DNA from: an uncultured Prevotellaceae bacterium
GTDB taxonomy: Bacteria; Bacteroidota; Bacteroidia; Bacteroidales; Muribaculaceae
Assembly: GCA_900318645.1 (NCBI GenBank)
Contig: ONLH01000014.1
Location: 17,064-81,063 of the forward strand
Length of the DNA: 64,000 bases
Reading direction: 5' to 3'
In this document: positions 1 to 64,000 of the stretch, piece after piece
Position numbering within the stretch: the stretch's first letter is position 1
How the letters are laid out: each line of letters opens with the position of its first letter
Notes under the pieces: model-generated
Seen by the model: the letters and a program-made list of their open reading frames with translations, nothing else
The model's database searches: none
What the model was told of the DNA's origin: nothing
Program-made: the position numbers and the translations under genes

Positions 1-1
1 C

Positions 2-685
2 ATCTTCTTCATCTCACAACTGCCCACCGACATTCCCGACGTCATCCTCGGCCAGCTGGGCAATAGGGTACAACATGCCCTGCGTGCCTACACACCACGC
101 GACCAGAAGGCCGTCAAAGTGGCCGCCGAGACCTTCCGTGCCAATCCCGAGTTCAAGACCGAGGACGCCATCCTCGAGCTGGAGACGGGCGAGGCACTGG
201 TATCGTTCCTTGACGAGAAGGGAGCTCCCAGCGTCGTTGAACGCGCCAAGGTGCTCTTCCCCTTGAGCCAAATCGGCGCCATCACCGAGGGTCAACGCCT
301 CGACATCATGAACGCCAACCGCGACATCATTGCCAAGTACAAGGAGGTCCAGGAACGCGAAAGCGTGTTCGAGGTCTTTGCCCGCGAGGCCGAAGCCGAA
401 GCCAAGGCCGCCGAAGAAGCTGCTGCCGCCAAGGAGGCTGAGAAGGAAGAAAAGTCCAAGAAGAAAGAGAAAACCATCTGGGACAAGGTGTGGAAATCGG
501 TAGTCACCGCTGTGACAGGTACCCTTGCAACCATCCTGGGAAAGACGGTCTCCGATACTATCACCGGTAAGAAGAGCAAGAAGGGCACCAGCGTCAAGGA
601 TGCCGCCGGACGTGCCGCCAAGAATGCCACCGCCGCTGCAGGGCGCCAAATCCTGCGCGACGTGTTAGGCAACCTCGTCAAGTGA
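2..685 (+). CDS. DUF853/YjgR-family (HerA-like) ATP-binding protein, 5'-truncated by window edge
   Basis: Frame open from position 2: [49 protein letters not shown]...[17 protein letters not shown], typical DUF853 C-terminal half. Confidence 0.85.
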
Positions 686-745
686 CATGGAATAGCATGG
701 ACGCCTCAAGCGAGGCTCAACACATCGCAGTACACCTAAAAACAC

Positions 746-776
746 AATCGGCCTGGGGACATCCCTAGGCCGATTG
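746..776 (+). terminator. Rho-independent terminator-like hairpin
   Basis: caatcggcctgggg-acat-ccctaggccgattg followed by T-rich sequence, ~60 bp after the stop codon. Confidence 0.7.
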
Positions 777-1026
777 CTTTGTGCTTAATGGTCGTCGTTT
801 TTCGCTTTATTTGTGCTTAAATTAATGGTTGTTTGTATTTTTCTTCTTATGCTCACTCACAGGCTTGCCGGCCGCCTAATTACGATAGCAATGGTTTGAA
901 TTTTTCAGGTATTGGTCTGTTTTATTATTAATGTGCGGCAAAAGTCGTTGTCTTAAGTGTTGTGACAGCCGGCAAAGCCAAGTGAATGAAATATCAACAT
1001 TATTACATTATTATACAATCTAATTT

Positions 1027-1560
1027 CTACGCTGGTTCAAACTGTTCGAAGCGACCATCGTTGTAGAAAACGAAGATATTAACTACACGACGCTCGCTGT
1101 CACCTGCCGTGGCACGCTTGGAAGTGCGCCCGACCACGTTACGCATAATGTTCTGCAGGGTCTCGATCGAGGTTGGGTTAGACGTACGCTGCTGAGCCTT
1201 GGGTGCATTACTGCGATAGCCCATGGGTTCGTCCTCATCAAACGAAATCGCACGCTGGCCGTTATCCTCAATTCTTGACTCATTATTATGATGGCGCACA
1301 CCTCCGCTCAAGTCGTCAGATGCGGACATCGGGTCAGAACCATTAAGAAGCATCTCGCCGTCACCAAACATGAGCCACATCACGTTCAGGGTTGGATAGG
1401 CACGATGGATCTTGCCGATCACTTCGTCACTCACCTTCTTGTTGCGTCCATTGAGAAGCTGCGAGAGAGTGGGACGAGGTATATCGCAAGTGTCGGCAAA
1501 CTGGGAATTGGAAATCCCGGCTTGCTCAAGAAACATTTTTAACCTCGATACGATATCCAT
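1027..1560 (-). CDS. XRE-family helix-turn-helix transcriptional regulator
   Basis: N-terminal HTH: ISNSQFADTCDIPRPTLSQLLNGRNKK...YPTLNVMWLMFGDGEM, a conserved Bacteroidetes XRE type. Confidence 0.85.
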   Translation of the reverse strand: MDIVSRLKMFLEQAGISNSQFADTCDIPRPTLSQLLNGRNKKVSDEVIGKIHRAYPTLNVMWLMFGDGEMLLNGSDPMSASDDLSGGVRHHNNESRIEDNGQRAISFDEDEPMGYRSNAPKAQQRTSNPTSIETLQNIMRNVVGRTSKRATAGDSERRVVNIFVFYNDGRFEQFEPA

Positions 1561-3009
1561 TTAAGAACAATTTTTATATGGTGCTCAAGTGAGCGAGATG
1601 AACAAATTTACTGTCAGAAAATTTTCTGAACCAAAACTACGATCCAGGAAACCTCCTGAAATCGCCCCAAAGCACTAAAAAGGGCTGTTTGCGATTTTTA
1701 ATTTTGGGATTGCAAATTTAAAATGATTTTTTGAACCAACCAAATTTAAAAACGAAAATTTTAAAATTTACAATTAAACTTTCCGAAAATTGACAATTTT
1801 TGCCCAATTTCAAAAGTAAATGAAATTTATTATATCAATACTTTAAATATAGTGCTTTTATCTACTATGTATCAGATATTTATAACTCCAATTTTTTAGC
1901 AAAACAGCCACTTTACAGCTATAAACCAATATTCTGCAGCAACACTAGAGGTTTTTCTTGTAATTTGCTATATTTCAGCCAATTGTAGTATAGTTTAAAA
2001 GATGTTAATCCTATTTTTTAATGATTTTGTAAACTTTACGGTCGTAAATTCTCATTTTTTAAGCCTGTGACGCAAACGCAAACTCCAGATCAGGCCGCCA
2101 AACACCGAATTTTCATCCCCTACCCCTCGTTTATAAACGCAAATCGGATGCCGTTTTCAAAGCCGAACTACTCGTTGGCAAAATACCATTTTCGCTTTTC
2201 TGGAGGCTCAACTCGATTTCCTTGCAAAATTTTCCATCACACCCTACTCTCGATTGAAAATCGCAATTTTGAGCAATTCTAGAGAATTCTAATAATTTCC
2301 ATTATTTGACAACTCGCTTTATTTCATCGGTGTTCTTCTGCATTTTCATTGTCTAAAAATGACACCAAAATAGAGGCTTCAGAAAAGTGAAAAACCGATG
2401 AAAATCGGTAATTTCTCCGAATTTGACCGAATTTCACCTTGAAAAGGGCAAAATCGGACTTTTAGACCAATTTTTAGGCTGTTTTATTTGGAGGCATTTT
2501 TGGCTATTCCCTCCCACCCCTCAAGCGGTTAAGGGTATTTTGGGACGAAATCTGACAGGAATTTTTTCTGATTTTTTTCGGATGAACGCTCGTCCTCGGG
2601 CACTGTTTTTGGGACCCTGAAGTCAAATTATCTGAGCCAAAATCCGTGCAATTTTTATCAAACGGGCATTCTGCCCCACTTCACCACCCTAAAAAATGGG
2701 GTTAACAAGCAACACTGGGGGCATGAAAACGGAGAGCAATTTCTGGTTAACCTGCTCACGCCAGCTCAACCTTTCGTCAGAAAAATGCTTAGAAAAATTA
2801 TCTGGCCATTGCCGCGAATGAGACACGACCTCTATCTTCTCTATGAAGATGGGCTAACGATGACGACATGAAAAACGCCGTTCCTGAAGCCTAAAAAATT
2901 TGTGAGGATTAGCCTCCCGGAGATTCATATCACATTGCCAGGAAATCGCAACTACTCCTGTAATGTATCTTGAAATGGTGCAGGCATGATCATCTATGGA
3001 GAAAAAAAT

Positions 3010-3044
3010 CAGGGGATGCCACATAGTATGGTGACATCCCCCTG
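3010..3044 (-). terminator. uvrA terminator hairpin
   Basis: caggggatgccac...gtgacatccccctg stem; plus-strand A-run at 3002-3008 gives a U-tail on the minus strand. Confidence 0.7.
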
Positions 3045-3070
3045 TAATGAGTCAAATAAAAAATGAATAA

Positions 3071-5905
3071 TTATTGTATGAGTTCCTTCTTGAGAAAACG
3101 GCCCGTAATCGACTTTTGAGACTCAGCCACCTGCTCAGGGGTTCCACTGGCGACGACCTGTCCTCCACCCCGTCCACCCTCGGGTCCCATGTCAATAATG
3201 TAGTCGGCACACTTGATGACGTCCAGATTGTGCTCGATGACGATAACGGTGTTGCCTTTCTCAACAAGACGGTTCAACACACCGAGCAACACCTTAATGT
3301 CCTCGAAGTGTAGTCCCGTCGTCGGCTCGTCAAGAATATAGACGGTCTTGCCCGTGTCCTTCTTGGCCAGTTCACACGCCAACTTCACACGCTGGCACTC
3401 ACCACCCGACAAGGTGCTGGAGGGCTGGCCCAACTTGATATACCCCAACCCGACGTCTTGTAGAACCTTTATCTTGCGAAGGATTGAAGGTACGGCGTCA
3501 AAAAACTCCACAGCCTGGTTGATGGTCATATCCAGCACATCGGCAATCGACTTGCCCTTGAACTTGACTTCGAGGGTCTCGCGATTATAGCGCTTGCCGC
3601 CACACTCCTCACAGGGGACCAGCACATCGGGCAGGAAGTTCATCTCCACAGCCTTGTAGCCGTTGCCGTTGCATTTCTCGCAGCGGCCACCGCTCGTATT
3701 GAACGAGAAACGGCCAGGCTTATAGGCGCGAATCTTGGATTCCGGCAGGTTGACGAACAAATTGCGGATGTCGGTGAACACGCCAGTATAGGTGGCAGCA
3801 TTGGAACGCGGCGTGCGACCCAGCGGTGCCTGATCGACAGTGACCACCTTATCCACATATTCCAGACCGCTGACTGTGCCGTAGGGCATCGGGGCAGTGT
3901 GGGAACGGTACAGGCGTTGGCTCAGGATGGGCTGCAGGGTAGCATTGACAAGCGTCGATTTGCCACTGCCGCTCACACCCGTGACACAGATAAAGGTACC
4001 CAAGGGGAATGCCACAGCGACATCCTTGAGGTTATTCCCACGACAGCCAGTGAGCCGCAACGTCTTGCCGTTTCCTTCACGCCGCTTGGCAGGCACCTCG
4101 ATAGAGCGGGTTCCGTTCAGATAGTCGGCGGTGAGGGTGTGTTGCTTCAACAGTTCCTCCGGGGTGCCGGCAAACACGATGTTACCACCCTTGCGTCCTG
4201 CCAGAGGACCGATGTCGATAACATAGTCGGCCTGCAGCATCATCTCCTTGTCGTGCTCAACCACGAGAATGGTGTTGCCATCGTCACGCAGGGTCTTCAA
4301 GGCATCCAAGAGCCGCTGGTTGTCTCGCTGATGAAGACCGATGGACGGTTCGTCAAGAATATACAACACATTGACCAGGCGTGACCCGATCTGGGTCGCT
4401 AGCCTGATGCGCTGGCTCTCGCCACCCGACAACGATGCCGAGTTGCGGTTCAACGACATGTAGTCCAGCCCCACCTCGATGAGGAAACTGAGCCTTGAGC
4501 TGATTTCCTTGACGATTTCGCGAGCGATTTCCCATTGGGTGGGCGTTACGTGATTCTGGAGGTCTTCAATCCAGTCCCGCAGCTCGGTGATGTCCATCGC
4601 CGCCAACTGGGCTATATTCTTGTCAGCCAGCTTGAAGTGCAGAGCCTCGCGGTTGAGGCGCGCTCCCCCACACTCGGGGCACACGGCACGCGAGAAAAAT
4701 TGTCCCGCCCACTTCTGGGCTGCACTGGTGGCCGTGTCATCCTGTTGCATTTCAATATACTTGACCAGACCGTCGAAGGTAAGGAAGTAATTGCTGGTGG
4801 ACAAAGTCTCGGTGCGCAGGTTCAGTCGTTCGTTGGTGCCGTTGAGGATATCGTTCAAGGCCTCCTCGGGCAACTCTTCCAACGGTGTGTCGAGCGTGCA
4901 TCCGTATTTCTCACAGATAGCCTGTATCTGCCAGAAAATCTGCACATTCTTGTATTTTCCCAATGGCAGGATGCCACCCCCCCTGATACTCAACGACATA
5001 TCAGGTATAATCTTGTCTCGGTCAATCAGGTTGACATAGCCCAGGCCCTTGCAATGCGGGCACGCTCCCAACGGTGAGTTGAAAGAGAAATTGTGAGGTG
5101 CGGGCTCCAGATAGGACAATCCTGTGGCGGGATCCATCAACGAGCGGCTGTAATAGCCCACCTCACCGGTGTCTCCATCCAATATCATCAACTGGCCATT
5201 TCCCTGCTTGAAAGCCAGCTCAGCCGTGTCGGCCAAGCGCTTCAGATCCTTATCGGCAACCTTGAGGCGGTCCACCACCAGTTCCACACTATGGTTGACA
5301 TAGCGGTCCAATTTCATGCCGAAGGTAATCTCACGCAACGTTCCATCTATGCGCACGTTGATATAGCCCTTCTTACGCAGGTTCTCAAACAGGTCCTTGT
5401 AATGTCCCTTGCGGTTCTTGACCAATGGAGCCAGGACATAAATCCTGCGGCCTTGATAGCGTTCGAGAATGAGACTCAGGATTTTCTCGGTCGTGTATTT
5501 GACCATGCGCTCACCCGACAGATAAGAATAGGCATCGGCAGCTCGCGCATAGAGTAATCTCAGGTAGTCATAGACCTCGGTTGTTGTGCCCACCGTACTG
5601 CGGGGATTGCGGTTCACAGTCTTTTGCCCGATGGAAATGACAGGACACAGGCCTGAAATCTTATCCACGTTGGGACGTTCCAGGATTCCCAGCATATTGC
5701 GGGCGTAGGAAGAAAAGGTTTCAAGATAGCGACGTTGACCCTCGGCAAACACCGTGTCAAAGGCCAGTGAAGACTTGCCACTGCCGCTCAATCCGGTAAT
5801 CACCGTGAGGCGGTCATGAGGAATCTCCACATCAATGTTCTTGAGGTTATGGACCCTAGCGCCCAACACCTCTACACTGTCTATTTCCTGCCCGTTAATT
5901 TTCAT
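3071..5905 (-). CDS. uvrA: Excinuclease ABC subunit A
   Basis: 944 aa; two ABC cassettes (GLSGSGKS, GVSGSGKS), LSGGE signatures, zinc fingers CPHCKG, CEKCNG, CEECGG. Confidence 0.98.
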   Translation of the reverse strand: MKINGQEIDSVEVLGARVHNLKNIDVEIPHDRLTVITGLSGSGKSSLAFDTVFAEGQRRYLETFSSYARNMLGILERPNVDKISGLCPVISIGQKTVNRNPRSTVGTTTEVYDYLRLLYARAADAYSYLSGERMVKYTTEKILSLILERYQGRRIYVLAPLVKNRKGHYKDLFENLRKKGYINVRIDGTLREITFGMKLDRYVNHSVELVVDRLKVADKDLKRLADTAELAFKQGNGQLMILDGDTGEVGYYSRSLMDPATGLSYLEPAPHNFSFNSPLGACPHCKGLGYVNLIDRDKIIPDMSLSIRGGGILPLGKYKNVQIFWQIQAICEKYGCTLDTPLEELPEEALNDILNGTNERLNLRTETLSTSNYFLTFDGLVKYIEMQQDDTATSAAQKWAGQFFSRAVCPECGGARLNREALHFKLADKNIAQLAAMDITELRDWIEDLQNHVTPTQWEIAREIVKEISSRLSFLIEVGLDYMSLNRNSASLSGGESQRIRLATQIGSRLVNVLYILDEPSIGLHQRDNQRLLDALKTLRDDGNTILVVEHDKEMMLQADYVIDIGPLAGRKGGNIVFAGTPEELLKQHTLTADYLNGTRSIEVPAKRREGNGKTLRLTGCRGNNLKDVAVAFPLGTFICVTGVSGSGKSTLVNATLQPILSQRLYRSHTAPMPYGTVSGLEYVDKVVTVDQAPLGRTPRSNAATYTGVFTDIRNLFVNLPESKIRAYKPGRFSFNTSGGRCEKCNGNGYKAVEMNFLPDVLVPCEECGGKRYNRETLEVKFKGKSIADVLDMTINQAVEFFDAVPSILRKIKVLQDVGLGYIKLGQPSSTLSGGECQRVKLACELAKKDTGKTVYILDEPTTGLHFEDIKVLLGVLNRLVEKGNTVIVIEHNLDVIKCADYIIDMGPEGGRGGGQVVASGTPEQVAESQKSITGRFLKKELIQ

Positions 5906-5983
5906 TCAGTTGTATGTTGTCTGTTTTCAGTTTATTTCTAGATGAACTAGATTTTCTAGAATGGAGCCCCTAACTCCGAACTA

Positions 5984-6949
5984 TTAATCAATGACCCAGT
6001 CCTTATTATAGACGCTGAAGGTGCGCTTACTGCGATAGAGGTCATTCTGCTTGGGGACACGCACTTTGTAGGTCTTGCCCGAAGCGTTGGTCAACTTGGT
6101 GGAACGGATCCAGGGGTTAGCCTCACGCAACTGGGCATAAGTGATGCCTTTATCTTTGGCCCAATCTATCCAGCTGGCGACCGAACCAGTCACGTCAACA
6201 GTGGTATAGTCCACCGGCTGCCACAGGTTCTTGCGCGAGAAGCGGTAACCATAGCGCTTGGGCGTCTCCATCAACAACTTATAGGCGATGATGCGGAAAA
6301 CGTAACGTGACGTTTCCTGTACCAGATACAGGTCAAAAGAGTTGTCCACCCGCTGCTTGGATAATTCACTGGTGATTTTTCCCATACCAGCATTGTAACT
6401 CGCAGCGACGGTAGGCCAGTGACCGTATTTCTTGTAAGCAGCCTTGAGATACTTGCAGGCAGCAACGGTCGACCTCTCAGGATCATAACGCTCGTCCACC
6501 TCATCGGTCACCTCCAGGCCGTAGTCACGGCCGGTGCCTGCCAGCAGCTGCCACATGCCTGCGGCCTTGGCGCTGGAATAAGCATTATAGTCCATCGAAC
6601 TCTCGGTCACTGCAAGGTACAGAAAATCCAAGGGAACACCCTGTTCCTTCAGTATTTTGGCCAAAACAGGAAAATAGCGGTTAGCACGCTTGAAGCATAG
6701 TTCGGTTGTCGTCTGGCCATAGATGATACTAGTCAGTTCCCGATCCAGGCGCTCGGCCATATCCAGCCTGTCAAAACTCACTTTCTCGCCCGCAAACGTG
6801 ACCGACATGGGAATGTCAGGACTGGCTGTGGTGCTGAACACCGGTGACGAGCTACCCGTGGTCGCCTTGCTGTATTCTCGCTTGAGTTGTGCCTGAGCCA
6901 CAGTTGCAGATGCCACCAGCAGCACGGCCATCAATATCATCTTCTTCAT
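5984..6949 (-). CDS. Lytic transglycosylase (SLT domain, MltD-like)
   Basis: Signal peptide MKKMILMAVLL (ATG at 6949); ESSMDYNAYSSAKAAGMWQL and AASYNAG SLT motifs. Confidence 0.88.
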   Translation of the reverse strand: MKKMILMAVLLVASATVAQAQLKREYSKATTGSSSPVFSTTASPDIPMSVTFAGEKVSFDRLDMAERLDRELTSIIYGQTTTELCFKRANRYFPVLAKILKEQGVPLDFLYLAVTESSMDYNAYSSAKAAGMWQLLAGTGRDYGLEVTDEVDERYDPERSTVAACKYLKAAYKKYGHWPTVAASYNAGMGKITSELSKQRVDNSFDLYLVQETSRYVFRIIAYKLLMETPKRYGYRFSRKNLWQPVDYTTVDVTGSVASWIDWAKDKGITYAQLREANPWIRSTKLTNASGKTYKVRVPKQNDLYRSKRTFSVYNKDWVID

Positions 6950-7023
6950 GTTATGATCGTTCCTCACTAATCTCTAATTCCTAATTCTCTAATCAACAAA
7001 TTGCGGCTAATGCCGCAATTCGT

Positions 7024-8382
7024 TTAATAACCTCCTGTGTCGCCACCAGCTGTTCCTCCGCCCGAGGTGCCACTTGCACCCTTCTTGTAACGCAAGATGG
7101 TGATGTCTCCACGTTTCTTGTATTTAATGCCGTCACTGCCCAAAGCCGTTACCACATAATAATATACACCGGTATCGACCAGCCTTCCGTGATAGGTGCC
7201 ATCCCAGCCGCTGCCGGGATCAGTGAATTCACATATCAGAGTTCCCCAGCGGTTAAAGATCCAGCAGTGGAACTCGATAAGCGACTTGTAGGAGACTTTC
7301 CAAATATCGTTCACGCCCTCGGTGGAACCTGGCGAGAAAATGTTGGGGCATACCAACTCACTCTCGCTCACGGTGATGGTGTAGACATCGCCATAGCTTT
7401 CGCACGAGCCATCGGCATTGGCGACCATATAGCGCATATAGTAAGTTCCCGCTTCATTGAAGGTATAGTCCACCTCGTCCTGGTTGTATTGCAGGATGAC
7501 ATTCTCAAATTCCTGGTCCTTGGCCATTTCCCAGACACGATAGACCACCGCATCGGTGGGATAGCCAGTGAATATGATATGAACCGGTGCCGAGCCGCCC
7601 AGACCACTCTCAAGGCCTTTCTCGTTATTGTTGCCGCGGTCCTCTTGCTCAGCAGTGGTGCCACAGCCCACGGCCTGGGTGTAGAAGTACTCACCCTCAA
7701 TACCCTGGCCTATGCCCCACTCTTCCAGAAAACGGTCACCTGTGAGCATGAATGCCGTGTTACACAGCGGCGGCAAGATTTCAACGGCCTGATCCAGTGC
7801 AGCGAAGGTCTCAACGACTTCCTTCTCCTGCCAGTGGGTCGAGTCATCCCACACCAGCGTGTTATAAGTCAGTTTGATTTCACGGTCAAGCACCTGACGG
7901 TTGCCGTGGATGGTATAGTAAGGAATGGCATCTGCCTGACCATCAACATTGAACGCAATCAAGTTGCAGGGCGTCTCACTGCCATAGGACATATCGTTGA
8001 GCTCCAGGAAATAGTCGGCATAATTGACCACCCAGAAATAGAAGGGAGATCCTGTACCCTCCTGAATCTTGTAACCCTTATTGGGGATTACCTGCAATAA
8101 TGAAGTCGTATATCCATTCCACATCGTGGGAACCGTATCGGGATTACCCCAATTATGCGCATCATAGCTTGTCACTGTCGCACGCTCACCAGTTGACGAA
8201 GTGTAAGTCATCCCTACCCCGTTGGTATCATACACGACATATATCTTATGCAAACCGGTCATTGCAAGATCGGGGGTCACCTCGATAACGGGATACTCTC
8301 CCACACCGGTAAACGTCAATTGACCGCTCGCCGACAACAAAGTCAGCGCGGCCGCCATGAGCGAAATCAATTTCTTGTTCAT
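7024..8382 (-). CDS. Secreted protein with gliding-motility-associated (CHU_C, T9SS type B) C-terminal domain
   Basis: Signal peptide; C-terminal CPNIFSPG...NDIWKV...IFNRWG...GWDGTYHGRLVDTGVYYYVV. Confidence 0.85.
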   Translation of the reverse strand: MNKKLISLMAAALTLLSASGQLTFTGVGEYPVIEVTPDLAMTGLHKIYVVYDTNGVGMTYTSSTGERATVTSYDAHNWGNPDTVPTMWNGYTTSLLQVIPNKGYKIQEGTGSPFYFWVVNYADYFLELNDMSYGSETPCNLIAFNVDGQADAIPYYTIHGNRQVLDREIKLTYNTLVWDDSTHWQEKEVVETFAALDQAVEILPPLCNTAFMLTGDRFLEEWGIGQGIEGEYFYTQAVGCGTTAEQEDRGNNNEKGLESGLGGSAPVHIIFTGYPTDAVVYRVWEMAKDQEFENVILQYNQDEVDYTFNEAGTYYMRYMVANADGSCESYGDVYTITVSESELVCPNIFSPGSTEGVNDIWKVSYKSLIEFHCWIFNRWGTLICEFTDPGSGWDGTYHGRLVDTGVYYYVVTALGSDGIKYKKRGDITILRYKKGASGTSGGGTAGGDTGGY

Positions 8383-8473
8383 AGTGCTCACTTGATTTTT
8401 CTCTATTTATATATATAACGTGAATGTGCCTCGGTTATTGCCACAGTCACGGGTTTTACCACCGAGCAAATCC

Positions 8474-8544
8474 CGAAAACATGCGTTTATCGTGCCACGA
8501 AAGGGGTAAAAGTGCTGTTCGCGGACGAATAAAACCACTTTTTT
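8474..8544. repeat. Palindromic ~70-bp repeat, copy 1, 14 bp beyond the ATPase stop codon
   Basis: cgaaaacatgcgtttatcgtgccacgaaaggggtaaaagtgctgttcgcggacgaataaaaccactttttt, near-identical to copies at 10002-10305. Confidence 0.92.
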
Positions 8545-8558
8545 GATACTGAAAACAC

Positions 8559-9998
8559 TTAATTGAATAAATCATCAAGCACAACAATCTGCTGAAAATC
8601 ACCAAAATACTCATTATAAACGAGTCCAAAAGTTGTTATCAAGGTCATGTGGACAGTAACTCGCTTGGGCAACCGCTCTTGCAGCAATGACAAACGATTA
8701 CGCAAAATGCGGTCGTATGCCTTATCAACTGCATAATCATTCTTGTAGAACTTCATCTCACACAAGTTTACCACGTTATCCGTCCGCTGAATCAGCAAAT
8801 CAATCTGAGTACCCTCAACCTCAGCGTCTCCTCGCACAGCCCAAGACGATTGCAGAGATGAGACGCCATAGATACCAAGAGCCTTCTTGATCTGGTCAAT
8901 GTGCATCAAGCATATATCCTCAAACGCTATTCCCTGCCAACTAAGGATGGAAGGCGAAGACTGATTCTGCTGCCAGAAGCCATCAGGACGGTTTTGATTG
9001 TAAACATGTCTCAGATAGAACAAACAGAAAGGATCCACCAATTTATAATGAACATACCTCCCACTTTGGCCAAAAGGCACATACGTCTGAACGAAATCGC
9101 TGACAATCAACGCCTCAAGCATCTTAGTCAGGCCGCCGCCCTGCGTGATACCTGTTTTACGTGCAATCTCGGTGCGGGTGTAACCAGCATGGCGCTCGCT
9201 CAGGACTTTCACAATGCTTTTTACTTCCTCGGGACGCGCGAACACAGAGGCAAATAAGCGGTCAAACTCTCCACGCAAAGGAGCACCTTTAGAGAAAAAC
9301 AAACGATCCACATTCTGAACCATGCTCAAGCTCGGTTCTATGTAGCCCAAATAATAGGGCACGCCACCCAAGACCATATACCCTCTCGTAATTTCATAAC
9401 GAGATAACTTGATACCCCGACTGCGATAAAAATCCTCGCATTCACGCAAGTTGAACGGTGACAACTTGATTTCACAAGTGAGGCGTCCATACAGTCCCCC
9501 GTGATTGTTGATCAAGCGGTTTTGAATCCAAGACGAAGCTGAGCCACACACCACCAGCATGACATTATCACGATGACAGGCCCAACCGTTCCAGAATGCC
9601 TCAAGCGCAGTGATAAAACCCGATCTTGGCGTGTCCATCCAGGGCAATTCATCAAGGAAAACCAATTGTCTACCGCCGTCATCTATTGCCTTGAGATGCT
9701 GCTCAAGCATAAAAAAGGCTTCAAGCCAAGACCTAGGGCACTTGGTTTTCTTCATTCCCTGACTTGTTAATGAGAAATAGAAATTCTTCAATTGACTCAT
9801 GAGCACATTCTTCCCTGTACCACTGTCAACCGGTGACAAGCCCGCATGCCGAAAAGTAATGCGACCCTTGAATGTCTCATCAACCAGGAAGGTTTTACCC
9901 ACTCGGCGTCGGCCATATATCGCCACAAACTGAGGCATATCGCTGTTATACAGGCGATTTAGTTCCTTTACTTCCTCTTCACGTCCTATCAGTTTCAT
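8559..9998 (-). CDS. AAA-type ATPase (archaeal ATPase/ATPase_2-like) with wHTH region and C-terminal PD-(D/E)XK nuclease-like domain
   Basis: Start MKLIGREEE (ATG 9998); Walker A GRRRVGKT, Walker B VFLDELPW, C-terminal QIDLLIQR...LCEMK. Confidence 0.85.
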   Translation of the reverse strand: MKLIGREEEVKELNRLYNSDMPQFVAIYGRRRVGKTFLVDETFKGRITFRHAGLSPVDSGTGKNVLMSQLKNFYFSLTSQGMKKTKCPRSWLEAFFMLEQHLKAIDDGGRQLVFLDELPWMDTPRSGFITALEAFWNGWACHRDNVMLVVCGSASSWIQNRLINNHGGLYGRLTCEIKLSPFNLRECEDFYRSRGIKLSRYEITRGYMVLGGVPYYLGYIEPSLSMVQNVDRLFFSKGAPLRGEFDRLFASVFARPEEVKSIVKVLSERHAGYTRTEIARKTGITQGGGLTKMLEALIVSDFVQTYVPFGQSGRYVHYKLVDPFCLFYLRHVYNQNRPDGFWQQNQSSPSILSWQGIAFEDICLMHIDQIKKALGIYGVSSLQSSWAVRGDAEVEGTQIDLLIQRTDNVVNLCEMKFYKNDYAVDKAYDRILRNRLSLLQERLPKRVTVHMTLITTFGLVYNEYFGDFQQIVVLDDLFN

Positions 9999-10001
9999 TT
10001 C

Positions 10002-10305
10002 AAAATAGCGTTTTATCGTGCCACGAAGATACAAAAAACATTGTTCGCGGACAAATAAAACCACTTTTTTAATGATTTTATTACTGTTATCAGTAGTGTC
10101 TTTGAGCCATTATTAGCCGAAAACATGCGTTTATCGTGCCACGAAAGGGGTAAAAGTGCCGTTCGCGGCACGATAAAACCACTTTTTTAATGATTTTATT
10201 ACCGCTATCGGTAGTGAATCTGAGCCATTATTGGCCAAAAACATGCGTTTATCGTGCCGCGAAAGGGGTAAAAGTACTGTTCGCGGCACGATAAAACCAC
10301 TTTTT
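10002..10305. repeat. Tandem array, 118-bp period, three copies of the palindromic repeat
   Basis: tttatcgtgcc recurs at 10012, 10130 and 10248; arms tttatcgtgcc(a/g)cgaa / ttcgcggcacgataaa; linkers are similar to each other. Confidence 0.93.
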
Positions 10306-10403
10306 GCTCCATGTCGCGGAGCCGTGATGAGCAAAAAATTGGTCCTCAACAAAAACTTTTCACTACCTTTGTGACAGATTTTCACACATTATAATATATA
10401 ACG

Positions 10404-10814
10404 ATGGAACAAAACGAGATGATGAACGGAATGCCACGCCGCGAGCGCGCGGTGATGTACAAGCGTGAACACAACTGCTGCCAGGCTGTGCTGCTGGCCT
10501 TTGCACCCGAGTTGGGGCTGCCCGAGGAGAAGCTTCTGGCGATGGGAGCCTGTTTCGGCAGCGGCATGGGTAGCATGGACGAGACCTGCGGTGCCCTGTG
10601 TGGAGCACAGATGGCACAAGGGTTGCTGAAATATGACGGCCGCCGCATGAATCCCCAAGCCAGCCAGTTGCGGGCAGAGTTTGAACAACGCTGTGGTGCC
10701 ACGCGCTGCAAGGACCTGAAGGGTGTGGGCACTGACCACGGTGTGCTGTGTTCTTGTGAGGACTGCGTGCGCCATGCCGTTGAAGCCCTTGAGGAGTTAG
10801 AAAACAGAAGTTAG
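10404..10814 (+). CDS. C_GCAxxG_C_C family putative redox-active protein
   Basis: HNCCQAV, ETCGALCGA, TRCKDL, CEDCV motifs. Confidence 0.88.
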   Translation: MEQNEMMNGMPRRERAVMYKREHNCCQAVLLAFAPELGLPEEKLLAMGACFGSGMGSMDETCGALCGAQMAQGLLKYDGRRMNPQASQLRAEFEQRCGATRCKDLKGVGTDHGVLCSCEDCVRHAVEALEELENRS

Positions 10815-10908
10815 GAGTTAAAAGTTTGGAGTTGGAAGATTACGATAAGTATTGTCGAGAAAGAAAAAAACTATACAAAAATATAGTTGATGTTTGGCGA
10901 GATTTGAG

Positions 10909-10916
10909 TAATTTTG
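10909..10916 (+). promoter_or_regulatory. Bacteroidetes sigma-A -7 promoter element (mre operon)
   Basis: TAATTTTG matches TAnnTTTG, ~70 bp upstream of the mreB ATG. Confidence 0.65.
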
Positions 10917-10983
10917 CAGTCCATTAAACGAGAGTAAATTATTAAGCATTCATAACTAACAATCTAACATACAGTTAACAATC

Positions 10984-11964
10984 ATGGGATGGTTTTCATT
11001 CACTCAAGAAATCGCTGTCGATTTAGGAACAGCCAACACCATTATCATCCATAACGACCGCATCGTCATCGACGTCGCCGTGGGTGAGCGCGCACGCGAG
11101 ATGCACGGCAAGGTCCATGAGGGCATCCGCACTGTTCGCCCCTTGAGCGACGGTGTCATCGCCGACTTCAACGCCGCCGAGCACATGATCCGCGGCATGA
11201 TCAAGAAAGTGAGCGCCAAGAACCACTGGTTCTCCCCCTCGTTGCGCATGGTAGTCTGCGTCCCCTCGGGATCGACCGAGGTCGAGATTCGTGCCGTCCG
11301 CGACTCCAGTGAGCATGCCGGTGGCCGCGACGTCTATATGATTTACGAACCGATGGCAGCCGCCTTGGGTATCGGCCTTGACGTGCTGGCTCCCGAGGGC
11401 AACATGATTGTTGACATCGGTGGTGGTACGACCGAGATCGCTGTGATTTCGCTGGGCGGTATCGTGAGCAACAAGAGTATCCGCACGGCTGGTGACGACC
11501 TCACCGAGGACATCCAGGAGCACATGCGCCGCGCCCACAACGTGCGCGTCGGTGAGCGCACGGCCGAGGCCATCAAGATCAACGTCGGCTCAGCATTGAC
11601 CGACCTGGGTCCCGATGCCCCCGAGGACTTCATCATCCATGGTCCCAACCAAGTGAACTCCCTGCCCCTTGAGGTGCCCGTGACCTACCAGGAGGTGTGC
11701 CACTGCATCGAGAAGTCCATCTCCAAGATCGAGGCTGCTGTCCTCAGCGCCCTGGAGCAGACGCCTCCCGAGCTGTATCAGGACATCGTCCACAACGGTA
11801 TCTTCCTGACCGGTGGTGGTGCCTTGCTGCGTGGTCTGGACCGTCGCTTGACCGACAAGATTGGCATCGAGTTCCACGTCGCCGAGGATCCCCTGCACGC
11901 CGTTGCCAAGGGTACTGGTATCGCATTGAAGAACATCAAGCACTTCAAGTTCCTCATGCGTTAA
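10984..11964 (+). CDS. mreB: Rod shape-determining protein MreB (apparent 14-aa in-frame deletion)
   Basis: DLGTANT, EPMAAALG, DIGGGTTE, LTGGGALL motifs; first gene of the mre/mrd cluster. Confidence 0.96.
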   Translation: MGWFSFTQEIAVDLGTANTIIIHNDRIVIDVAVGERAREMHGKVHEGIRTVRPLSDGVIADFNAAEHMIRGMIKKVSAKNHWFSPSLRMVVCVPSGSTEVEIRAVRDSSEHAGGRDVYMIYEPMAAALGIGLDVLAPEGNMIVDIGGGTTEIAVISLGGIVSNKSIRTAGDDLTEDIQEHMRRAHNVRVGERTAEAIKINVGSALTDLGPDAPEDFIIHGPNQVNSLPLEVPVTYQEVCHCIEKSISKIEAAVLSALEQTPPELYQDIVHNGIFLTGGGALLRGLDRRLTDKIGIEFHVAEDPLHAVAKGTGIALKNIKHFKFLMR

Positions 11965-12058
11965 TCCTTTTGAGGCTTTAGGTGTTAGGTATTAGGCGTT
12001 AGGAGAATCTCCCTGAAGCCTAAAAGCTAAAACCTAAAGCCTAAAGCCTACAGGCACG

Positions 12059-13099
12059 ATGAATAATCTGCTCAACTTTTTCGTCAAACACAGTGCGTGG
12101 TTCATTTTCGCTATCTATGTGATATTGAGCCTCGTACTGCTGTTTAAGGATAATCCTTACCAGCAGAGCGTCTATCTGACCTCGGCCAATCGAGTGAGTG
12201 CCGCGGTCTATGAGGCGTTCAATGGCGTCACGTCCTACTTCCACCTGCGTGGCATCAACGAGAGCCTGCAGGAACGCAACGCCGCGCTGGAGATGGAACT
12301 GATTGAGCTGCGCGAGCAGATGTCGGACCTTGCACTGATGTCTCCTGACTCATTGCGCCAGCCCGCGCTGCGGCAATACACCTTCGTGATGGCCCATGTC
12401 ATCAGCAACAGCATCTCACAGCCAAACAATTACATCACCATCGACCGCGGGCACATCGACGGTGTCAGCCCCGAGATGGGTGTCATCGACCAAAACGGCG
12501 TGGTGGGTATCGTCAACGTGGTGGGACCGCATGCTGCTCGCATCATCTCGCTGCTGAACCCGCACATGAGATTGTCCTGCAAACTGCGTGACAGCGGTTT
12601 CTACGGCAGCCTGGTCTGGGACGGCAAGAGTCCCCGCTTTGCCGTGCTTGAGGAGTTGCCCAAACACGTCACCTTCCACAAGGGCGACACCATCGTCACC
12701 AGCGGCTACTCGGCAGTATTCCCCGAGGGCATCATTGTGGGTACGGTAGAAGGTCTGGCCCGTGACATGAGCGACAGCTTCGTCTCGTTGCGTATCAAGC
12801 TGACGACCAACTTCAGTCAGCTGAGCAACGTGCGCGTGATCACCAACAGCATGAAGGAGCAGATTGATGCCCTGCGTCGTGCCGAACAAGGCATCGACAC
12901 CGCTGCCAGTATCCAGACGCGTCCCGAGCTCAAGCCCGAAATCATCGACGTGTTGCCTGGTGACCCCGTCAAGACTCAGAACGCCAAACCCGCAAAGAAG
13001 TCTGAGAAATCCGAGAATACCGAGAGCCCCAAGGCTACCGAAGTCCCCGACAACACCACCAAACCCGTTGAACCCGAACAAGGAGGAGAACAGCCATGA
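12059..13099 (+). CDS. mreC: Rod shape-determining protein MreC
   Basis: N-terminal TM, coiled coil, NYITIDRG..DGV.PEMGVI, GDTIVTSG.S.VFPEGI; synteny. Confidence 0.93.
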   Translation: MNNLLNFFVKHSAWFIFAIYVILSLVLLFKDNPYQQSVYLTSANRVSAAVYEAFNGVTSYFHLRGINESLQERNAALEMELIELREQMSDLALMSPDSLRQPALRQYTFVMAHVISNSISQPNNYITIDRGHIDGVSPEMGVIDQNGVVGIVNVVGPHAARIISLLNPHMRLSCKLRDSGFYGSLVWDGKSPRFAVLEELPKHVTFHKGDTIVTSGYSAVFPEGIIVGTVEGLARDMSDSFVSLRIKLTTNFSQLSNVRVITNSMKEQIDALRRAEQGIDTAASIQTRPELKPEIIDVLPGDPVKTQNAKPAKKSEKSENTESPKATEVPDNTTKPVEPEQGGEQP

Positions 13100-13614
13100 C
13101 CAAGACCGTAATACAATTCATCGTGCTATTTCTGGCATTGGTTGTCGTGCAGCTGGTGTGCAACAAGATTGTGCTGTTCAACATCGCCATGCCCGTGGTA
13201 TTCATCTACCTCATCCTCAGGTTGCCGGTCAACCTGCACGGCGGCTGGGTGCTGACGGTTGCCTTCTTCTCGGGCCTGATCATCGACATCTTCAACAACA
13301 CGCCGGGCATGAACGCCCTGGCATGCACCGTGCTGGCGGCAGTACGTCGGCCGGTGTTCAACTTGTTTGTCTCACGCGAGAACGACATGAACATCCCCAT
13401 CCCGTCGGTGGACTCGATGGGCGTCGGTGACTACTTCAAGTATATGGCGACACTGGTAACGGTCTATTGCACACTCATTTTCCTCATCCAGGCTTTCTCC
13501 CTGCACGACATTGTGCTCACGCTCGCACGCATCGTCGGCAGCAGCATCCTGTCGATTATCCTCATCTTTGGGTTGGACACTTTAGTGAGCACGCGCCGTG
13601 AGAAAAGACTATAA
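13096..13614 (+). CDS. mreD: Rod shape-determining protein MreD
   Basis: Hydrophobic 172 aa, GLIIDIFNNTPGMNA motif; overlaps the mreC stop. Confidence 0.9.
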   Translation: MTKTVIQFIVLFLALVVVQLVCNKIVLFNIAMPVVFIYLILRLPVNLHGGWVLTVAFFSGLIIDIFNNTPGMNALACTVLAAVRRPVFNLFVSRENDMNIPIPSVDSMGVGDYFKYMATLVTVYCTLIFLIQAFSLHDIVLTLARIVGSSILSIILIFGLDTLVSTRREKRL

Positions 13615-15448
13615 CCTTGAGAAGCGAAAACTTGTCATCGGCGGATTCATTGTAGCGATTGTCATCATCTACATCATCCGACTGGTGCAGTTGCAGGTGC
13701 TGGACAGCACCTACAAGGCCCATGCCGATAACAACGCTTTTATGGAGAAGGTCATCTACCCGTCTCGCGGCCTGATTTATGACCGCAACGACTCGTTGGT
13801 GGTCTATAATTCTCCCGAATATGACCTGATGATGATTCCCAAGGACGTCCTCCCCTTTGACACCATCGACTTCTGCAACACGTTGAAAATCAGCCGCGAA
13901 GAATTTGACCGTCGCCTGCAGGAGATGCAAAAGGGGCGCAGTTACTCGTCCTTCACTCAGCAGGTGTTCATGAACCACCTCTCCCCCGAGGATTACGGAC
14001 GACTGCAGGAGAAGCTCTACCGCTTCCCCGGCTTCTTTGTCGTGCAACGCATCCTCAGGCAATATAACTACCATGTCGCCGCCAACGTGCTGGGCGACAT
14101 CCGCGAGGTCAATGCCCGTGACATCGAGAACGATAGCTATTACCGCCCTGGTGACTACACCGGCGACCTGGGTATCGAGAAGAGCTACGAGCAATGGCTG
14201 CGTGGCGTCAAGGGCAAGGAAATCCTCATCCGTGACGCAACAGGCAAAATCAAGGGCCACTACAACGACGGTGCCGACGACGTATCGCCCGTGGCTGGCA
14301 ACAACTTGAAGCTGAGCATCGACATCGGGCTGCAGGCCTATGGCGAATTGCTCATGCAGGGCAAGGTGGGCGCCATCGTGTGCATCGAGCCCAAGACCGG
14401 CGAAATCCTTGCGCTGGTATCCAGCCCGACCTACGACCCGGCGCTGCTCATGGGTAAGGAGCGCGGCAAGAACTATGGCGACCTGGTCAACAACAGGCTC
14501 AAACCGCTTTATGACCGTTCCATCATGGCGGCCTACCCTCCTGGCTCAACGTTCAAGCCTACCCAGGGCCTGATTTTCCTCGATGAAGGCATCATCACCA
14601 CAAGCACGATGTACCCCTGCCGCCGCGGCTACGTCAACGCCGGCATGCGCGTGGGCTGCCACGGCCACGGCTCCCCCATCTCCTTGAAACCCGCCCTGCA
14701 GACGTCTTGCAACGCCTATTTCTGCTGGGGTTTCAAGCACATGATGGACAACCGCAAGAAGTATGGCTCGACGGGTAAAGCCTTCGAGGTGTGGAAAAAC
14801 CACATGGTATCGATGGGCTACGGCTACAAGCTGGGTGTGGACATGCCGGGCGAGAGCCGAGGCTTCATCCCCAACACGGCTTTCTATGACAAGTTCCACA
14901 AGAAGGGCAAGTGGACGGGGCAATCCATCATCAGCGATGCCATCGGCCAGGGCGAAATCCTCGCCACACCGCTGCAGATCGCTAACCTGAGCGCCACCAT
15001 CGCCAACCGCGGCTACTACATCACGCCTCATGTGGTGAAGAACATCGAGGGGGTCGGCGTGCTCAAGAGGAATCTGGAACGCCACGACACCGACATCGAC
15101 AAGCGCTACTATGCCGACATCGTCGAGGGTATGCGCATGGCAGTGCTGGGCGGCACTTGCACCCGTGCCAATATACCGGGACTTGACGTGTGTGGCAAGA
15201 CGGGTACGGCTCAGAACCCGCACGGTCGTGACCACTCGGTGTTCATGGGATTCGCGCCGATGAACGACCCCAAGATTGCCGTTTGTGTGTATGTCGAGAA
15301 TGCAGGCTTTGGCGCCGCCTTCGGTGTGCCCATCGGGGCGCTGATGATACAGCGCTACCTGCGTGGTGACTCACCCGGCTTGCAGGCCCAGGGCCGCGCG
15401 ATGGCAAGCCGCCACACCATTTCTTCACCCAAGGTGAAGAAGGATTAG
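13598..15448 (+). CDS. mrdA: Penicillin-binding protein 2
   Basis: PSRGLIYDRN, YPPGSTFK (SxxK), SCN, KTG motifs. Confidence 0.95.
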   Translation: MRKDYNLEKRKLVIGGFIVAIVIIYIIRLVQLQVLDSTYKAHADNNAFMEKVIYPSRGLIYDRNDSLVVYNSPEYDLMMIPKDVLPFDTIDFCNTLKISREEFDRRLQEMQKGRSYSSFTQQVFMNHLSPEDYGRLQEKLYRFPGFFVVQRILRQYNYHVAANVLGDIREVNARDIENDSYYRPGDYTGDLGIEKSYEQWLRGVKGKEILIRDATGKIKGHYNDGADDVSPVAGNNLKLSIDIGLQAYGELLMQGKVGAIVCIEPKTGEILALVSSPTYDPALLMGKERGKNYGDLVNNRLKPLYDRSIMAAYPPGSTFKPTQGLIFLDEGIITTSTMYPCRRGYVNAGMRVGCHGHGSPISLKPALQTSCNAYFCWGFKHMMDNRKKYGSTGKAFEVWKNHMVSMGYGYKLGVDMPGESRGFIPNTAFYDKFHKKGKWTGQSIISDAIGQGEILATPLQIANLSATIANRGYYITPHVVKNIEGVGVLKRNLERHDTDIDKRYYADIVEGMRMAVLGGTCTRANIPGLDVCGKTGTAQNPHGRDHSVFMGFAPMNDPKIAVCVYVENAGFGAAFGVPIGALMIQRYLRGDSPGLQAQGRAMASRHTISSPKVKKD

Positions 15449-15486
15449 TGATTAGTGAGAAACGACTAAGGACTAAAGACTTAAAA

Positions 15487-16956
15487 ATGGAAGTAAGGAA
15501 CGAAGATGAGAATACTAACTTGTTGAGGTCGGTGGACTGGTTTACTATCGTGCTCTACATCATCATGATCATAGCGGGAGCGGTGAGCATCTATGCCGCC
15601 ACCTATGACTATGACCGGGCGAGCATGTTCGACCTGAGCGAGTTCTCGGGCAAGCAGTTCTTGTGGGCTGGCTTGTCATTGCTCATCGGTTTCTCGTTGC
15701 TGCTCATCGACAGGCGCATCTATGAGGCCTACGCCTATCCGCTATACGGATTCATGATATTGCTACTGATCGTCACCAGTTTCATAGCGCCCGACATCAA
15801 GGGCTCCCGGTCGTGGCTCGTGTTCGGATCGGTGAGTCTGCAACCTGCCGAGTTTGCCAAGACGGCGACGGCCCTGGCGCTGGCTAAACTGTTCAGCACC
15901 TACGGTTTCACGCTCAACGGGTGGCGCAACTATGCCATCGCATTGGGCATCATCCTGCTGCCCATCCTGTGCATCATTCTGGAGCGCGAGACGGGTACGG
16001 CACTGGTTTATACCGCCCTGTTTTTTGTCCTCTATCGTGAGGGCATGTCGGGTTTTGTGCTGTTTGCAGCCTTGATGGCGGTGGTCTATTTTGTCGTGGT
16101 GCTGAAGTTTGCCGCCCTCACCTTTATGGGCATCCCACTGGGCATCGCCATCGCCTTTATCATCGTGATGGTGCTCGTGGTGGGCATGCTGTTGATCTAT
16201 TGCCGCTCGTGGATTCTGGGGCGCAACGTGTTGCTAGGCTACTTGGCAGCAGGGGCGCTAGCTGGCGGCCTGACACTGGCTGGTGTGCACGTCAACGGCT
16301 ATGCCTTCTTCCTGCCCGTCATCATCCTGTCACTGCTCTACCTGCTGTGGGGCATGCTGCATGACGACTTGAAGAAGGTGCTCATTACCATCTGCTTTGC
16401 CGCAGCATCGCTCGTGTTCATGTTCACGGTGGACTTTGCCTTCAACCATGTGTTGGAGCCGCACCAGCAACAGCGCATCAAGGTGACCCTGGGCATTGAG
16501 GACGACCTGCGCGGTGCGGGCTACAACGTCAACCAGAGCAAAATCGCCATCGGCAGCGGCGGCATCATGGGCAAAGGCTTCCTCAACGGCACGCAGACCA
16601 AACTGAAGTATGTGCCCGAGCAACACACCGACTTTATCTACTGCACCATCGGTGAGGAGCAGGGCTTTATCGGCAGCGTGGCAGTATTGCTACTCTTCCT
16701 GATCCTGATATTGCGCATCATCACCCTGGCCGAGCGAAACCACTCGACCTTTGCACGGGTATATGCCTATTGCGTTGCGTCCTACCTCATCTTCCACCTC
16801 ACCATCAACATCGGCATGGTTATCGGCCTGTGCCCCGTCATCGGCATCCCGCTGCCCTTCTTCAGCTACGGCGGCTCATCGTTGTGGGGCTTCACCTTCC
16901 TGCTGTTCATCTTGCTGCGCATCGATGCCGACCGCGGCAACTACGGCACCTGGTAA
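15487..16956 (+). CDS. rodA: Rod shape-determining protein RodA (SEDS)
   Basis: GSRSW, LQPAEFAK, GYNVNQSKIAIGSGG, PEQHTDFI, PFFSYGGSS; start at ATG 15487 preferred (GTG 15448 alternative). Confidence 0.95.
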   Translation: MEVRNEDENTNLLRSVDWFTIVLYIIMIIAGAVSIYAATYDYDRASMFDLSEFSGKQFLWAGLSLLIGFSLLLIDRRIYEAYAYPLYGFMILLLIVTSFIAPDIKGSRSWLVFGSVSLQPAEFAKTATALALAKLFSTYGFTLNGWRNYAIALGIILLPILCIILERETGTALVYTALFFVLYREGMSGFVLFAALMAVVYFVVVLKFAALTFMGIPLGIAIAFIIVMVLVVGMLLIYCRSWILGRNVLLGYLAAGALAGGLTLAGVHVNGYAFFLPVIILSLLYLLWGMLHDDLKKVLITICFAAASLVFMFTVDFAFNHVLEPHQQQRIKVTLGIEDDLRGAGYNVNQSKIAIGSGGIMGKGFLNGTQTKLKYVPEQHTDFIYCTIGEEQGFIGSVAVLLLFLILILRIITLAERNHSTFARVYAYCVASYLIFHLTINIGMVIGLCPVIGIPLPFFSYGGSSLWGFTFLLFILLRIDADRGNYGTW

Positions 16957-16992
16957 AGCCATTTACCATCACCGTTGTATCTGAGCTATCTG

Positions 16993-18531
16993 CTATTTTT
17001 TCTCCTTAACATGGAGCTTGCAGTAGATTACTCCTGCTATGAACCCACACAACAGGCCCGACACATGCCCTGTCAGACTAATGCTGCGGGTGAAACTTAG
17101 CAGTATAGTGGGAACTATCAGGATGGCCAAGACTTTCAAGATCGTTTTATTGGTAGAAGTCCACAGTTTTTTGGAATCAATCATGAAACCGAATGGAAAC
17201 CCCAACATGCCCATAATCGCCCCTGATGCCCCCACTGTGACAGCATCGCTAAAGAGGGCGCAACAGAGGGAACTCACGATACCAGTACCAAAGAACACCA
17301 GCACGCCAGTCCAGCCTTGATAGATCGGAATCACTACACACCAGAACAGCAGAATGATGAATAAGCCCATGAGATTAGATACCAGGTGGATCATATTGAC
17401 GTGCATGAGCATTGACGTGACAAGCCGCCACCACTCTCCTTTCACAAACAGATTATATCCCGATATGGCCCCATAATCCAGTGCCGACGACGATTCCTTG
17501 TAGCCCAGGGCAAGTGCTATCATATAATAGATAATCGGCAGCAGGAAAATGAAAACGGATGGCCAATTCTTGGGATTCTTTATGTACTTGACTGTTTCTT
17601 TCTCCAGTTCAAAGCCAGCATTGGTATTTCCTTTTCTTTTCTTCCTCCTCGTTCTGGCAAAGGCCAAGATAAGGGCAATGATTCCCATACATACCGCAAA
17701 GCAAATAACGTAACCCACTCTGACATGGGGCTCACCACTGAGGGGCACGTCATATACTGGCCTGATGATGACAGGATGATTCTCTATAGCGAAGGCAGTA
17801 TCATAGCACGATATGGATGCATTCCCGACTGCCTTCAAGATATAATCATACTCCTCATCATTGGGATTGATGCGCTGGAACGTCGTGCATCTTGAGTCGT
17901 AATGATGCTGCTGTAGCGTGTCACGCAAGGCGACGCTGAACTCATGGAGGTATTCATTAAGTTTTTCATCGCTGGCAAACGAGTAATCGTGCCTGTCGCC
18001 ACTCACATGATAAATCATGTAAACTCCATTGCTCTGCTTGACCGGAGCAGCAACATAGGCTTCAAAGGTGATATCCGATCCCGAAGAATAACGTTGATAG
18101 TGCCGATGCACTTTGGGATACACATAGTAGCCCACCATGCTGGTATCAACTTCCACCAGAAAGAGGCTATGAATATATTCTTCACTCCCCAAGCTGTCCT
18201 TCACTATACTGTCACACTCATGGAACAACGAAGTGCGCCGATCGGCATAATCTCCCACGCCACAGAGTCCACTAACCAACGCGATGAACAAGAAAAGTAG
18301 CAGGAAATCTCTCGGGACTTCATTCTGAACAATATGGGTAAACCTTCTCAGCAGAAGTACCGTTGCAACAACCCAGGACAGACCGATGAACAGCCTGAAT
18401 GAATATTGTAAGGACCTCAAATCTGCGACCCAGTACAGCAGCCCGAAAAGAGCTACCGATAACATAGATATAAACGTGATCGAGCCTATGCTCCTCCACA
18501 CCCCTGACCAATCATGCTTACTTCTTACCAT
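16993..18531 (-). CDS. Membrane protein fused to a C-terminal rhomboid intramembrane serine protease
   Basis: WRLVTSMLMH..MIHLVSN, GASG catalytic Ser, HVSGLLCG catalytic His; N-terminal 3 TM plus ~170-aa soluble domain. Confidence 0.85.
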   Translation of the reverse strand: MVRSKHDWSGVWRSIGSITFISMLSVALFGLLYWVADLRSLQYSFRLFIGLSWVVATVLLLRRFTHIVQNEVPRDFLLLFLFIALVSGLCGVGDYADRRTSLFHECDSIVKDSLGSEEYIHSLFLVEVDTSMVGYYVYPKVHRHYQRYSSGSDITFEAYVAAPVKQSNGVYMIYHVSGDRHDYSFASDEKLNEYLHEFSVALRDTLQQHHYDSRCTTFQRINPNDEEYDYILKAVGNASISCYDTAFAIENHPVIIRPVYDVPLSGEPHVRVGYVICFAVCMGIIALILAFARTRRKKRKGNTNAGFELEKETVKYIKNPKNWPSVFIFLLPIIYYMIALALGYKESSSALDYGAISGYNLFVKGEWWRLVTSMLMHVNMIHLVSNLMGLFIILLFWCVVIPIYQGWTGVLVFFGTGIVSSLCCALFSDAVTVGASGAIMGMLGFPFGFMIDSKKLWTSTNKTILKVLAILIVPTILLSFTRSISLTGHVSGLLCGFIAGVIYCKLHVKEKK

Positions 18532-18577
18532 AGTGTCGATTTAAAAACACGTGTTTTGCTATCTTTTATTTCCAGTA

Positions 18578-19900
18578 TCACAACAACCCAGCGCAGTAAA
18601 CAGGGATACAATCAGTCGCTCCATCACGATAGAAGTCCTTAGTATAAACAAGAATGCGGTCGCCGACCCGCGACGAAAACTTCCTACAGAACTCGTCCAA
18701 TGACTTGTGAGCCAGATACCCCGATGATTTGACTTCTATCGGGACAATCTTATTACCCTTAGACAATAAGAAATCAATCTCGTAATTATGATTATTGCCA
18801 TCAGGGAATGTGTAATAATATAATGTATGTCCAGCAGTCTTTAACATTTGAGCCACAAGATTCTCATACACATATCCCAAGTTGGCGGCCAATTTGTCCG
18901 AAAGCAATTTATCATAAATGACATTCTCGGTATATTTCTTGTCCCAAAATGCGAGTGTAACAAACAATCCTGTATCACCAAGGAATATTTTATAGTAATC
19001 TATATTTCGACTCAACCCAAAGCCCACATTGGGATCATTAGCATGATAAGCCACCGAAATGACCATACTATCTTCCATATCAGCAATAATGGAGTTTACA
19101 TCATAGTTCTTACGGTCTAAAGCTGTGGAAATTTTATACCTTGAAGCATTCTTTGCCAACTGACCAGGAATACTGAAAAACAATCTTGATGCTCTTCCTG
19201 TAGTGTCAATCTTCCTGAAATCATCGTCATAAAGCTGAATGATTTCACGCTTTATCGCGTCCACATGCTGCATATTGTTGCTTTTGATGTAAGCATTGAC
19301 CGCCTGGGGCATTCCTCCCACAAGCATATATAGCCTCAAATCACGCATCTGTTGACGATGCGCTTGTCCAAGCGGTATCTTTTTATCCCAGAATTTTCTC
19401 AAAACGGAATAACCCAACCCATTTCCTGTCGCCCACATGAACTCCTCATAGTCAAGTGGAAAAAGCGTCATCCGAGTTTCTTCACTGGGTATTAATATGC
19501 TCTGCACATTTTTTTTCAAAGTCAACAGCGAACCCGTTTCTATGTAGTCATATCTGCCATCTTTCACAAGATGTTTAATAGCTTGGCGTGCCAATGGTTG
19601 CAACTGCACCTCATCAAAGACAATGACACTTTGACGCTCATACAAAGTAGTGTGGGTTTCTTGTTGTAGTCTAAGGAAAAAGAAATCCAGATTACTCATA
19701 TCGTCAAACAAGGCATTGAGTTGCTTGCTGACATGAGAGAAATCTATCAGGATATAAGACTTATATTCACGTTTGGCAAAATCCTCAACAAGTGTTGATT
19801 TACCCACACGTCGAGCACCCTTAATCAGTAAAGCCGTTTTGCCCTGGCGTTCCTGTTTCCAACGGAACATCTCATCATATAATTTTCGCTTAAAAATCAT
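18578..19900 (-). CDS. AAA_14 + DUF4143-type ATPase with C-terminal PD-(D/E)XK-like motif
   Basis: Start MIFKRK (ATG 19900); GARRVGKS, VFDEVQ, IETGS, YMLVGGMP, C-terminal YEIDFLL...PIEVKS. Confidence 0.87.
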   Translation of the reverse strand: MIFKRKLYDEMFRWKQERQGKTALLIKGARRVGKSTLVEDFAKREYKSYILIDFSHVSKQLNALFDDMSNLDFFFLRLQQETHTTLYERQSVIVFDEVQLQPLARQAIKHLVKDGRYDYIETGSLLTLKKNVQSILIPSEETRMTLFPLDYEEFMWATGNGLGYSVLRKFWDKKIPLGQAHRQQMRDLRLYMLVGGMPQAVNAYIKSNNMQHVDAIKREIIQLYDDDFRKIDTTGRASRLFFSIPGQLAKNASRYKISTALDRKNYDVNSIIADMEDSMVISVAYHANDPNVGFGLSRNIDYYKIFLGDTGLFVTLAFWDKKYTENVIYDKLLSDKLAANLGYVYENLVAQMLKTAGHTLYYYTFPDGNNHNYEIDFLLSKGNKIVPIEVKSSGYLAHKSLDEFCRKFSSRVGDRILVYTKDFYRDGATDCIPVYCAGLL

Positions 19901-19942
19901 AATCCAACATTTCTTATTGATAATCAGGTGCAAATATACAAA

Positions 19943-20065
19943 AAATGTTGTTTCCGCAAAATGTTTTTCGCCAAAATATGTCGTTTCCGCAAAATATTTT
20001 TCACCAAAATGTGTCGTTTCCGCAAAATGTTTTTCAACGAAATGTGTCGTTTCCGCAAAATGTTT
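19943..20065. repeat. 33-bp tandem repeat, ~3.7 units
   Basis: gtttccgcaaaat at 19950, 19983, 20016 and 20049; unit approximately gtcgtttccgcaaaatgtttttcgccaaaatgt. Confidence 0.92.
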
Positions 20066-20945
20066 AGTCTTCGCTGTCGGCCATGAACAGACCTACACAG
20101 ATGAAGAAATGAATGATCAGGTACCAGGTGATGAAAAGGGGATGAGGGCGGGCATCGGCACCGAGTCCCACATCGTGGATGGGCTCGATGATTGGCGGAA
20201 GGGTCTCGACTTGATAGAGCGAGTCATGGACGAGTGTAGAAGAATTTTCTACAGCATTGATATACTTGGAGTAACTTCCGTTATTATATGGAAAGATGCG
20301 TTGATAGGTGCGGCACTTCAAGTCAAACTGATAGTTAGGCACATTGTGGCGCAACTTTGTGCGGGCTTCATGATAATTGTCTTCAAGCGCATCATGGCCT
20401 TTCCACTTATTGCTATAGGAGCCTCCATCGACGTTGCCCGCCACATAAACGCCTTGGCTATTCTCAACAGGCGCCACTATATAAGCACTATAATTGTCAG
20501 TGCCGCGATGAGCACTCGCATACACATCATAGCCCCTGCAGTTATCCATCAGGGTGATGGCCTCGTCACTCATGATAAACTCGGCGTTGCCGATGTTATC
20601 GCGGGTGATGCTCTTACAGTGAAGATAGGTCGAAGTGGCATGATGAACATAGTCATTGATCCCAAACAACCCTCCAGCAATGCTCAGAGCGAAAAAAGTA
20701 TGGGCCGAAATGCGATACCTATTCTCTTCAGGTATCGAATAGAAATGTTTCCGCAACAGAAAAACCGTGGCGACAATCCAGCCCGCACCCATGTAGTATC
20801 CCCATGAAAGCCATGAGTACTTCAAGTCGGTACGGTAAACGACAATGCACAGCAACCCAAACAGAGCTACTGACAGCAGTGAACCCGCTGTGAGGAAAAA
20901 AGCGCTGCGCCACCACCGAGGCTGATTGTGCTTACTGTTTAACAC
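20064..20945 (-). CDS. Membrane protein, paralog of the non-protease part of 16993..18531
   Basis: Shared segments LSVALFGLL, W.VAT..LLR, AY..APV..S.GVY, C.T.QRI.P, P.I..P..DV.L; no rhomboid domain; GTG start. Confidence 0.75.
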   Translation of the reverse strand: MLNSKHNQPRWWRSAFFLTAGSLLSVALFGLLCIVVYRTDLKYSWLSWGYYMGAGWIVATVFLLRKHFYSIPEENRYRISAHTFFALSIAGGLFGINDYVHHATSTYLHCKSITRDNIGNAEFIMSDEAITLMDNCRGYDVYASAHRGTDNYSAYIVAPVENSQGVYVAGNVDGGSYSNKWKGHDALEDNYHEARTKLRHNVPNYQFDLKCRTYQRIFPYNNGSYSKYINAVENSSTLVHDSLYQVETLPPIIEPIHDVGLGADARPHPLFITWYLIIHFFICVGLFMADSED

Positions 20946-21256
20946 GGTACAAACTACTTTATAAAACCTTTATGCAAATATGATTAAAAATTTGATTTTA
21001 GCCAACGGCCGAAGAAGCGATCATAAACCTGTAGTCTGTTAAGGGATTCGGCGGGGTAGATTTCTTGTTGTTCATAGTTACATCTCGTTAATCGCACGTT
21101 GCGAACTTTTCGCAATACAAAATTAAAAGATCATTCTCAAGTAACCAAATTTCAATTCAAAAAAAATATCTTTTCTCAATTCAAAGAATACTATCAGGCG
21201 GTTGTTTCACGTTAATTAATTGTCAGTTGGCACTATTCTTGCCAGATGAATGATAG

Positions 21257-22498
21257 ATGCAACGACTGCTGCGGACATATTACTTGACGATGCTGTGTGC
21301 CCTGTGTGCTACGGGTACACTTGAAGCCATGCCCCAGTTGCCCCCATCCGAGCCACAGCCCGCCCAGGAAAAAGAGGACTCGGTGCACGTGAGCCTCGTG
21401 ACCTTCTATCCCGGCAGCGAGCCGCACAACATCTGGGGGCACAGCGAGATACGTGTGCATCAAGGTCCTATCGACCTGTACTTCAACTATGGCGTCTTTG
21501 ACTTTCAGGCTCCTGCATTCATGTGGCGCTTCATGCTGGGCGAGACCGACTACATGTGTCAACCAGTGCCACGCGTCTATGCCACACTGGGCATGGAAGG
21601 CCGCCGCATGGTGGAACAGGAACTCAACCTGCCACAGGACCGTGCCATTGCCGTGCGCAACTTCCTGTGGAACAACGCCCAGCCCGAGAACCGTACCTAT
21701 CGTTACAAATTCCTGAGCGACAACTGCTCTACCCGCCCCCGCGACATCATCGAGATGGCAGCGGGCGACGGGCTGAAATATCCCGCGATGGGCGACACGG
21801 CTGTCACCTATCGTGACATTTTGGCACACTACTGCCGCAACTATGCATGGGAAAAATTCGGCATCGACCTGGTATTGGGCTGGGACGTGGATACCGTGCT
21901 CGACCAGCGCGCCACGATGTTCATCCCGATGATACTGATGGACGCCATCGACCGTGCCACCATCAAGACCGACAGCCTGAATGTGCCGCTAGTCAAGGCG
22001 ACCACCGTGCCCGTCGATGCCAGCACCGCAGGCAAGGTAAAACCGCCTACGCCGTGGTACATCTCGCCCATGGCCGTGGCTCTGCTCGTGCTGCTGCTGA
22101 CGCTGCTCGTCAGCGGCCGTGACTGGCGCCGACGTGACGTCTCGCGCTGGTTCGACACCATGCTGTTTACCACAGCAGGATTGGCTGGCTGCCTCCTGTT
22201 TTTCCTCATCTTCTTCTCTACCCACGAAGCCACTTCCCCCAACATCAATATCGCCTGGCTGCACCCCCTGCTGCTGATGCTGGCTGTGCTGCCCTGGTTC
22301 AAGAAAACCCGCAATGCCGCCCGCTGGCTCCATGCCCTCAACGCACTGGTCGTGGCCCTGCTCATGCTGGCATGGCCGTGGCAACCCCAGGTGGGCAACA
22401 TCGCCTTCTTCCCCCTGATGGCCACCCTGGTGACCCGCTCGTTGACCAACGTGTGGCTGCTTGGCAAGCCCACCCGCGGCCCGACTCCTAGGCGTTAG
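21257..22498 (+). CDS. DUF4105 (Lnb-type lipoprotein N-acyltransferase-like) membrane protein
   Basis: SLVTFYPG....WGHS, FNYGVFDF, YRYKFLSDNCSTRPRD, four C-terminal TMs. Confidence 0.8.
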   Translation: MQRLLRTYYLTMLCALCATGTLEAMPQLPPSEPQPAQEKEDSVHVSLVTFYPGSEPHNIWGHSEIRVHQGPIDLYFNYGVFDFQAPAFMWRFMLGETDYMCQPVPRVYATLGMEGRRMVEQELNLPQDRAIAVRNFLWNNAQPENRTYRYKFLSDNCSTRPRDIIEMAAGDGLKYPAMGDTAVTYRDILAHYCRNYAWEKFGIDLVLGWDVDTVLDQRATMFIPMILMDAIDRATIKTDSLNVPLVKATTVPVDASTAGKVKPPTPWYISPMAVALLVLLLTLLVSGRDWRRRDVSRWFDTMLFTTAGLAGCLLFFLIFFSTHEATSPNINIAWLHPLLLMLAVLPWFKKTRNAARWLHALNALVVALLMLAWPWQPQVGNIAFFPLMATLVTRSLTNVWLLGKPTRGPTPRR

Positions 22499-22638
22499 GC
22501 TTTAGGCATTAGGTGTTAGGTTTAGCACTACTTAAAAACCTTAAAGACCTTCATGTCTTTTTATAGGCCCTAGAGGCCTTAAACGCTCCTATCTGCTAAA
22601 AATCGCTATATCATAGCGGCTAATCAACTAAAAATGTG

Positions 22639-22646
22639 TACTTTTG
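22639..22646 (+). promoter_or_regulatory. Sigma-A -7 promoter element of secA
   Basis: TACTTTTG matches TAnnTTTG, ~50 bp upstream of the ATG. Confidence 0.65.
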
Positions 22647-22698
22647 CAGTTTGGACAACAAAAACAAAACATAAATATATAATACAACAAACCAAGAA

Positions 22699-25600
22699 AT
22701 GGGACTTAGTGACATTTTGAAATCCATGTTTGGCAATAAGTCAACCCGTGACCTGAAGAAGATCACACCTATTGTCAACGAAATCAAAGCAATTTATCCC
22801 GAGATTGACGCTCTGGACATCGACAGCCTGAGACAGCGCACAGCCGACATCCGCCAGCAGCTCAACGACTCGGTACAGGACAAGCGAGACGAGATTGACC
22901 GCATCAAGGCCGAAATCGAGACCCTCGAGTATGAGGAGCGTGAACCGCTGTGGAAGAAAGTCGATGACATCCAGAAGGAGATTCTCGACGTTCTCGAGGA
23001 CAAGCTCAACGAGGTGTTGCCCACCGTGTTTGCCATCGTGAAATCCACGGCACGCCGCTTTGCCGAGAACGAGACCATTACCGTTACCGCCACCCAGCTC
23101 GACCGTGACCTGGCTGCCCAGGGCAAGGACTTCGTGAGCATCGAGGGTGACAAGGCAATTTACACCAACCACTGGATTGCCGGTGGCAACGACATGAAGT
23201 GGGATATGATCCACTACGACGTTCAGCTCATCGGTGGTATCGTGCTGCACCAGGGTAAGATTGCCGAGATGGCCACTGGTGAAGGTAAAACCCTGGTGGC
23301 TACCCTGCCCGTCTTCCTGAACGGTCTGACCGGCAACGGTGTCCATGTGGTAACCGTCAACGATTACCTGGCCAAGCGCGATAGCGAGTGGATGGGACCG
23401 CTCTACATGTTCCATGGCATGACCGTGGCTTGTATCGACAAGACCGAGCCCAACTCGCCCCAGCGCCGTGCCGCCTACAACTGCGACATCACCTTCGGTA
23501 CCAACAGTGAGTTCGGTTTCGACTACCTGCGCGACAATATGGCCATGCGCCCCGAGGACATGGTACAGCGCCCCCACAACTTCGCCATCGTCGATGAGGT
23601 CGATAGCGTGTTGATCGATGACGCCCGTACCCCGTTGATCATCTCTGGCCCGGTGCCCAAGGGCGAAGACCAGATGTTCAACCAATTCAAGCCCAACGTG
23701 GAGCGCGTCTATAACGCTCAGCGCCAGCTGGTGACCGGCTTGCTTGCCGATGCCAAGAAGATGATGGCCAGCGACGACCAGGAGACCGTCAAGGAAGGTA
23801 CCCTGCGACTCTACCGCGCCTTCAAGGGTCTGCCCAAGTATAAGCCGCTGATCAAGTACCTGAGTGAGGAGGGTGTCAAGGCCGCCATGCTCAAGACCGA
23901 GGCCTACTACATGCAGGACAACAACCGCGAGATGCCCACCGTGACCGATCCCCTGTTCTTCATCATCGACGAGAAGAACAATTCTGTCGAGATGACCGAT
24001 AAGGGTATCGACGTGCTCACCAGGGGTACCGACGATCCCGAGTTCTTTATCCTTCCTGACATCGCCGCCCAGCTGTCGGCAGTGACCAACGAGCCGCTGA
24101 CCGAGGAGGAGAAGATGAACAAGAAGGACGAGCTGCTCGCCAACTATTCGGTCAAGGCCGAGCGCGTACACACCGTGACCCAGCTCTTGAAGGCCTATAC
24201 CCTGTTCAACCGCGACGACGAGTATATCGTCGATGCCGAGGGCAAGGTAAAGATTGTCGATGAGCAGACGGGCCGTGTGATGGAGGGACGCCGCTACAGC
24301 GACGGTCTGCACCAGGCTATCGAGGCCAAGGAGGGTGTGAACGTCGAGGCTGCAACCCAGACGTTTGCCACCATCACGCTGCAGAACTACTTCCGCATGT
24401 ACCACAAGCTGGCAGGTATGACCGGTACCGCCGAGACCGAGGCCGGTGAGTTCTGGGACATCTACAAGCTGGATGTCGTGACCATCCCGACCAACAAGCC
24501 CGTGATCCGCAACGATATGGCCGACCGCGTTTACAAGACGCAGAAGGAGAAATTCAATGCCGTTATCGCCGAGATTGAAACCATGCGCAATTCGGGACGT
24601 CCCACGCTGGTGGGTACCACGAGCGTCGAAATCAGTGAGATGCTGAGCCGCATGTTGAACCTGCGCCACATCCCGCACAACGTCCTCAACGCCAAGTTGC
24701 ACCAGAAGGAGGCCGACATCGTCGCACAGGCCGGTCAGGCCATCGACGGCAAGGGTGTCGTGACCATCGCCACCAACATGGCAGGTCGTGGTACCGATAT
24801 CAAGCTCTCGCCCGAGGTGAAGGCCGCCGGCGGTCTTGCTATCATCGGTACCGAGCGCCACGAGTCTCGCCGTGTGGACCGCCAGCTGCGAGGCCGTGCC
24901 GGTCGTCAGGGTGACCCGGGTTCATCAGTATTCTTCGTTTCGTTCGAGGATAAGCTGATGCGTCTGTTCGCCCCCGAGAGGACAGTCAAGATGCTGGACC
25001 GCATGGGACTCAAGGATGGCGAGGCCATCGAGAGCAACATGGTGACCAAGAGTATCGAGAATGCCCAGAAGCGCGTCGAGGAAAACAACTTCGGTATCCG
25101 TAAACACCTGCTCGAGTATGACGACGTGATGAACGCCCAGCGCAAGGTGATTTACTCCCGCCGTCACCACGCCCTCATCGGCGAGCGTATCGGCCTGGAT
25201 ATCATCAACACCCTCTATGACAGTGTAGAGGACATGATCGAGAAATACGGTCCCGACGATTACGAGGACTTCCAGATGCAGGTGCTCAAGACCTTCGCCA
25301 TTGAGGCGCCCTACAACGAGGAAGAATATCGCCGCATGGACGATGGCAAGAAGCAGGAAGTGCTGTACAACAGCGTATTGAAGGCATTCAACCGCAAGAT
25401 GGAACGTCTGAGCGAGGTGGCCGATCCCATCATCCAACAGATTGTCGAGAAGCAGATTGCTGATGGCATGGAGCCCCAGGGACTCATCCGCGTGCCCATC
25501 ACCGACGGCAAGCGCGTCTTCGGTATCGTCATCGACATCAAGGAAGCTGCCGAGACCCATTGCAAGTCACTCACCAAGCAGTGGCAGAAGGCTGTCATGC

Positions 25601-26031
25601 TGCTCACCATCGACGACAACTGGAAGGAACACCTGCGTGAAATGGACCAGTTGCGCCAGAGCGTGCAGAACGCAAGCTATGAGCAGAAGGACCCGCTGGT
25701 AATCTACAAGACCGAGGCCTTCAACATGTTCAAGCAGATGGTTGGTATCATGAACGGCAAGTCCATCGCCATCCTCATGCGTGGCCAGATTCCCGAGGCA
25801 CCGCCCCAAGAGAACGTCCAGCAGAATGAGCCGCAGCCTCGCCAGCAGCGCTACAGCGAGGGTCGTGGCGGTCAGCCCGATCCCAGCCGTCCCAACGCGC
25901 CCGTCGGTCCGCGTCCCCAGGGTCCCGTAGGCCCCATCCGCAACGAGGGTCCCAAGATCGGCCGCAACGATCCCTGCCCCTGCGGTAGCGGCAAGAAATA
26001 CAAGAACTGCCACGGCCGCGGCCTGGCATAA
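22699..26031 (+). CDS. secA: Protein translocase subunit SecA
   Basis: [42 protein letters not shown]-terminal SEC-C motif [19 protein letters not shown]. Confidence 0.99.
25981..26031 (+). repeat. 51-bp direct repeat, left copy (last 17 codons of secA including the stop)
   Basis: tgcggtagcggcaagaaatacaagaactgccacggccgcggcctggcataa, identical to 29694-29744. Confidence 0.97.
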
Positions 26032-26051
26032 GCCAGTTCTTAAACCACACA

Positions 26052-26087
26052 ATTCACGCCAGCCCCCAAGTGAGGACTGGCGTGAAT
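26052..26087 (+). terminator. secA terminator hairpin
   Basis: attcacgccag...ctggcgtgaat followed by gtttatt. Confidence 0.7.
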
Positions 26088-26149
26088 GTTTATTATCAGA
26101 CTTCAGGAAAAAACGTTTATCCTAGATATGACTAATCCTTTAATCGCTT

Positions 26150-26425
26150 TTATTTCTTGCCATAATGGGAATGCATGGCGAGAATGTGAACAATAATACG
26201 GTCATCATCAACGGTGTAAATGAGGCGATGCTCTCGATTAATGCGACGAGACCACATCCCGGCAAGGGAAAAGCGCAGGGCTTCAGGTTTGCCGATGCCA
26301 GTGTATGGGTGTTGGGCTATATCAGCAAGCAGGAGCTTGATACGATTCACAACTTTTACATTACCGCTCTTGACAAAAGCATTGTAATGGTCAATCGCCG
26401 TTTGAGTAAGGACTATTTGGTACAT
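26150..26425 (-). CDS. yoeB: Txe/YoeB family toxin
   Basis: PYTGIGKPEALRFSLAGMWSRRINREHRLIY; overlaps the antitoxin stop. Confidence 0.93.
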   Translation of the reverse strand: MYQIVLTQTAIDHYNAFVKSGNVKVVNRIKLLLADIAQHPYTGIGKPEALRFSLAGMWSRRINREHRLIYTVDDDRIIVHILAMHSHYGKK

Positions 26426-26703
26426 GAGACACGGTCAAGCAATTGGTCTATTGATTCTCCTTCCTGTTGTGCTGTCACTCGACCATAAACGATATCATCC
26501 TCGGCAGCCACAAGCGATTGCATGAGCTGCGGGCGTTGCAACACAAACTCTGTCTCCATGATAGCATTATAATCCTCAAGGCTAATGACCACAACACTCT
26601 CGGCCCCAGGGCGGCTTACAATCAGCGGCTCATTATCAGCCGCCACTGCATCAAGAAAACTCTTCAAATTGTTCCTCAAATCAGTATAATTGGTCGTTTT
26701 CAT
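26413..26703 (-). CDS. yefM: Phd/YefM family antitoxin
   Basis: MKTTNYTDLRNNLKSFLDAV..DNEPLIVSR...VVVISLEDYNAIMET (ATG 26703). Confidence 0.92.
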   Translation of the reverse strand: MKTTNYTDLRNNLKSFLDAVAADNEPLIVSRPGAESVVVISLEDYNAIMETEFVLQRPQLMQSLVAAEDDIVYGRVTAQQEGESIDQLLDRVSCTK

Positions 26704-26725
26704 AATATCTCCTTTTAATTCACAG

Positions 26726-26754
26726 CACAAAGATAAGTACTTTTTTCAGTACTT
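26726..26754 (-). promoter_or_regulatory. TA promoter (-7 TATCTTTG) with adjacent inverted-repeat operator
   Basis: aagtact-tttttc-agtactt at 26735-26754 directly abuts minus-strand TATCTTTG; YefM-type antitoxins autorepress through such palindromes. Confidence 0.7.
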
Positions 26755-27112
26755 GCAAGCTTCTCACCAAAATATCAGCAAGTTTTATAACTTTTTGTTA
26801 TTAAGCCTTGTAAAACACACATAATTCCATTATTTTTGCCACCGATTAAGGCAACTATAGTCTTAATCGCGAACATCGTTGAACAAAAAGAAGCGTATTG
26901 CTTTTACTTGTAACAGAAAACGTAGGAAATTTTCTAAAAGACGCAAGTATGGCGATGCGGCTTCCACGCTACGGCGTGGGCTGCAATTTCCATATCTTCG
27001 TCTGCTGGTATCTTACGACCATCTGTTAGAGGTGTGGCGATTCAGTTCACGCTTCTATTTATATAATTAAATCGCCCCTGAGAACTGCACTGGCAATAGG
27101 AGACAAATTTGT

Positions 27113-29005
27113 ATGAAAACACTAAACCCAATCTTACGCACCATCCTGCTGACCCTCACTCTCGTTAGCACCGCCACCACCGCTTTCGCCTACTCCTTTA
27201 TGGTTAATGGCATCTATTACATTATAAATGGTGATGAAGCAACTGTAACATATAAAAGACAATACTCAGAATATGTTGGTAACAATATTTATCATACATA
27301 TTACGAAACTGATTGTTCTGGAGATGTTATTATTCCAGAAACTGTCACATTCAATGGTAAAACTTACACAGTTACAGCTATTGGTGATTACGCATTCTAT
27401 AATCGCTATTCATCTTCTTCGTTAACATATATAAATATTCCAAATACAGTCAGAACAATTGGAATTAATGCGTTTTATAATTGTGCTGGGCTTAAAGAAA
27501 TCACAATCCCAGTCTCCGTAACTTCTATAAATGATTATACGTTTTATGGTTGTAAAGGATTATTATATCTGACTGTTCCAAATACGATAACTTCAATTGG
27601 CAATTATGCTTTTTATAATTGTAGTAAATTAGCTACTTTATTCATCGGGAGCTCAGTAACAACTATAGCATCTTCAGCATTCTCTGGATGTCCATTATCA
27701 TCTATCACCTGCTATGCTATAACTCCACCATCTACTGATGGTTTCTACGATTACTCTGCTAATTTATATGTTCCAAAGGAATCTGTTGAACTGTATCGGA
27801 CAACATCTGGATGGAACTATTTTACAAATGTCTATGGATTTGGGAATGATTCTTTCTCTATTCCTGATGAAACGTCATTCCATGGTGATACTATTGTGAT
27901 TCCCGTATCCATGCAGAATGAGAGTACGATTACCGCATTCCAGACGGATGTTTATCTGCCTGATGGATTTGAATTGGTTAATGTAAATGGTGAGTATCAG
28001 GTAAGTCTCTCTGACCGCAAGGGGCGTGACCATGTCATCATGGTGAATGATGCGCCCGATGGAGCTTTGCGCGTGTTGAGTTATTCACCGACCTTGAAGG
28101 CCTTTAAAAACAATGAGGGTGAGTTGTTCTATATCACCATCAAGGTACCCGAGGGTGTCAGTGGCACGTTCCCCATTTGGTTAAGAAACACGATATTGAC
28201 CTCTACTGATGAGGAAGAACTTTATGCCATTGACGCATTGAGTAACGTGAGTGTCACTAACATCATCAAGGGTGACGCAAATATGAGCGGTGGTATCACT
28301 ATCGCCGATGTGGTAGTAACAGCTAAATATATTCTTTTCCAAAATCCTGAGCCATTTAACCTTGAGGCTGCAGATATGAATGGTGACGGCAAGATTACGA
28401 TCACTGATGTTGTAAAGATTGCTAATCTTGTGCTTGACCAAGATTATGATGAGCCCACTAACATGCGCATGATGACGTCAAACGTGGTTGGCGACCGCAT
28501 GAGTGGAGAGGTTATCGGCAACACAGTCTGCATCAATCTGGACAATGATATGGAATATACTGCATTGCAGCTTGACTTGACCTTGCCCGAAGGCATGACG
28601 GCAAGCGATTTTGCACTGACTGAGCGCGCTAGCAGCCTGGGCCTTAGCATGAAAGACAAGGGCAACGGTAAAATCCGCGTTCTTGCTTACACCCCTAATC
28701 TGAAAACCATCAAGGGCAACGAGGGCACGCTCTTGACCTTCAATGTGGATGGCACAAGGGGCGATATCAAGGTTGATCGCATTGAAGTGGTAAACCTGAA
28801 TGGAGAAAGCACCCATCTGCAAGGCTTTACCATTGCAGCTATCACCCCGACTGCATTGAAAGAGATGGCCACAGGAAAGGCTATCTCCAGCGTCAATTAC
28901 TTCAACCTTGCAGGTCAGCAAATGACCGAGCCCGCAAGTGGTGTGACAATTGTTGTCACCACCTACAGCGACGGGTCACGCTCCACCAGCAAAGTCGTCC
29001 GATAA
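27113..29005 (+). CDS. Secreted BspA-type LRR_5 protein with cohesin-like, dockerin, second cohesin-like and T9SS-like C-terminal domains
   Basis: Signal peptide; IPxSVTSIGxYAFYNC repeats; TIVIPVSMQN..TITAFQTDVYLPDG; GDANMSGGITIADV...ADMNGDGKITITDVV; CTD GKAISSVNYFNLAGQ...IVVTTYSDG. Confidence 0.85.
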   Translation: MKTLNPILRTILLTLTLVSTATTAFAYSFMVNGIYYIINGDEATVTYKRQYSEYVGNNIYHTYYETDCSGDVIIPETVTFNGKTYTVTAIGDYAFYNRYSSSSLTYINIPNTVRTIGINAFYNCAGLKEITIPVSVTSINDYTFYGCKGLLYLTVPNTITSIGNYAFYNCSKLATLFIGSSVTTIASSAFSGCPLSSITCYAITPPSTDGFYDYSANLYVPKESVELYRTTSGWNYFTNVYGFGNDSFSIPDETSFHGDTIVIPVSMQNESTITAFQTDVYLPDGFELVNVNGEYQVSLSDRKGRDHVIMVNDAPDGALRVLSYSPTLKAFKNNEGELFYITIKVPEGVSGTFPIWLRNTILTSTDEEELYAIDALSNVSVTNIIKGDANMSGGITIADVVVTAKYILFQNPEPFNLEAADMNGDGKITITDVVKIANLVLDQDYDEPTNMRMMTSNVVGDRMSGEVIGNTVCINLDNDMEYTALQLDLTLPEGMTASDFALTERASSLGLSMKDKGNGKIRVLAYTPNLKTIKGNEGTLLTFNVDGTRGDIKVDRIEVVNLNGESTHLQGFTIAAITPTALKEMATGKAISSVNYFNLAGQQMTEPASGVTIVVTTYSDGSRSTSKVVR

Positions 29006-29020
29006 TATAATCGTCTCCCC

Positions 29021-29680
29021 ATGATGAAAAAACTTATATTAGTCGCGGTCATGGCGGTGGCACTTAGTGCCACTGCTGCCAACCGCTTTTACCTCCCGAA
29101 CTTCACCATCGCAGTTGGTGAGACCATGCAGTTGGCGATGATTTTGGAAAATGACGAACTGTTCACAGCTTTCCAAACAGATTTGATACTTCCTCAAGGA
29201 TTATCGGTAGTAGAAGATGATGGTGATTACCTCTTTGATTTGACCAGCCGCAATGCCAGCGACCAAGTTATTATCAGCAAGCTGCGACCTGATGGGGCCC
29301 TAAGGATGGAATCCTTCTGCATGAGCGTGAGACCTTATTCAGGCACGAGCGGGACGCTTGTCGTCATCAACCTAACTGCAGACCAAAGCTTTACTGGTCC
29401 AGCAACTATAAAATTGAAGAACTCATTTTTCTGTACTATAGAGGGTGTTGAATTCATCCTTCCTCAAGAGAGTTGTGAGGTACAATTACTGCCACAGCAG
29501 ATTAAAGGTGATGCAAACGGTGACGGAAAAATGAGCATCAGCGACGTGACCTGGGTCATCAACTATCTGTTGGTGGGATGCAGCTCATCATTCCACATCG
29601 AGAATGCTGATATCAACGATGATGGCAACATCAGTATCGCCGACGTGACAGCATTAATCAATATGCTCTTGCAGGAATAG
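29021..29680 (+). CDS. Secreted cohesin-like + dockerin protein
   Basis: Signal peptide; ILENDELFTAFQTDLILPQG; GDANGDGKMSISDVTWVINYLL...ADINDDGNISIADVTALINMLL. Confidence 0.82.
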   Translation: MMKKLILVAVMAVALSATAANRFYLPNFTIAVGETMQLAMILENDELFTAFQTDLILPQGLSVVEDDGDYLFDLTSRNASDQVIISKLRPDGALRMESFCMSVRPYSGTSGTLVVINLTADQSFTGPATIKLKNSFFCTIEGVEFILPQESCEVQLLPQQIKGDANGDGKMSISDVTWVINYLLVGCSSSFHIENADINDDGNISIADVTALINMLLQE

Positions 29681-29693
29681 ACACATTCGGCAA

Positions 29694-29744
29694 TGCGGTA
29701 GCGGCAAGAAATACAAGAACTGCCACGGCCGCGGCCTGGCATAA
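29694..29744 (+). repeat. 51-bp direct repeat, right copy (orphan secA 3' end)
   Basis: Exact match to 25981-26031; 13 bp after the dockerin gene stop. Confidence 0.97.
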
Positions 29745-29768
29745 TTGCCAACGGCGATAACATCCAAC

Positions 29769-29813
29769 AAATAGAGTTCCCGCCAGCCCAAGTGGCCAGC
29801 GGGAACTCTATTT
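29769..29813. terminator. Bidirectional terminator-like hairpin
   Basis: aaatagagttcccgc...gcgggaactctattt followed by ttctttt, between convergent units. Confidence 0.75.
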
Positions 29814-29859
29814 TTCTTTTCATCTAGAACTTCTAGACTATCTAGAGTGTCTAGATGAT

Positions 29860-30609
29860 CTAGACAGGCAGCTTGTCGTCGAGGATGAGGTGGAGCCATT
29901 GGGCGGTGGTCAGGGGGATGGGGCCGGCTGGCTCGGTGGACATCAGGCGCTCGTTGAGGTCGTAGAGCAGGGGGCGGGCATCGGCCTCGCCGACGCGGGC
30001 AATAATGGCATGGGCCTCGGGCATGGCCCGCTCCATGACGGCCTGAGATGAGGGACGCAACAGGAAACTGCGCCAATAGAGCCAGTAGGCGTAATCATAG
30101 ATGCGCTGGGCATCGGCAGGATTGGTCAACTCCACCTCGCTGGCAATACAGAACTGCTGCGGCACGGGAGCCTGCTCATATTCCTCATCCAGCAACATGT
30201 GGAAGGCTGTAGCAAGAGCCTTGAGGCCATCATCTTGTGGATCAAGGACTTCGCCGCCAAGCTCACCTGCTATCGTCCACCAGATGACATAACGCACATC
30301 ATCGAGGTTCAACTCGTAGTCCACATAGTCCTCGCTACGTCCGTAGTGTGGCACAGGAGAGCCATGACGCTCACTGTGAACGCGGGTGAACGAGCGCCAG
30401 ATGCCACCGTCGGCCACCACGTCCTGATAATAGCCCGTCACGGCAAGCACCACGTCGCGGCGCACCGCATCATCCAAGCCTCGCAGCCACGGCGACTCGT
30501 CCCACAGCTTGGCTAGCCGCAGGGCAATCCACAAGTAAAACTGGTCAGTCACCGCCACAGTAGGGTTATTGGGCTGACGCTCCATAAAGTCCTTAACAGT
30601 AATTTCCAT
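29860..30609 (-). CDS. DUF3843-like hypothetical protein
   Basis: MEITVKDF...DQFYLWIA..L; DYVDYELNLDDVRYVIW resembles the DUF3843 N-terminal region as I recall it. Confidence 0.55.
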   Translation of the reverse strand: MEITVKDFMERQPNNPTVAVTDQFYLWIALRLAKLWDESPWLRGLDDAVRRDVVLAVTGYYQDVVADGGIWRSFTRVHSERHGSPVPHYGRSEDYVDYELNLDDVRYVIWWTIAGELGGEVLDPQDDGLKALATAFHMLLDEEYEQAPVPQQFCIASEVELTNPADAQRIYDYAYWLYWRSFLLRPSSQAVMERAMPEAHAIIARVGEADARPLLYDLNERLMSTEPAGPIPLTTAQWLHLILDDKLPV

Positions 30610-30623
30610 GTCTCCTTTTCAAT

Positions 30624-30657
30624 AAAAAAGACGGGAAAACACCATTGTCTTCCCGTC
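30624..30657 (-). terminator. tRNA-Thr terminator hairpin
   Basis: gacgggaa...ttcccgtc stem with plus-strand A-run (U-tail on the minus strand). Confidence 0.7.
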
Positions 30658-30658
30658 C

Positions 30659-30734
30659 TGGAGCCGCGAGCGGGACTCGAACCCGCGACCTTTTCGTTAC
30701 GAATGAAATGCTCTACCGACTGAGCTATTGCGGC
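30659..30734 (-). tRNA. tRNA-Thr(CGT)
   Basis: GCCGCAATAGCTCAGTCGGTAGAGC...TTCGTAA anticodon loop...GGGTTCGAGTCCC...GCGGCTCCA; CCA encoded, 76 nt. Confidence 0.95.
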
Positions 30735-32167
30735 TTGGTGCACTGCGATGATTTGCAAATTTGTTTGCTGTAGGAGATACTGACTTTAGCCTTATTCAGC
30801 AATAGGCGGGCAATGGCTGGTCGCGATACCATGGGCGAAATCTTAGTCACCACGGTCGTTGATCCACCGCCATAGTAGTAATTTGACGACTGGTAGGAAT
30901 AGGTAGTCACATCAACCGGCGTGATGGTGAAATTGAAATCGTCCTCGGTAGCGACGCCTCCCTGATTCTTGATGATATTGATGATATAGTCACGCAATCC
31001 CGTGAAGACATACTCCTTCTGGGACGGGGAATACACAGCATAGAACGAATCCTTGTTGTTGGCCAGGCTGTCGCCATTGATGAAGTTATCCTTCTGGGAC
31101 GTCTTGACCATCAGCAGATAGGTGGGTGGCTGGATGTTATACTCGGTAAGGGGCACACTCACGGGCAATGTCAACGTCAACGTGTTGATGACGGACTGGT
31201 TGTTGCCGATATTAGCCTTATACTTATCGATAATGTCCTGGATAGGGAAGCGCACCTGCACCTCATAGCCTGCCGGAGCCACAATCATCGCCTCACCGTT
31301 ATCAACCATCGAGGTGATGGCATCATCCACATCATAGTGGATAATATTGTTAGAAACCACCTCGGGAGTCGAGGCCAGATAGGACTGGCACTTGCCAGAA
31401 TAGATGGTGTCGGTACCGTCAGACTTCTGACCGCGTTGACGATAATAGACATCCAGCTCGGTGGCCTTGATGTTCAACACATGTCCGCTGCCGTAGCTGT
31501 TGGTGATATAAATGCCCGGGAACAAGTTGGCAAAACGCTTGGGAGCAGAGAAAACCGAGGGGTCGCTCTTGTAGGCATTGAACAATTCACGGCCCAGTTC
31601 AACAGGCATCGGCACCGAGATGACACGCACGGTGTCATAAGCATTGGTACCGGTGACATAGGAGGTGGACACCTCTAACCAACCCGATGACGGCGAATAA
31701 GACTCACTGGCAAGCAGATCATCGCTGTCATAGTAGTCCGTCGGATCAAAGTCACTGTAAATCGGGCTGGGAAGTACCTTGTTCAACAGATAGACGTTCA
31801 GTCTCATCGGGGCGAGGGAATCGCCGGTGAAGCCGTTGCGATTAGGAATGCGCAGCTTCAGGCGGCAGGAATCAATCCACTCGGCCTTTGTACCCGTCGT
31901 ATCAATGCTCACGGCAGGCATCCACGAGGTGACAGCCTCGGCATACAGTTGTCCGTAGCCATTGGCCTGCAGCGTTCCCAGCATCTTGGTAGTGGTACGC
32001 ATCTGCACACGGTCGTTACGCACCGAGTGCCCCGTGATGACAAATGAAGAATCCTCTATGATTGACGACATGCCGTCGGTGATGCTCACACCGATGGTCT
32101 CGTCGGTACATGCGTGAAGGGCAAGCAGCAGACACGCTGCCAGTATCACATTGAAAATTTGTTTCAT
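30725..32167 (-). CDS. DUF4270 family lipoprotein
   Basis: Lipobox LHACTDET; FANLFPGIYIT..YGSG; GYEVQVRFPI; next to the glycogen-synthase-domain gene as in Bacteroides. Confidence 0.8.
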   Translation of the reverse strand: MKQIFNVILAACLLLALHACTDETIGVSITDGMSSIIEDSSFVITGHSVRNDRVQMRTTTKMLGTLQANGYGQLYAEAVTSWMPAVSIDTTGTKAEWIDSCRLKLRIPNRNGFTGDSLAPMRLNVYLLNKVLPSPIYSDFDPTDYYDSDDLLASESYSPSSGWLEVSTSYVTGTNAYDTVRVISVPMPVELGRELFNAYKSDPSVFSAPKRFANLFPGIYITNSYGSGHVLNIKATELDVYYRQRGQKSDGTDTIYSGKCQSYLASTPEVVSNNIIHYDVDDAITSMVDNGEAMIVAPAGYEVQVRFPIQDIIDKYKANIGNNQSVINTLTLTLPVSVPLTEYNIQPPTYLLMVKTSQKDNFINGDSLANNKDSFYAVYSPSQKEYVFTGLRDYIINIIKNQGGVATEDDFNFTITPVDVTTYSYQSSNYYYGGGSTTVVTKISPMVSRPAIARLLLNKAKVSISYSKQICKSSQCTKPQ

Positions 32168-32227
32168 ATTCCCGAAAATGAAGTAGAACTATTTTAAGAA
32201 TATCGAAAACTACCTGAACATGTTTCT

Positions 32228-33034
32228 TCAGTCAAACAGCGATCCATAGAACTGTGTCACCAGAGTGGTGTCATCATTATCGCCGGTAAACTGCAGCTTG
32301 GGTAATGACGAGGCCGCATCGAGAATCTGCGGGCTCAAATCACTCTCACACTCAATGACGCCATCGACATAGTGCAGCGAGTAGGACATCAGATCCTCGT
32401 AGGTCAATTCCTTGCCATTGATGGGTTTGAGGGCATTCTTGGGAATGCCGTCCTGGTGCATCTTATCGGCCAGTCGGTCACCCAAGGGCTTGGGAATTGA
32501 CTCGTTGAACAATGCTGTTACGATCTTAGCATCACGGAACGACGGGTCATCACCATAAAGCGTACGGATATAAACGGGTGCCAGAGCTGAAATCCAACCG
32601 GTGCACTGGATGATGTCAGGAACCCAACGCATCTTGCGAATCGACTCAATGACCGCGCGCACAAAGAACATGCTGCGCTCATCGTTGTCATCGGGAGAAC
32701 AATTCATCTCCAGCTCATCGATGCGGTTGCTGGCAAAGTAATCCTCATTGTAAATGAAATATACCTGGAAATGAGCCTGTTGCAGGGTTGCCACCTTGAT
32801 AATCAACGGATGGTCGGTATCATCGATGATGACATTCATGCCCGACAGCCTGATCATCTCATGCAGCTGATTGCTTCGCTCGGCTATCATGCCATACTTA
32901 GGCATGAAAGTGCGCTCTTCTATACCTTGCTCCTTGACGCCTTGAGGAAGCAATCGGCCAATCACCGATAAACGACGCTCAGGCACGTATGGTTCAATCT
33001 CTTGTGAAATAAACAAGATTTTCTTTACTTCCAT
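32228..33034 (-). CDS. Glycogen/starch synthase catalytic-domain protein (Glyco_transf_5)
   Basis: MEVKKILFISQEIEPY (ATG 33034), RTFMPKYG, IRLSGMNVIIDDTDHPLIIKVA, WVPDIIQCTGW. Confidence 0.87.
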   Translation of the reverse strand: MEVKKILFISQEIEPYVPERRLSVIGRLLPQGVKEQGIEERTFMPKYGMIAERSNQLHEMIRLSGMNVIIDDTDHPLIIKVATLQQAHFQVYFIYNEDYFASNRIDELEMNCSPDDNDERSMFFVRAVIESIRKMRWVPDIIQCTGWISALAPVYIRTLYGDDPSFRDAKIVTALFNESIPKPLGDRLADKMHQDGIPKNALKPINGKELTYEDLMSYSLHYVDGVIECESDLSPQILDAASSLPKLQFTGDNDDTTLVTQFYGSLFD

Positions 33035-33310
33035 GTTGCTGTTGTTTTTGATTTTAAATGCAAAGATAGTCATTTTTTCCCATTTTAAGCCCATTTTTCA
33101 AGCACAAATAGCACATTTTTAAGTAAAAACGCCCCCTTTTTAACATCTTCTAATCTTTTTTCGGGACCAATCTTCATCTATAGTCCACACCTTGGTGATA
33201 CCGAATAGCCACCACGCCACAAGCGGCCACTCAGGGCACCAGGATATAAAAACTTCGTCAATAAATCAAAAAAAATGTAATCAAACCATACAACCTAACG
33301 AAAAACAGCG

Positions 33311-33318
33311 TATATTTG
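33311..33318 (+). promoter_or_regulatory. Sigma-A -7 element of nagA
   Basis: TATATTTG matches TAnnTTTG. Confidence 0.6.
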
Positions 33319-33347
33319 CAATTCTATAAGGTTAAAAAAGATTGGGA

Positions 33348-34538
33348 ATGTTGACTCAGATTTATAATGGCCACGTGCTCACGCCTGAAGGTTGGATCAA
33401 TGGTGGATCTATCATCATTGAGGACCAGCGCATCAAGGAAGTGAGCAAGAGCAGCCGCCAGTTGGAGGGCATGGACAAGACCATCGATGCCCACGGCATG
33501 CACGTCGTGCCTGGCGGCATTGACCTGCATTGCCATGGTGGTGGCGGCCATGATTTCCAGGAATGTACCCGTGAAGCATTTGAGACAGCAGCGATGACAC
33601 ACCTGCGCCATGGCACGACAGCCATCTACGCCACGCTTTCGTCATCGCCCATCGACATGATGGAACGGGCTTGCCAGACCTGTGACGAACTGATGCTCGA
33701 GCCTAAATCGACCATCATGGGCATGCACATGGAGGGACCCTACTTCAACCCCAGTAAAGCCGGGGCCCAGATGCCTGAAGTCATCCGTATCCCTGACGCC
33801 AACGAGTATATCCACATTGTCGAGGACTTTGACTGCATGCGCCGCTGGGACGTTGCTCCCGAGCTGCCCGGTGCTGTCGAGATGGGCAAGTACATCACTG
33901 GCAAAGGCATCGTCGCAGCGATCGGACATACTGGAGCCGAGTACCCTGACGTCAAGAAGGCCTGGGATGCCGGTTATAATCTGGCCACCCATTTCTATAA
34001 TGCCATGCCCGGTTTCCACAACGTGCGCGAGTTTAAGCATGCTGGCACCGTCGAGAGTATCTATCTGCTTGAGGATATGGCCGTTGAGGTCATTGCCGAC
34101 GGCATCCACGTGCCCTCTACCCTGCTCAACCTGGTCTATCACATCAAGGGCGTTGAGCGCACGGCCTTGTGCACCGATGCCCTCGGCGTAACCGACAGTG
34201 ACAGCGAACATGCCTTCGACCCGCGCGTCATCATCGAGGACGGCGTGTGCAAACTCTCGGACCGCAGTGCGCTGGCAGGCAGCATCGCCACGATGGACCG
34301 CCTCATCAAGACCATGACCCGCGTCGTTGATGTGCCGCTGAACGATGCCGTGCGCATGGCCAGTGAGACACCTGCCAGAATCATGGGTATCTATGACCGT
34401 AAGGGGTCGCTGCAGCGCGGCAAGGATGCCGACATCCTGCTGCTTGACGACGACATCAACCTGCGCGGCGTTTTCTCGATGGGTGAATTTGTCAAGGGCA
34501 GTGACCGCATTGCTCCTCCCATCATCGAGAAACGATGA
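33348..34538 (+). CDS. nagA: N-acetylglucosamine-6-phosphate deacetylase
   Basis: PGGIDLHCHG, HMEGPYF, APELPGA, HFYNAM, ADGIHV, TDA, LAGS, TPARIMG. Confidence 0.92.
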   Translation: MLTQIYNGHVLTPEGWINGGSIIIEDQRIKEVSKSSRQLEGMDKTIDAHGMHVVPGGIDLHCHGGGGHDFQECTREAFETAAMTHLRHGTTAIYATLSSSPIDMMERACQTCDELMLEPKSTIMGMHMEGPYFNPSKAGAQMPEVIRIPDANEYIHIVEDFDCMRRWDVAPELPGAVEMGKYITGKGIVAAIGHTGAEYPDVKKAWDAGYNLATHFYNAMPGFHNVREFKHAGTVESIYLLEDMAVEVIADGIHVPSTLLNLVYHIKGVERTALCTDALGVTDSDSEHAFDPRVIIEDGVCKLSDRSALAGSIATMDRLIKTMTRVVDVPLNDAVRMASETPARIMGIYDRKGSLQRGKDADILLLDDDINLRGVFSMGEFVKGSDRIAPPIIEKR

Positions 34539-34598
34539 GTCAGGACAAAAAAATCAAGTTTTTTTGACAATATTCTTGCACAGTAATAAAAATGGCAT

Positions 34599-34606
34599 TA
34601 TCTTTG
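34599..34606 (+). promoter_or_regulatory. Sigma-A -7 element of tRNA-His
   Basis: TATCTTTG followed by cacccgc, ~30 bp upstream of the tRNA. Confidence 0.7.
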
Positions 34607-34636
34607 CACCCGCATTTGAGAGAAATGCCTTTACAT

Positions 34637-34711
<75 letters not shown>

Positions 34712-34721
34712 CTAAGTGAAT

Positions 34722-34758
34722 AAAAACCTGCATTGCTGTTGCGATGCAGGCTTTTTTT
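34722..34758. terminator. Bidirectional terminator hairpin
   Basis: aaaaacctgcat...atgcaggcttttttt. Confidence 0.75.
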
Positions 34759-34782
34759 GTTTCTTATCAAATACCTTTTATA

Positions 34783-35289
34783 TTACTCGAGACCGAGGAG
34801 TTTCTTGACGATCGGTGTGATGTCAACGGTATTGCGGCCGGTATAGGCCACGGGGGTGACTGCGGTGTCAAGCACCAGGTCAAAGGCGCCTTGCTCACCA
34901 GCGGTGCGGATGGCAGCCTGAATCTTATCGGTGACGGGCTTGGTCAACGCCTCGCGGCGAGCGGCAATCTCATCGGCTGCACGACGTTCGAACTCACGCA
35001 TCTTCTTGTCACTCTCCTGCAACTCCTGCACGCGGCGCTCCTTGATGGCCTCGGGCATCGAGGCATCGGCAGCTACAACCTGGTAATCAGCATATTTCTT
35101 GTCAAAATCGCGTTGCAGCATGAGGTACTCGGTATGGAACTTGTCGCTCAGCACCTTGAGCTGGGCTTCGGCACTCGCCTTCTCGGGCATGAGGTCAAAT
35201 AACTGTTGCGAGTTAACAATTCCTATTCTGGCCTGGGCCATGAGCATCAGCGGCATCAGCGCGATGGCAATCATGAAAAATCTTTTCAT
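34783..35289 (-). CDS. ompH: OmpH/Skp outer-membrane chaperone (third copy)
   Basis: Signal peptide, RIGIVNSQQLFDLMPE, coiled coil, FDLVLD...DITPIVKKLLG. Confidence 0.85.
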   Translation of the reverse strand: MKRFFMIAIALMPLMLMAQARIGIVNSQQLFDLMPEKASAEAQLKVLSDKFHTEYLMLQRDFDKKYADYQVVAADASMPEAIKERRVQELQESDKKMREFERRAADEIAARREALTKPVTDKIQAAIRTAGEQGAFDLVLDTAVTPVAYTGRNTVDITPIVKKLLGLE

Positions 35290-35578
35290 TGTTCAATCAA
35301 TTTAGTAGTTTGCTATCAGGCAGCAAAGGTAGCATTTTTTCCAATAACAGCAAGGGACATGGCGGGTTATTGAAGACAAAAGACAGTGTGTCATCTTTTA
35401 AATGCCGGAACTATAACCGCCCTGCGGGCGGGAAATTAAACAAATCATATTTAAAATTGAATACACAAACCGTTGTACTGAGAATTCTAATTTAGCAATT
35501 TGTTTAATTTCCCGTGCGTGAGCACGGTTAAGTTACCGTGTCTATTTTTGACACACTGTCTTTAGCGTCTGTCTATGA

Positions 35579-36982
35579 TCAGTCGTCGGTACCGAAGAGG
35601 GGATCTTCGGGCATGACCATCACGGGCTTGGTTTCGGCAGCCTTGAGGATGTGCTGCGGCACATATTTCTTGTCCACAACAAGGCGGAAGGAGTACTCGT
35701 TGAACCACTCGTTGGTCATAATGATGTATCCCTTGTGTCCGCTGTCTCCACCCCAGGAGTTCTCCACTTTCCACTTGATGGGATTGCCGTTATCATCAAG
35801 ATCGACGGCGCAGATTGTCATGGCGTGCGTTGAACCGCTGTCGAAGGTGGAAATGCGCTGAGCCTTGTTCATGGGGAATGTGGTGCCGAACAGGGTGGCA
35901 TAGTCAAAGTTGTCGAGTGAGAGGTATCCGTTGTCACGGTTGAGCTGTTTACCCACGTCGAAGCTGGCATAGAGCTTGGTGGAATCCTTGAGCGAAGCGA
36001 TGGCCATGGCTGCGATGTCCTCCATGGGGAGGTTGATGTAGCGCCAGTTGTGACCGTCGTAGGTATGGCGGTCATATTCCACTTCGTAGGTCTTGTAGTA
36101 TTCCCTGCGGGGGTCGTTCATCGCCATGATGAACGTGCCGTTGATGGGACCGCCCACCGTCTCGCGATAGAATTCCAGCGGGGTATAGGTGCGTGCGGGG
36201 CTTACGGCTTTGCCGTTCTTGTCGCGGAAAGCGTAGGTGAACGACTTGATGGGTTCGCCCAGTGTGAGCGAGAGCATGGAATAGATGGTGCCGAGCATCT
36301 CGGTCTTGCGCTGGTTGATGGCTTTTTTACCCTTTTTGTCGGCTACCATCTGTCGCAATTCCAGTCCGAATTCACGCAGCTTGGATGCGACGAGTTGGCT
36401 CATGCGTGAGGTGCGTTCAGCCGAGAATGTCTCGGGCTGTACCTCAACAGGCACGAGGCCGTATTTCTCGGCAAGGTCGGCAGCGCCGCAGAACGTGCCG
36501 CCATCATTCATGGGATGGTGGAAGAAGAACTGCACGCGGATGTCATCGATGGGCTTGTCGGCGCAATCAATCACGCCTTGCAGCATGAGGTTGGCCTTCT
36601 CGAGCTGGTCGTAGAAGAAGAGGTAGTCGTGAGAAAACTCCACGGCAATAGAGTCGGCGTGACGACGTGCAAAGTTGGCGCGCATCACGTTGAAACTGGA
36701 GTACATCCAGCAGCGCCCGCTCTGTCGCTGGTTGTGGATCGACTGCTTGGGCGTCTCGATGCTGAAGTAAGTGTCCGTAATCTTGTTGTTGCGATAGTTT
36801 CTGGCAAGATCGTCAATGGAATTGGTCGCCATGGCATTGCTGACGGCCTTGTTTTGTTTGGCTGCCGAGGAGGCAACGATCTGGCGCATCATGTCGGGGC
36901 TGATGCCTCCCTGAGAACGGTCTTGTGCTGAGCCGGCAAAGGCGAGGCCTACTGCCAGAGCAAGTGTAAGAAATCTGTTCAT
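35579..36982 (-). CDS. pepC: Aminopeptidase C (peptidase C1B, bleomycin-hydrolase family), secreted
   Basis: NQRQSGRCW (catalytic Cys), THAM (His), WKVENSWG (Asn). Confidence 0.9.
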   Translation of the reverse strand: MNRFLTLALAVGLAFAGSAQDRSQGGISPDMMRQIVASSAAKQNKAVSNAMATNSIDDLARNYRNNKITDTYFSIETPKQSIHNQRQSGRCWMYSSFNVMRANFARRHADSIAVEFSHDYLFFYDQLEKANLMLQGVIDCADKPIDDIRVQFFFHHPMNDGGTFCGAADLAEKYGLVPVEVQPETFSAERTSRMSQLVASKLREFGLELRQMVADKKGKKAINQRKTEMLGTIYSMLSLTLGEPIKSFTYAFRDKNGKAVSPARTYTPLEFYRETVGGPINGTFIMAMNDPRREYYKTYEVEYDRHTYDGHNWRYINLPMEDIAAMAIASLKDSTKLYASFDVGKQLNRDNGYLSLDNFDYATLFGTTFPMNKAQRISTFDSGSTHAMTICAVDLDDNGNPIKWKVENSWGGDSGHKGYIIMTNEWFNEYSFRLVVDKKYVPQHILKAAETKPVMVMPEDPLFGTDD

Positions 36983-37218
36983 ATTAAGTCGTGAAATGGT
37001 TTAGAGCGCGGCACTGGGCCATTGCGCAGGATTAATAGCTTCTTAGACTGCAAATTTAGTAATAATTCCCGATTTGCCAGCCAATCGGGACATCAAATTA
37101 TTGGTGCCTTGACTATGTGTCACCATTCACCACTGATTTTTAATCGGCCTGACGGCCGAGAACCTTTAGTTCGGCGAAGCCAATTATTTCACTCCGCCAT
37201 TGTCGCCCTTCTGGGCCA

Positions 37219-37244
37219 TGTAGGGCCTCGCCTTGGCGTGGCCG
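37219..37244 (+). repeat. GTAG-type REP-like unit, isolated copy
   Basis: tgtagggcctcgccttggcgtggccg, identical to 38890-38915. Confidence 0.85.
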
Positions 37245-37518
37245 CTTTCCTGCTATTTACCAATGTTTTGTCTTTTTGCGGCTGACAATGATTGATGTTT
37301 ATATTATAGTTTCAAAAAATAATCCAGTATTCTTTTTGCAGGTTATGGTATTATGTATATCTTTGTAGAACTATATTCGCATAGTAAATGATGATTGGAG
37401 AATAATAATGCCACGTTATTCTGACACTTAATGAAAAATCATAATTGCCTTACATGTATGATTCACGTGTATTTTGTTTTTACTCACTTTATATATTACG
37501 TTTAAATATATTCAGTTT

Positions 37519-38526
37519 ATGAAGAAATTATTATTTACACTTGTTGCTCTGCTGACAGTAGATAGCATGTTTGCTCAGGAGAACTACCTCTATATTCCTG
37601 ATTTTGAACTGACTCAAGAGCAGGCTGAAGCTGGCGTGCAAGAACAGGCTCTCTATGTTGTGGCTCACTTCGACCAGTATGTAACTACTGTAGATTGGAC
37701 CATCAATCTCCCTGAGGGCATTGAGTTCGTATCTGGCGTTCTGTGCAATACAGCAAAGCCCCACTGTTACATGTATGTTATTGATGAGCATGATGAAACG
37801 GATGAATTCGATGTGGTTCTGACCCTTGTGCGCTGGGATCCGGAGCTGTTCGGTGAGTATCCTCACTTCATCTTCACTACTACTCGGGGTGCCTTCCTGT
37901 GCTACAACGAGGATGGTAGCGTATGCTACGGTGCTCCCAAGTGGGGCGGCGATGGTGTCGAGTTCAGATTCTATCGCATAGTGGTCAAGATTGCTCCGGG
38001 CTTCACTGGTGGTAACATCCTGATACACACCGAGCCCTCTTGCACCGACGATCCCCGTGGCAACACCTGCACCGGTGGTGAATGGGACAAGGTGTGCCCG
38101 ATTACCGTCGAGCAACCCGCAACTCAGCCCGCTCCTACTCCCACCCTCAGCTGGGACGAGGAGACCTACACCATGACTGCTTCATGCGCTGACCACGAGG
38201 TTGTCCTGATGATCAACGGCGTTGCTGTTGAGAACCCTCATACCGTGATTCAGACCTATGAGGATCAAGAGATTACCTTCGAAGCCTACACCAAGGCTAA
38301 CGCTGACGAGTCCTCCAACAGTGAGACCGTTCGCGAGACCGTTATCGTTCCCGCAATGCCCGTAGATCCCGAGACCGCTATCAAAGAGATGAACGCTGGC
38401 AAGGCTATCGCTAACGTGCGCTACTTCAACATGGCCGGTCAGGAGATGCAGGAGGCTAACGGCATGACCATCGTCGTTACCACCTACACCGACGGTACCA
38501 CCAACGCCGTTAAGGTGAAGAAGTAA
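37519..38526 (+). CDS. Secreted protein: cohesin-like N-domain, small Ig-like domain, T9SS-like CTD
   Basis: ATG 37519 MKKLLFTLV; YLYIPDF...WTINLPEGIEF; CTD GKAIANVRYFNMAGQ...IVVTTYTDG, similar to the CTD of 27113. Confidence 0.7.
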   Translation: MKKLLFTLVALLTVDSMFAQENYLYIPDFELTQEQAEAGVQEQALYVVAHFDQYVTTVDWTINLPEGIEFVSGVLCNTAKPHCYMYVIDEHDETDEFDVVLTLVRWDPELFGEYPHFIFTTTRGAFLCYNEDGSVCYGAPKWGGDGVEFRFYRIVVKIAPGFTGGNILIHTEPSCTDDPRGNTCTGGEWDKVCPITVEQPATQPAPTPTLSWDEETYTMTASCADHEVVLMINGVAVENPHTVIQTYEDQEITFEAYTKANADESSNSETVRETVIVPAMPVDPETAIKEMNAGKAIANVRYFNMAGQEMQEANGMTIVVTTYTDGTTNAVKVKK

Positions 38527-38584
38527 ATCCATCCAGCTTTCAGCTACAGCTCCCCTTCGGGCTCTAGTTGAAAGCCAGTCCTCA

Positions 38585-38616
38585 AAAATAGGCGACCGCA
38601 AGGCCGCCTGTTTTTT
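38585..38616 (+). terminator. Terminator hairpin
   Basis: aaaaataggcg-accgcaaggc-cgcctgtttttt. Confidence 0.7.
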
Positions 38617-39121
38617 AGTTAACGTGAGTTCGATGAAAATAAAGTGCTGATATTCAGTGGCACGAAGTGCCGGAGGAGGGGGAGAGGGCGGGGGCGTTCG
38701 TGCTGCAGCGACTAGCAACTGTCATCGGTAGCATCAACGCCCCCCGCCCCCCTCTAATCTTAGAGGGGGTGTTGCTAACGCATTGATTATCAAAACCATT
38801 GGTGTCCGATATAAATTTGGACGTACGTCGTAATTTGCTGATTCATGCAAATTTAGATAAATTATCAAAACTGTAGGCTTACCCGTGGCTGTAGGGCCTC
38901 GCCTTGGCGTGGCCGTTCCCGCTGGATAGTTCGCAACGCCCTGATTTCATAGGATTGTTTTACATAACTAAGAATAACGGCTATTTGAAAGCGATTTACC
39001 TTCTGTCGCTCAGCGGCCACGCCAAGGCGAGGCCCTACAGCCAGCCGCCGTTACAGCACGGCAACATTTTCCCCGGACACCAATGTATCAAAACAAATTT
39101 TCATCGAACTCACGTTAACTA
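38616..39121. mobile_element. MITE-like non-coding element with 25-bp perfect terminal inverted repeats
   Basis: tagttaacgtgagttcgatgaaaat (38616-38640) is the reverse complement of 39097-39121; no transposase inside. Confidence 0.7.
38887..39042. repeat. Inverted REP pair (REPIN-like) nested inside the MITE-like element
   Basis: ggctgtagggcctcgccttggcgtggccg (38887-38915) and its exact reverse complement (39014-39042). Confidence 0.85.
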
Positions 39122-39232
39122 TGACACACCGCCGTTTCAGGAACACGCTGCCCACAATGAAACTGCCGCCAGCACGGGGAAACCCACACTGGCGGCAGCC
39201 TGTTTCAAGCAGCTAATCGCTGTCAGATTATT

Positions 39233-39745
39233 TTACTTGATGCCCAACTTGGCCTTTACCTTGGCACTCACGTCCTCGGCATTGGTGCCCGTGTAGATGA
39301 TGGCACCGGCAGCCTGGTCAAAGATAAAGGTGTAACCACCCTCGGCACCGACAGCCTGAATGGCGTTCTGGAGCTTCTGAGTAATGGGGGCAAGAAGAGT
39401 CTCCTGCTGACGCTGCAAGTCTTGTGAAGCGGTCTGCTGGAAGTTCTGAATCTTCACGTAGTCGTCCTGCAGTTCCTGGCTGTGACGGTCCTTGATAGCC
39501 TGGGGAGTCGTGGCGTCCTTATCGGCAGCCTCATAGTCGGCCATCTTCTTCTGGAAAGCGTCCTGCAGGTTCTTGAACTCGGTCTCATACTTATCGCTCA
39601 CCGACTTGAGGGTATTCTCGGCCGTGGCCTTCTCAGGCATCACGTTGAAGATCTCACTGGTGTTGATGTAACCGAATTTCTGAGCTTGTGCAGCAAAGCA
39701 CATCATAGTAGCCGTAATGGCTAAGAGCATAAATCTTTTAAACAT
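39233..39745 (-). CDS. ompH: OmpH/Skp outer-membrane chaperone
   Basis: QKFGYINTSEIFNVMPE...GGYTFIFD. Confidence 0.9.
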   Translation of the reverse strand: MFKRFMLLAITATMMCFAAQAQKFGYINTSEIFNVMPEKATAENTLKSVSDKYETEFKNLQDAFQKKMADYEAADKDATTPQAIKDRHSQELQDDYVKIQNFQQTASQDLQRQQETLLAPITQKLQNAIQAVGAEGGYTFIFDQAAGAIIYTGTNAEDVSAKVKAKLGIK

Positions 39746-39826
39746 GTCTAAAAAAATTTTCTATAATATTATAATAATCCTTTTTCTCAAAAAAACACTT
39801 AAACCTAAAGCCTATCGCCTAAAGCC

Positions 39827-40339
39827 TTATTTGTAACCCATCTTCTCGAGCACCTCGTTGCTCACGTCGATGCGGGGCGAAGCGAAGATGATACTCTGGC
39901 TGCTGGCACGGTCGAAGATAACCTGGAAGCCGCGCTCCTCACATACCTTCTTGCAGGCGTTATACACATCGTCCTGGATGGGCTTGATGAGCGACTGGCG
40001 CTTCTTGAACAGCTCGCCCTGGGGGCCGAAGTACTTGTACTGCAGCTGCTGAGCCTCTTTTTCCTTCTCGGTGATTTCGGCTTCTTTCTTCTTCTTCTGG
40101 TCGTCGGTCAGGAAGACCATGTCGGCCTGATAGTTCTTGTACATGGTGTCGGCCTCCTTCTTGAGCTCGTCCACCTCACGCTGCCAGCGCTGTGATACTT
40201 GGTTCAATTGCTCGTTGGCCATCTCGTAGGCAGGAATATTCTTGAGCACATACTCCATGTCAACAAGAGCAAACTTCTGCGCGTTGGCGGCCATAAAGCC
40301 GGCAACAAGCGCCACTGCGATTAAAACGATTCGTTTCAT
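39827..40339 (-). CDS. ompH: OmpH/Skp outer-membrane chaperone
   Basis: QKFALVDMEYVLKNIPAY...GELFKKRQSLIKPIQD...IFDRAS. Confidence 0.92.
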   Translation of the reverse strand: MKRIVLIAVALVAGFMAANAQKFALVDMEYVLKNIPAYEMANEQLNQVSQRWQREVDELKKEADTMYKNYQADMVFLTDDQKKKKEAEITEKEKEAQQLQYKYFGPQGELFKKRQSLIKPIQDDVYNACKKVCEERGFQVIFDRASSQSIIFASPRIDVSNEVLEKMGYK

Positions 40340-40424
40340 ATCTTTCCTTTCTATTATTTGGTTGTTAAATTCGACTTTTAGACTGCAATTAAGCTAAATC
40401 GTTTATTCGATTAAGTTAACTTTG

Positions 40425-43085
40425 TTAAAATTCCTGACCGAGCACGAAGTGGAAGTTGCTGCCACCCTTCTGGCCATAGACGGTATCGAAACCGTAACCC
40501 CAGTCGATACCCATCATACCGATCATCGGCAGGAAGATGCGGGCGCCCACACCAGCCGAACGCTTGATGTTGAACGGGTTAAAGTCCTTCACATGGGTCC
40601 AGGCATTACCACCCTCAATAAACACGAGCGGATAGATGGTAGCACTCTGGGAGAGCATCAACGGGAAGTGCAACTCAAGGGCAAATCGGTCATAGGCATA
40701 ACCTTCAGAGCCGTAAGGCGTGAAGGCACCGTTCTCATAACCACGCAGGGCAATGGTCTCGGTAGCATAGGTATAGGAACCCGACATACCGTCACCACCC
40801 ACATAGAAGGTCTCGAACGGCGACTTCAACCACTTGTTCCAGCTACCCAACAGACCAAACTCGGCACGGGTCATCAGCACTAGGGTCCAACGGCCGTCAG
40901 GATCGGTGAGCGGCGTGTAGGTTTTAGCCTGGAACTTGAGTTTCCAGTACTCAATCCAGCGGTAGAGCTCCTTCTTGGACTGCTCAGTCTTGCTCTCGCT
41001 CAGGGCCTTCCAGTTCTTCTTGCCGAACAGGCTGGCAGGCGGCGTGGCGTTGAACGACAGCGTGAAGCTGCTGCCTCGACGAGTGTAGAGGGGGTTATCG
41101 ATACTGTTGCGCGACAGGGTCAAGCCCAGAACAATCGAATTGGATACACCGTTCTTCATATAATAAAGGTATTCCCAATTCTTCAGGCTATACCACTGGT
41201 AGCTCAGGCTGGCCATGAAGGTGAAGTAGTCATCGGGCCACTTGAGTCGCTTACCGAAGCCCACCGTCACACCCGCCATCTGCAGGTACTTGTTGGGGTC
41301 GTAGGCGTTCTCGTAGTAGTTGTAGCCACCGTAACCGTTGTAGCCATAACCGTAGCCGCCGTAACCCATACCATAGTAGTTGTTGTACATGTTGTACATC
41401 GCGTTCTGGTACAACTGGCTGTAATAGGACGAGTTGATACCCGTCTGGCGGCTATAGAATGCTGATACCGACAGCGAGTTGGGACGCTTGCCGCCAAACC
41501 ACGGGTCGAGGAACGACACGCTGTAGGCCTGGTAATACTTGGCATTGGTCTGGGCGCTGATGGTAAACGTCTGGCCCTCGCCCTGCGGGATCAGTCCCTT
41601 GTAGGACGACGGGTGCAACAGATTCTGGATGGAGAAGTTGGTGAACTTGAGCGACGCCTTGAGGATGACACCCGTCTGTCCCCAACCGGCACTCAGCTCG
41701 ACTTGGTCGTTGGCTTTACTCTCAAGATTGAGGATGATATCAACGGTACCGTTGTCCTCGTTGGGTTCAGGCCTGATGTCCATCTTCTCGGGGTCGAAAT
41801 GGCCCGTCTGGGCAATCTCACGAGCCGAACGCATGAGGTCCTCCTTGGAGAACAGGTCACCGGGACGCACGCGCAACTCGCGGCGAACGACCTTCTCATA
41901 CAGGCGGTCGTTACCATTGATGACCACCTTGTTGATACGGGCCTGCTTACCCTCAAACATGCGCATCTCCAAGTCAATGCTGTCTCCCTCGATTTTGCTC
42001 TCGATGGGAATCAAGCGATAGAAGAGGTAACCGTTGTTCAGGTAGAGGTTAGACACGGCGTCATCGTCATCGGTAGTGCGCTTGGTCAACAGTTTCTGGT
42101 TATAGACATCGCCCTTCTTGATACCCAGGATTTCATCGAGGATACCCGAGGGATAGACGGTATTACCCACCCATGTGATGTTCGAGATATAGTAACGCTT
42201 ACCCTCATTGACCGTGAGATAAATGTCAACGCTCTTTCCATCATAGGGCACTACACTGTCCTTGACGATAATGGCATCGCGATAACCTTTCTCGTTATAC
42301 TTGTCAATGATGAGTTGCTTGTCTTCCTCATAGTCACTCTGGACAAACTTCTTCTGAGAGAAGATTTTCCAGATGTTGGTCTTCTCGTTGGTCTTCTTCA
42401 TCGTGCGCTTGAGCTTGTTGTCGCTCAGCACCTCGTTGCCGTCGATGTAGATCTTGTGGACCTTGATCTTCTCGTGCTTATCGACATTGATGTTGACGAT
42501 GACCTCGTTCTGCTTGCTCAAGTCAGGCACTTGCACAACCTCACAGGTTGCCTGTCCGAAGCCCTTGTTGGCATAATATTTCTCAACGATAATCTTGATG
42601 CGGTCGGCAATATTGGGCGTCATCTGGCTACCGGGCTGGAAACTCAGGCGCTCCATGATGTCCTTCTTCTCACCACCCTTCATGCCATTATAATTCACCT
42701 GTGAGACACGGGGCTGCTGACGCAGGTTGAATACCAGCCAAGCCTGATCCTGATAGGTCTTCTCGACAAGAATCTGCACCTTGGAGAACAAGCCCTGACG
42801 CCAAAAACGCTTGGCGGCAGCCTTGATGTCGTCACCAGGGATATCTATACGCTGACCCACGGCCAAGCCTGAATAGCCGATGACGATATTCTCGTCATAG
42901 TTATCCACACCCTCGACACGGATACCTGCAATCTCATACTGTGACGGCGATGCCGTGAATATGATTTTAGGGTTATAGATGGTGTCATTGACGGTGTAGG
43001 TCTCCTGGGCACTCATCACGGCAGGAAGGACCGACGCCATAGCCAATGCGGCCAATAATCTATACTTGATACGCTTCATGGACAA
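40425..43085 (-). CDS. bamA: Outer membrane protein assembly factor BamA
   Basis: POTRA repeats, ANDQVELSAGWG, IALRGYEN, terminal FHFVLGQEF. Confidence 0.96.
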   Translation of the reverse strand: MSMKRIKYRLLAALAMASVLPAVMSAQETYTVNDTIYNPKIIFTASPSQYEIAGIRVEGVDNYDENIVIGYSGLAVGQRIDIPGDDIKAAAKRFWRQGLFSKVQILVEKTYQDQAWLVFNLRQQPRVSQVNYNGMKGGEKKDIMERLSFQPGSQMTPNIADRIKIIVEKYYANKGFGQATCEVVQVPDLSKQNEVIVNINVDKHEKIKVHKIYIDGNEVLSDNKLKRTMKKTNEKTNIWKIFSQKKFVQSDYEEDKQLIIDKYNEKGYRDAIIVKDSVVPYDGKSVDIYLTVNEGKRYYISNITWVGNTVYPSGILDEILGIKKGDVYNQKLLTKRTTDDDDAVSNLYLNNGYLFYRLIPIESKIEGDSIDLEMRMFEGKQARINKVVINGNDRLYEKVVRRELRVRPGDLFSKEDLMRSAREIAQTGHFDPEKMDIRPEPNEDNGTVDIILNLESKANDQVELSAGWGQTGVILKASLKFTNFSIQNLLHPSSYKGLIPQGEGQTFTISAQTNAKYYQAYSVSFLDPWFGGKRPNSLSVSAFYSRQTGINSSYYSQLYQNAMYNMYNNYYGMGYGGYGYGYNGYGGYNYYENAYDPNKYLQMAGVTVGFGKRLKWPDDYFTFMASLSYQWYSLKNWEYLYYMKNGVSNSIVLGLTLSRNSIDNPLYTRRGSSFTLSFNATPPASLFGKKNWKALSESKTEQSKKELYRWIEYWKLKFQAKTYTPLTDPDGRWTLVLMTRAEFGLLGSWNKWLKSPFETFYVGGDGMSGSYTYATETIALRGYENGAFTPYGSEGYAYDRFALELHFPLMLSQSATIYPLVFIEGGNAWTHVKDFNPFNIKRSAGVGARIFLPMIGMMGIDWGYGFDTVYGQKGGSNFHFVLGQEF

Positions 43086-43087
43086 TT

Positions 43088-43855
43088 TTACTCTTGATTA
43101 TCGCTGTTTACTTGTTCGCTCGTTTTACCGTAGCGGCGCTCGCGCGCCTGGAAGTCGGCTATCGCCTCGACAAAGTCTTCCTTGGTAAAATCGGGCCAAT
43201 ATTTTGAAGTGAAGTAAAGTTCGCTATAGGCTATCTGCCATAACAGATAGTTGCTCACACGCAGGTCACCACCAGTGCGGATAAGCAGGTCAGGATCGGG
43301 CATGTCGGCCGTCGCCAGATGGGCCGCGAACAACTCGTCATCGATGTTGTTGGGGTTCAAGGTGCCATTGAGGGCTTCACGCGCCATGCGGCGACAAGCC
43401 TCGATGATTTCCCAGCGAGACGAATAGCTCAATGCCAGGCACAGCACCAGTCCCGTGCAGTGCCCTGTGTCCTGCATGCACTTGCGCAGGCGGTTGGCGG
43501 CAAACTCGGGCATGCGTTCCATGTCACCGATAGTTGTCAGGCGCACGTTGTTCTTGATCAGGTCGGGGGTCTGTTTCTCAATGCTCACCACGATGAGGTT
43601 CATCAAGGCATCTACCTCGTCCTGCGGCCGGTTCCAGTTTTCGGTCGAGAAGGTATAGAGTGTCAGATATTTCACACCCACCTCGCTGGCAATCTCGGTA
43701 GCCTGACGCACGGTATCCACACCGTTTTCATGCCCGAAGCTGCGCTCCTGGCCATGCTGTTTGGCCCAACGGCCATTACCATCCATGATGATGGCCACAT
43801 GGCGCGGTATGCGCTTCGGGTCCAGCTGCTGTATTTTGTCGCTTAGTGATGACAT
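43088..43855 (-). CDS. uppS: Isoprenyl transferase (undecaprenyl diphosphate synthase)
   Basis: [47 protein letters not shown]. Confidence 0.97.
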
Positions 43856-43862
43856 AGCGTTA

Positions 43863-44531
43863 TTATTCTATATAGTTACACTTGATGCAGCGCTTGCCAA
43901 ACTCGTAAGCCACCGTGAACGTGGCAAATGAATACCAGTCGGTGTTTTTGGCAAACGAATGCTTAATGTCGAACATATCACTGTAACCGTCAATGCGGTC
44001 GCTAAATTCCTTGCGCATGGTAAATTCAAAGCCCAGGTTTAAGCGGTCCTTGAGTTTGTACTTCACGCCGATGCCGAAGGGGATAGTGAACGACGCCTGA
44101 TTGTGACCGTCACAAATGGCGAACACAAAGCCCACACCAGCAACCATATAGGGAGAGATGCGCTTGTATTTCTTGTAGGCGGGACCGATGCCGTAGTTCA
44201 GGAAATTGAACTCAGCCGTCAGTCCTAAGTCGATCAAGTGGGACGACATCTTGTAATTGGCGCCGTCGGGGTACCATGACTCGTCATCCTTGCTGTCGCC
44301 ACGAATGTTGGCATAATTCAAGTTGGCCTTGAATGCCCACCGGCTGTTGTGTGCATATCGGAAGAGCCCACCGATGGTAAAACTGGGGTGCTTGAACAAG
44401 TTGCCGTTATTGGTCTCTCCAAGGTAGCCAGTCATACCCAACAAGGGTCCCACCTCATACTTGTATTGCTGCGCCATCACGGGCAGTGCGGCAAGCATCA
44501 AGAACAATGATATGATCAACGATTTCTTCAT
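43863..44531 (-). CDS. DUF6089/PorT-like outer-membrane beta-barrel protein
   Basis: ATG 44531; [40 protein letters not shown]-terminal KRCIKCN; conserved position before uppS. Confidence 0.75.
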
Positions 44532-44536
44532 CAGCC

Positions 44537-46039
44537 TTAATAAACAGGATAGTTGGTCATACGCAGGTAAACACCGCGCCAAACGTTGGGCAATAGCTCA
44601 TCCTCACTGTTGTAACCGCCAAAGAGATAAATGAAGGGACATTCCCACTTGCCGTCCAACGTGCTGACTCGGCGAGGCATGTTGCTGGCAGCGCTGGTGG
44701 TGAGCGTCTCGGTGGCAACAAAGGCCTGTGCAGCATAGAACGGTGTGATGTGGCCTGCCTGAGCCAGAGTGGAATCATTACCTGCCTTCCAGGTGATGCC
44801 TTGTGTCGAGGACAGGTAGATCTTGCTGTTCAAGTCGCCGTTCTCAAGTCGGCCACCCATGAGGAACCAGGTGGGCTGAAGGCCATAACGGCGCGTACCA
44901 GCCAAGGATCTGTAAGTGAAGTAGGAAAACAGTGTGGCATCGGCAATAGCAGGGAGTTTTGAGTTCTGTGCATTGTTTACCTTACCCCACAGAATGCCGT
45001 CATAGCCCCATACATTGCTCAAAATCTTGCCGTTACAGTCAACTCCACCCACAATGATGGCCTGCTGGGAAATGGTCCAGTCGTTCTCGGTAACAATCAT
45101 GTTGGACGCGTGATCAACAGGGAAACCTTCTTCCACGGGCGATGCATCAAAGCCTTCGGGACGTGGATATTCATCGTGATAATAACCGTCGGCAGTCGAT
45201 ACGATGCCAAGCACGCGGCCTTCATACACACCAAGCAGGCTGTGCCAGGTCACGCCACATGAGGCCCATTCAATACCATCGGCTGACATATAAAGGACGC
45301 CATCGCCGTCAAGCATATACAGCGCATCGTCGCTGGCAACAAGGGTATTCACCATCGGTTCAAACGGCAGCGAGAGCGTCTCTTTTTCCCATTCGCCTTG
45401 ATTGGGGGCTGTAGCGGTCAACAGGGTGCAGTTCAAACCGTCAAAAGCCAACGCACGGTACATTTCGTCTTGCTTGACAACCTTGATTGACCGCGTTCCG
45501 CTGGCATATCCCGGCAGGTCACGACGCCAATTCATGGGCCACACGAGCGAGTCGGGATTGACCTTGTGGACAAGCACCTTCACCTCATAATCCTTGACCG
45601 ACTGCTCATCGGCCGATGTCACGGTGAGGACAGCCTTGCCTGTAAAGTCAAGACTCTGGGTCATCGATGTCGTGTAATTAATGGTCGTGTCGGCCTGACT
45701 GGTTGCCCCGGTGATGGAGAATATCGCCGATTTAACCGTATTGAGGAAATTAACCGTTACCTTCAAGGCCGAGATATCAGTACCCACGGGCAACGAGTCG
45801 GCATTATAGATCAAGCCGTTGTCATAGTCAATCGTGAAGTGTACCGAGTCCAAATTGGCCAACACTTCATTATTGGTCTGTAGAGCGAACCCCGTCACGA
45901 GGGTCGTCTGCTTACTGGTGCTGTAAGTAAAGGCGTCATCGTCATCTTTATCATTCTTGTTACAAGAAACAAACACCGACAGCGATGGCAGCATCAATGC
46001 CAGCATCAGTATGAAGTATAGCGGATGTCTTTTTATCAT
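44537..46039 (-). CDS. DUF6242 domain lipoprotein
   Basis: Lipobox VSCNKND; FTIDYDNGLIYNADSLPVGTD; YEVKVLVHKVNPDSLVW; synteny between ribD and uppS. Confidence 0.78.
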   Translation of the reverse strand: MIKRHPLYFILMLALMLPSLSVFVSCNKNDKDDDDAFTYSTSKQTTLVTGFALQTNNEVLANLDSVHFTIDYDNGLIYNADSLPVGTDISALKVTVNFLNTVKSAIFSITGATSQADTTINYTTSMTQSLDFTGKAVLTVTSADEQSVKDYEVKVLVHKVNPDSLVWPMNWRRDLPGYASGTRSIKVVKQDEMYRALAFDGLNCTLLTATAPNQGEWEKETLSLPFEPMVNTLVASDDALYMLDGDGVLYMSADGIEWASCGVTWHSLLGVYEGRVLGIVSTADGYYHDEYPRPEGFDASPVEEGFPVDHASNMIVTENDWTISQQAIIVGGVDCNGKILSNVWGYDGILWGKVNNAQNSKLPAIADATLFSYFTYRSLAGTRRYGLQPTWFLMGGRLENGDLNSKIYLSSTQGITWKAGNDSTLAQAGHITPFYAAQAFVATETLTTSAASNMPRRVSTLDGKWECPFIYLFGGYNSEDELLPNVWRGVYLRMTNYPVY

Positions 46040-46247
46040 TATGTTTTTTTATCGTTCTTTGTATTACAAACGGCAAAATTACAAAAAAATTCGGTCTCAC
46101 ACGGGATTTTTGACATTATTAAGAAAAGAGACCACCATTTTTGAGGGGTAAAGGTACTATATCACGGGCACACGCCGTGCACCCGTTAAAGATAATAAAC
46201 GATAAAACATGGTTTTTTACACCTTTTTAACGAACAAACGCTCCCGT

Positions 46248-47288
46248 TTATAGGTCTGATGGCATGAGCAGGGTGATGGAATTGCCGTCGATGACGCGGT
46301 GGGCAATTTGATGACCGGTTATGTGAGGGGCTACGACGCCCTGCCCCACCCTGCGGGGGCTTGTCTCGATGCGGGCTTCGTCCCAGACACCTGCCTCAAT
46401 CATGCACTGGAGCACCCTTGTACCTCCCTCAACCATGACGCTGGTCACCTTGCGGCGATATAAATCTTCAAGCCATGCTTGTGGTGAGGCGGTATCCATT
46501 TGGACGTATTCCACAGCCCCGACAGTTTCATTTTTCACACCGTTATAGACGATGGTGGGCAGGCCGTCGGTGAGCAGATTTAGGTTGTCAGGAATTGACA
46601 AGTTGCGCGATAGAATCACGCGTAGCGGTGACCTGCCGGGCCAGTAACGGGTGGTCAATGAGGGGTTGTCGATGCGGGCGGTGCTGGCACCCACGACAAT
46701 GGCATCACACAAGGCACGCTGGCGGTGCATCAGCCGCATGGTTACGGGGGTGGACATGTGCAGGGGATTCTCTCCTGCCTCGGGCGGCAAGGCGATAAAG
46801 CCGTCGGCAGTCTGCGCCCACTTGAGCTGCACCCATGGGCGGCCTAAAGTGTGTGCCGTCATGAAACGTCGGTTCAACTCACGGCATTCCTGTTCCAGCA
46901 CACCGACAATAACCTCTACCCCAGCCTCTTGCAGCATCTTCACACCACGTCCTGCCACCTTGACAAAGGGGTCCAGGCATCCCACCACCACACGAGGGAT
47001 GCCTCGCTCAATGATCAGGTTGGCACAGGGTGGCGTCTTGCCATAGTGAGAGCACGGTTCCAGCGTCACATATAGCGTGCTGTCCTTCAGCAGACTATCA
47101 TCGGCAACGCTGGCCACAGCATTGACCTCGGCATGGGCCTCACCACACTTGCGGTGCCAGCCCTCGCCGATGATTTTACCGCCGGGACCGACAATCACGG
47201 CGCCCACCATGGGATTGGGTGATGTGTGCCCTGCTCCAAGCCGCGCCAACTGCAGCGCTCGCCTCATGTATTTCTCTTCTACTATCAT
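46248..47288 (-). CDS. ribD: Bifunctional riboflavin deaminase/reductase
   Basis: PNPMVGAV, HAEVNA, TLEPCSHYGKTPPC, LKWAQTADG, VEGG. Confidence 0.96.
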   Translation of the reverse strand: MIVEEKYMRRALQLARLGAGHTSPNPMVGAVIVGPGGKIIGEGWHRKCGEAHAEVNAVASVADDSLLKDSTLYVTLEPCSHYGKTPPCANLIIERGIPRVVVGCLDPFVKVAGRGVKMLQEAGVEVIVGVLEQECRELNRRFMTAHTLGRPWVQLKWAQTADGFIALPPEAGENPLHMSTPVTMRLMHRQRALCDAIVVGASTARIDNPSLTTRYWPGRSPLRVILSRNLSIPDNLNLLTDGLPTIVYNGVKNETVGAVEYVQMDTASPQAWLEDLYRRKVTSVMVEGGTRVLQCMIEAGVWDEARIETSPRRVGQGVVAPHITGHQIAHRVIDGNSITLLMPSDL

Positions 47289-47346
47289 TTACCAGTAGTG
47301 AAAAAGGTCTTTAAGGACTTTAACGTCGTTAGGGACCTTAAAGTCG

Positions 47347-48189
47347 TTAAACAGAGATGGCAGCAGTAAAGCGCACCTTGCCGTAGCTATCCTCGATGAT
47401 TCGCACCTCGTCCAAGCCGTTATCCTGCATCAGGCGCTTCACCTCATTGCCAAAGCGCTGATTGATTTCAAGATACAGTTTGCCGCCGCGCTCCAGCGAT
47501 TGGGCGGCATAGGGAACTATCGCCTTGTAGAACAGCAGCGGGTCGTTGTCGGGGACGAACAGGGCTTGTCCCGGCTCATAATCCTTGACGTTGCGGTCCA
47601 TCGCCTCGCGCTCACTCCAGCACACATAGGGCGGATTGCTCACGATGATGTCATAGCGGGCGGCAGGCTGCGGCGAGAGCATATCGCTCTCAAAGAACCG
47701 CACTTTGACTTTGAGGTCAGCAGCATTCTTCCGAGCCACTTCTAGGGCGTCACGCGAGACGTCAAGAGCATCGACCTGGGCAAATTTCAGTGCCCTCGCC
47801 AGTGAGATGGCGATGCAGCCGCTGCCAGTGCCCATGTCCAACACCCGCAGGTCGCTGCCCTCGTTCTCGTCGATGATCAAGTCCACGAGTTGCTCGGTCT
47901 CGGGGCGAGGTATGAGCACAGCAGGCGTCACCTTGAAACGGTGGCCATGGAAACGGGCACTACCCACGATGTACTGCAACGGCTCGTGACGGCGCAGGCG
48001 GGCAATGATATCGGCAATGCGCTCGGGAGCAAAGTCGGGCAGTTCGCTCTCCTGACGCAGGGCGACATCTACCGGGTCGTAGTTAAAGACATCCTCGCAG
48101 ATGACACGTATCATCGCCTGCACTTCCTGAGGCTCGGCTATGCCAGCAAGCCCGTTCCTGAGTTGTTCAATAGCTTCCTTAAGTATCAT
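47347..48189 (-). CDS. prmC: Release factor glutamine methyltransferase
   Basis: EPLQYIVG, VLIPRPETE, LDMGTGSGCIA, SNPPY. Confidence 0.96.
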   Translation of the reverse strand: MILKEAIEQLRNGLAGIAEPQEVQAMIRVICEDVFNYDPVDVALRQESELPDFAPERIADIIARLRRHEPLQYIVGSARFHGHRFKVTPAVLIPRPETEQLVDLIIDENEGSDLRVLDMGTGSGCIAISLARALKFAQVDALDVSRDALEVARKNAADLKVKVRFFESDMLSPQPAARYDIIVSNPPYVCWSEREAMDRNVKDYEPGQALFVPDNDPLLFYKAIVPYAAQSLERGGKLYLEINQRFGNEVKRLMQDNGLDEVRIIEDSYGKVRFTAAISV

Positions 48190-48230
48190 ATTTCAGTTTT
48201 CAGTTTTCAGTTTTTAGTTGGCAGTTGTAC

Positions 48231-51200
48231 TTAGTTTTTTCGGATGAAGTTATAGTCGCCTGTGATGTCGTTGAAATAGACATCATAGATACCCTCCTTG
48301 ACCGGCACATTCATGCCATTTTGAACACTCCTGCCCCATGGGAACTGATTGGTGCCCCAGTTGAAGTCCCAATTATTATCGGCTGCAAATTTGATTTCTT
48401 CATCTGCAGTAACGATGAAATCCCTGAAAAACCAGTCGTGGTTCTCCTTCTCGGGATTGAGGTCTTCCATGTTGTAGTCTTGGATGGTCACATCCCAGTA
48501 ACAGTGAGGGCCAACGATAATAATTGATTGATACACCCCGGCACTAGAGCCATCATAGGGCGTAATGCTGAATTCATCGGTCCTGGTATCCAAGGTGATG
48601 GTATAATAACCGCTGTTTTCCATAGTGATAGCACTATTGCCAACATTAAGAGCGCCACGAACATAGTTTCCATTATTGTCAACGGTCCAACCATCGTCCC
48701 ACCTGCCAGGCGTGTGCACGAGGAAGAAGGCATCAGTTCCTCCGAAATAGCCCGTATAGGTGAGCACGCCACGGCCTTGACTGTTAAACTCGCCGAGCGG
48801 GTACAGTGGAATCAGGCCTCTACCGATACTGCTCTCACTATTCATCCACGGGGTGCTTCCTATAGAAGAGCCCATCAGGTACCACATGTCCATAGGTACA
48901 GGTTCTGGCCAGTTGCCACTCAGCAGATAATTGATCAGAGCGGTCACGTCACTGATATTCACCTTGCCATCTTCATTTGCGTCGGCAGCGTTCACGTTCA
49001 CAACGGCAGCATTGCCACTGAGCAGGTAGTTGATGAGAGCGGTCACATCGCTGATGTTGACTTTTCCATCGTCGTTCACGTCACCGCGAGTAAATTCTAC
49101 GGGGAAAATGGTCTCGGTGATATGGTTGAACTTTTTCCAGACATTGGCTTGACGGTATGCCGCGGCACAGCCGTTAGGGACGTTCAGCCAGACATTGCTG
49201 TAGTGGGCAGGGATAAAGGGTTCATAGTATTGAGACGTGTGTGAATCTATATGGGTCAGACACGTGGGTGGCGTCGTTGCTTTGACGTTAAGTGTCGATA
49301 GGGTCGGCACGTTATAGAAGGCATTGTAGCCCAACTCGGTGAGCGTAGCTGGCAGGTCAACAAGCGACAACGAGGTGCAACCGTTGAAGGCGCTGTTGCC
49401 AATGGTCGTCACACCGTGGGGCACAGCCACCTCGGTCAACGACGAGCAGTCAAGGAAAGCAGAATGTTCTATCCGCCTAAGGCTCTTAGGCATAAAGACA
49501 GCCGTCAATGCCGTTGCGCCACGGAATGCTTCGTAATCGACGACCTGTGTACCATCGGGCACGGTATAGATTGTACTATGACCATCGGCAAAGGCCACCA
49601 GCCGCTTTTTGTCCTTGGAGAAAAGAATGCCGTCCACACTGCAATACTTGGGGTTAGCGCTTGAGACATTGATCGCTTGCAAGGCTGGATCATAACAGAA
49701 GGCGTCATTTCTGATACTGTCCACGCTGGCAGGGATGTCCACACTAGTCAATTTGTTGATGTGGGAGAAGGCATAACCCTTAATTTGCTTGACGCCATCC
49801 CTCAAGATGAGTTTCTCGAGATTGGCACAATTATAGAAACTGTAATCATCAATCAACTGGACGGTGAAGGGGACCTCGGCACGAATCATCTTGTTGATGT
49901 GTGCAAAGATATGGTCCTGCATCTCGGTCACAGTATAGAGCTGGCCCAGGTAAGCCACCTTAGGGGAGATGCCCGGATCCACCAGGTCATTGCTGGTGAT
50001 TCCACTCAACTTGACGTTCGGGTTGCTGTTAAGCACAGTGAACGTGAGGCTATCGACGGTGAACGTGTTGCCACTCGACAGGGGTGAAATCTGACTGACA
50101 TTGTATTGGAATACTTGAGAGTTCCAGTTCATCGACTGGTAGGTGCCCACCGCATTGCCAGGTACAAAAATATCTGTTGCGTCTAAATTGGCTCCCACAC
50201 CATAGAAGGCGTTGCCTCCTAACTGAGGAGGTGTTGCGCCGGCAAAGGTGATTTCCTTAAGTTCAAAATCCATCTGGAAGGCCAAGGCTGCAATATAGTT
50301 GAGTGTCGATGGCAGGTAGATGCTATTAAGGTTATCGCAACTGGCAAAAGCATTGGTTTCGATTCTCTCCAATCCCTCGTCAATGACCAGTCGCTCCAGA
50401 CCAGAATACATAAATGTCTGTTCGTCAATCACTTTGACACTTCCTGGAATATAAACAGACTTGAGGAGAAAACTGTTGGAAAATGCGTTATAGCAGATTG
50501 AATCGGCTGAATTCAGTACGGAGTAGTGCTTATCGGGGCGCCCACATGGATATTGCAAAAGCAGCTTGCCACCACTGGTGTACAAGACGCCATCATCACT
50601 CATGTAGTTCTGATTCCCGTCAGCTACATCTATGCGTACCAACGAGGCGCAATAGCACAAGAAGTTATTGCCAATATCATTAACACTGGCAGGGATGGTG
50701 AATGTGGTCAATTGATCGCAAGAAGCAAATGCCCAAGAACCGATTGTCGTGACGCCTTCGGGCAGGGTCACCGATTCCAGCTGAAGACAACTGATGAACG
50801 CTCTAGGCATGATGATTTTCACCCCGGCAGGAATCTGATAGAAAGAACCACTCTTATTGGACGGGTATTGCAACAGGGTATCCATTGCTGCAGAGTACAA
50901 TACACCATCCAGGGAACAGTAATGCGTGTTGGCACTGTTGACGTTGATGGCGGTCAATGAGGTGCAATCAGCCAGAATACCCAGTTCAATGGTTGTCACA
51001 CTGGCAGGAATCATGATTGACTCCAGTGCCGAACAGTTCTCAAAAGCATTGTTCCGGATAGCCTCGACGCCTTCTTGAATAGTGACAGACTGCAGACTCT
51101 CACAACCATAGAAGGAAAAATAGGATATTTCCTTGGCAGAGCCTGGAATCGTGATGGATGTCAAAGCCGTACAGTAGGTGAAGCACTGACGAGGAATACT

Positions 51201-52118
51201 GGTAAGTTGATTGGACAACGTCACGTTTGCCAAATTACCACAACTCATAAAGCAGAACTCACCCAGGGTGGTCACGCTATTGGGGATGACGATAGACGTT
51301 AGGGCCGTACACTGGTTAAATGCAGCATAATCAATCAATGTAACCGTGCTCGGAATGGTGACAGCATTAAGACTGGGAGATTGCCTGAAAGCCATGCGTC
51401 CCACTGCAGTCACCGTGTAGGTCTTGCCGGCATAAGTCACGGTTGACGGAATCGTGATATTGCCCGAGTAGTAGTTATAGTTCTGATCGCGATAAGTCAC
51501 CTCGACAGTATTGGCGCCCGTGACATTATAGTAGATGCCGTCCACCATGAACTTGGACGTTTCTTTAATCTTGCTGAAATTGGACCATGGTGTGGTACCC
51601 TGATAACTGCTCTTTGATCCCAAGGGGACATTCAGTGTCGCGAGGGAATAGGTAGAGGCATCAAAGTTGTTGACGTTGGTTGAGCGAGCCGTCGTCCACA
51701 GGCAGTTTACGGTTTCAAGCGAGGAGCACCCCTTGAAAATGTTCTGATACATGGTCACCACCGAACTCGGAATGGTGATGCTGGTCAGTGACGTGCAGTT
51801 CATGAAGGCTTCATTCATGATATACTCGATATTCTCAGGCAACCTGATGCTGGTAAGGCCGGTGCAGTCCTTGAAAGCCTGGTAGCCAATACTAGTGACG
51901 GTATAGGTATCACCATTGTAGGCCACCGTTGGCGGGACCACAATATCCCCGCTATAGGAATTAAAATTGCCGTTGTTTTGTACCGTGACTGAGGTCTGAT
52001 TACTGTTAATCGTGTAATAAATGCCATTCCTCACGAAGTCATAGGCACTGGCCGGCATTGCCAGTGCGAGACACGCCATGATGGTGGCCAATGTCTTGAA
52101 AAGTAAAATCCGTTTCAT
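48231..52118 (-). CDS. Large secreted BspA-type LRR_5 protein with dockerin and SusE/F-like C-terminal domain
   Basis: ATG 52118 MKRILLFK; many IPxSVTxIGxxAFxxC repeats; duplicated GDVNDDGKVNISDVTALINYLLSG; C-terminal IKFAADNNWDFNWG...YDVYFNDITG. Confidence 0.87.
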   Translation of the reverse strand: MKRILLFKTLATIMACLALAMPASAYDFVRNGIYYTINSNQTSVTVQNNGNFNSYSGDIVVPPTVAYNGDTYTVTSIGYQAFKDCTGLTSIRLPENIEYIMNEAFMNCTSLTSITIPSSVVTMYQNIFKGCSSLETVNCLWTTARSTNVNNFDASTYSLATLNVPLGSKSSYQGTTPWSNFSKIKETSKFMVDGIYYNVTGANTVEVTYRDQNYNYYSGNITIPSTVTYAGKTYTVTAVGRMAFRQSPSLNAVTIPSTVTLIDYAAFNQCTALTSIVIPNSVTTLGEFCFMSCGNLANVTLSNQLTSIPRQCFTYCTALTSITIPGSAKEISYFSFYGCESLQSVTIQEGVEAIRNNAFENCSALESIMIPASVTTIELGILADCTSLTAINVNSANTHYCSLDGVLYSAAMDTLLQYPSNKSGSFYQIPAGVKIIMPRAFISCLQLESVTLPEGVTTIGSWAFASCDQLTTFTIPASVNDIGNNFLCYCASLVRIDVADGNQNYMSDDGVLYTSGGKLLLQYPCGRPDKHYSVLNSADSICYNAFSNSFLLKSVYIPGSVKVIDEQTFMYSGLERLVIDEGLERIETNAFASCDNLNSIYLPSTLNYIAALAFQMDFELKEITFAGATPPQLGGNAFYGVGANLDATDIFVPGNAVGTYQSMNWNSQVFQYNVSQISPLSSGNTFTVDSLTFTVLNSNPNVKLSGITSNDLVDPGISPKVAYLGQLYTVTEMQDHIFAHINKMIRAEVPFTVQLIDDYSFYNCANLEKLILRDGVKQIKGYAFSHINKLTSVDIPASVDSIRNDAFCYDPALQAINVSSANPKYCSVDGILFSKDKKRLVAFADGHSTIYTVPDGTQVVDYEAFRGATALTAVFMPKSLRRIEHSAFLDCSSLTEVAVPHGVTTIGNSAFNGCTSLSLVDLPATLTELGYNAFYNVPTLSTLNVKATTPPTCLTHIDSHTSQYYEPFIPAHYSNVWLNVPNGCAAAYRQANVWKKFNHITETIFPVEFTRGDVNDDGKVNISDVTALINYLLSGNAAVVNVNAADANEDGKVNISDVTALINYLLSGNWPEPVPMDMWYLMGSSIGSTPWMNSESSIGRGLIPLYPLGEFNSQGRGVLTYTGYFGGTDAFFLVHTPGRWDDGWTVDNNGNYVRGALNVGNSAITMENSGYYTITLDTRTDEFSITPYDGSSAGVYQSIIIVGPHCYWDVTIQDYNMEDLNPEKENHDWFFRDFIVTADEEIKFAADNNWDFNWGTNQFPWGRSVQNGMNVPVKEGIYDVYFNDITGDYNFIRKN

Positions 52119-52301
52119 AAGCAAATCTATTCTTGTGATTGTTTTTATAGCGCAAATATAACCAGAAACCACCAATCAGACAAACAAAATGCAGACAAAT
52201 GACATTTCTTTGAAAAAACTGTAACTTTTTCTGTTAAATTTTTGTGAATTTCATATTTTTCACTAATTTTGTCATTTGTTTAACACTGATACTTTTCTGT
52301 T

Positions 52302-52535
52302 ATGAGCGAAGGGCAAGAGGGTAAACAGGGTTTCTGGTCGCGGGCGTTCCATCTGTATTACGATGGATTCCGCAGCATGACCGTGGGCAAGACGCTGTGG
52401 CTCATCATCGGCATCAAGCTGTTTATCTTCTTTGTCATCATCAAGTTGCTGTTTTTCCCGAACTTCCTGAACACCAAGTGTGATACCGAGGAAGAAAAGA
52501 CCGAATATGTTCGCCATCAGCTGACCGACCGATGA
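52302..52535 (+). CDS. DUF4492 small membrane protein
   Basis: FHLYYDGFRSMTVGKTLWLIIGIKLFIFF...KLLFFPNFL; normally precedes cydAB in Bacteroidales. Confidence 0.88.
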   Translation: MSEGQEGKQGFWSRAFHLYYDGFRSMTVGKTLWLIIGIKLFIFFVIIKLLFFPNFLNTKCDTEEEKTEYVRHQLTDR

Positions 52536-52603
52536 CCATCGGCCCCGCTAAGGCGACTCCCTGCCAATCAACTATAAACTTTAAACTTTAAACGATCATA
52601 TTT

Positions 52604-54181
52604 ATGGAAGAATTAATCAATGTTGTTGACTGGTCGCGAGCGCAATTTGCACTCACGGCTATCTACCATTGGCTGTTCGTGCCGTTGACGCTGGGTCTGG
52701 GCATCATTGTCGCAGTGATGGAGACCATCTCACTGAAGACCAAGAGCGAGAAATGGCTGGCGACAACCAAATTCTGGATGACGATTTTCGGCGTGAACTT
52801 TGCCATCGGTGTCGCTACAGGTATTATCCTGGAGTTTGAGTTCGGCACCAACTGGTCCAACTACAGCTGGTTTGTGGGCGATATCTTCGGTGCCCCGCTG
52901 GCGGTGGAGGGTATCCTTGCCTTCTTCATGGAATCGACGTTCATCGCCGTGATGTTCTTCGGCTGGAAGAAGGTGAGCCCCAAGTTCCACCTGGCCGCAA
53001 CGTGGCTCACTGCCATCGGTGCCAGCCTGTCGGCGCTGTGGATTCTTGTGGCCAACGCGTGGATGCAGTATCCCACAGGCTGCGAGTTCAACCCCGCCAC
53101 GATGCGCAACGAGATGACGAGCTTTGCTGCTGTAGCACTCTCGCCCATGGCGATGAGCAAGTTTTTCCACACGGTGCTGAGTGCCTGGGCACTGGGCGGT
53201 GTGTTCGTCTGTGGCGTGTGTGGCTGGATGATGCTCAAGAAGCGCAACTATGAGCACTGCCAGCGCAGTCTCAAGGTGGGCGCTTGGGTAGGTGTCATCG
53301 GCATCGTGCTGACGATGATCACTGGCGACACGAGCGCCGTGACCGTTGCCAAGTACCAACCCATGAAACTCGCTGCTATGGAAGGTCTGTACAAGGGCAA
53401 CCATGAGCAGGCGATTGTGGCCTTCGGTATTCTGAACCCATCAAAGCAGGCCTTCGATGACAAGGATCCCTACCTGTTCGACATCAGCATCCCCTATGGC
53501 CTGTCGTTCCTCGCCACCCATGATTTCAAGGCTTTTGTGCCGGGCATCGAGGACATCATCAATGGCGTGACCTATGACAACGAGGGCAATGAGGTGAACA
53601 CCGTATCCTATGCCGAACGCATGGAGCGCGGCAAGCAGCTTCAGGAAATGCTCTCGCAGTACAGCACAGCGATGAACAGTGGCAACACGGTTGTTCAAGA
53701 CAGTCTCAAGAGCGCCATCAATGCCGATTTCAAGCACTTCGGCTATGCCTATCTGGACAAGCCCGAGGAGGCCATTCCTAACGTGCCCATGACGTTCTAC
53801 ACTTTCCACTTCATGGTGACCGTAGGCGGCTATCTGATGTTGTTCCTGTTACTGGCCCTGCTGTTTGCCTATAAACCTCAGATTCTCAACAAGGCCAAGT
53901 GGAGCAAGTGGTGGTACATTCTGGCTATCATCACCATACCGCTGACCTACCTGTGCAGCGCCAGCGGATGGATTGTTGCCGAGGTGGGACGCCAGCCGTG
54001 GACCATCCAGGACCTGATGCCCAACAAGGTGGCCATCAGTGACCTGAGTGCAGGCTATGTGCAAGTGACCTTCTGGATCTTTGCCGTGGTATTTACTGCC
54101 CTGCTGATTGCCGACATTGGCATCATCTGCAAGCAGATTTCCAAGAAGTCGCAGACCGATTTAGACACCGTTAACGATTAA
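52604..54181 (+). CDS. cydA: Cytochrome bd ubiquinol oxidase subunit I
   Basis: RAQFALTAIYHWLFVPLTLG, EFEFGTNWS, QPMKLAAMEG, GWIVAEVGRQPW. Confidence 0.97.
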   Translation: MEELINVVDWSRAQFALTAIYHWLFVPLTLGLGIIVAVMETISLKTKSEKWLATTKFWMTIFGVNFAIGVATGIILEFEFGTNWSNYSWFVGDIFGAPLAVEGILAFFMESTFIAVMFFGWKKVSPKFHLAATWLTAIGASLSALWILVANAWMQYPTGCEFNPATMRNEMTSFAAVALSPMAMSKFFHTVLSAWALGGVFVCGVCGWMMLKKRNYEHCQRSLKVGAWVGVIGIVLTMITGDTSAVTVAKYQPMKLAAMEGLYKGNHEQAIVAFGILNPSKQAFDDKDPYLFDISIPYGLSFLATHDFKAFVPGIEDIINGVTYDNEGNEVNTVSYAERMERGKQLQEMLSQYSTAMNSGNTVVQDSLKSAINADFKHFGYAYLDKPEEAIPNVPMTFYTFHFMVTVGGYLMLFLLLALLFAYKPQILNKAKWSKWWYILAIITIPLTYLCSASGWIVAEVGRQPWTIQDLMPNKVAISDLSAGYVQVTFWIFAVVFTALLIADIGIICKQISKKSQTDLDTVND

Positions 54182-54201
54182 TTGAAAGGAGGAACCAAGT
54201 C

Positions 54202-55341
54202 ATGACTACTTATAATCTTTTACAGAATTACTGGTGGCTCATCATGTCGGTGCTCGGTGCACTGCTGGTGTTCCTGCTCATGGTACAGGGTGGCCAGTCG
54301 ATGCTCATCCATTACACAAAGCCCGACAAGCGCGCGCTGCTCATTAACTCGATGGGCCGCAAGTGGGAGTTGACCTATACCACATTGGTGACCTTCGGCG
54401 GTGCCTTCTTCGCGTCGTTCCCGTTATTCTACAGCACCAGCTTCGGCGGTGCCTACTGGCTGTGGATGCTCATCCTGTTCAGCTTTGTCATCCAGGCGAT
54501 TAGCTACGAATATCGTTCCAAGCCCGGTAACATCTACGGCTCACGTTTCTACGACACACTGTTGTTAATCAACGGCATCTTGGGTCCGGTCCTGCTGGGT
54601 GTGGCTGTAGCAACGATGTTCTTCGGAGCCGAATTCACGGTGACCAAGAGCAACATCCTCAACGTGCAAGGCTCCTCCATCTCGCAGTGGGGGGCCAAAC
54701 ACGGCATCGAGGCCATCTTCTACTGGAAGAATCTGCTCTTCGGCGTGATGGTGTTCTTCCTGGCACGCACCCTGGCGTCGCTCTACTTCATCAACAATAT
54801 CGACGATGAGGAGGTCAATGCCAGCCAGCGACATCTGCTGCTGGTCAATTCTGTCGTCTTCGTTTTACTGTTCGTGGCAGTAGTGGTTGTCATTCTCACT
54901 TCACCGGGAGTGGGCTATGATGACGGAGGTAATGCCCAATGGGTGGCCTACAAGTACCTGCACAACTTCTTGACGATGTGGTGGGCACTGATTATCCTGC
55001 TGCTGGGCGTGGTCATGGTGCTGTTCGGCATCGGCAAGTCACTGATGAAGGGCGACTACAAGCAGGGCATCTGGCCCGCAGGCATCGGCACCGTGCTGGT
55101 GGTGATGACGCTGTTCTGGGTCATGGGCTACAACAACACGGCCTACCTGCCCTCGCTGCTTGACGTTCAGAGTTCGTTGACGCTGCGCAACAGCTCGTCG
55201 AGCGAGTTCACCCTCACCGTGATGAGCGTGGTGTCAATCCTTGTGCCCTTCGTGCTGGCCTATATCGCCTACTGCTGGTACAAGATGGATCGCCGCAAAC
55301 TCACCACCGACGAACTCAACGACACCGACCATAAGTACTAA
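54202..55341 (+). CDS. cydB: Cytochrome bd ubiquinol oxidase subunit II
   Basis: GRKWELTYTTLVTFGGAFFASFPLFY, SSSEFTL. Confidence 0.95.
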   Translation: MTTYNLLQNYWWLIMSVLGALLVFLLMVQGGQSMLIHYTKPDKRALLINSMGRKWELTYTTLVTFGGAFFASFPLFYSTSFGGAYWLWMLILFSFVIQAISYEYRSKPGNIYGSRFYDTLLLINGILGPVLLGVAVATMFFGAEFTVTKSNILNVQGSSISQWGAKHGIEAIFYWKNLLFGVMVFFLARTLASLYFINNIDDEEVNASQRHLLLVNSVVFVLLFVAVVVVILTSPGVGYDDGGNAQWVAYKYLHNFLTMWWALIILLLGVVMVLFGIGKSLMKGDYKQGIWPAGIGTVLVVMTLFWVMGYNNTAYLPSLLDVQSSLTLRNSSSSEFTLTVMSVVSILVPFVLAYIAYCWYKMDRRKLTTDELNDTDHKY

Positions 55342-55361
55342 AGCAAACTCCAAAACAACTC

Positions 55362-55398
55362 AGCAACGCGAAGCCTATTATTCGGCCTCGCGTTGTTG
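55362..55398 (+). terminator. cydAB terminator-like hairpin
   Basis: caacgcga-agcctattattcggcc-tcgcgttg followed by ttgtt. Confidence 0.6.
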
Positions 55399-55485
55399 TT
55401 ATCTCATAGTATAAAGCCGAGTCAGCAATATCGACGATTCCTGTGACGACTGCATGGGTTTTAAGGTGTTTTTTTACAATAAACA

Positions 55486-56904
55486 TCAATCTTGATATAA
55501 GTCATCCATTGTCACCACACTTTGGATCTCCTTGCACTGAGCATTCTCCTTAATGCCAAATGGTGATACCATGGTCAAATGTAAAGCCTTGGTAGTTTTG
55601 GTAGCCCTCCTGAAAAGAGTCCGTCTTTCTTCCATTTTATCCAGATAAGATTTCGTCACGCTGAATGGTTTTTCGCTATATTTCATCTCACAGAGGTTAA
55701 TAATCCTATCTTTACGCTCAATGACCAAATCAAGTTGAGCACCTACAACCTGCCATGAACCGACATTACTTAAAATGCCTCCAATACCCAACTTGCGCTT
55801 AATCTGTTCAATATGACGCAAACACACTTGTTCAAAAGCATAGCCACTCCACGCATTGTGGGATCCATCATTGAGCATGTGGCTCCAACGATGAGAATCC
55901 TGAGAGTGGTCATTTTTCACATACCGAATATAGAACAGACAATAATGGTCAATCAGTTGATACATGATATCACGTTCCTTTTTACCTACGGCGTTATACC
56001 GTCGCAAAAAATCACATTTGCACAAATTCTCCAAAATCACCGTCAGATTCCCGTTATCCTCTATCTTTAACGCTGAGATGATTTCCTGTTTGGTCATTCC
56101 CTTGACTTTTGTCGCTAACAACTCTATAATCCGTCGATATTTTGGCGAATCATTGAACAGGGATCTGAAAAGGAAATCATACTCATCACGCAGGGGGGCT
56201 GTATCAGCGAAAAACAAATCATCGACATTCTGGGCAATGCTATATTGCGGGCGCAACATGCTCAAATAGTATGGGGTGCCTCCTAAAATCATATATCCAT
56301 CCAGCATCTGTAAGCGATCATATTGGAACCCTCTACTAATCAGATATTTTTCTGTTTCGGCCAAGGTGAAAGAACTCAGTCGGATGGGACGAGTCACACG
56401 ATTATGAAGTCCACCTTTATCCCCAAGCAATTTGTTGGTCATCCAGGTTGTAGCCGAGCCACATACGATGAATTTCATATTGTTTATACCACTAGCCCAC
56501 CCATTCCAAAAGAGTTCCAGTGCACGAAGAAACTTGCTGCGTGGCGTATCCATCCAAGGCAGTTCATCCATGAAAACGACAATTCGATTTTGGCCTTGCA
56601 GCCTTTCCAAATAATGTTGCAATTGAGCAAAAGCATCAAACCAGCTATCAACCACCGGGTAATAGGCTCCAGAATATTTATTGAGTTGACGGTTAAAATT
56701 CATCAACTGTTCCCGTTTGCTCTTGTCATAGATTCCGGTCAAATAAAAGTCAAACTGATCATCAAAAAATTGTTTGACAAGAAAGGTCTTACCGATACGC
56801 CTTCTTCCATAAATAGCTATAAATTCAGATTGACTTGATGCCATATATTCACCAAGTAACTCCTGCTCCTTTACACGTCCAATAATGTTCTCCTTAGCCA
56901 TCAA
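55486..56904 (-). CDS. AAA-type ATPase with PD-(D/E)XK-like C-terminus, paralog of 8559..9998
   Basis: IIGRVKEQ, IYGRRRIGKT, VFMDELPWMDTPRS, HGGL/DKGGLHNRVT block, QLDLVIER..IINLCEMK. Confidence 0.86.
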   Translation of the reverse strand: MMAKENIIGRVKEQELLGEYMASSQSEFIAIYGRRRIGKTFLVKQFFDDQFDFYLTGIYDKSKREQLMNFNRQLNKYSGAYYPVVDSWFDAFAQLQHYLERLQGQNRIVVFMDELPWMDTPRSKFLRALELFWNGWASGINNMKFIVCGSATTWMTNKLLGDKGGLHNRVTRPIRLSSFTLAETEKYLISRGFQYDRLQMLDGYMILGGTPYYLSMLRPQYSIAQNVDDLFFADTAPLRDEYDFLFRSLFNDSPKYRRIIELLATKVKGMTKQEIISALKIEDNGNLTVILENLCKCDFLRRYNAVGKKERDIMYQLIDHYCLFYIRYVKNDHSQDSHRWSHMLNDGSHNAWSGYAFEQVCLRHIEQIKRKLGIGGILSNVGSWQVVGAQLDLVIERKDRIINLCEMKYSEKPFSVTKSYLDKMEERRTLFRRATKTTKALHLTMVSPFGIKENAQCKEIQSVVTMDDLYQD

Positions 56905-56938
56905 TTACTTTATTTGAATGATTTTGACTGCAAAAATA

Positions 56939-57002
56939 GCAAAAAAAACGAGTTATCGCCGCCTAAAAATAAAAAATAGTCGGCGATAACCCTATTTTTT
57001 GC
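56939..57002. promoter_or_regulatory. Imperfect inverted repeat beside the ATPase promoter
   Basis: gttatcgccg-N19-cggcgataac core with A/T-tract extensions; minus-strand TATTTTTG -7 element immediately adjacent. Confidence 0.65.
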
Positions 57003-57096
57003 GTTTTTTAGCCAAGAATAGTCACGGAGTCCAGCAATGGTTTGGTGGCATGATAGCGTTTTTGTAACTTTGCAGCCTAAAAATCGACACAACATC

Positions 57097-58173
57097 ATGA
57101 AAGTAAAGGTTAACGATATCGTACGCTTCCTCAATGACGTGGGAGGCGGCAGAGTGACAAGAATCGACGGCAAGAATGTCTATGTGGAAGACGAGGACGG
57201 CTTTGAGCGCCCCGCGCTGGAACGCGACCTGGTCGTTGTGGGCCAAGCAGGCACCAAGGCGTCGACCTATGAACGGCCGCTCGACATCCGCACCCGTCAA
57301 GTGGAGCCCGATAAGCCTGCTCCCAGACCTAAAGTGGAGCCCGAGGTAACCCTGCCCATCGAGGAGACCCCCGAGGGCGAGGTGCTGAACGTCGTGCTGG
57401 GCTATGAGGCCCGCGAGATTAAGCACTTGAACACCACCACATTCTATGCCTCGCTGGTCAATGACTCGAACTATTTCCTGTATTTCACCTATATGACGCG
57501 TGGCGACGGTGAGGGCGAGTGGAATACGCGCTACCACGGCATCGTCGAGCCCAACATCCAGGTGCAACTCGAGGAGTTCGGGCATGACGACCTCAATGAC
57601 ATGACGCACATCGCCGTGCAGTATGTCGCTTTCAAGCAGGGCAAGGGCTTTAAGCTGAAGAATCCCGCCCTCGTTGAGCAACGCCTCGACGTGACCAAGT
57701 TCTACAAGGTGCATTGCTTCCACGAGAACCCCTACTTTGACGTGCCCGTCATCGCTGTGGAAATCGTCACCAACGACCGTCCCTCCCGTATGATGCGCAT
57801 CGACAGCGGCGAACTGGAGCGTGCCATGAAGGAAAAGAAGCGCCTAGATCGTCCGCAACGCAAACCGGTACAAAAGAAAACCGACGCTAATGGCATCATC
57901 GTTCAGGACTTGCACATCACCTCGCTACTGGATAACCTGAACGGCATGACACCAGGTGCCATCCTTGAGTATCAGATGGATAAGTTCCGTGAAGTGATGG
58001 ATGCCAACCTGAGCAAACACGGCCAGCGCATCGTCTTCATCCACGGCAAGGGAGAGGGCAAACTGCGCCAGCACTTGCTGAGCGAACTCAAGCGCCGCTA
58101 CCCCCGTTGCACCGCCCAGGACGCCAGCTTCCGCGAGTACGGCTTCGGCGCCACCCAGGTCACCATCCACTGA
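57097..58173 (+). CDS. DUF2027 + Smr domain protein
   Basis: MKVKVNDIVRFLNDVGGG (ATG 57097); C-terminal DLH...IVFIHGKGEGKLR...DASFREYGFGAT. Confidence 0.9.
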   Translation: MKVKVNDIVRFLNDVGGGRVTRIDGKNVYVEDEDGFERPALERDLVVVGQAGTKASTYERPLDIRTRQVEPDKPAPRPKVEPEVTLPIEETPEGEVLNVVLGYEAREIKHLNTTTFYASLVNDSNYFLYFTYMTRGDGEGEWNTRYHGIVEPNIQVQLEEFGHDDLNDMTHIAVQYVAFKQGKGFKLKNPALVEQRLDVTKFYKVHCFHENPYFDVPVIAVEIVTNDRPSRMMRIDSGELERAMKEKKRLDRPQRKPVQKKTDANGIIVQDLHITSLLDNLNGMTPGAILEYQMDKFREVMDANLSKHGQRIVFIHGKGEGKLRQHLLSELKRRYPRCTAQDASFREYGFGATQVTIH

Positions 58174-58209
58174 CCCCACTTAACGACAAGCCCATACTAA
58201 AAGGAAAAC

Positions 58210-58268
58210 AATAAGTACAATAAATACAATCTTCTCAATTTCAGAACTTTGTATTTATTGTACTTATT
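58210..58268. terminator. AT-rich 19-bp perfect inverted repeat between convergent genes
   Basis: aataagtacaataaataca / tgtatttattgtacttatt. Confidence 0.6.
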
Positions 58269-58360
58269 GTTTTACCTTTCACCGATTGACTCTCATCCCC
58301 AAAATCGTTTTCTATATCAAACGATTTTTGCAAGATTTTGTTTTGAGCACAAAACAAACA

Positions 58361-58711
58361 TTACCAACTGCCGTTGAGCAGGAAGTTGATAGTAGCGGTC
58401 ACATCTTCAATAGCAATGCGTCCGCTCCCATCCACGTCAGCATTTGCGGTACTGAATGGTGTGACACTTCCACTCAACAAGCTCGCTGATGACCTTCACT
58501 CGCCTTGGGCCATAGCACTGGCAACGTTGGCGACACCATCTTTACCACGGGCTACGATGCAAGGATTATCAACAATATCAATATAGAGTAATTCTTCACC
58601 TTCGCCCTCGGTGCAAATAGAAACCTCATATTTGCCAATTTCATAAGAAATCACAGGAGGTTCAGTAACATCAAGTGCCCATACCAAGCTGCTTGATAAC
58701 AGCAACATCAA
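58361..58711 (-). pseudogene. Degraded Ig-like + dockerin secreted-protein gene
   Basis: Frame TEPPVISYE...LLYID..NPC..RG interrupted by TGA at 58496-58498, then resumes in frame with half a dockerin, ADVDGSGRIAIEDVTATINFLLNGSW. Confidence 0.65.
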
Positions 58712-58748
58712 TAACTATTTAATCATAACAGTATATTTAAATAATTAA

Positions 58749-58845
58749 GTGAGTTCAAGGAATACATCTACTGGAAATCAGGTCACCTGCAACTCTTTCA
58801 CAAGGTGAGGCATAACAACCAGTAATATATATTCCTTGAACTCAC
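58749..58845. repeat. 97-bp palindromic element with ends related to the 38.6-kb MITE-like element
   Basis: gtgagttcaaggaata (58749-58764) / tattccttgaactcac (58830-58845). Confidence 0.75.
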
Positions 58846-58927
58846 GTTTTTATAGCAGATTAATACAACATCGCATTACCTAAAAGGTAATCCTTTTATT
58901 GCAATGCCGTATCAAGGTGCTCTGTGG

Positions 58928-61900
58928 CTATTGAGCCAAGCGCAAGCCAATAGCGGGATGGCGATACGTCGGCGAACAACTCATACGGTGGGAAACGCGG
59001 CAATTGACATCACCATAGCCCCATCCTCCACCACGGGTAACCCTGTTGGAGCCCGAAGCTGGACCTGTGGGATTGACCTGTGCTGCACTGCTATATGAAC
59101 CATACCAATCCTGGCACCATTCATAGACGTTACCACTCATATCATATAGGCTCAGCTCATTGGCAATCTTCAGTCCGACAGGATGGGTTGTGTAAGCACT
59201 ATTACCAGCTGTGCTAGTCTCATCATAACCACATCCCCACCAAGCGACTTCGCTGATCTTATTGCCACCGGAATACTTATAGCCCTGGCTCACACCGTCA
59301 CCACGTGCTGCATATTCCCATTCAGCCTCGGTGGGTAAGCGGAATTGCTGCCCAGTCAATTCATTCAGCTTAGTGATAAAATTCTGGCAATCATTCCAGC
59401 TGACATTTTCCACCGGTCGCTGCAAATCACCTGTAAACATGCTGGGATTGCTGCCCATGACGGCCTGCCACAGCGCCTGGGTCACTTCAGTCTGACCGAT
59501 GCTGTAATTTGATAAGGTCACCAAATGGGCCGGCTTTTCATTATTGGCCGCATCTGTGCCTTGTTCGCTGGTAGCGCCCATCGTGAACGTGCCACCCAGC
59601 ACGGGGACCATAGTGAATGAAACACCGTTTACTGTATAGACCTTTGTAGCATTTACAACGGTTACAGGCAACTGGATATAGGTGTGGCTGTCAATGTCGA
59701 TAAAGGTAACATTAGTTGTACCCTCGCCCATTCCAGTCAAGATAATCGACTCACCGTCAAGGCGACAGTCCACTATATCGGGGCAGCTACCCACACTATA
59801 ATTGCCACAACCGTTTCTGATGTTAACCCGTACTTCCTCGCCGACAGCCATGACCACCACGCTTTCAGACAGTCCCACTTGGGCATCGGTGATAAATTGG
59901 CCCGCAAGTTCCTTGACCTCGGGGACTCCAAGGGCGCGGTTATAGATACGCACCTCATCGAGGGCACCATTCATGGGATTCCACCAACTGGTGGTCTTGA
60001 AGCGGCCAAGGTACAGGTCACTGGCGTTCATCAAAGAATAGTCCACGGGGGTTATCAGGAATCTTTCCTGAATGAGATTTCCATTGACATACAGTCGTGC
60101 TTTGCGCTTGCTATAACTATAGGAAACGGCCACATGAACCCAGCGGTTCAAGTAATTGCCATTGTTCAACAGATCGCTTGATCCGATGTTGGCCCATTGA
60201 CACTGGTCACCCGTAGCACCGCACCACACGTGTAGCCCGTCATCATTGCCACTGAACATCATAGCTGGGCCTGTGCGGTCACTAGACTTGGCAAAGATAC
60301 AGTGAGAGCCATTCTCCACAATGCTGCCGGTGCCATTCATACCCTTCCAATCCATGGGCTTCACGAAGCATGAGAACGTGAAACCGTCATTGAACTGTAA
60401 AGAGGGGCTGTTGGGCACTCGAATGAAGCCAGGACTAGCCGTGCCACCGAAGCGGTACGCACCACTTTGCTCGCCTGTGACACCTGTTGTTGCGGTTACA
60501 TTAGTAGCGATACCATGGTTGCCGTTACCGCTCATGTCTTTTGCATCACCATCAAGAGGATAATAGGCCACAAGGCCGTCTTCCAAGTCAACAGTTGTCT
60601 CTCCATCCAGCAGATAGCCAATCATTGTTGTCAAATCTGTAATACTCAGTTCACCCGAATAAGGAGAATCTTGGTTGGCTAACAAGTAGTTGATTATGGA
60701 TGTCACGTCGTCGATATTGAATTTGCCATCGCCATCCTCGTCACCAAAGATCGTAGGCATAGCTGTCAAATCAACACTCTTGAGGATATTATCACCTAAT
60801 TTAATCGTTAGAACGGCATTTTGTTGTGTTATGGATGGGCTGAAAACGGGTGGTGTGTAGGTGATGTCTATATCTGCACCCTTCTCACTGCAGACGGATG
60901 ACACGGATACAGTTCTTTTTACAGTGAATCGGGACGCGTCGGGACCTATAACCATCAGTTGCAGATTGTCCTCAGGGTAATTGGCAATAGCATTGAGATG
61001 GATTGTCCTGGTCTTGGTTGTGCCATATTTAACGTGGCCGAATGCAACTTTTGCAGGATTAACAGTCAAATCCATGTTTTCATTCCTCATAAACCAGAAT
61101 CCTGCAGTGCCGTCATTGTTGATGACCATATCTGTCACGGGTTTGCCCAGATTTCCTGCATTGCCTGTAATGTCGCCATTTTCCTCTAAATAGAGTATTG
61201 TTGCCGGAGAAGAGTCATCGGTTAAGGAATTACGGGTGCCTTCGGGCCACAAGTCGCCATTTTCGGTATCATCTGATAAAACACCGTCTGCTGGCATGAT
61301 GGTCATCAACTGGATATCTTGGTCATTAGGGCGATAACCTGTTCCACCGCACCAACGATCGTGGTCATACGATACATGAGTGACCATGATGCCCTCTTCA
61401 GGAAGGAACTTGTCCCACTTTAGCTTTTTACGGTTCTCATAGATGAAGTATTCGTTGCTGTTCACATCACTAGTAACACGTACGGCTTTGTCTCCACCTT
61501 GATTCCATGCAGGAAGGGTATAGTAATGACCAGGCAAAGCTTCAGTATAATCAAACCAACCCATGAATTTTTTCTCATAAGCACTATAGCCGACAGGGGT
61601 GTTGTAATTATCACAGTGATCCCCCAGATCCATTAAACTCCATCGCCCCATTCCATATCGACCACCATAGGTTGAATCATAGAAATCCGGTAGTCCCAAG
61701 CAATGACTGAATTCATGGCAGAATGTGCCTATGCCATTAATTCCAGAAGTTTCATGATTAAGCTCATTAAAAACACCAAACTTATAGCCATAGATACCAT
61801 CTGTTATAAGATAATAGTCATCTTCTTCTTCATTGATTAAGTTACCACTACAAGGCCACACTGTATTGGTGTCATATTGATTGTCATTATTATAATTAGC

Positions 61901-62668
61901 ATATCCAGAATAAATGACCAATACCGCATCACAAAAAGTGCGTATATTATCGACTGTTTCATAAGCTTTTTCAAAAGTGGAATAATCCTTAAAATCGCCT
62001 GCATTAACAGCTAATCTAATGGCTTCTCTAACCATTTCACGAACTCGTATATCGTTTCCGTGCCCATCGTCTTCACCATAATATGGATAATCGTTAGCAA
62101 GCTTATACGGTCCCATAACCACAAATTGCGGTTGATACATATCATTAGATTGGTCTTTAAAATACTTCCCTACACTTTTTTCTCCAGTAAGCATGGACTC
62201 TTCTATTTGCTCTTTTGTGTATTTGAACGACGTATTAGGAAATTGCACTAAAATAACTGGTAAATATCTCTTACCTTTCGCAGGACAGCCATCCTCGGCA
62301 TTACTTCCACCAACACGACTTGGTGCAGTAAATCGAGTGGAAGTATTTTTGTATTCATATTTAATGTTAGTTCGCTGGGCTTCAATGAATGCAGTCTCAA
62401 CGGCAGTGCGGAATTCAGCATCGTGAGCGCGGACCAATGTACGTCCTGTCAGCGAAGAGTGATAATACAGATCGCCGTCATTACCAGTAGAAAGCATCAG
62501 TCCATCTTGTGTCAAAGTGGCGTGGCTTCTTTCGTCTCCGATTACTTGAAAAGTCACGACCTTGCCGTCACTTTGTATAAAAGTATGCCAACCAGGTTCT
62601 GCCTTATTGGCACGAGCTACAGCAATACAGGTAAAAATGATGATTATTAATAGGAATAATTTTTTCAT
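58928..62668 (-). CDS. Secreted M6-family metalloprotease with Ig-like, dockerin, LamG-like and C-terminal FGE-sulfatase (C-type lectin fold) domains
   Basis: ATG 62668; CHEFSHCLGLPDFY; GDEDGDGKFNIDDVTSIINYLL; LVAYYPLDG...LDEVRIYNRAL; FRLPTEAEWEYAARG...DMSGNVYEWCQD...RGGGW. Confidence 0.87.
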   Translation of the reverse strand: MKKLFLLIIIIFTCIAVARANKAEPGWHTFIQSDGKVVTFQVIGDERSHATLTQDGLMLSTGNDGDLYYHSSLTGRTLVRAHDAEFRTAVETAFIEAQRTNIKYEYKNTSTRFTAPSRVGGSNAEDGCPAKGKRYLPVILVQFPNTSFKYTKEQIEESMLTGEKSVGKYFKDQSNDMYQPQFVVMGPYKLANDYPYYGEDDGHGNDIRVREMVREAIRLAVNAGDFKDYSTFEKAYETVDNIRTFCDAVLVIYSGYANYNNDNQYDTNTVWPCSGNLINEEEDDYYLITDGIYGYKFGVFNELNHETSGINGIGTFCHEFSHCLGLPDFYDSTYGGRYGMGRWSLMDLGDHCDNYNTPVGYSAYEKKFMGWFDYTEALPGHYYTLPAWNQGGDKAVRVTSDVNSNEYFIYENRKKLKWDKFLPEEGIMVTHVSYDHDRWCGGTGYRPNDQDIQLMTIMPADGVLSDDTENGDLWPEGTRNSLTDDSSPATILYLEENGDITGNAGNLGKPVTDMVINNDGTAGFWFMRNENMDLTVNPAKVAFGHVKYGTTKTRTIHLNAIANYPEDNLQLMVIGPDASRFTVKRTVSVSSVCSEKGADIDITYTPPVFSPSITQQNAVLTIKLGDNILKSVDLTAMPTIFGDEDGDGKFNIDDVTSIINYLLANQDSPYSGELSITDLTTMIGYLLDGETTVDLEDGLVAYYPLDGDAKDMSGNGNHGIATNVTATTGVTGEQSGAYRFGGTASPGFIRVPNSPSLQFNDGFTFSCFVKPMDWKGMNGTGSIVENGSHCIFAKSSDRTGPAMMFSGNDDGLHVWCGATGDQCQWANIGSSDLLNNGNYLNRWVHVAVSYSYSKRKARLYVNGNLIQERFLITPVDYSLMNASDLYLGRFKTTSWWNPMNGALDEVRIYNRALGVPEVKELAGQFITDAQVGLSESVVVMAVGEEVRVNIRNGCGNYSVGSCPDIVDCRLDGESIILTGMGEGTTNVTFIDIDSHTYIQLPVTVVNATKVYTVNGVSFTMVPVLGGTFTMGATSEQGTDAANNEKPAHLVTLSNYSIGQTEVTQALWQAVMGSNPSMFTGDLQRPVENVSWNDCQNFITKLNELTGQQFRLPTEAEWEYAARGDGVSQGYKYSGGNKISEVAWWGCGYDETSTAGNSAYTTHPVGLKIANELSLYDMSGNVYEWCQDWYGSYSSAAQVNPTGPASGSNRVTRGGGWGYGDVNCRVSHRMSCSPTYRHPAIGLRLAQ

Positions 62669-62815
62669 AATACTAATACTTTTAAATTTGGTTAAAAATA
62701 TCACAGGGATTGATGAGGACCCAAAAAGATCTCAACCCCTGTGATATCAATGATTTAATATCCCTTAATGAAATATCTAAATCACGGACTTTTCATTTCC
62801 ATGAATAGTGTTCAA

Positions 62816-64000
62816 TTATTTATTGGGACGGAACTCTGTTTTCACAGGATGATTCAATGTAGCTGCCTTAGCCTTGCTGGTCAACTCACCAATGATGGAC
62901 TCAAGGATGTACTGGAAGTTGTTGAAACCATTGCTGAGGTCATCTACATGAATTACATTAGTCCAGTCGTCAAATACACCCCAATCACCAGCGTTGGTAT
63001 AACCATAATTGTAAGTCAAGTAAGGAGCAAACAGAATCAAGCGGCGTCCAGATGACATTGCATTCCACTGAGCTTCAAGGTCATCCAGCTCAACATCTGT
63101 ATAATGGCCGTAACCATCATTAATCAGATAAGGAGCATCTGTCCAGAGAATGACTACTTGACGGTGATAACCATCGTCAACACTCCAGTCTTGCTTATTG
63201 AAAGCTACTTGCAGAGCGTCAAGACCACTTTCGGGCCAGTCACCACCATCATCAGCATACAGATTGTTTACAAAACTCTTAAACTCTTCAGACTGATCGG
63301 GCAACCAGTAGGTGCTACTGGTCTGCAGCCACCTATCTCCATCGTGATACTTATCCTGGAATGCGATTACTTGAGTGTTGAGGCCAGTCAACTGGATACC
63401 GTTATTGTCACAGCATTCCTTGAATGCATCATAGAAGCCGATAGCGTTACGCTTCACAGTATTGATGATATCATACATACTACCTGTCACATCAATGCAC
63501 ATAACAACATCTACGGTCAGCATATTCTCACCAGTTCTGAATGACTTGATAACGGGATCATAGACAACCTGATCGGTGATTTCGCCATAACGGGGAACAA
63601 GACCACCGTGGTTGGCGTTATTGAATTTATAATATACACGATAGTAATAGTTGGTGTTGGGCTTCAATCCGCGGTAGTCGATGTTGAAGCTGAATTCGTC
63701 GTAAGGCTGGAAACCTGTAGCCTCAAACTCGGCTTGACCCATGAGCAACTTATCGGGGTCGGTATCGCACAGGATGCCATAAGTTCCATATTCATTGTAA
63801 GTGTTTGAGGGGCACCAGATAGAACCGCTCAAGGTGCATGAAGATCCACCCACCTTGTAAGAAGCGTCACCAGTCCACATGAAGAGGGTATTGCAAATCA
63901 TGTTCACATGATCATCATACCAGCTGCTCATGCTTTCAGAGAACTCATAGTGGCCAGATTCTCCGATAGGAAGGCTTTCAATGAATTCCTCGTCTTCAAC
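62816..64000 (-). CDS. Protein with FN3-like segment and von Willebrand factor A domain; 5' end lies beyond the window
   Basis: Frame open to the window edge; GLKPNTNYYYRVY; DVVMCIDVTGSM (MIDAS), GGDWPESGLDAL, VILWTDAP. Confidence 0.78.
   Translation of the reverse strand, partial: VEDEEFIESLPIGESGHYEFSESMSSWYDDHVNMICNTLFMWTGDASYKVGGSSCTLSGSIWCPSNTYNEYGTYGILCDTDPDKLLMGQAEFEATGFQPYDEFSFNIDYRGLKPNTNYYYRVYYKFNNANHGGLVPRYGEITDQVVYDPVIKSFRTGENMLTVDVVMCIDVTGSMYDIINTVKRNAIGFYDAFKECCDNNGIQLTGLNTQVIAFQDKYHDGDRWLQTSSTYWLPDQSEEFKSFVNNLYADDGGDWPESGLDALQVAFNKQDWSVDDGYHRQVVILWTDAPYLINDGYGHYTDVELDDLEAQWNAMSSGRRLILFAPYLTYNYGYTNAGDWGVFDDWTNVIHVDDLSNGFNNFQYILESIIGELTSKAKAATLNHPVKTEFRPNK

What the first reader, a model, noticed from the sequence alone, without database searches (positions are those of the whole stretch)
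8474..10305. ATPase-nuclease gene bracketed by four copies of a palindromic repeat, with a compensatory change in the linker hairpin
Seen in sequence: one copy lies 14 bp past the stop and three copies (118-bp period) lie upstream. Each copy has 16-bp inverted arms, perfect in copy 4. The linkers carry a mini-hairpin that keeps pairing despite substitutions: tactg-ttat-cagta (10082-10095) versus taccg-ctat-cggta (10200-10213). Only the gene-proximal copy has a different loop, which reads TATCTTCG on the minus strand, a near-consensus -7 promoter. Inference: the repeat is a structured site (attC-like recombination site, operator or processed RNA) that makes this solitary ATPase/PD-(D/E)XK gene an excisable, amplifiable or copy-number-tuned cassette. 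I know of no named system with this layout.
Basis: partly seen in the sequence, partly recalled or inferred. Interest (0 to 1): 0.78.

Follow-up and report, generated by a model that had tools for sequence, protein, structure and literature searches.

The report
Private operator repeats bracketing defence-candidate ATPase
The four palindromic repeats are most likely the private DNA docking sites through which this ATPase-nuclease (an untested candidate anti-phage gene) controls its own promoter, and because they sit on both sides of the gene they have also let some strains lose the gene by recombination.

Summary
Four copies of a 75-nt unit surround a 479-aa gene on the minus strand (8559-9998). 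Each unit has a 17-nt half-site, a 16-nt spacer and a 17-nt half-site. The repeat occurs nowhere else in this genome.

The gene belongs to PADLOC family PDC-S27: an Orc1/Cdc6-like AAA+ ATPase, a winged helix and a PD-(D/E)XK nuclease. It is a candidate anti-phage gene that has never been tested.

The layout is a trait of the family. Among 103 homologues from four or more phyla, 53% have such a palindrome within 150 nt upstream. The figure is 0.2% for shuffled sequence and 2.7% for control upstream regions. Geometry is fixed, half-sites differ between paralogues and change symmetrically, and the proximal site always overlaps the core promoter. Mismatch types and fold energies argue against an RNA hairpin.

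I read the sites as private operators bound by the encoded protein. This is inferred, not shown.

New here: other species have the site empty with no repeat, whereas three metagenome contigs of this species lack the gene and keep two repeats. The first of these is an exact copy1/copy3 recombinant. The bracketing repeats therefore make the gene deletable. No recombinase or circular form was found.

The parts
8473..8547 (-). Copy 1, the downstream site. Half-sites are at 8485-8501 and 8518-8534 and the spacer is at 8502-8517. It is a hybrid and imperfect palindrome, and it ends 11 nt past the stop codon.
   Evidence: The RNA fold on the gene strand has z = -0.65, no better than shuffles.
8559..9998 (-). 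PDC-S27 gene, 479 aa. Domains: AAA+ ATPase (Walker A GRRRVGKT, Walker B DELPW), lid, winged helix (about residues 256-320) and a PD-(D/E)XK-like domain (E360, D400, E414-x-K416).
   Evidence: PADLOC PDLC04984 E 1.6e-189 over the full length. Pfam ATPase_2 49 bits. AF2 model pLDDT 90.5. Foldseek top hits are 2qen, STAND proteins and ORC/Cdc6. The catalytic residues are invariant in 58 homologues.
9999..10073 (-). Copy 2, the promoter-operator copy. Half-sites are at 10011-10027 and 10044-10060. On the minus strand the -7 box TATCTTCG is at 10031-10024 and the -33 TTTG is at 10055-10052, 20 nt apart. The centre lies 37 nt from the ATG.
   Evidence: In about 20 of 21 Bacteroidota homologues the -7 box starts at +4 from the palindrome centre.
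10082..10095 (.). Linker mini-palindrome TACTG-TTAT-CAGTA, between copies 2 and 3.
10117..10191 (-). Copy 3, an auxiliary upstream site. Half-sites are at 10129-10145 and 10162-10178, with one mismatch.
   Evidence: RNA fold z = -4.6, but the copy lies upstream of the promoter.
10200..10213 (.). Linker mini-palindrome TACCG-CTAT-CGGTA, between copies 3 and 4.
10235..10309 (-). Copy 4, an auxiliary upstream site and a perfect palindrome. Half-sites are at 10247-10263 and 10280-10296. It is an extra 118-bp tandem duplication that the orthologues L074-L076 lack.
8448..10360 (.). The approximately 1.9-kb indel unit (copy 1, gene, copies 2-4). It is absent from the same CHU_C / C_GCAxxG_C_C intergenic site in other species of the genus.
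   Evidence: Loci L052, L055, L057, L063 and L056 have 220-410 nt spacers with no repeat copy.
8517..10168 (.). The interval missing from gene-less alleles of the same species (1644 bp: the gene, copy 2 and one linker). The crossover maps to the shared GTTCGCGG, at 8517-8524 in copy 1 and 10161-10168 in copy 3.
   Evidence: contigs L154, L155, L165.

Best explanation
The repeats are double-stranded DNA recognition sites (operators) that are private to this gene.

The gene encodes a PDC-S27 protein: an Orc1/Cdc6-like AAA+ ATPase, a winged helix and a C-terminal PD-(D/E)XK nuclease domain. I infer that the protein binds, as a dimer or higher oligomer, to two 17-nt half-sites (here TTTTATCGTGCCGCGAA) separated by a 16-nt spacer with a central A-tract.

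In the gene-proximal copy, the -33 box lies in the left half-site and the last four bases of the -7 box are the first four bases of the right half-site. An occupied site would therefore exclude RNA polymerase, giving autorepression. The copies 118 and 236 bp upstream and the copy just past the stop would be auxiliary sites. They could allow cooperative or looped assembly and could block read-through from neighbouring genes.

Because the sites are direct repeats on both sides of the gene, they are also substrates for recombination. In part of the natural population the gene has been deleted by a copy1 x copy3 crossover, leaving a two-repeat scar.

Shown here: the anatomy, the family-wide conservation of geometry and promoter register, the symmetric covariation of half-sites, the fold, and the three allele states.

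Inferred: that the binder is the encoded protein, that the effect is repression, and that the deletion used ordinary homologous recombination.
For: (1) Family trait. A palindrome (score >=12, loop 8-26) lies within 150 nt upstream in 55 of 103 homologues. The rate is 1 of 515 in dinucleotide shuffles and 16 of 600 in real upstream regions of this genome.

(2) Fixed 17-16-17 geometry. Complementarity is high at distances 9-25 from the centre and low inside and outside that range. When centres are chosen on the outer 9 positions only, the inner 8 are >=6/8 complementary in 56 of 85 flank hits, against 1 of 32 gene-body hits.

(3) Symmetric covariation at positions not used for selection. At d=14 the pairs are G-C 30, T-A 22, C-G 13. 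At d=16 they are T-A 42, G-C 17. At d=12 they are T-A 22, C-G 15.

(4) Privacy. The four paralogues in this genome have four different site sequences.

(5) Promoter register is kept across promoter types. In about 20 of 21 Bacteroidota proximal elements the -7 box starts at +4 from the centre. In Firmicutes and Succinivibrio homologues TATAAT lies at -24 and TTGAC at -47.

(6) The spacing of 117-118 bp and the 37-38 nt from centre to ATG are kept in orthologues, while linkers are only 69-79% identical.

(7) DNA rather than RNA. Arm mismatches are G/T 47, A/C 41 and other 150. The transcribed copy 1 folds at z = -0.65, while the untranscribed copies 3 and 4 fold best.

(8) The protein has a confident winged helix between the ATPase and the nuclease, and the ATPase-WH core resembles ORC/Cdc6 and STAND proteins.

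(9) Across at least 20 contigs of the population, the half-sites barely vary while two spacer positions do.
Against: There is no binding or expression data.

The protein-DNA covariation test was inconclusive. All domains track half-site divergence equally (Spearman 0.41-0.44), apart from the short hypervariable linker (0.14), and the partial correlation for the winged helix is only slightly higher, 0.20 against 0.15.

The spacer of the non-promoter copies carries a conserved asymmetric motif (RGGGTAAAARTGC) across phyla, and its orientation flips. A simple operator model does not explain this.

31 of 104 loci show no strict palindrome within 400 nt.

Symmetric covariation is also what a hairpin or cruciform would show.
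Confidence: 0.6

Rival explanations
1. The sites are the working substrate or assembly platform of the ATPase-nuclease, not merely an operator. The protein would oligomerise on or between cognate sites, like Orc1 on ORB elements or a two-site NTP-dependent nuclease. It would be stored or licensed there, or would cut there. Autoregulation would be a by-product.
For: The nuclease and Walker motifs are invariant, so the protein is probably an active ATP-dependent nuclease. Sites bracket the gene in about 20% of loci and occur in arrays of 2-4 at subfamily-specific spacings of 53, 83 or 118 bp. The ATPase-WH core has an ORC/Cdc6-like fold. The spacer motif is conserved beyond the half-sites. The deletion junction maps inside a site.
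Against: The fixed overlap with the core promoter in every lineage is most simply explained by regulation. Most loci (46 of 104) have a single site. No cleavage data exist. The occupied allele is stable in at least 20 contigs.
Confidence: 0.15
2. The repeats are dedicated recombination sites (attC-like or cassette ends) that allow programmed excision and re-integration of the gene as a mobile cassette.
For: Gene-less alleles are exact copy1/copy3 recombinants. The number of upstream copies varies between orthologues, 2 against 3. The family is spread across phyla at 50-60% identity. An orphan site of another subfamily lies in L036.
Against: No recombinase gene lies next to the module. Empty sites in other species carry no repeat. 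All four orthologues and more than 20 population contigs sit at one and the same site. There is no attC-type GTTRRRY core, as read from the sequence. Only about 20% of family loci have a downstream copy. The proximal copy is built into the promoter. 75-nt direct repeats at 92% identity are sufficient for RecA-type recombination or replication slippage.
Confidence: 0.1
3. The palindromes act as RNA hairpins: a terminator, a processing site, or a 5'/3'-UTR regulator.
For: Copies 2-4 fold well as RNA, with z from -4.0 to -5.8. Arms covary. Copy 1 lies in the 3' UTR.
Against: The predicted promoter lies inside copy 2, so the mRNA lacks the left arm. Copies 3 and 4 are upstream of the promoter. Copy 1, the transcribed one, has z = -0.65. 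There is no G-U bias among mismatches. No terminator-like site was called at any copy. There is no Rfam match.
Confidence: 0.07
4. The copies are non-functional leftovers: tandem duplication of a promoter region plus a chance downstream copy.
For: Copy 4 is a recent 118-bp tandem duplicate that orthologues lack.
Against: The same architecture appears in four or more phyla with different sequences. Spacing and half-sites are conserved in orthologues and in the population. Enrichment over controls is very strong.
Confidence: 0.03

Closest known systems
PADLOC phage-defence candidate PDC-S27 (Pfam ATPase_2 PF01637 + DUF234; COG1672)
   Same: There is a full-length HMM match (E 1.6e-189). The protein is an ATPase fused to a PD-(D/E)XK domain, as the family is described in PMC12988326. 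The family is abundant in rumen Bacteroidales (PMC13356809).
   Different: The literature treats it as a bare single gene of unknown mechanism, and defence has not been validated. The papers I could search do not mention flanking palindromes, a promoter overlap or gene-less recombinant alleles.
Orc1/Cdc6 with ORB elements at archaeal origins next to the orc1 gene (own knowledge; fold match)
   Same: An AAA+ domain, lid and winged-helix core. Repeated, partly inverted recognition elements lie next to the protein's own gene. Binding is probably cooperative and ATP-dependent.
   Different: There is a C-terminal nuclease domain. The sites overlap the gene's own promoter. There is no evidence of origin function. 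Many paralogues occur per genome, each with its own site.
Controller (C) proteins and C-boxes of restriction-modification systems, and autorepressed toxin-antitoxin operators (own knowledge)
   Same: A potentially toxic nuclease gene is kept in check by a palindromic operator over its own promoter. The operator travels with the gene on horizontal transfer.
   Different: Here regulator and effector would be one polypeptide with an ATPase. The sites are 50 bp long with a 16-nt spacer. They occur in arrays and on both sides of the gene.
Integron attC sites and gene cassettes
   Same: Imperfect palindromes flank a promoter-proximal single gene. There is presence/absence polymorphism by recombination at the repeats.
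   Different: There is no integrase, no R/L box consensus and no cassette array. The empty ancestral site has no repeat. The scar keeps two copies. The sites are specific to each paralogue.
REP/BIME elements and MITEs
   Same: Short palindromic repeats in intergenic DNA, sometimes in tandem.
   Different: They are not dispersed. All four copies in the genome are at this one locus.

Membership tests
PDC-S27 (PADLOC candidate defence gene) | Full-length match to the PADLOC PDC-S27 HMM | tested here: met
   PDLC04984, E 1.6e-189, residues 2-478 against profile positions 3-473 of 474.
PDC-S27 (PADLOC candidate defence gene) | N-terminal ATPase_2-type P-loop ATPase with intact Walker A and B | tested here: met
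   Pfam PF01637 scores 49 bits against a cut-off of 33.2. G29, G34, K35, T36 and D116, E117 are invariant in 58 homologues.
PDC-S27 (PADLOC candidate defence gene) | C-terminal DUF234 / PD-(D/E)XK domain | tested here: inconclusive
   The C-terminal 149 aa gave no Pfam DUF234 hit even at E<=10. However, the protein is 40% identical over its full length to the window paralogue, which does hit DUF234 at 25.5 bits against 22.5. E360, D400 and E414-x-K416 are invariant, and the model shows an alpha-beta-beta-beta-alpha-beta core.
PDC-S27 (PADLOC candidate defence gene) | Protection against phage | not testable with these tools
   The family is reported as not yet validated (PMC12988326).
Autoregulatory operator | A symmetric site overlapping the core promoter of the regulator's own gene | tested here: met
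   Copy 2 has its -33 box in the left half-site and its -7 box fused to the right half-site. The register is conserved in about 20 of 21 Bacteroidota homologues, and a different register is conserved in Firmicutes homologues.
Autoregulatory operator | Specific binding by the encoded protein and an effect on transcription | not testable with these tools
   This needs EMSA, footprinting or reporter assays. The covariation test was inconclusive.
Integron cassette / attC | A tyrosine integrase nearby and an attC core (R'' ... R' GTTRRRY) | tested here: not met
   The neighbours are CHU_C, C_GCAxxG_C_C, MreB, MreC and SLT genes. The arm ends read GTTTTAT / ATAAAAC, not GTTRRRY.
Integron cassette / attC | An empty site that retains a single recombination site | tested here: not met
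   Empty sites in other species have no copy. Gene-less alleles of this species keep two copies.
REP / MITE | Many dispersed copies in the genome | tested here: not met
   blastn-short and the genome search found copies only at this locus. Only one of 60 related genomes has the repeat, at the orthologous locus.
Intrinsic terminator / structured RNA | A stable hairpin in the transcript, a U-tract, or an Rfam family match | tested here: not met
   No Rfam hit at E<=1. No terminator call at any copy. The copy 1 fold has z = -0.65. There is no wobble bias.
Orc1/Cdc6-like initiator with ORB sites | AAA+ domain plus winged-helix fold | tested here: met
   Foldseek matches include 2qen at 1.8e-13, A. 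pernix ORC2 1w5t at 5.9e-9 and Cdc6 1fnn at 1.6e-7.
Orc1/Cdc6-like initiator with ORB sites | The sites mark a replication origin | not tested
   No skew or origin analysis was done. Several such loci per genome make this unlikely.

The most novel reading that the evidence does not exclude
PDC-S27 proteins may be sequence-programmed, Orc1/Cdc6-like ATPase-nucleases whose native DNA target is the private palindrome array around their own gene. The oligomer would assemble on or between cognate sites. It would both shut off its own promoter and be held or licensed there. It might also be able to cut at the sites. The module would then be a self-contained unit that can delete or re-insert itself, which would explain the presence/absence polymorphism and the spread across phyla. 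The nuclease could also be released when the sites are perturbed during infection.
Probability: 0.12. Interest if true: 0.85.

Novelty: new variant of a known kind. Interest (0 to 1): 0.6.

Why it matters
PDC-S27 and its sister family PDC-S01 are among the most abundant 'defence candidates' in bacteria, archaea and the rumen (PMC12988326, PMC13356809). No mechanism, ligand or phenotype is known for either.

A conserved, paralogue-specific 50-bp site at the gene's own promoter gives a concrete DNA target. That target can be used directly in EMSA, footprinting, DAP-seq, reporter assays and nuclease assays.

It also explains how a potentially toxic nuclease gene can move between phyla: it carries its own control region.

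The three allele states found here are a no-repeat site, an occupied site and a two-repeat scar. They show how the bracketing sites create rapid presence/absence polymorphism of a defence-type gene inside one species. They also give a sequence signature, orphan palindromes, for detecting past losses.

Tried and rejected
- Rfam scan of 8000-11000 at E<=1: nothing.
- NCBIfam: no family for any of the three ATPases.
- PDB search by sequence: no hit.
- Genome-wide dispersal (REP/MITE): rejected, because the repeat is unique to the locus.
- Target-site duplication: the 27-nt direct repeat at 8394-8420 and 10377-10403 is not one. Both copies are the 5' regions of the neighbouring genes and are present at empty sites too.
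- Protein-DNA specificity covariation by mutual information and partial Mantel-type correlation: the top positions, 293 in the recognition helix and 311 in the wing, are suggestive. But all domains except the short linker correlate about equally, so the test is inconclusive.
- Assembly artefact as an explanation of the gene-less allele: considered. In all occupied contigs, copies 1 and 3 share only the 8-nt GTTCGCGG between the copy-1-specific and copy-3-specific bases at the junction. Three contigs from at least two studies and different assemblers agree. An artefact is therefore unlikely, but it cannot be excluded without reads.
There was therefore no read-level test for circles, junction frequency, transcription start sites or small RNAs.
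- Literature searches for DUF234, PDC-S27, DUF4143 with Bacteroides, PF01637 with winged helix, and COG1672 found no description of these sites.
Full report
**The observation**

The window holds four copies of a 75-nt unit at 8473-8547, 9999-10073, 10117-10191 and 10235-10309. Start-to-start spacings are 1526, 118 and 118. They surround a 479-codon ORF on the minus strand, with its stop at 8559-8561 and its ATG at 9998-9996.

Each unit contains a 17-nt half-site, a 16-nt spacer and an inverted 17-nt half-site. Copy 4 is a perfect 16/16 palindrome and copy 3 has one mismatch. Copies 1 and 2 are hybrids: one half-site reads TTTATCGTGCC..., the other TTATT(T/C)GTCC... They therefore pair poorly.

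A 15-nt arm pattern matches 6 times where 0.22 is expected. The repeat is unique to this locus in the 3.6-Mb genome.

A TTTG lies 20 nt upstream of that box, which gives a Bacteroidota-type -33/-7 promoter. The promoter consensus is from my own knowledge.

**The gene**

- Pfam gives ATPase_2.
- PADLOC gives a full-length match to PDC-S27, E 1.6e-189.
- An AlphaFold model built on 58 homologues has pLDDT 90.5. It shows an AAA+ domain, a lid, a winged helix (helices 256-299 and a beta-hairpin wing at 303-320) and an alpha/beta domain.
- That last domain carries E360, D400 and E414-x-K416, all invariant, which is the PD-(D/E)XK pattern.
- Foldseek finds the P. abyssi ATPase_2 protein 2qen first, followed by STAND proteins (NRC, Apaf-1, MalT, Avs3) and ORC/Cdc6.

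The literature describes PDC-S27 as a very abundant ATPase-PD-(D/E)XK defence candidate that has not been validated (PMC12988326, PMC13356809). I found no mention of flanking sites.

**The layout is a family trait**

The genus holds 0-14 paralogues per genome. I oriented 30 of these loci and 75 more from a scan of 185,579 species genomes. The second set includes Lachnospiraceae, other Clostridia, Spirochaetes, Succinivibrionaceae and Coriobacteriia at 49-64% identity.

Nearly every subfamily has its own palindrome. A gap-free palindrome with score >=12 and loop 8-26 lies within 150 nt upstream in 55 of 103 loci. The rate is 1 of 515 in dinucleotide shuffles and 16 of 600 in real upstream regions of this genome.

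When elements are aligned on their centres, complementarity is high only at distances 9-25 and the central bases are A/T-rich. To limit selection bias, I picked centres using only the outer nine positions. The inner eight were then >=6/8 complementary in 56 of 85 flank hits, against 1 of 32 gene-body hits. Those unselected positions show several pair types with symmetry kept: at d=14, G-C 30, T-A 22 and C-G 13; at d=16, T-A 42 and G-C 17.

The consensus half-site is TTATAtTTTtCgGyGAA. The window's TTTTATCGTGCCGCGAA is a divergent version of it. The four paralogues of this genome have four different sites.

**DNA site or RNA hairpin**

- In about 20 of 21 Bacteroidota proximal elements, the -7 box TAnnTT(T/C)G starts at +4 from the palindrome centre. 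Its last four bases are then the start of the right half-site.
- In Firmicutes and Succinivibrio homologues, TATAAT sits at -24 inside the left half-site, with TTGAC at -47.

In both arrangements the site covers the core promoter, and transcription must start inside the palindrome. The mRNA therefore cannot contain the whole hairpin.

Mismatches in the arms show no wobble bias: G/T 47, A/C 41, other 150. In this locus the only copy that is surely transcribed, copy 1, folds no better than shuffles (z = -0.65). The best hairpins, copies 3 and 4 (z = -4.6 and -5.8), lie upstream of the promoter. No terminator-like site and no Rfam family matches.

I conclude that this is a double-stranded DNA site. 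The sites differ between paralogues within one cell, and the only gene common to all loci is the ATPase gene. Its own winged helix is therefore the most likely reader. A direct covariation test was inconclusive.

**Orthologues**

Three orthologues at 87-92% identity (L074 = G002, L075, L076) sit at the same place, next to the C_GCAxxG_C_C-mreB genes. Each has two upstream copies and one downstream copy. Copy 4 of the window is therefore an extra 118-bp tandem duplication.

The upstream copies stay 117-118 bp apart and the proximal centre stays 37-38 nt from the ATG, although the linkers are only 69-79% identical. In L074 the distal copy has its spacer inverted.

**Three allele states**

1. In five other species of the genus, the CHU_C gene and the C_GCAxxG_C_C gene are direct neighbours, 220-410 nt apart, and no repeat is present. 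Conserved flanks stop near 8447 and resume near 10361. The repeats therefore arrived with the gene.

2. The exact protein is found on at least 21 contigs from several samples. All five places shown have three upstream copies and one downstream copy.

3. Three metagenome contigs (L154, L155, L165) come from at least two studies. They are 97-98% identical to the window in the flanks and 98.2-98.5% identical to occupied contigs. They lack the gene and hold two copies 118 bp apart, with the same outer junctions.

In the third state, the first copy carries the left flank, left arm and GTGCTG spacer of copy 1. These are followed by the CGGCACGATAA arm and the linker of copy 3. This is the product of a copy1 x copy3 crossover within the shared GTTCGCGG, which removes 1644 bp.

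Several points argue against a dedicated cassette system:

- There is no recombinase gene nearby.
- There is no attC core.
- All occupied copies sit at a single site.
- Downstream copies occur in only about 20% of family loci.
- 75-nt direct repeats suffice for ordinary recombination.

**The mini-palindrome in the linker**

Across the population it has two stem states, TACTG/CAGTA in linker 2-3 and TACCG/CGGTA in linker 3-4. One gene-less contig has a mixed, unpaired state. This amounts to one compensatory event. By my rough estimate, the chance that the partner base changed to match is about 0.05.

L075 has a perfect TATCGATATCGATA at the same place, L076 is degenerate and L074 has a shifted CTATT/AATAG. 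The bases next to the mini-palindrome vary more than it does. It may be constrained, but I cannot say what it does.

**Unexplained**

The non-promoter copies in several phyla share an asymmetric spacer motif, RGGGTAAAARTGC. Its orientation relative to the gene flips, even between copies of one locus. A central A-tract could aid bending, but the conserved G-run and TGC suggest an additional contact.

**Earlier notes of this scan**

After I had reached this reading, a look-up showed that other agents had reported private operator arrays for PDC-S27 and PDC-S01 genes in other genomes. These notes are unchecked AI notes and I do not count them as support. My tests here agree with them. On one point they add to a note and partly contradict it: that note stated the flanking repeats are not scars that allow the gene to be cut out.

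**Verdict**

The best explanation is a private autoregulatory operator array of a PDC-S27 ATPase-nuclease, whose bracketing copies have also mediated natural gene loss. My confidence is 0.6. The main uncertainty is the untested protein-DNA interaction.

Noticed in passing
window 18580-19900 (-) and 19940-20066: A second ATPase-nuclease of another family lies here: AAA_14 + DUF4143 by Pfam, and PADLOC PDC-S01 at E 1.5e-90. It is preceded by four tandem 33-nt direct repeats (CATTTTGCGGAAACGACACATTT...) that run into a TATATTTG -7 box.
   Followed up: partly
window 55495-56901 (-) and about 56952-56990: A second PDC-S27 paralogue, 40% identical, has its own different palindrome GTTATCGCCG-N20-CGGCGATAAC just upstream of a TATTTTTG -7 box.
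   Followed up: partly
G000 contig C38:15905-17305 (-): This paralogue has a two-copy site module, one 'TTTTTACCCC'-spacer copy plus one promoter-type copy. The module is present both upstream and, almost identically, downstream of the gene. That is the same kind of bracketing that allowed deletion at the studied locus.
   Followed up: no
L036 about 1210-1260 (G016:C9): An orphan palindrome has the arms of a different subfamily (TTTTATTTTTCTGGAA) and a GAGGGTAAAATGGG spacer. It lies in a 730-nt gap between an ORF I read as AbiEi-like (not checked against a family library) and an unrelated PDC-S27 paralogue. It may be the scar of a lost gene.
   Followed up: partly
L074-L153: Homologues at 49-64% identity occur in Bacteroidales, Lachnospiraceae, other Clostridia, Spirochaetes, Succinivibrionaceae, Coriobacteriia and Flexilinea. 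Nearly all are from rumen or gut samples. This points to transfer across phyla within one habitat, with the operator re-fitted to each promoter type.
   Followed up: partly
window 11074/11075 (mreB, 10984-11964): The window's mreB ORF is 326 aa, whereas relatives and population contigs encode 340 aa. L154 and L155 each carry 42 nt that the window lacks at this point, an in-frame loss of 14 codons. This is either a real deletion or an assembly error in this genome.
   Followed up: no
non-promoter copies in many loci (window 8502-8517, 10146-10161, 10264-10279): The spacer motif RGGGTAAAARTGC is conserved across phyla while the arms differ. Its orientation flips between copies and between orthologues. 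This is unexplained.
   Followed up: partly
L056 about 1200-1480 (G034:C13): One empty-site relative has a different tandem repeat of about 70 nt (…GCGCAAGGTAGGCTGCGCCTCAACAATACTCAAATAAATTTGGCATT…) in the same intergenic region.
   Followed up: no

Follow-up and report, generated by a model that had tools for sequence, protein, structure and literature searches.

A recombinase-less islet between two copies of the secA end in an uncultured Prevotellaceae bacterium

How does a block of genes that carries no mobility gene come to lie between two identical copies of the end of an essential gene? The question is raised by a 64,000-nucleotide stretch of DNA from an uncultured Prevotellaceae bacterium (the window), in which the last 51 bp of secA recur as a direct repeat with no mismatch, where shuffled sequences are expected to give no match at all. 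The copies enclose 3,662 bp with four genes (yoeB, yefM and genes for proteins of 630 and 219 aa), so that the islet, counted as one copy plus the enclosed DNA, measures ~3.7 kb. None of its genes encodes a recombinase or a transposase, there is no relaxase between the repeats, and the G+C content is 30-50% inside the islet versus 56-65% in the flanks. The coordinates of all features are collected in Table 1.

Table 1. Features of the secA-DUF3843 locus (positions in the window)
Feature	Position	Strand	Description
secA	22699..26031	+	Complete; Pfam SecA_DEAD, P-loop_SecA, SecA_SW, SecA_PP_bind, SEC-C; last 51 bp form the left copy
Left repeat copy	25981..26031	+	Coding: SEC-C motif (16 residues) and the secA stop codon
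termA hairpin	26052..26087		Inverted repeat I7 and terminator scan; foreign-type secA terminator
yoeB toxin gene	26150..26425	-	PF06769, 84 bits; TIGR02116, 87 bits
yefM antitoxin gene	26413..26703	-	PF02604, 65 bits; TIGR01552; 13-bp overlap with yoeB
Structured RNA leader	26890..27055	+	Long hairpin; basal stem followed by a U-run
630-aa surface protein gene	27113..29005	+	Signal peptide, BspA-type LRR (PF13306), dockerin (PF00404), conserved C-terminal tail
219-aa protein gene	29021..29680	+	Signal peptide, cohesin-like beta-sandwich, dockerin (PF00404)
13-bp spacer	29681..29693		From cargo stop codon to right copy; novel junction common to all carriers
Right repeat copy	29694..29744	+	Non-coding relic of the native secA end
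termB hairpin	29769..29813		Inverted repeat I1; native secA terminator of the species
TCTAGA-rich repeat array	29820..29867		Native; before the DUF3843 stop codon; present in empty sites
DUF3843 gene	29860..30609	-	PF12954; right-hand anchor of the site

The duplicated stretch is nearly invariant across the genus as the end of secA; one allele of the right copy carries a TGC to CGC change that would cost a zinc-binding Cys if it were coding. Similarity between the two sides extends past the 51 bp, as the termA and termB hairpins are diverged versions of one secA terminator, and the repeat, exact over 51 bp in the window, reaches about 110 bp in alleles flanked by termA. The termA hairpin now serves as secA terminator on one strand and yoeB terminator on the other, and termB now terminates the cohesin/dockerin operon. 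On the right, the TCTAGA-rich array has further copies elsewhere in the genome. We rejected the idea that DUF3843 had been truncated by the insertion: its length here is normal, about 250 aa being usual in the genus, where orthologues in 76 genomes give 248-249 matched residues.

Both copies occur in the same layout in independent metagenome assemblies, two of them 100% identical to the window (L047, L123), one 99.7% (L121) and one 95-99% (L046), and further contigs cover each islet junction separately. An earlier note on this DNA, made without database searches, had described the exact recurrence of the secA end around 3,662 bp, and these assemblies agree with it. The note had also recognized the layout of elements that integrate into the 3' end of a gene and restore it, and the layout fits. 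Two conspecific strains with an identical SecA protein (L122, L125) have an empty site, in which secA ends on a single copy followed by termB and DUF3843, without termA. The sequence of these sites equals that of the window minus exactly 26032-29744, and in both the copy lies 115 bp away from DUF3843. This rumen Bacteroidales species includes strains with the islet and strains without it. The site is also empty in G092 and G002, where a single copy leads straight into termB and DUF3843, and in most species of the genus. Such a comparison of strains had been proposed in the note together with a look for alternative cargo, which we found as well: the secA-DUF3843 spacer is a variable spot that holds other cargo in other genomes, never with a recombinase. 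The spacer is a general hot spot of indels.

The assignment of the cargo by the earlier note, a yefM-yoeB pair plus two cohesin/dockerin genes, is borne out by the family matches and a cohesin-like fold. YefM and YoeB score above the curated cut-offs of their family models, the antitoxin gene comes first and the genes overlap. The GKPE and EHRL motifs of YoeB and its C-terminal HY align with E. coli YoeB (2a6q), so the toxin motifs are intact. The PF00404 dockerin is above the cut-off in both the 630-aa and the 219-aa protein, and the C-terminal tail of the former matches many loci in the genome. The AlphaFold model of the 219-aa protein (pLDDT 74, moderate confidence) finds cohesins as its best Foldseek matches (E down to 3.6e-6), residues about 22-157 matching cohesin structures such as 2jh2 (TM 0.72, target-normalised; E 2.6e-5). 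Its N-terminal domain is thus predicted to fold like a cohesin. The RNA leader lies about 55 nt upstream of the start codon of the 630-aa gene and has a fold z-score of -4.5; in an alignment of 30 copies, 98% of cells pair, against 41-48% in slid controls, and 20 of 44 pairs covary. It has no match in Rfam, and it was the sole match when plasmid and phage collections were searched. The leader may interest more widely than the islet itself.

In other species the same combination of toxin-antitoxin (TA) pair, leader and cohesin/dockerin genes belongs to the ordinary chromosome, as a cluster beside GT2/radC. In G056, G106, G113 and G022 it stands there without repeats and with a terminator of its own, and no flanking repeats were found around the homologous blocks at the GT2 locus.

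Among native secA terminators, termA is closest to those of G083 and L057 and not to those of the host species; the hairpin is native to other clades (G083, L057, G011, G022, G007), while termB is native to the host clade (G092, G002, L122, L125). The sequence to the right of termA was considered as a marker of the donor chromosome and rejected, as it consists of multi-copy REP/MITE-like repeats. In the L058 allele, secA is 76-94% identical to the window up to about 25933 and 99% identical from there through termA, the TA genes are about 95% identical, and DUF3843 is 96% identical for 300 bp and then 83-89%, which places the right break inside DUF3843 and not at the repeat. L058 kept the TA pair; the cargo and the right copy are lost. 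Over 1,540 bp of cargo, ending with the last base of the right copy, G000 and L044 do not differ at all; beyond it the one continues into termB and the other into termA, with DUF3843 97% identical. Upstream of about 25933, a comparison of the secA of G000 with that of an empty strain reveals no tract of foreign SNPs. Divergence between cargo alleles reaches 15-20%, and the right copy keeps 49-51/51 identity between alleles that are 81% identical in the neighbouring cargo and agree at 8/13 positions of the spacer. In L056 and L068 the cargo is 99.3% identical and the right copy and its terminator differ. The two copies moreover evolve in concert, both reading AAA in G000 and AAG in L046. On this sequence evidence, transfer between lineages takes the form of mosaics that have one break in the invariant secA end and, in L058, the other in DUF3843; those transfers that can be seen resemble homologous recombination.

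The reading we prefer, to which we give somewhat better than an even chance, is a Campbell-type insertion through the conserved secA end, followed by spread and loss by homologous recombination and retention by the TA pair. The islet would be a transplanted copy of the genus-ordinary block (yefM-yoeB, RNA leader, cohesin/dockerin pair) that otherwise lies beside GT2/radC, and the native order in the species is secA, termB, DUF3843. The block would have come on DNA of a lineage with a termA-type secA terminator, where it already stood behind secA, and a single reciprocal exchange within the last 51 bp of secA (Campbell-type, or 'ends-in') would have inserted termA, the block and the second copy of the secA end. 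Through this exchange, secA would end on a hybrid copy and use the imported terminator, and the displaced native secA end with its terminator would now close the cargo operon. The exchange would use the only long stretch identical between the diverged lineages, the SEC-C coding end, by RecA-type homologous recombination that is presumably RecA-dependent and probably involves no dedicated recombinase. The same recombination may move the islet between strains and species, homogenise both copies and delete the islet precisely, a loss that YefM-YoeB would penalise, judging from the behaviour of type II TA modules on islands. The first duplication, of about 110 bp (gene end plus termA), would have arisen in the donor lineage; no lineage with the primary duplication is present among the sampled species genomes. 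Two observations sit badly with a Campbell-type insertion. Homologous recombination works poorly on a patch of 51 bp, yet at least one exchange, that between G000 and L044, is confined to about 64 bp, and the strong conservation of the non-coding right copy equally fits a maintained recombinase site.

This last point leads to a different reading, that of a decayed site-specific integrative element resembling the cis-mobilizable elements (CIMEs), in which an integrase, formerly its own or encoded elsewhere, would use the 51-mer as attL/attR, the repeat would be kept as a working site and the islet could excise and re-insert. The layout matches 3'-end integration with the gene restored, every allele has its junction at the same base, conservation of the right copy far exceeds that of the sequence around it, two unlike right flanks adjoin identical cargo and the break coincides exactly with the repeat end, and the genome contains 12 tyrosine recombinases. 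We nevertheless consider this reading unlikely. All 12 recombinases are on other contigs and, as the earlier note had stated for the islet, there is no recombinase in it or on the whole 108-kb contig, nor is there an integrase in or near the islet in any carrier contig seen (more than 25). Searches at secA in 133 genus genomes, a sample of 400 genomes of the order, islet-carrying metagenome contigs and viral contigs gave no integrase-bearing element; the integrases beside secA 3' duplications that the note had suggested looking for in relatives did not turn up in these 133 and 400 genomes. Within the genus, only G000 has two secA-end copies on one contig; the extra matches in G093, G074 and G139 lie on other contigs, and the one in G093, the only one inspected, is another SEC-C protein. 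In the order sample every double match is on separate contigs. The core has no other copy in the genome and none in viral contigs, and the four contigs with the exact 51-mer in the JGI metagenomes carry no integrase. Arm-type repeats are absent, no shared or tandem motif of at least 10 nt being found in 300 bp at either islet end, and the few 8-9-mers that the ends share are dispersed through coding sequence. With a gap of just 13 bp from the cargo stop codon to the core, an arm on that side could only lie within a coding region. The cargo, moreover, is a genus-native chromosomal block and not specific to an element, and the right break of L058 is in DUF3843. A search for a circular-junction contig among the assemblies found none, and in the literature searched no paper describes secA as an attachment site. 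A Mob_Pre element of at least 25 kb beside the dockerin genes, present in L078-type strains, was tried as the missing parent and rejected because it is inserted inside the LRR coding sequence and, in other genomes, has the same end in a different LRR gene. Given these results, and visible transfers that resemble homologous recombination, the trans-mobilised satellite suggested in the earlier note finds no support, nor does a reduced integrative element. Of the note's other proposal, a reduced island kept by its TA module, the second half stands: the pair is intact, and retention of the islet by addiction is plausible.

The structure could also have arisen by a one-off local rearrangement, through homology-facilitated illegitimate recombination or a tandem duplication followed by deletion, and be now immobile and vertically inherited, with empty sites that are ancestral or simple deletions and flank variety due to later allelic replacement. 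The single junction common to all carriers indicates a single origin, the duplication is unique among the 133 genus and 400 order genomes, the cargo divergence makes the structure old, and it sits in a spacer prone to indels. This history is nonetheless improbable. In L058 the TA genes and the segment from copy to termA are 95-99% identical, against 76-90% in the flanks, so the islet has crossed lineage boundaries; identical cargo stands in different flanks, and termA is foreign to the host clade. These points show movement, though movement need not use the repeat. As for the junction itself, a template switch through microhomology on the right was rejected, the CGGCAA motif being out of the required register.

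On a broader reading, which we hold to be unlikely, recombinase-less cassettes that carry the last codons of secA would generally dock at its invariant SEC-C coding end, with entry, exit and hops between diverged lineages driven by RecA on 'portable homology' or by an unlinked recombinase. That the second copy is a mis-join, as a 75-contig draft genome might suggest, is almost certainly wrong, since at least four independent assemblies from different samples have both copies in the same order and the junctions are separately covered.

The islet is a clean natural example of a block free of mobility genes that is inserted, lost and passed between diverged lineages, and this block takes along a duplicate of the best-conserved stretch of the essential gene secA. 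It bears on how genes for surface variation, defence and addiction spread among Bacteroidales of gut and rumen, and on the way 'integrase-less islands' are scored in genome annotation. The locus, with its 51-bp repeat, its TA pair and strains that can be paired as occupied and empty, is a simple system that could separate RecA-driven from recombinase-driven islet mobility and gauge how far a TA pair protects a repeat-flanked islet.

Several known systems share features with this locus. Recombination hot spots between conserved core genes, such as capsule and O-antigen loci, exchange islets by flanking homology, normally without a duplicated anchor. The locus resembles them in its strain-variable cargo between secA and DUF3843, its alleles that diverge much faster than the flanks and its mosaic identity, but in this case the islet takes with it, as right-hand homology, a copy of the final 51 bp of the left anchor. 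CIMEs, known for example at the 3' end of fda in Streptococcus thermophilus, descend from ICEs or IMEs and have repeats that the integrase of these elements still recognises, relatives occupy the same site in other strains, and the ICE- and IME-derived islands accrete. Like them, the islet lacks integrase and relaxase and is bounded by direct repeats that take in the 3' end of a housekeeping gene and restore it. It differs in that no such relative (integrase-bearing ICE, IME or prophage), integrase or arm site was found for it, also lacking the arm-type repeats that tyrosine-integrase islands have near both ends, and in its native chromosomal genus block as cargo. Type II TA modules stabilise genomic islands, as mosAT does on SXT and sgiAT on SGI1. 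Here too the island has an intact TA pair at its margin and can disappear when its flanking repeats recombine, but its stabilisation is putative, and L058 kept the pair while losing the cargo and the right copy.

A close likeness in form is to restriction-modification modules inserted with long target duplications, of 46-423 bp, and without mobility genes (Nobusato et al. 2000; Furuta, Abe and Kobayashi 2010, PMC2853133). As in these insertions, the insert is below 20 kb, has an addiction-type module and no mobility gene, is lower in G+C and lies between direct repeats of more than 30 bp, which there often overlap a gene 3' end, and related strains with a single-copy target lack it. The islet is without the restriction and modification genes that the definition of Furuta 2010 also includes; its module is a type II TA pair, an analogous addiction module, and it holds extra surface-protein genes. 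The foreign terminator behind the left copy moreover shows that the insert was imported by recombination and did not arise through a de novo duplication in this species. Its first origin in the donor, on our analysis, would resemble this class of addiction-module islets inserted with long target duplication, and the islet is a well-documented case rather than a new kind of islet.

The last 51 bp of secA (the 51-mer) are duplicated without a single mismatch, a match that shuffled sequence does not give, and the two copies enclose the 3,662 bp described in the earlier note, which hold yefM-yoeB, an RNA leader and two dockerin genes (the islet). The secA gene to the left is complete and encodes every SecA domain as well as the SEC-C motif. 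G+C content goes from 56-65% outside the islet to 30-50% within it, and the genome holds a single copy. When modelled (pLDDT 74), the 219-aa protein shows at its N-terminus a beta-sandwich with cohesins as top structural matches, which justifies the label cohesin/dockerin. Both copies of the 51-mer recur in independent assemblies of other samples (L047 and L123, 100% identity; L121, 99.7%; L046, 95-99%), ruling out a mis-join.

Features of the islet and its surroundings (window coordinates)
Feature	Position	Strand	Remark
secA	22699-26031		
51-mer, left copy	25981-26031		end of secA
termA	26052-26087		hairpin after left copy
yoeB	26150-26425	minus	inside islet
yefM	26413-26703	minus	inside islet
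RNA leader	26890-27055	plus	166 nt
630-aa protein gene	27113-29005		signal peptide/BspA-LRR/dockerin
N-terminal LRR part	27113-27850		of the 630-aa protein
219-aa protein gene	29021-29680		dockerin
51-mer, right copy	29694-29744		
termB	29769-29813		hairpin after right copy
TCTAGA array	29820-29867		
tRNA-Thr(CGU)	30659-30734	minus	between DUF3843 and DUF4270

A search across strains for empty sites was successful. Two contigs encoding an identical SecA protein (L122 and L125) carry secA, a single 51-mer, termB, the TCTAGA array and the DUF3843 gene in that order, with a spacer of 115 bp, equal to window 29745 to 29859, and the nearest species genomes (G092 and G002) are likewise empty. The window therefore exceeds the empty site by exactly one 51-mer and 3,662 bp, and this gain is the product expected of a single reciprocal exchange inside the 51-mer. 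The terminator following the left copy, termA, differs from the native secA terminator of the host species; its closest native counterparts are the secA terminators of G083 and of metagenome contig L057, and more distant ones occur in G011, G022 and G007. Since termA is native to other clades, the islet entered with the secA end and terminator of another lineage. Compared with an empty conspecific strain, secA shows an even SNP density of 0.5-0.7% and no foreign tract upstream of ~25933, which places the left exchange within the last ~100 bp of the gene, a region nearly invariant across the genus. Loss of the islet would leave the junction GATCCCTGCCCC, 51-mer, TTGCCAACGG, and its excision as a circle would give GGAATAGACACATTCGGCAA, 51-mer, GCCAGTTCTTAAACC.

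We propose that the recombinase-less islet entered through the conserved end of secA by a Campbell-type exchange, that homologous recombination spreads and homogenises it and can delete it, and that the intact YefM-YoeB pair, in which the toxin motifs are conserved, probably keeps it. We lean towards this account as a whole. The observation in the earlier note is confirmed, and the suggestion made there of a recombinase-free element that restores its target gene and is held by its toxin-antitoxin (TA) module is supported.

The islet could instead be the decayed remnant of an integrase-dependent element of the cis-mobilizable (CIME) type, which we regard as improbable. As the earlier note had stated, no recombinase accompanies it: the 108-kb contig has no tyrosine recombinase, all 12 of the genome lying on other contigs. 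Arm-type repeats common to both islet ends (300 bp each) were not found, viral contigs do not contain the 51-mer, and in plasmid and phage collections the RNA leader was the only part of the islet to find a match. No publication that describes secA as an attachment site came to light. With no site-specific system detected and a cargo that is a genus-typical chromosomal cluster, the idea of a trans-mobilised satellite or vehicle lost its support. The search for integrases beside secA 3' duplications met no second case: of the 133 species genomes scanned in the genus, no other carries two secA-type copies on the same contig, and in a 400-genome sample of the order every double match, though not individually inspected, fell on separate contigs. 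One such separate-contig match from the genus scan, when inspected, was another SEC-C protein. The islet could also be an immobile, one-off rearrangement, which likewise seems unlikely to us.

Carriers comprise several alleles sharing one junction (cargo stop codon, 12-13 bp, 51-mer), and the sequence to the right varies. TermB follows the right copy in this genome and in L046, whose cargo is 93-96% identical to that of the window (65% in the LRR N-terminus). TermA follows it in L044 and L045, with 100% identical cargo (over 1,540 bp; DUF3843 97%), a termA variant in L060-L067 and L078 (89%), and another variant in L056 and L068-L070 (85.5-86%). The flanks of L046 and of the L060-type carriers are 97-100% identical despite the diverged cargo, indicating that the cargo is a surface-protein locus that recombines and diverges fast. 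In L058, secA is only 76-94% identical to ours, yet identity reaches 99% from ~25933 through termA; the TA genes are ~95% identical, and DUF3843 is 96% identical over its first 300 bp and 83-89% thereafter. Such a pattern is the mark that import by homologous recombination leaves, one break lying in the invariant secA end and the other inside DUF3843. Neither the dockerin genes nor the right copy and termB are present in L058, which corresponds to a deletion from ~26839 to 29815 with ATTTTT microhomology. The coding end of SEC-C is the only long run of identity between lineages more than 10% diverged, so that breaks would cluster there without need for a dedicated enzyme.

The right copy is non-coding, and in one allele a TGC to CGC change would destroy a zinc ligand. 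It is nevertheless 49-51/51 identical across alleles, while identity falls to 81% in the adjoining 300 bp of cargo and to 8/13 in the spacer; a divergence of ~19% predicts about ten changes per 51 bp, and by our own Poisson estimate two or fewer have a probability of ~0.004. The two copies agree with each other, as AAA in this genome and as AAG in L046, and L056 and L068, with cargo 99.3% identical, have unlike right copies followed by unlike terminators. Gene conversion with the left copy, which is under constraint, as the source would explain this pattern, and a maintained recombinase site, as in a CIME-type element, would do so equally.

Several side observations concern variation within the islet. 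Among strains of one species (L046, L124 and L049), the LRR part at the N-terminus of the 630-aa protein and the region just upstream differ from the window by 22-35%, although the flanks are 97-100% identical, which would fit cassette-like allelic replacement or diversifying selection on an exposed part of the scaffold protein. Between termA and yoeB, L050 and L052 carry a 205-bp MITE-like insert, located between the positions that correspond to window 26097 and 26104. Its terminal inverted repeats measure ~18 bp (CATTGCTGTCCACTAAAA...), and its target duplication, CAGACTTC, 8 bp; L048 and L124 are affected in a similar place, and other strains have there REP-like palindromes of the GAGACGCAAGATTTTGCGTCTC and GGCGGCCACGCCAAGGCGAGGCC types, present in dozens of copies in the genome. 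Finally, in other strains (metagenome contigs L078, L080 and L082; also L076, L079 and L081) a mobilizable element of at least 25 kb interrupts the BspA-LRR coding part of the homologue of the 630-aa gene, at a point corresponding to window ~27782. It encodes a Mob_Pre relaxase, HTH_17, a reverse transcriptase, a WYL regulator, a WD40-like 963-aa protein, DUF3307 and a PHP/SMC-type ATPase, as seen up to the contig starts, its integrase end falling outside the sequence covered. The same element end (...GGAACACAATAAGTTACAAATACT) adjoins a different LRR_5 gene in other genomes, suggesting that it may target LRR_5 repeats.

The cargo has relatives elsewhere in the genus. The order yoeB-yefM, ~170-nt leader, LRR/dockerin gene, cohesin/dockerin gene also occurs, 72-76% identical, next to a GT2 glycosyltransferase and radC in several species: as the full block in G056, without the TA pair in G106 and G113, and in a variant form in G022. 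At that locus the block has its own terminator and no flanking repeats. In G023 the TA pair occupies the GT2 locus and the gene pair lies next to lepA. The GT2 locus of this genome lacks the block. The islet is thus a copy, moved to a new place, of a chromosomal cluster typical of the genus. The cut fell 13 bp behind the final stop codon, and the displaced secA end and termB therefore form the 3' end of the cargo operon.

The interval between secA and DUF3843 measures 80-260 bp in ~30 species, and a look for alternative cargo found it in others, free of recombinases where annotated and with no second secA-end copy. At least seven species have a 5.3-5.9-kb stretch (G024:C28, L029 1934-7340; by spacing G056, G090, G107, G117, G131 and G094), which was either gained repeatedly or is of long standing and has been lost many times. 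The one annotated, in G024, encodes an ECF sigma factor, a putative anti-sigma factor, a CarboxypepD_reg protein and an outer-membrane beta-barrel and contains no repeats; a longer insert in G120 opens with a similar sigma gene. Other cargoes are an M1 peptidase with an AAA_14 ATPase, TonB_C with a radical-SAM gene, and an acyltransferase. The TCTAGA array, placed between the terminator of secA and the stop codon of DUF3843, has from 2 to more than 10 units of 8-10 bp, differs in length among species (empty sites of G092, G011, G022, G023 and L122) and has counterparts at several further places in the genome. The nearby tRNA-Thr(CGU) has no part in the islet; L046 has an indel or replacement at its position (70% identity, 23 gaps).

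The RNA leader is a long hairpin (fold z -4.5) found in 58 of the 133 genus genomes, in 1 to at least 6 copies each, and, at 71-75% identity, in records of Bacteroides, Phocaeicola, Parabacteroides and Prevotella and in one phage contig (copies in L089-L117 and L059). Across 30 copies, 98% of cells pair, against 41-48% in slid controls, with compensatory changes at 20 of 44 pairs; invariant G-U pairs fix the strand, and a U-run follows the basal stem. Copies lie ~55 nt upstream of the start codons of diverse signal-peptide and surface-protein genes. Rfam 15 has no match, and judged against it the leader is a candidate new family of cis-regulatory, attenuator-like RNA.

Returning to the Campbell-type account, the primary duplication in the donor lineage would have comprised the gene end plus termA, ~110 bp, as in L044. 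Such a duplication fits the class of insertions with long target duplication described for restriction-modification modules, with repeats of 46-423 bp that often overlap the 3' end of a gene and no mobility genes (PMC2853133).

Follow-up and report, generated by a model that had tools for sequence, protein, structure and literature searches.

P0001 and P0002, two adjoining genes in a 64,000-nucleotide stretch of DNA (the window) from a Gram-negative rumen Muribaculaceae bacterium, are probably the conserved scaffoldin and adaptor cassette of a genome-wide, non-cellulosomal cohesin-dockerin surface-display system; we put the probability of this reading at about 0.7. In the proposed system, CTD-bearing scaffoldins such as P0001 would leave the cell through the T9SS, and PorU would cleave them and link them to a surface glycolipid. 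The scaffoldin cohesins would capture dockerin-tagged proteins in a calcium-dependent manner, and cohesin-dockerin adaptors without a CTD, such as P0002, would dock onto the cohesin of a scaffoldin and present one more socket. The gene pair lies in an inserted islet enclosed by a 51-bp perfect direct repeat, with the following features.

25981..26031 (+): left copy of the repeat, equal to the last 16 codons plus stop of secA (repeat search; SecA domains)
26150..26425 (-): YoeB-family toxin gene within the islet (Pfam YoeB_toxin, 84.1 bits)
26413..26703 (-): Phd/YefM antitoxin gene within the islet (Pfam PhdYeFM_antitox, 65.8 bits)
27113..29005 (+): P0001, putative anchoring scaffoldin/adhesin
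27374..27712 (+): P0001 LRR_5 (BspA-type leucine-rich repeat), aa 88-200 (Pfam LRR_5, 114 bits)
27845..28252 (+): P0001 cohesin module 1, aa 245-380 (Pfam Cohesin, cut-out segment)
28268..28432 (+): P0001 dockerin, aa 386-440 (Pfam Dockerin_1, 35.8 bits)
28475..28837 (+): P0001 cohesin module 2, aa 455-575 (purpose-built iterated HMM, E 3e-31)
28850..29002 (+): P0001 predicted short T9SS CTD, TALKEM...VNYFNLAGQ...GVTIVVTTYSDGSRSTSKVVR (ctdB HMM family)
29021..29680 (+): P0002, putative adaptor, with a signal peptide, a cohesin (29081-29485), a dockerin (29504-29671) and no CTD
29694..29744 (+): right copy of the repeat, closing the islet (repeat search)

The G+C content is 36-51% in the islet, lower than in secA (55-61%) and downstream (53-59%). 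An ORF at 26165-26488 (+) is spurious, the true genes at this site being the minus-strand YefM/YoeB pair.

P0001 is composed, in order, of a signal peptide, the BspA-type LRR, cohesin 1, a dockerin typed as an atypical variant (VK|VN), cohesin 2 and the short CTD. Orthologues from four genomes (L001-L004) keep an identical architecture, and module 2 is likewise present in P0001 orthologues. The dockerin of P0002 (aa 162-217) scores 46.8 bits against Pfam Dockerin_1, over the cut-off, and P0002 orthologues fall into 146 clusters that are annotated with the dockerin only. The scaffoldin gene is directly followed by the adaptor gene twice in this genome (contigs C27 and C47), and the pair is also found in L001-L005; four other species and a Prevotella MAG keep the cassette.

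The cohesins and the CTD were revealed only by cut-out segments, purpose-built iterated HMMs, profile comparison and a fold search; full-length scans with Pfam and NCBIfam missed the CTD and every cohesin. Module 1 of P0001 matches Pfam Cohesin (PF00963) with 27.2 bits as a cut-out segment and 26.3 bits when the genome is scanned (cut-off 24.1), and the remaining modules, which are under the PF00963 cut-off even when cut out, are tied to module 1 by the iterated HMM. The AlphaFold2 model of the P0002 N-terminal domain (cohesin at aa 20-157; pLDDT 85.6) was compared with the PDB by Foldseek, and the top 33 matches are all cohesins (E from 1e-5; target TM 0.33-0.75, with 0.62-0.75 for the best six). 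When the profile of the genome's modules is compared with PDB sequences, cohesin chains rank first (5n5p_A, E 8e-4; NagJ cohesin, E 0.02). The profile also finds public proteins that Pfam calls Cohesin plus Por_Secre_tail, and among the module family's relatives are proteins with seven to eight Pfam-recognised cohesins and a Por_Secre_tail. Fold and homology to cohesins both stand, at an identity to solved cohesins of 7-16%, and members of the module family occur widely in Bacteroidales. The preliminary description, drawn from the window's sequence, had proposed cohesin-like modules in P0001 and a cohesin plus a dockerin in both P0001 and P0002, and had staked its proposal on the cohesin fold as well as on dockerin binding; the modules and the fold are borne out by Pfam and the iterated HMM for P0001 and by the fold and Dockerin_1 for P0002.

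Four further loci in the window carry one of the two modules or a remnant of it.

37519..38526 (+): P0003, with a signal peptide, a Cys-rich remote cohesin-like domain (37570-38133; aa 18-205) and a small Ig-like domain
38371-38523 (+): P0003 predicted short T9SS CTD (ctdB family member)
48231..52118 (-): P0004, with a signal peptide, seven LRR_5 blocks, a TN-type dockerin (48921-49085) and no CTD
58361..58495 (-): dockerin-gene remnant, a single second repeat, ...NADVDGSGRIAIEDVTATINFLLNGSW* (stop-to-stop frames)
58928..62668 (-): P0005, with a signal peptide, an M6 metalloprotease, an internal dockerin, LamG, an FGE-sulfatase/C-type-lectin fold and no CTD

The evidence for a cohesin in P0003, also claimed beforehand, is weaker. 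Its whole AlphaFold2 model (pLDDT 82.5) gives an ambiguous Foldseek result, mostly generic Ig-like matches with cohesins at ranks 4, 12 and 20; the comparison of its sequence with the cohesin-like profile by hhalign (96% probability, E 6e-9) and an iterated HMM seeded with the domain, which converges on the cohesin set, point to a probable remote cohesin. The dockerin of P0004 scores 57.5 bits and, like those of P0001 and P0002, is over the Dockerin_1 cut-off; the protein ends in a tail of approximately 229 aa with a weak likeness to SusE/SusF. In P0005 the HEFSH motif of the M6 metalloprotease is intact, and the dockerin (60608-60745), the second repeat and loop of which are degenerate, scores 22.4 bits when cut out, just under the cut-off of 22.9. 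The predicted pseudogene dockerin proved to be half a dockerin.

The window gives a small sample of the genome, and the preliminary description, supported on each point that sequence and structure analysis can address, had underestimated the scale. A purpose-built HMM finds approximately 203 dockerin ORFs, with at least 151 Pfam Dockerin_1 matches over the cut-off and further backing from PDB sequence matches, and the iterated HMM finds 11 cohesin-like modules in 8 ORFs, to which P0003 and one paralogue are added to make 10 cohesin-like proteins. The ratio is low (approximately 14 cohesin-like modules per 210 dockerins) and is comparable to that of ruminococcal cellulosomes. The consensus of 210 dockerin modules is GDVNGDGEVNIxDVTALINxLL, twice, in which G1, D2, D13 and D46 are invariant or nearly so; the dockerins are canonical duplicated EF-hand, internally symmetric type-I-like modules. 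In 165 of the 203 ORFs the dockerin is at most 10 aa away from the C-terminus. Two sequence classes, TN (DVTALINYLL) and ND (DVNAVIDIIL), suggest two binding specificities; the dockerins of P0002 and P0004 are of the TN class, those of C47_8086 and the C19 protein of the ND class. Contamination by Ruminococcus was considered and rejected: the dockerin ORFs are spread over approximately 50 contigs amid Bacteroidales housekeeping and T9SS genes, and the estimated contamination of the genome (G+C 50.7%) is 0.48%.

The pairing of these cohesins and dockerins is putative, and the observations that bear on binding are co-occurrence and gene linkage. Among 151 genomes of the family, 37 hold both modules, 15 cohesin-like modules only, 10 dockerins only and 89 neither (odds ratio 22, p 2e-14, a statistic that ignores phylogeny and for which per-genome dockerin counts were taken from the best 20-39 scored candidates). 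Within the genus, five genomes have both modules and two have neither. The genomes that hold just one of the two, among them G001 with many dockerins and no cohesin-like match, would be expected if the cohesin-fold modules were generic β-sandwich spacers and the dockerins were tails that bind calcium for stability, or glycans or other ligands, and that spread by duplication. The very low sequence similarity to characterised cohesins and the many dockerins that occur without recognisable cohesins (PMC9863278; PMC4035507) are in keeping with such an explanation. We nevertheless consider it improbable, given the strength of the co-occurrence, the repeated fusion and the adjacency of cohesin and dockerin, conserved across five other species, the gradation of the module family into Pfam-recognised multi-cohesin scaffoldins, and the retention in the dockerins of a duplicated, symmetric helix such as is typically seen in type I dockerins that bind cohesins.

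The co-occurrence within the genus of own cohesin modules and dockerin expansion also speaks against the idea that the dockerins plug into scaffoldins belonging to different rumen organisms, Ruminococcus for example, which would make the organism's own modules irrelevant. Docking between species was once raised for R. albus 8, in a statement quoted in PMC4035507, and the closest non-Bacteroidales matches of the dockerins are Ruminococcus MAGs (35-40% identity). However, the scaffoldin and adaptor dockerins share classes with the cargo dockerins, and the cargo consists of adhesins and proteases, not of fibre-degrading enzymes; we regard this explanation as very improbable.

In a Pfam census of 132 dockerin proteins (top 25 families listed per batch), LRR_5 was found in 26 and C10 in 19, and the glycoside hydrolases among the families listed are three alpha-amylases, one GH53 and one GHL10. 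Overall, the dockerin cargo comprises BspA-type LRR proteins, C10 and M6 peptidases, FGE-sulfatase/lectin-fold proteins, DUF285, CotH and a few amylases, three of which are dockerin-bearing GH13 + CBM26 enzymes. The proposed non-CAZyme nature of the cargo thus holds genome-wide as well as in the window, and the census rules out a classical CAZyme cellulosome, in which dockerin-bearing glycoside hydrolases are the main cargo. Nor do the scaffoldins scanned (P0001, C47_8747 and the giant protein of C19) look like those of a cellulosome, with a cellulose-binding CBM and Gram-positive anchoring by SLH or LPXTG: neither a CBM nor an SLH domain turned up in them, and anchoring is predicted to be by the T9SS CTD.

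As for this CTD, neither Pfam PF18962 nor NCBIfam matches the tail of P0001 or P0003, and PF18962 has one match over the cut-off across the genome. PF18962 is useless for counting short CTDs, so we built our own models, ctdA and ctdB. Cohesin-bearing scaffoldins of the ctdA kind come from C47, C19 and C46. The tails of P0001 and P0003, in which the preliminary description had seen one shared T9SS-like CTD, both belong to ctdB, a C-terminal family of 44 ORFs in the genome. The short CTDs of Prevotella intermedia are 43-55 aa long, with a T/G-I cleavage motif, a predicted three-stranded sheet and the motifs B (R/K-Y..G), D (GxY or GxN, then I) and E (K..K); they have been experimentally found to be cleaved and glycosylated, and their cargo includes LRR and DUF285 proteins (PMC11969387). 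The motifs of the ctdB family and its three-stranded structure, as predicted, agree with those of the P. intermedia domains, and the P0001/P0003 tail is a candidate short T9SS CTD. No match to either ctdA or ctdB was found in P0002, P0004 or P0005, in line with the absence of a CTD noted beforehand. In keeping with the T9SS context proposed for the scaffoldins, the genome encodes the SprA translocon (2657 bits) and three paralogues of the PorU sortase (661-920 bits); the machinery search covered SprA and PorU.

The two C-terminal modules are unevenly distributed. A predicted T9SS CTD, long or short, is present in 7 of the 10 proteins with cohesin-like modules; for the HMM-found cohesin ORFs the figure is 5 of 8, against 7 of the 203 dockerin ORFs, and five of those seven are the CTD-bearing cohesin proteins themselves. 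Moreover, for 83 proteins with a dockerin and no CTD, paralogues are found among 31 proteins with a CTD and no dockerin, the two sets diverging exactly at the C-terminal module. Plain Sec (SPI) signal peptides are carried by approximately 183-189 of the 203 dockerin proteins, a possible lipobox by at most 6, most of which resemble SPI sites, and 196 of the ORFs have no CTD. Export of the cargo as lipoproteins is rejected on the lipobox count, and beyond SPI-type signal peptides no known outer-membrane export signal was found in the dockerin cargo; docking outside the cell therefore requires a further export step.

A variant of the main reading, which we put forward tentatively, supplies that step by making the dockerin an indirect (second-order) T9SS export tag. 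The cargo would fold in the periplasm and bind the cohesin of a CTD carrier, directly or via an adaptor, and the complex would cross SprA and become anchored at the surface on the PorU-attached carrier. Its premise is that in this lineage the dockerin replaced the CTD of many cargo families, whose members would cross the outer membrane only when bound to a carrier. The T9SS exports folded proteins. The SPI-only, CTD-less state of most dockerin proteins, the concentration of cohesins on CTD proteins and the exchange of tags at the same junction in 83 paralogues of CTD-bearing T9SS cargo, which presumably share its destination, are consistent with this variant. That dockerin proteins with Sec signal peptides, no lipobox and no CTD are paralogous to CTD-bearing cargo lends indirect support to the preliminary description's suggestion that the dockerin may double as an export tag. 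However, periplasmic assembly is purely inferred, the few carrier genes available for some 200 cargo genes would demand very high carrier expression, and the cargo could alternatively get out in vesicles, by lysis or through a signal that went unrecognised. Hitch-hiking through the T9SS has, to our knowledge, no precedent, and none came up in our literature searches.

Cohesin-dockerin assembly is a textbook device of Gram-positive cellulosomes. One of the closest parallels to the display system proposed here is a rumen organism's cellulosome, that of Ruminococcus flavefaciens, which has hundreds of dockerins and far fewer cohesins, and which comprises the ScaA/ScaB scaffoldins, the ScaC adaptor and the sortase-anchored ScaE. 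P0002 resembles ScaC, an adaptor with a single cohesin and a dockerin, and R. flavefaciens cohesins are among its top structural matches, although the identity is only 7-16%. The scaffoldin of R. flavefaciens is anchored covalently by a sortase-type enzyme, for which the proposed counterpart here is the PorU 'sortase'. On the other hand, the present host is Gram-negative, its anchoring is predicted to be by the T9SS CTD instead of LPXTG or SLH, the scaffoldins scanned have no CBM, and the cargo, in which glycoside hydrolases are all but absent beside adhesins, proteases and lectin-fold proteins, has an outer membrane to cross. The glycosidase complexes of Clostridium perfringens (NagJ/GH84C cohesin; 2jh2, 2w1n, 2o4e, 2ozn) also employ cohesin and dockerin outside cellulose degradation, and among full-length matches their cohesins come first in the structural comparison (target TM 0.75) as well as by sequence profile; those complexes, however, consist of a handful of secreted enzymes in a Gram-positive organism, without a T9SS, a cell-surface scaffoldin or a 200-member dockerin repertoire. 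In the amylosome of R. bromii, non-cellulolytic enzymes are organised in the same way, whereas the amylases here account for only a small part of the cargo and the host is Gram-negative. In P. intermedia every cargo protein has its own CTD, whereas in the present genome a dockerin takes its place in most proteins of those classes, and both modules occur together in only a few cohesin-bearing proteins.

A dockerin-bearing GH13 was noted in the rumen Muribaculaceae C941 (PMC9863278), and reports of Bacteroidota dockerins "without cohesin" recur in rumen metagenomics (PMC9863278, PMC6071333, PMC6487960). Bacteroidota cohesins exist but fall under the thresholds customary for Pfam or dbCAN models, and the export variant, if true, would explain the orphan look of these dockerins. 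Our literature searches found no described Bacteroidota cohesin-dockerin/T9SS system. In the proposed system, cohesin and dockerin would serve adhesins and proteases at cellulosome scale (approximately 200 dockerins) in a T9SS-wired, Gram-negative rumen commensal. This raises the question of whether passengers without a CTD can be exported by the T9SS; if recruitment by carriers is true, it would be the first known adaptor-mediated cargo recruitment for this system. Orthogonal cohesin-dockerin pairs may be of practical use for surface display in Bacteroidota. For the organism itself, the finding points to a large unannotated surface proteome of C10/M6 proteases and BspA-like adhesins that is relevant to protein breakdown and colonisation in the rumen.

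The genes P0001 and P0002 lie in the same orientation with 15 bp between them, and each encodes a protein in which a cohesin-like module is joined to a dockerin, as the preliminary description had proposed. The features of the window that concern this system are listed below.

Features of the window related to cohesins and dockerins
25981-26031 and 29694-29744, perfect 51-bp direct repeat of the secA 3' end, bounding an islet
27113-29005, plus strand, P0001: 630 aa, N-terminal Sec signal peptide; BspA-type LRR_5 region (Pfam, 114 bits); cohesin-like module 1 (aa 245-380); Dockerin_1 (aa 386-440, 35.8 bits); cohesin-like module 2 (aa 455-575); C-terminal tail of 50 residues
29021-29680, plus strand, P0002: 219 aa, signal peptide, one cohesin-like module, C-terminal Dockerin_1 (46.8 bits)
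37519-38526, plus strand, P0003: putative remote cohesin relative
48231-52118, minus strand, P0004: seven LRR_5 blocks, dockerin (57.5 bits), tail weakly SusE/SusF-like
58361-58495, minus strand, half-dockerin remnant
58928-62668, minus strand, P0005: M6 protease with intact HEFSH motif, internal dockerin, LamG, FGE-sulfatase fold

The cohesins of P0001 and P0002 have no match in full-length Pfam and NCBIfam scans; module 1 of P0001, when excised, scores 27.2 bits with the Pfam Cohesin model (cut-off, 24.1). The P0002 model built from 37 homologues (mean pLDDT = 85.6, pTM = 0.77) has cohesins as its first 33 Foldseek matches in the PDB, without exception (E from 1e-5; target TM of the best six, 0.62-0.75), which bears out the cohesin fold assumed in the preliminary description. 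The matched cohesins are those of Clostridium thermocellum OlpC, Clostridium perfringens NagJ and GH33, Archaeoglobus fulgidus, and Ruminococcus flavefaciens ScaB, ScaC, ScaE, and ScaG. A profile of ten modules from the genome, compared with PDB sequences, also places cohesins first (5n5p_A, E = 8e-4) and matches NagJ over the full length (E = 0.02). Among solved structures, the two halves of the dockerin match type I dockerins (best E = 7e-9).

P0003 has no Pfam match. Its model (pLDDT = 82.5) is multi-domain, and its Foldseek matches are for the most part generic Ig-like folds, interspersed with cohesins (ranks 4, 12, and 20); in a profile-profile comparison, its N-terminal domain matches the cohesin-like profile of the genome with 96% probability (E = 6e-9, 113-127 columns), and an HMM iterated from P0003 converges on the cohesin set of the genome. 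P0003 is taken as a probable remote, Cys-rich cohesin relative. The earlier claim of cohesin-like modules thus holds for the protein at 27113; for that at 37519, it is favored by profile comparison, with mixed Foldseek results. Both proteins were also said to share a T9SS-like C-terminal domain (CTD).

The tails of P0001 and P0003 are missed by PF18962. The ctdB HMM, seeded with these tails and that of one paralogue, gathers 44 ORFs in the genome, all 44 with the domain at the extreme C-terminus, and its consensus is xGIxEM..GK.VAGVRYFNLAGQEM.EANGLTIVVTTYTDGTTSAVKVVK, with variants including ...YYNLMGQPV..PGIYIHNGKKIVVR. Both a short (approximately 50 aa) and a long CTD class are present, the latter being ctdA, a second family of 13 ORFs (approximately 75 aa) that overlaps weak PF18962 matches. 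Only one ORF exceeds the PF18962 cut-off, so that the T9SS cargo of this lineage is seriously underestimated by standard annotation. For the short CTDs (43-55 aa) of Prevotella intermedia, mass spectrometry has demonstrated cleavage and C-terminal glycosylation (PMC11969387). The ctdB family has in common with them the T/G-I cleavage motif, motif B (basic residue, Tyr, Gly), motif D (GxY or GxN, then Ile), and motif E (basic pair); a three-stranded sheet is predicted for the P. intermedia domain, and the P0003 model closes with three strands at aa 297-334 (PMC11969387 for the former). By motif and model, the tail of P0001 and P0003 is a predicted short T9SS CTD.

SprA (2657 bits) is encoded in the genome, as are three full-length PorU sortase paralogues, at C40:74299-77613 (920 bits), C40:79358-82609 (661 bits), and C25:119403-122711 (857 bits), where C40 and the like denote contigs. 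Two of the three are less than 2 kb apart on C40. There might be a division of labor among the paralogues, by CTD class (long or short) or by anchor glycan. A further SprA-like frame, at C41:64917-66281, is partial (495 bits, covering positions 760-1199 of the model) and contains an in-frame TGA; it probably represents a fragment or a pseudogene.

The window corresponds to C27:17064-81063 of a 3.6-Mb assembly in 75 contigs (91% complete, estimated contamination of 0.48%, G+C of 50.7%), whose nearest named relatives are rumen MAGs (Sodaliphilus sp., Muribaculaceae, and uncultured Bacteroidales). Pfam Dockerin_1 gives at least 151 matches over the cut-off. The genome-wide HMM scans proposed in the preliminary description found 203 dockerin ORFs (210 modules, iterated model), 10 cohesin-like proteins, and, with our own HMMs, 44 short-CTD and 13 long-CTD ORFs. 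The dockerin lies within 10 residues of the C-terminus in 165 of the 203 ORFs; its position is not strictly C-terminal, since in approximately 29 proteins it is followed by over 150 aa, and in 24 ORFs it lies no more than 80 residues from the N-terminus. SPI-like signal peptides occur in 183-189 of the 203, and a conceivable lipobox in at most 6. Eleven cohesin-like modules are found in 8 ORFs, and P0003 and its paralogue C46_91620 raise the total to 10 proteins. A CTD ends 5 of these 8 ORFs (7 of the 10 with the added pair); among the 203 dockerin ORFs, a CTD is found in just 7, of which 5 are the cohesin proteins. The cohesin proteins lacking a CTD are two signal peptide-cohesin-dockerin adaptors of approximately 220 aa and one 200-aa signal peptide-cohesin protein, and each adaptor gene directly follows a CTD scaffoldin gene (P0002 after P0001, and C47_8086 after C47_8747).

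The dockerin consensus is GDVNGDGEVNIxDVTALINxLL, twice, with invariant or nearly invariant calcium-loop residues, and the two halves of one module are of the same type. Two main classes were recognized, TN (DVTALINYLL, approximately 95 modules) and ND (DVNAVIDIIL, approximately 65 modules). Dockerins on ctdA scaffoldins or their adaptor are of the ND type; on the ctdB scaffoldins and adaptor, those of C46_70195 and P0002 are TN, and that of P0001 is an atypical VK|VN variant. This distribution hints that the classes may represent two binding specificities.

Of the dockerin proteins of the window, P0002, P0004, and P0005 have no CTD by the ctdA and ctdB HMMs, which agrees with the preliminary description, as do the dockerin remnant at 58361 and the cargo domains (LRR in P0001 and P0004; M6, LamG, and FGE-sulfatase fold in P0005). 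The P0005 dockerin scores 22.4 bits, with a degenerate second half, and the FGE-sulfatase domain occupies 58928-59700. In P0004, 229 aa follow the dockerin (48231-48917), and their SusE/SusF likeness (21.8 bits) is under the cut-off. The remaining window genes are housekeeping (SecA, a BamA-type POTRA protein, RibD, PrmC, and glycogen synthase).

A Pfam census of 132 dockerin proteins, counted per family among the families listed, gave LRR_5 (26), Peptidase_C10 with an Inhibitor_I69 prodomain (19), FGE-sulfatase/C-type-lectin fold (9), DUF285 and CHB_HEX_C_1 (8 each), Peptidase_M6 (7), CotH (6), Omp28 and alpha-amylase with CBM26 (3 each), Peptidase_S8 and Endonuclease_1 (2 each), and GH53 and GHL10 (1 each). 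This census rules out a cellulosome. Many dockerin genes form tandem arrays, with seven genes each in C56:39907-55799 and C53:9324-26785; the C56 proteins (approximately 800 aa) are 38-45% identical to a C10-type paralogue with a terminal short CTD, which points to recent local amplification of dockerin cargo.

With dockerins masked and CTDs trimmed, 83 dockerin-only proteins have paralogues among 31 CTD-only proteins (E < 1e-10). The dockerin protein C58_75288 shares 43% identity with the short-CTD protein C62_1041 across the entire cargo portion, and C43_79388 (dockerin) shares 65% identity with C63_18672 (short CTD); both pairs diverge exactly at the start of the C-terminal module, so that members of the same cargo families close with a T9SS CTD in some cases and with a dockerin in others. 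The CTD cargo of P. intermedia includes LRR and DUF285 proteins (PMC11969387). Together with the interchange of the two modules, this argues for a cell-surface destination of the dockerin proteins.

The P0001-P0002 cassette lies within a 3.7-kb islet (26032-29744) between the secA repeats. Its G+C content, 36-51% with a minimum of 36-37% at 27000-28000, is below that of secA (55-61%) and of the sequence immediately downstream (53-59%). The minus strand carries a YefM/YoeB toxin-antitoxin pair, and no integrase was found within 25981-29744. The cassette (LRR-cohesin-dockerin-cohesin-short CTD plus signal peptide-cohesin-dockerin) is kept in four other species (loci L001-L004), with identities of 58-73% for P0001 and 68-78% for P0002; in L002-L004 it does not adjoin secA and thus appears to move as a unit. 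In a Prevotella MAG (L005), an adaptor follows a protein of 1995 aa or more (LRR...dockerin-cohesin-short CTD). Orthologues of P0002 fall into 146 clusters, of which those annotated carry PF00404 alone.

Among 151 genomes (35 genera) of the same GTDB family, the cohesin-like profile matches 52 genomes in 23 genera and Dockerin_1 matches 47 genomes; 37 have both modules, 15 only the cohesin-like, 10 only the dockerin, and 89 neither (Fisher odds ratio = 22, p = 2e-14, genomes counted regardless of phylogeny). In the window's genus, five genomes have both and two neither. Large dockerin expansion is limited in this survey to that genus and one genome of another; first-look candidates in expanded genomes number 310, 211, 142, 89, and 62, and in an order-wide sample of 301 genomes the present genome has by far the most. 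G001, a genome of another genus of the family, has at least 32 strong dockerin matches and, in an assembly 85% complete in 230 contigs, no cohesin-like match at E <= 1e-5: either its cohesins are absent from the assembly or more divergent, or its dockerins act without cohesins.

Among 1.84 billion representative proteins, 9241 match the cohesin-like profile at E <= 1e-3 and 5417 at E <= 1e-10, with up to 14 modules per protein. Eight of the best matches were scanned with Pfam. P0263 has seven recognized cohesin stretches (112.8 bits) and a Por_Secre_tail (47 bits), P0268 has Cohesin (76.9 bits) and Por_Secre_tail (48.5 bits), and P0269 has Cohesin, Big_2, and Dockerin; four of the other five are multi-module, with a terminal dockerin, and are missed by the Pfam Cohesin model. 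There is thus a continuum from this family to canonical cohesins carried by canonical T9SS cargo. Bacteroidetes dockerins are on record in rumen surveys (PMC6487960, PMC4035507, and PMC6071333); our literature search found no paper on cohesins borne by T9SS cargo or on a Bacteroidota cohesin-dockerin system.

The best-supported model is that the T9SS and PorU would export CTD scaffoldins and anchor them, that the scaffoldin cohesins would display dockerin-tagged adhesins and proteases, and that the adaptors would lengthen or branch the assembly. The analysis shows the identities of the domains, the rules of their architecture across the genome, the T9SS machinery, the gene linkage, and the co-occurrence of the modules; binding, anchoring, and specificity are inferred from these. 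Its weak point is outer-membrane passage of the approximately 196 dockerin proteins that have no CTD and are not lipoproteins. To our knowledge, the T9SS is the sole route for large soluble proteins across the outer membrane in this order, and other members of the same cargo families carry CTDs; piggyback export, in which dockerin cargo would cross on cohesin-CTD carriers, is thus a serious candidate, to which we give a rather low likelihood. The observation of the preliminary description is confirmed, and, within the limits of computation, its interpretation as a scaffoldin-based surface assembly is supported. The system would represent a Gram-negative adaptation of cohesin-dockerin assembly, combined with type IX secretion and with non-CAZyme cargo.
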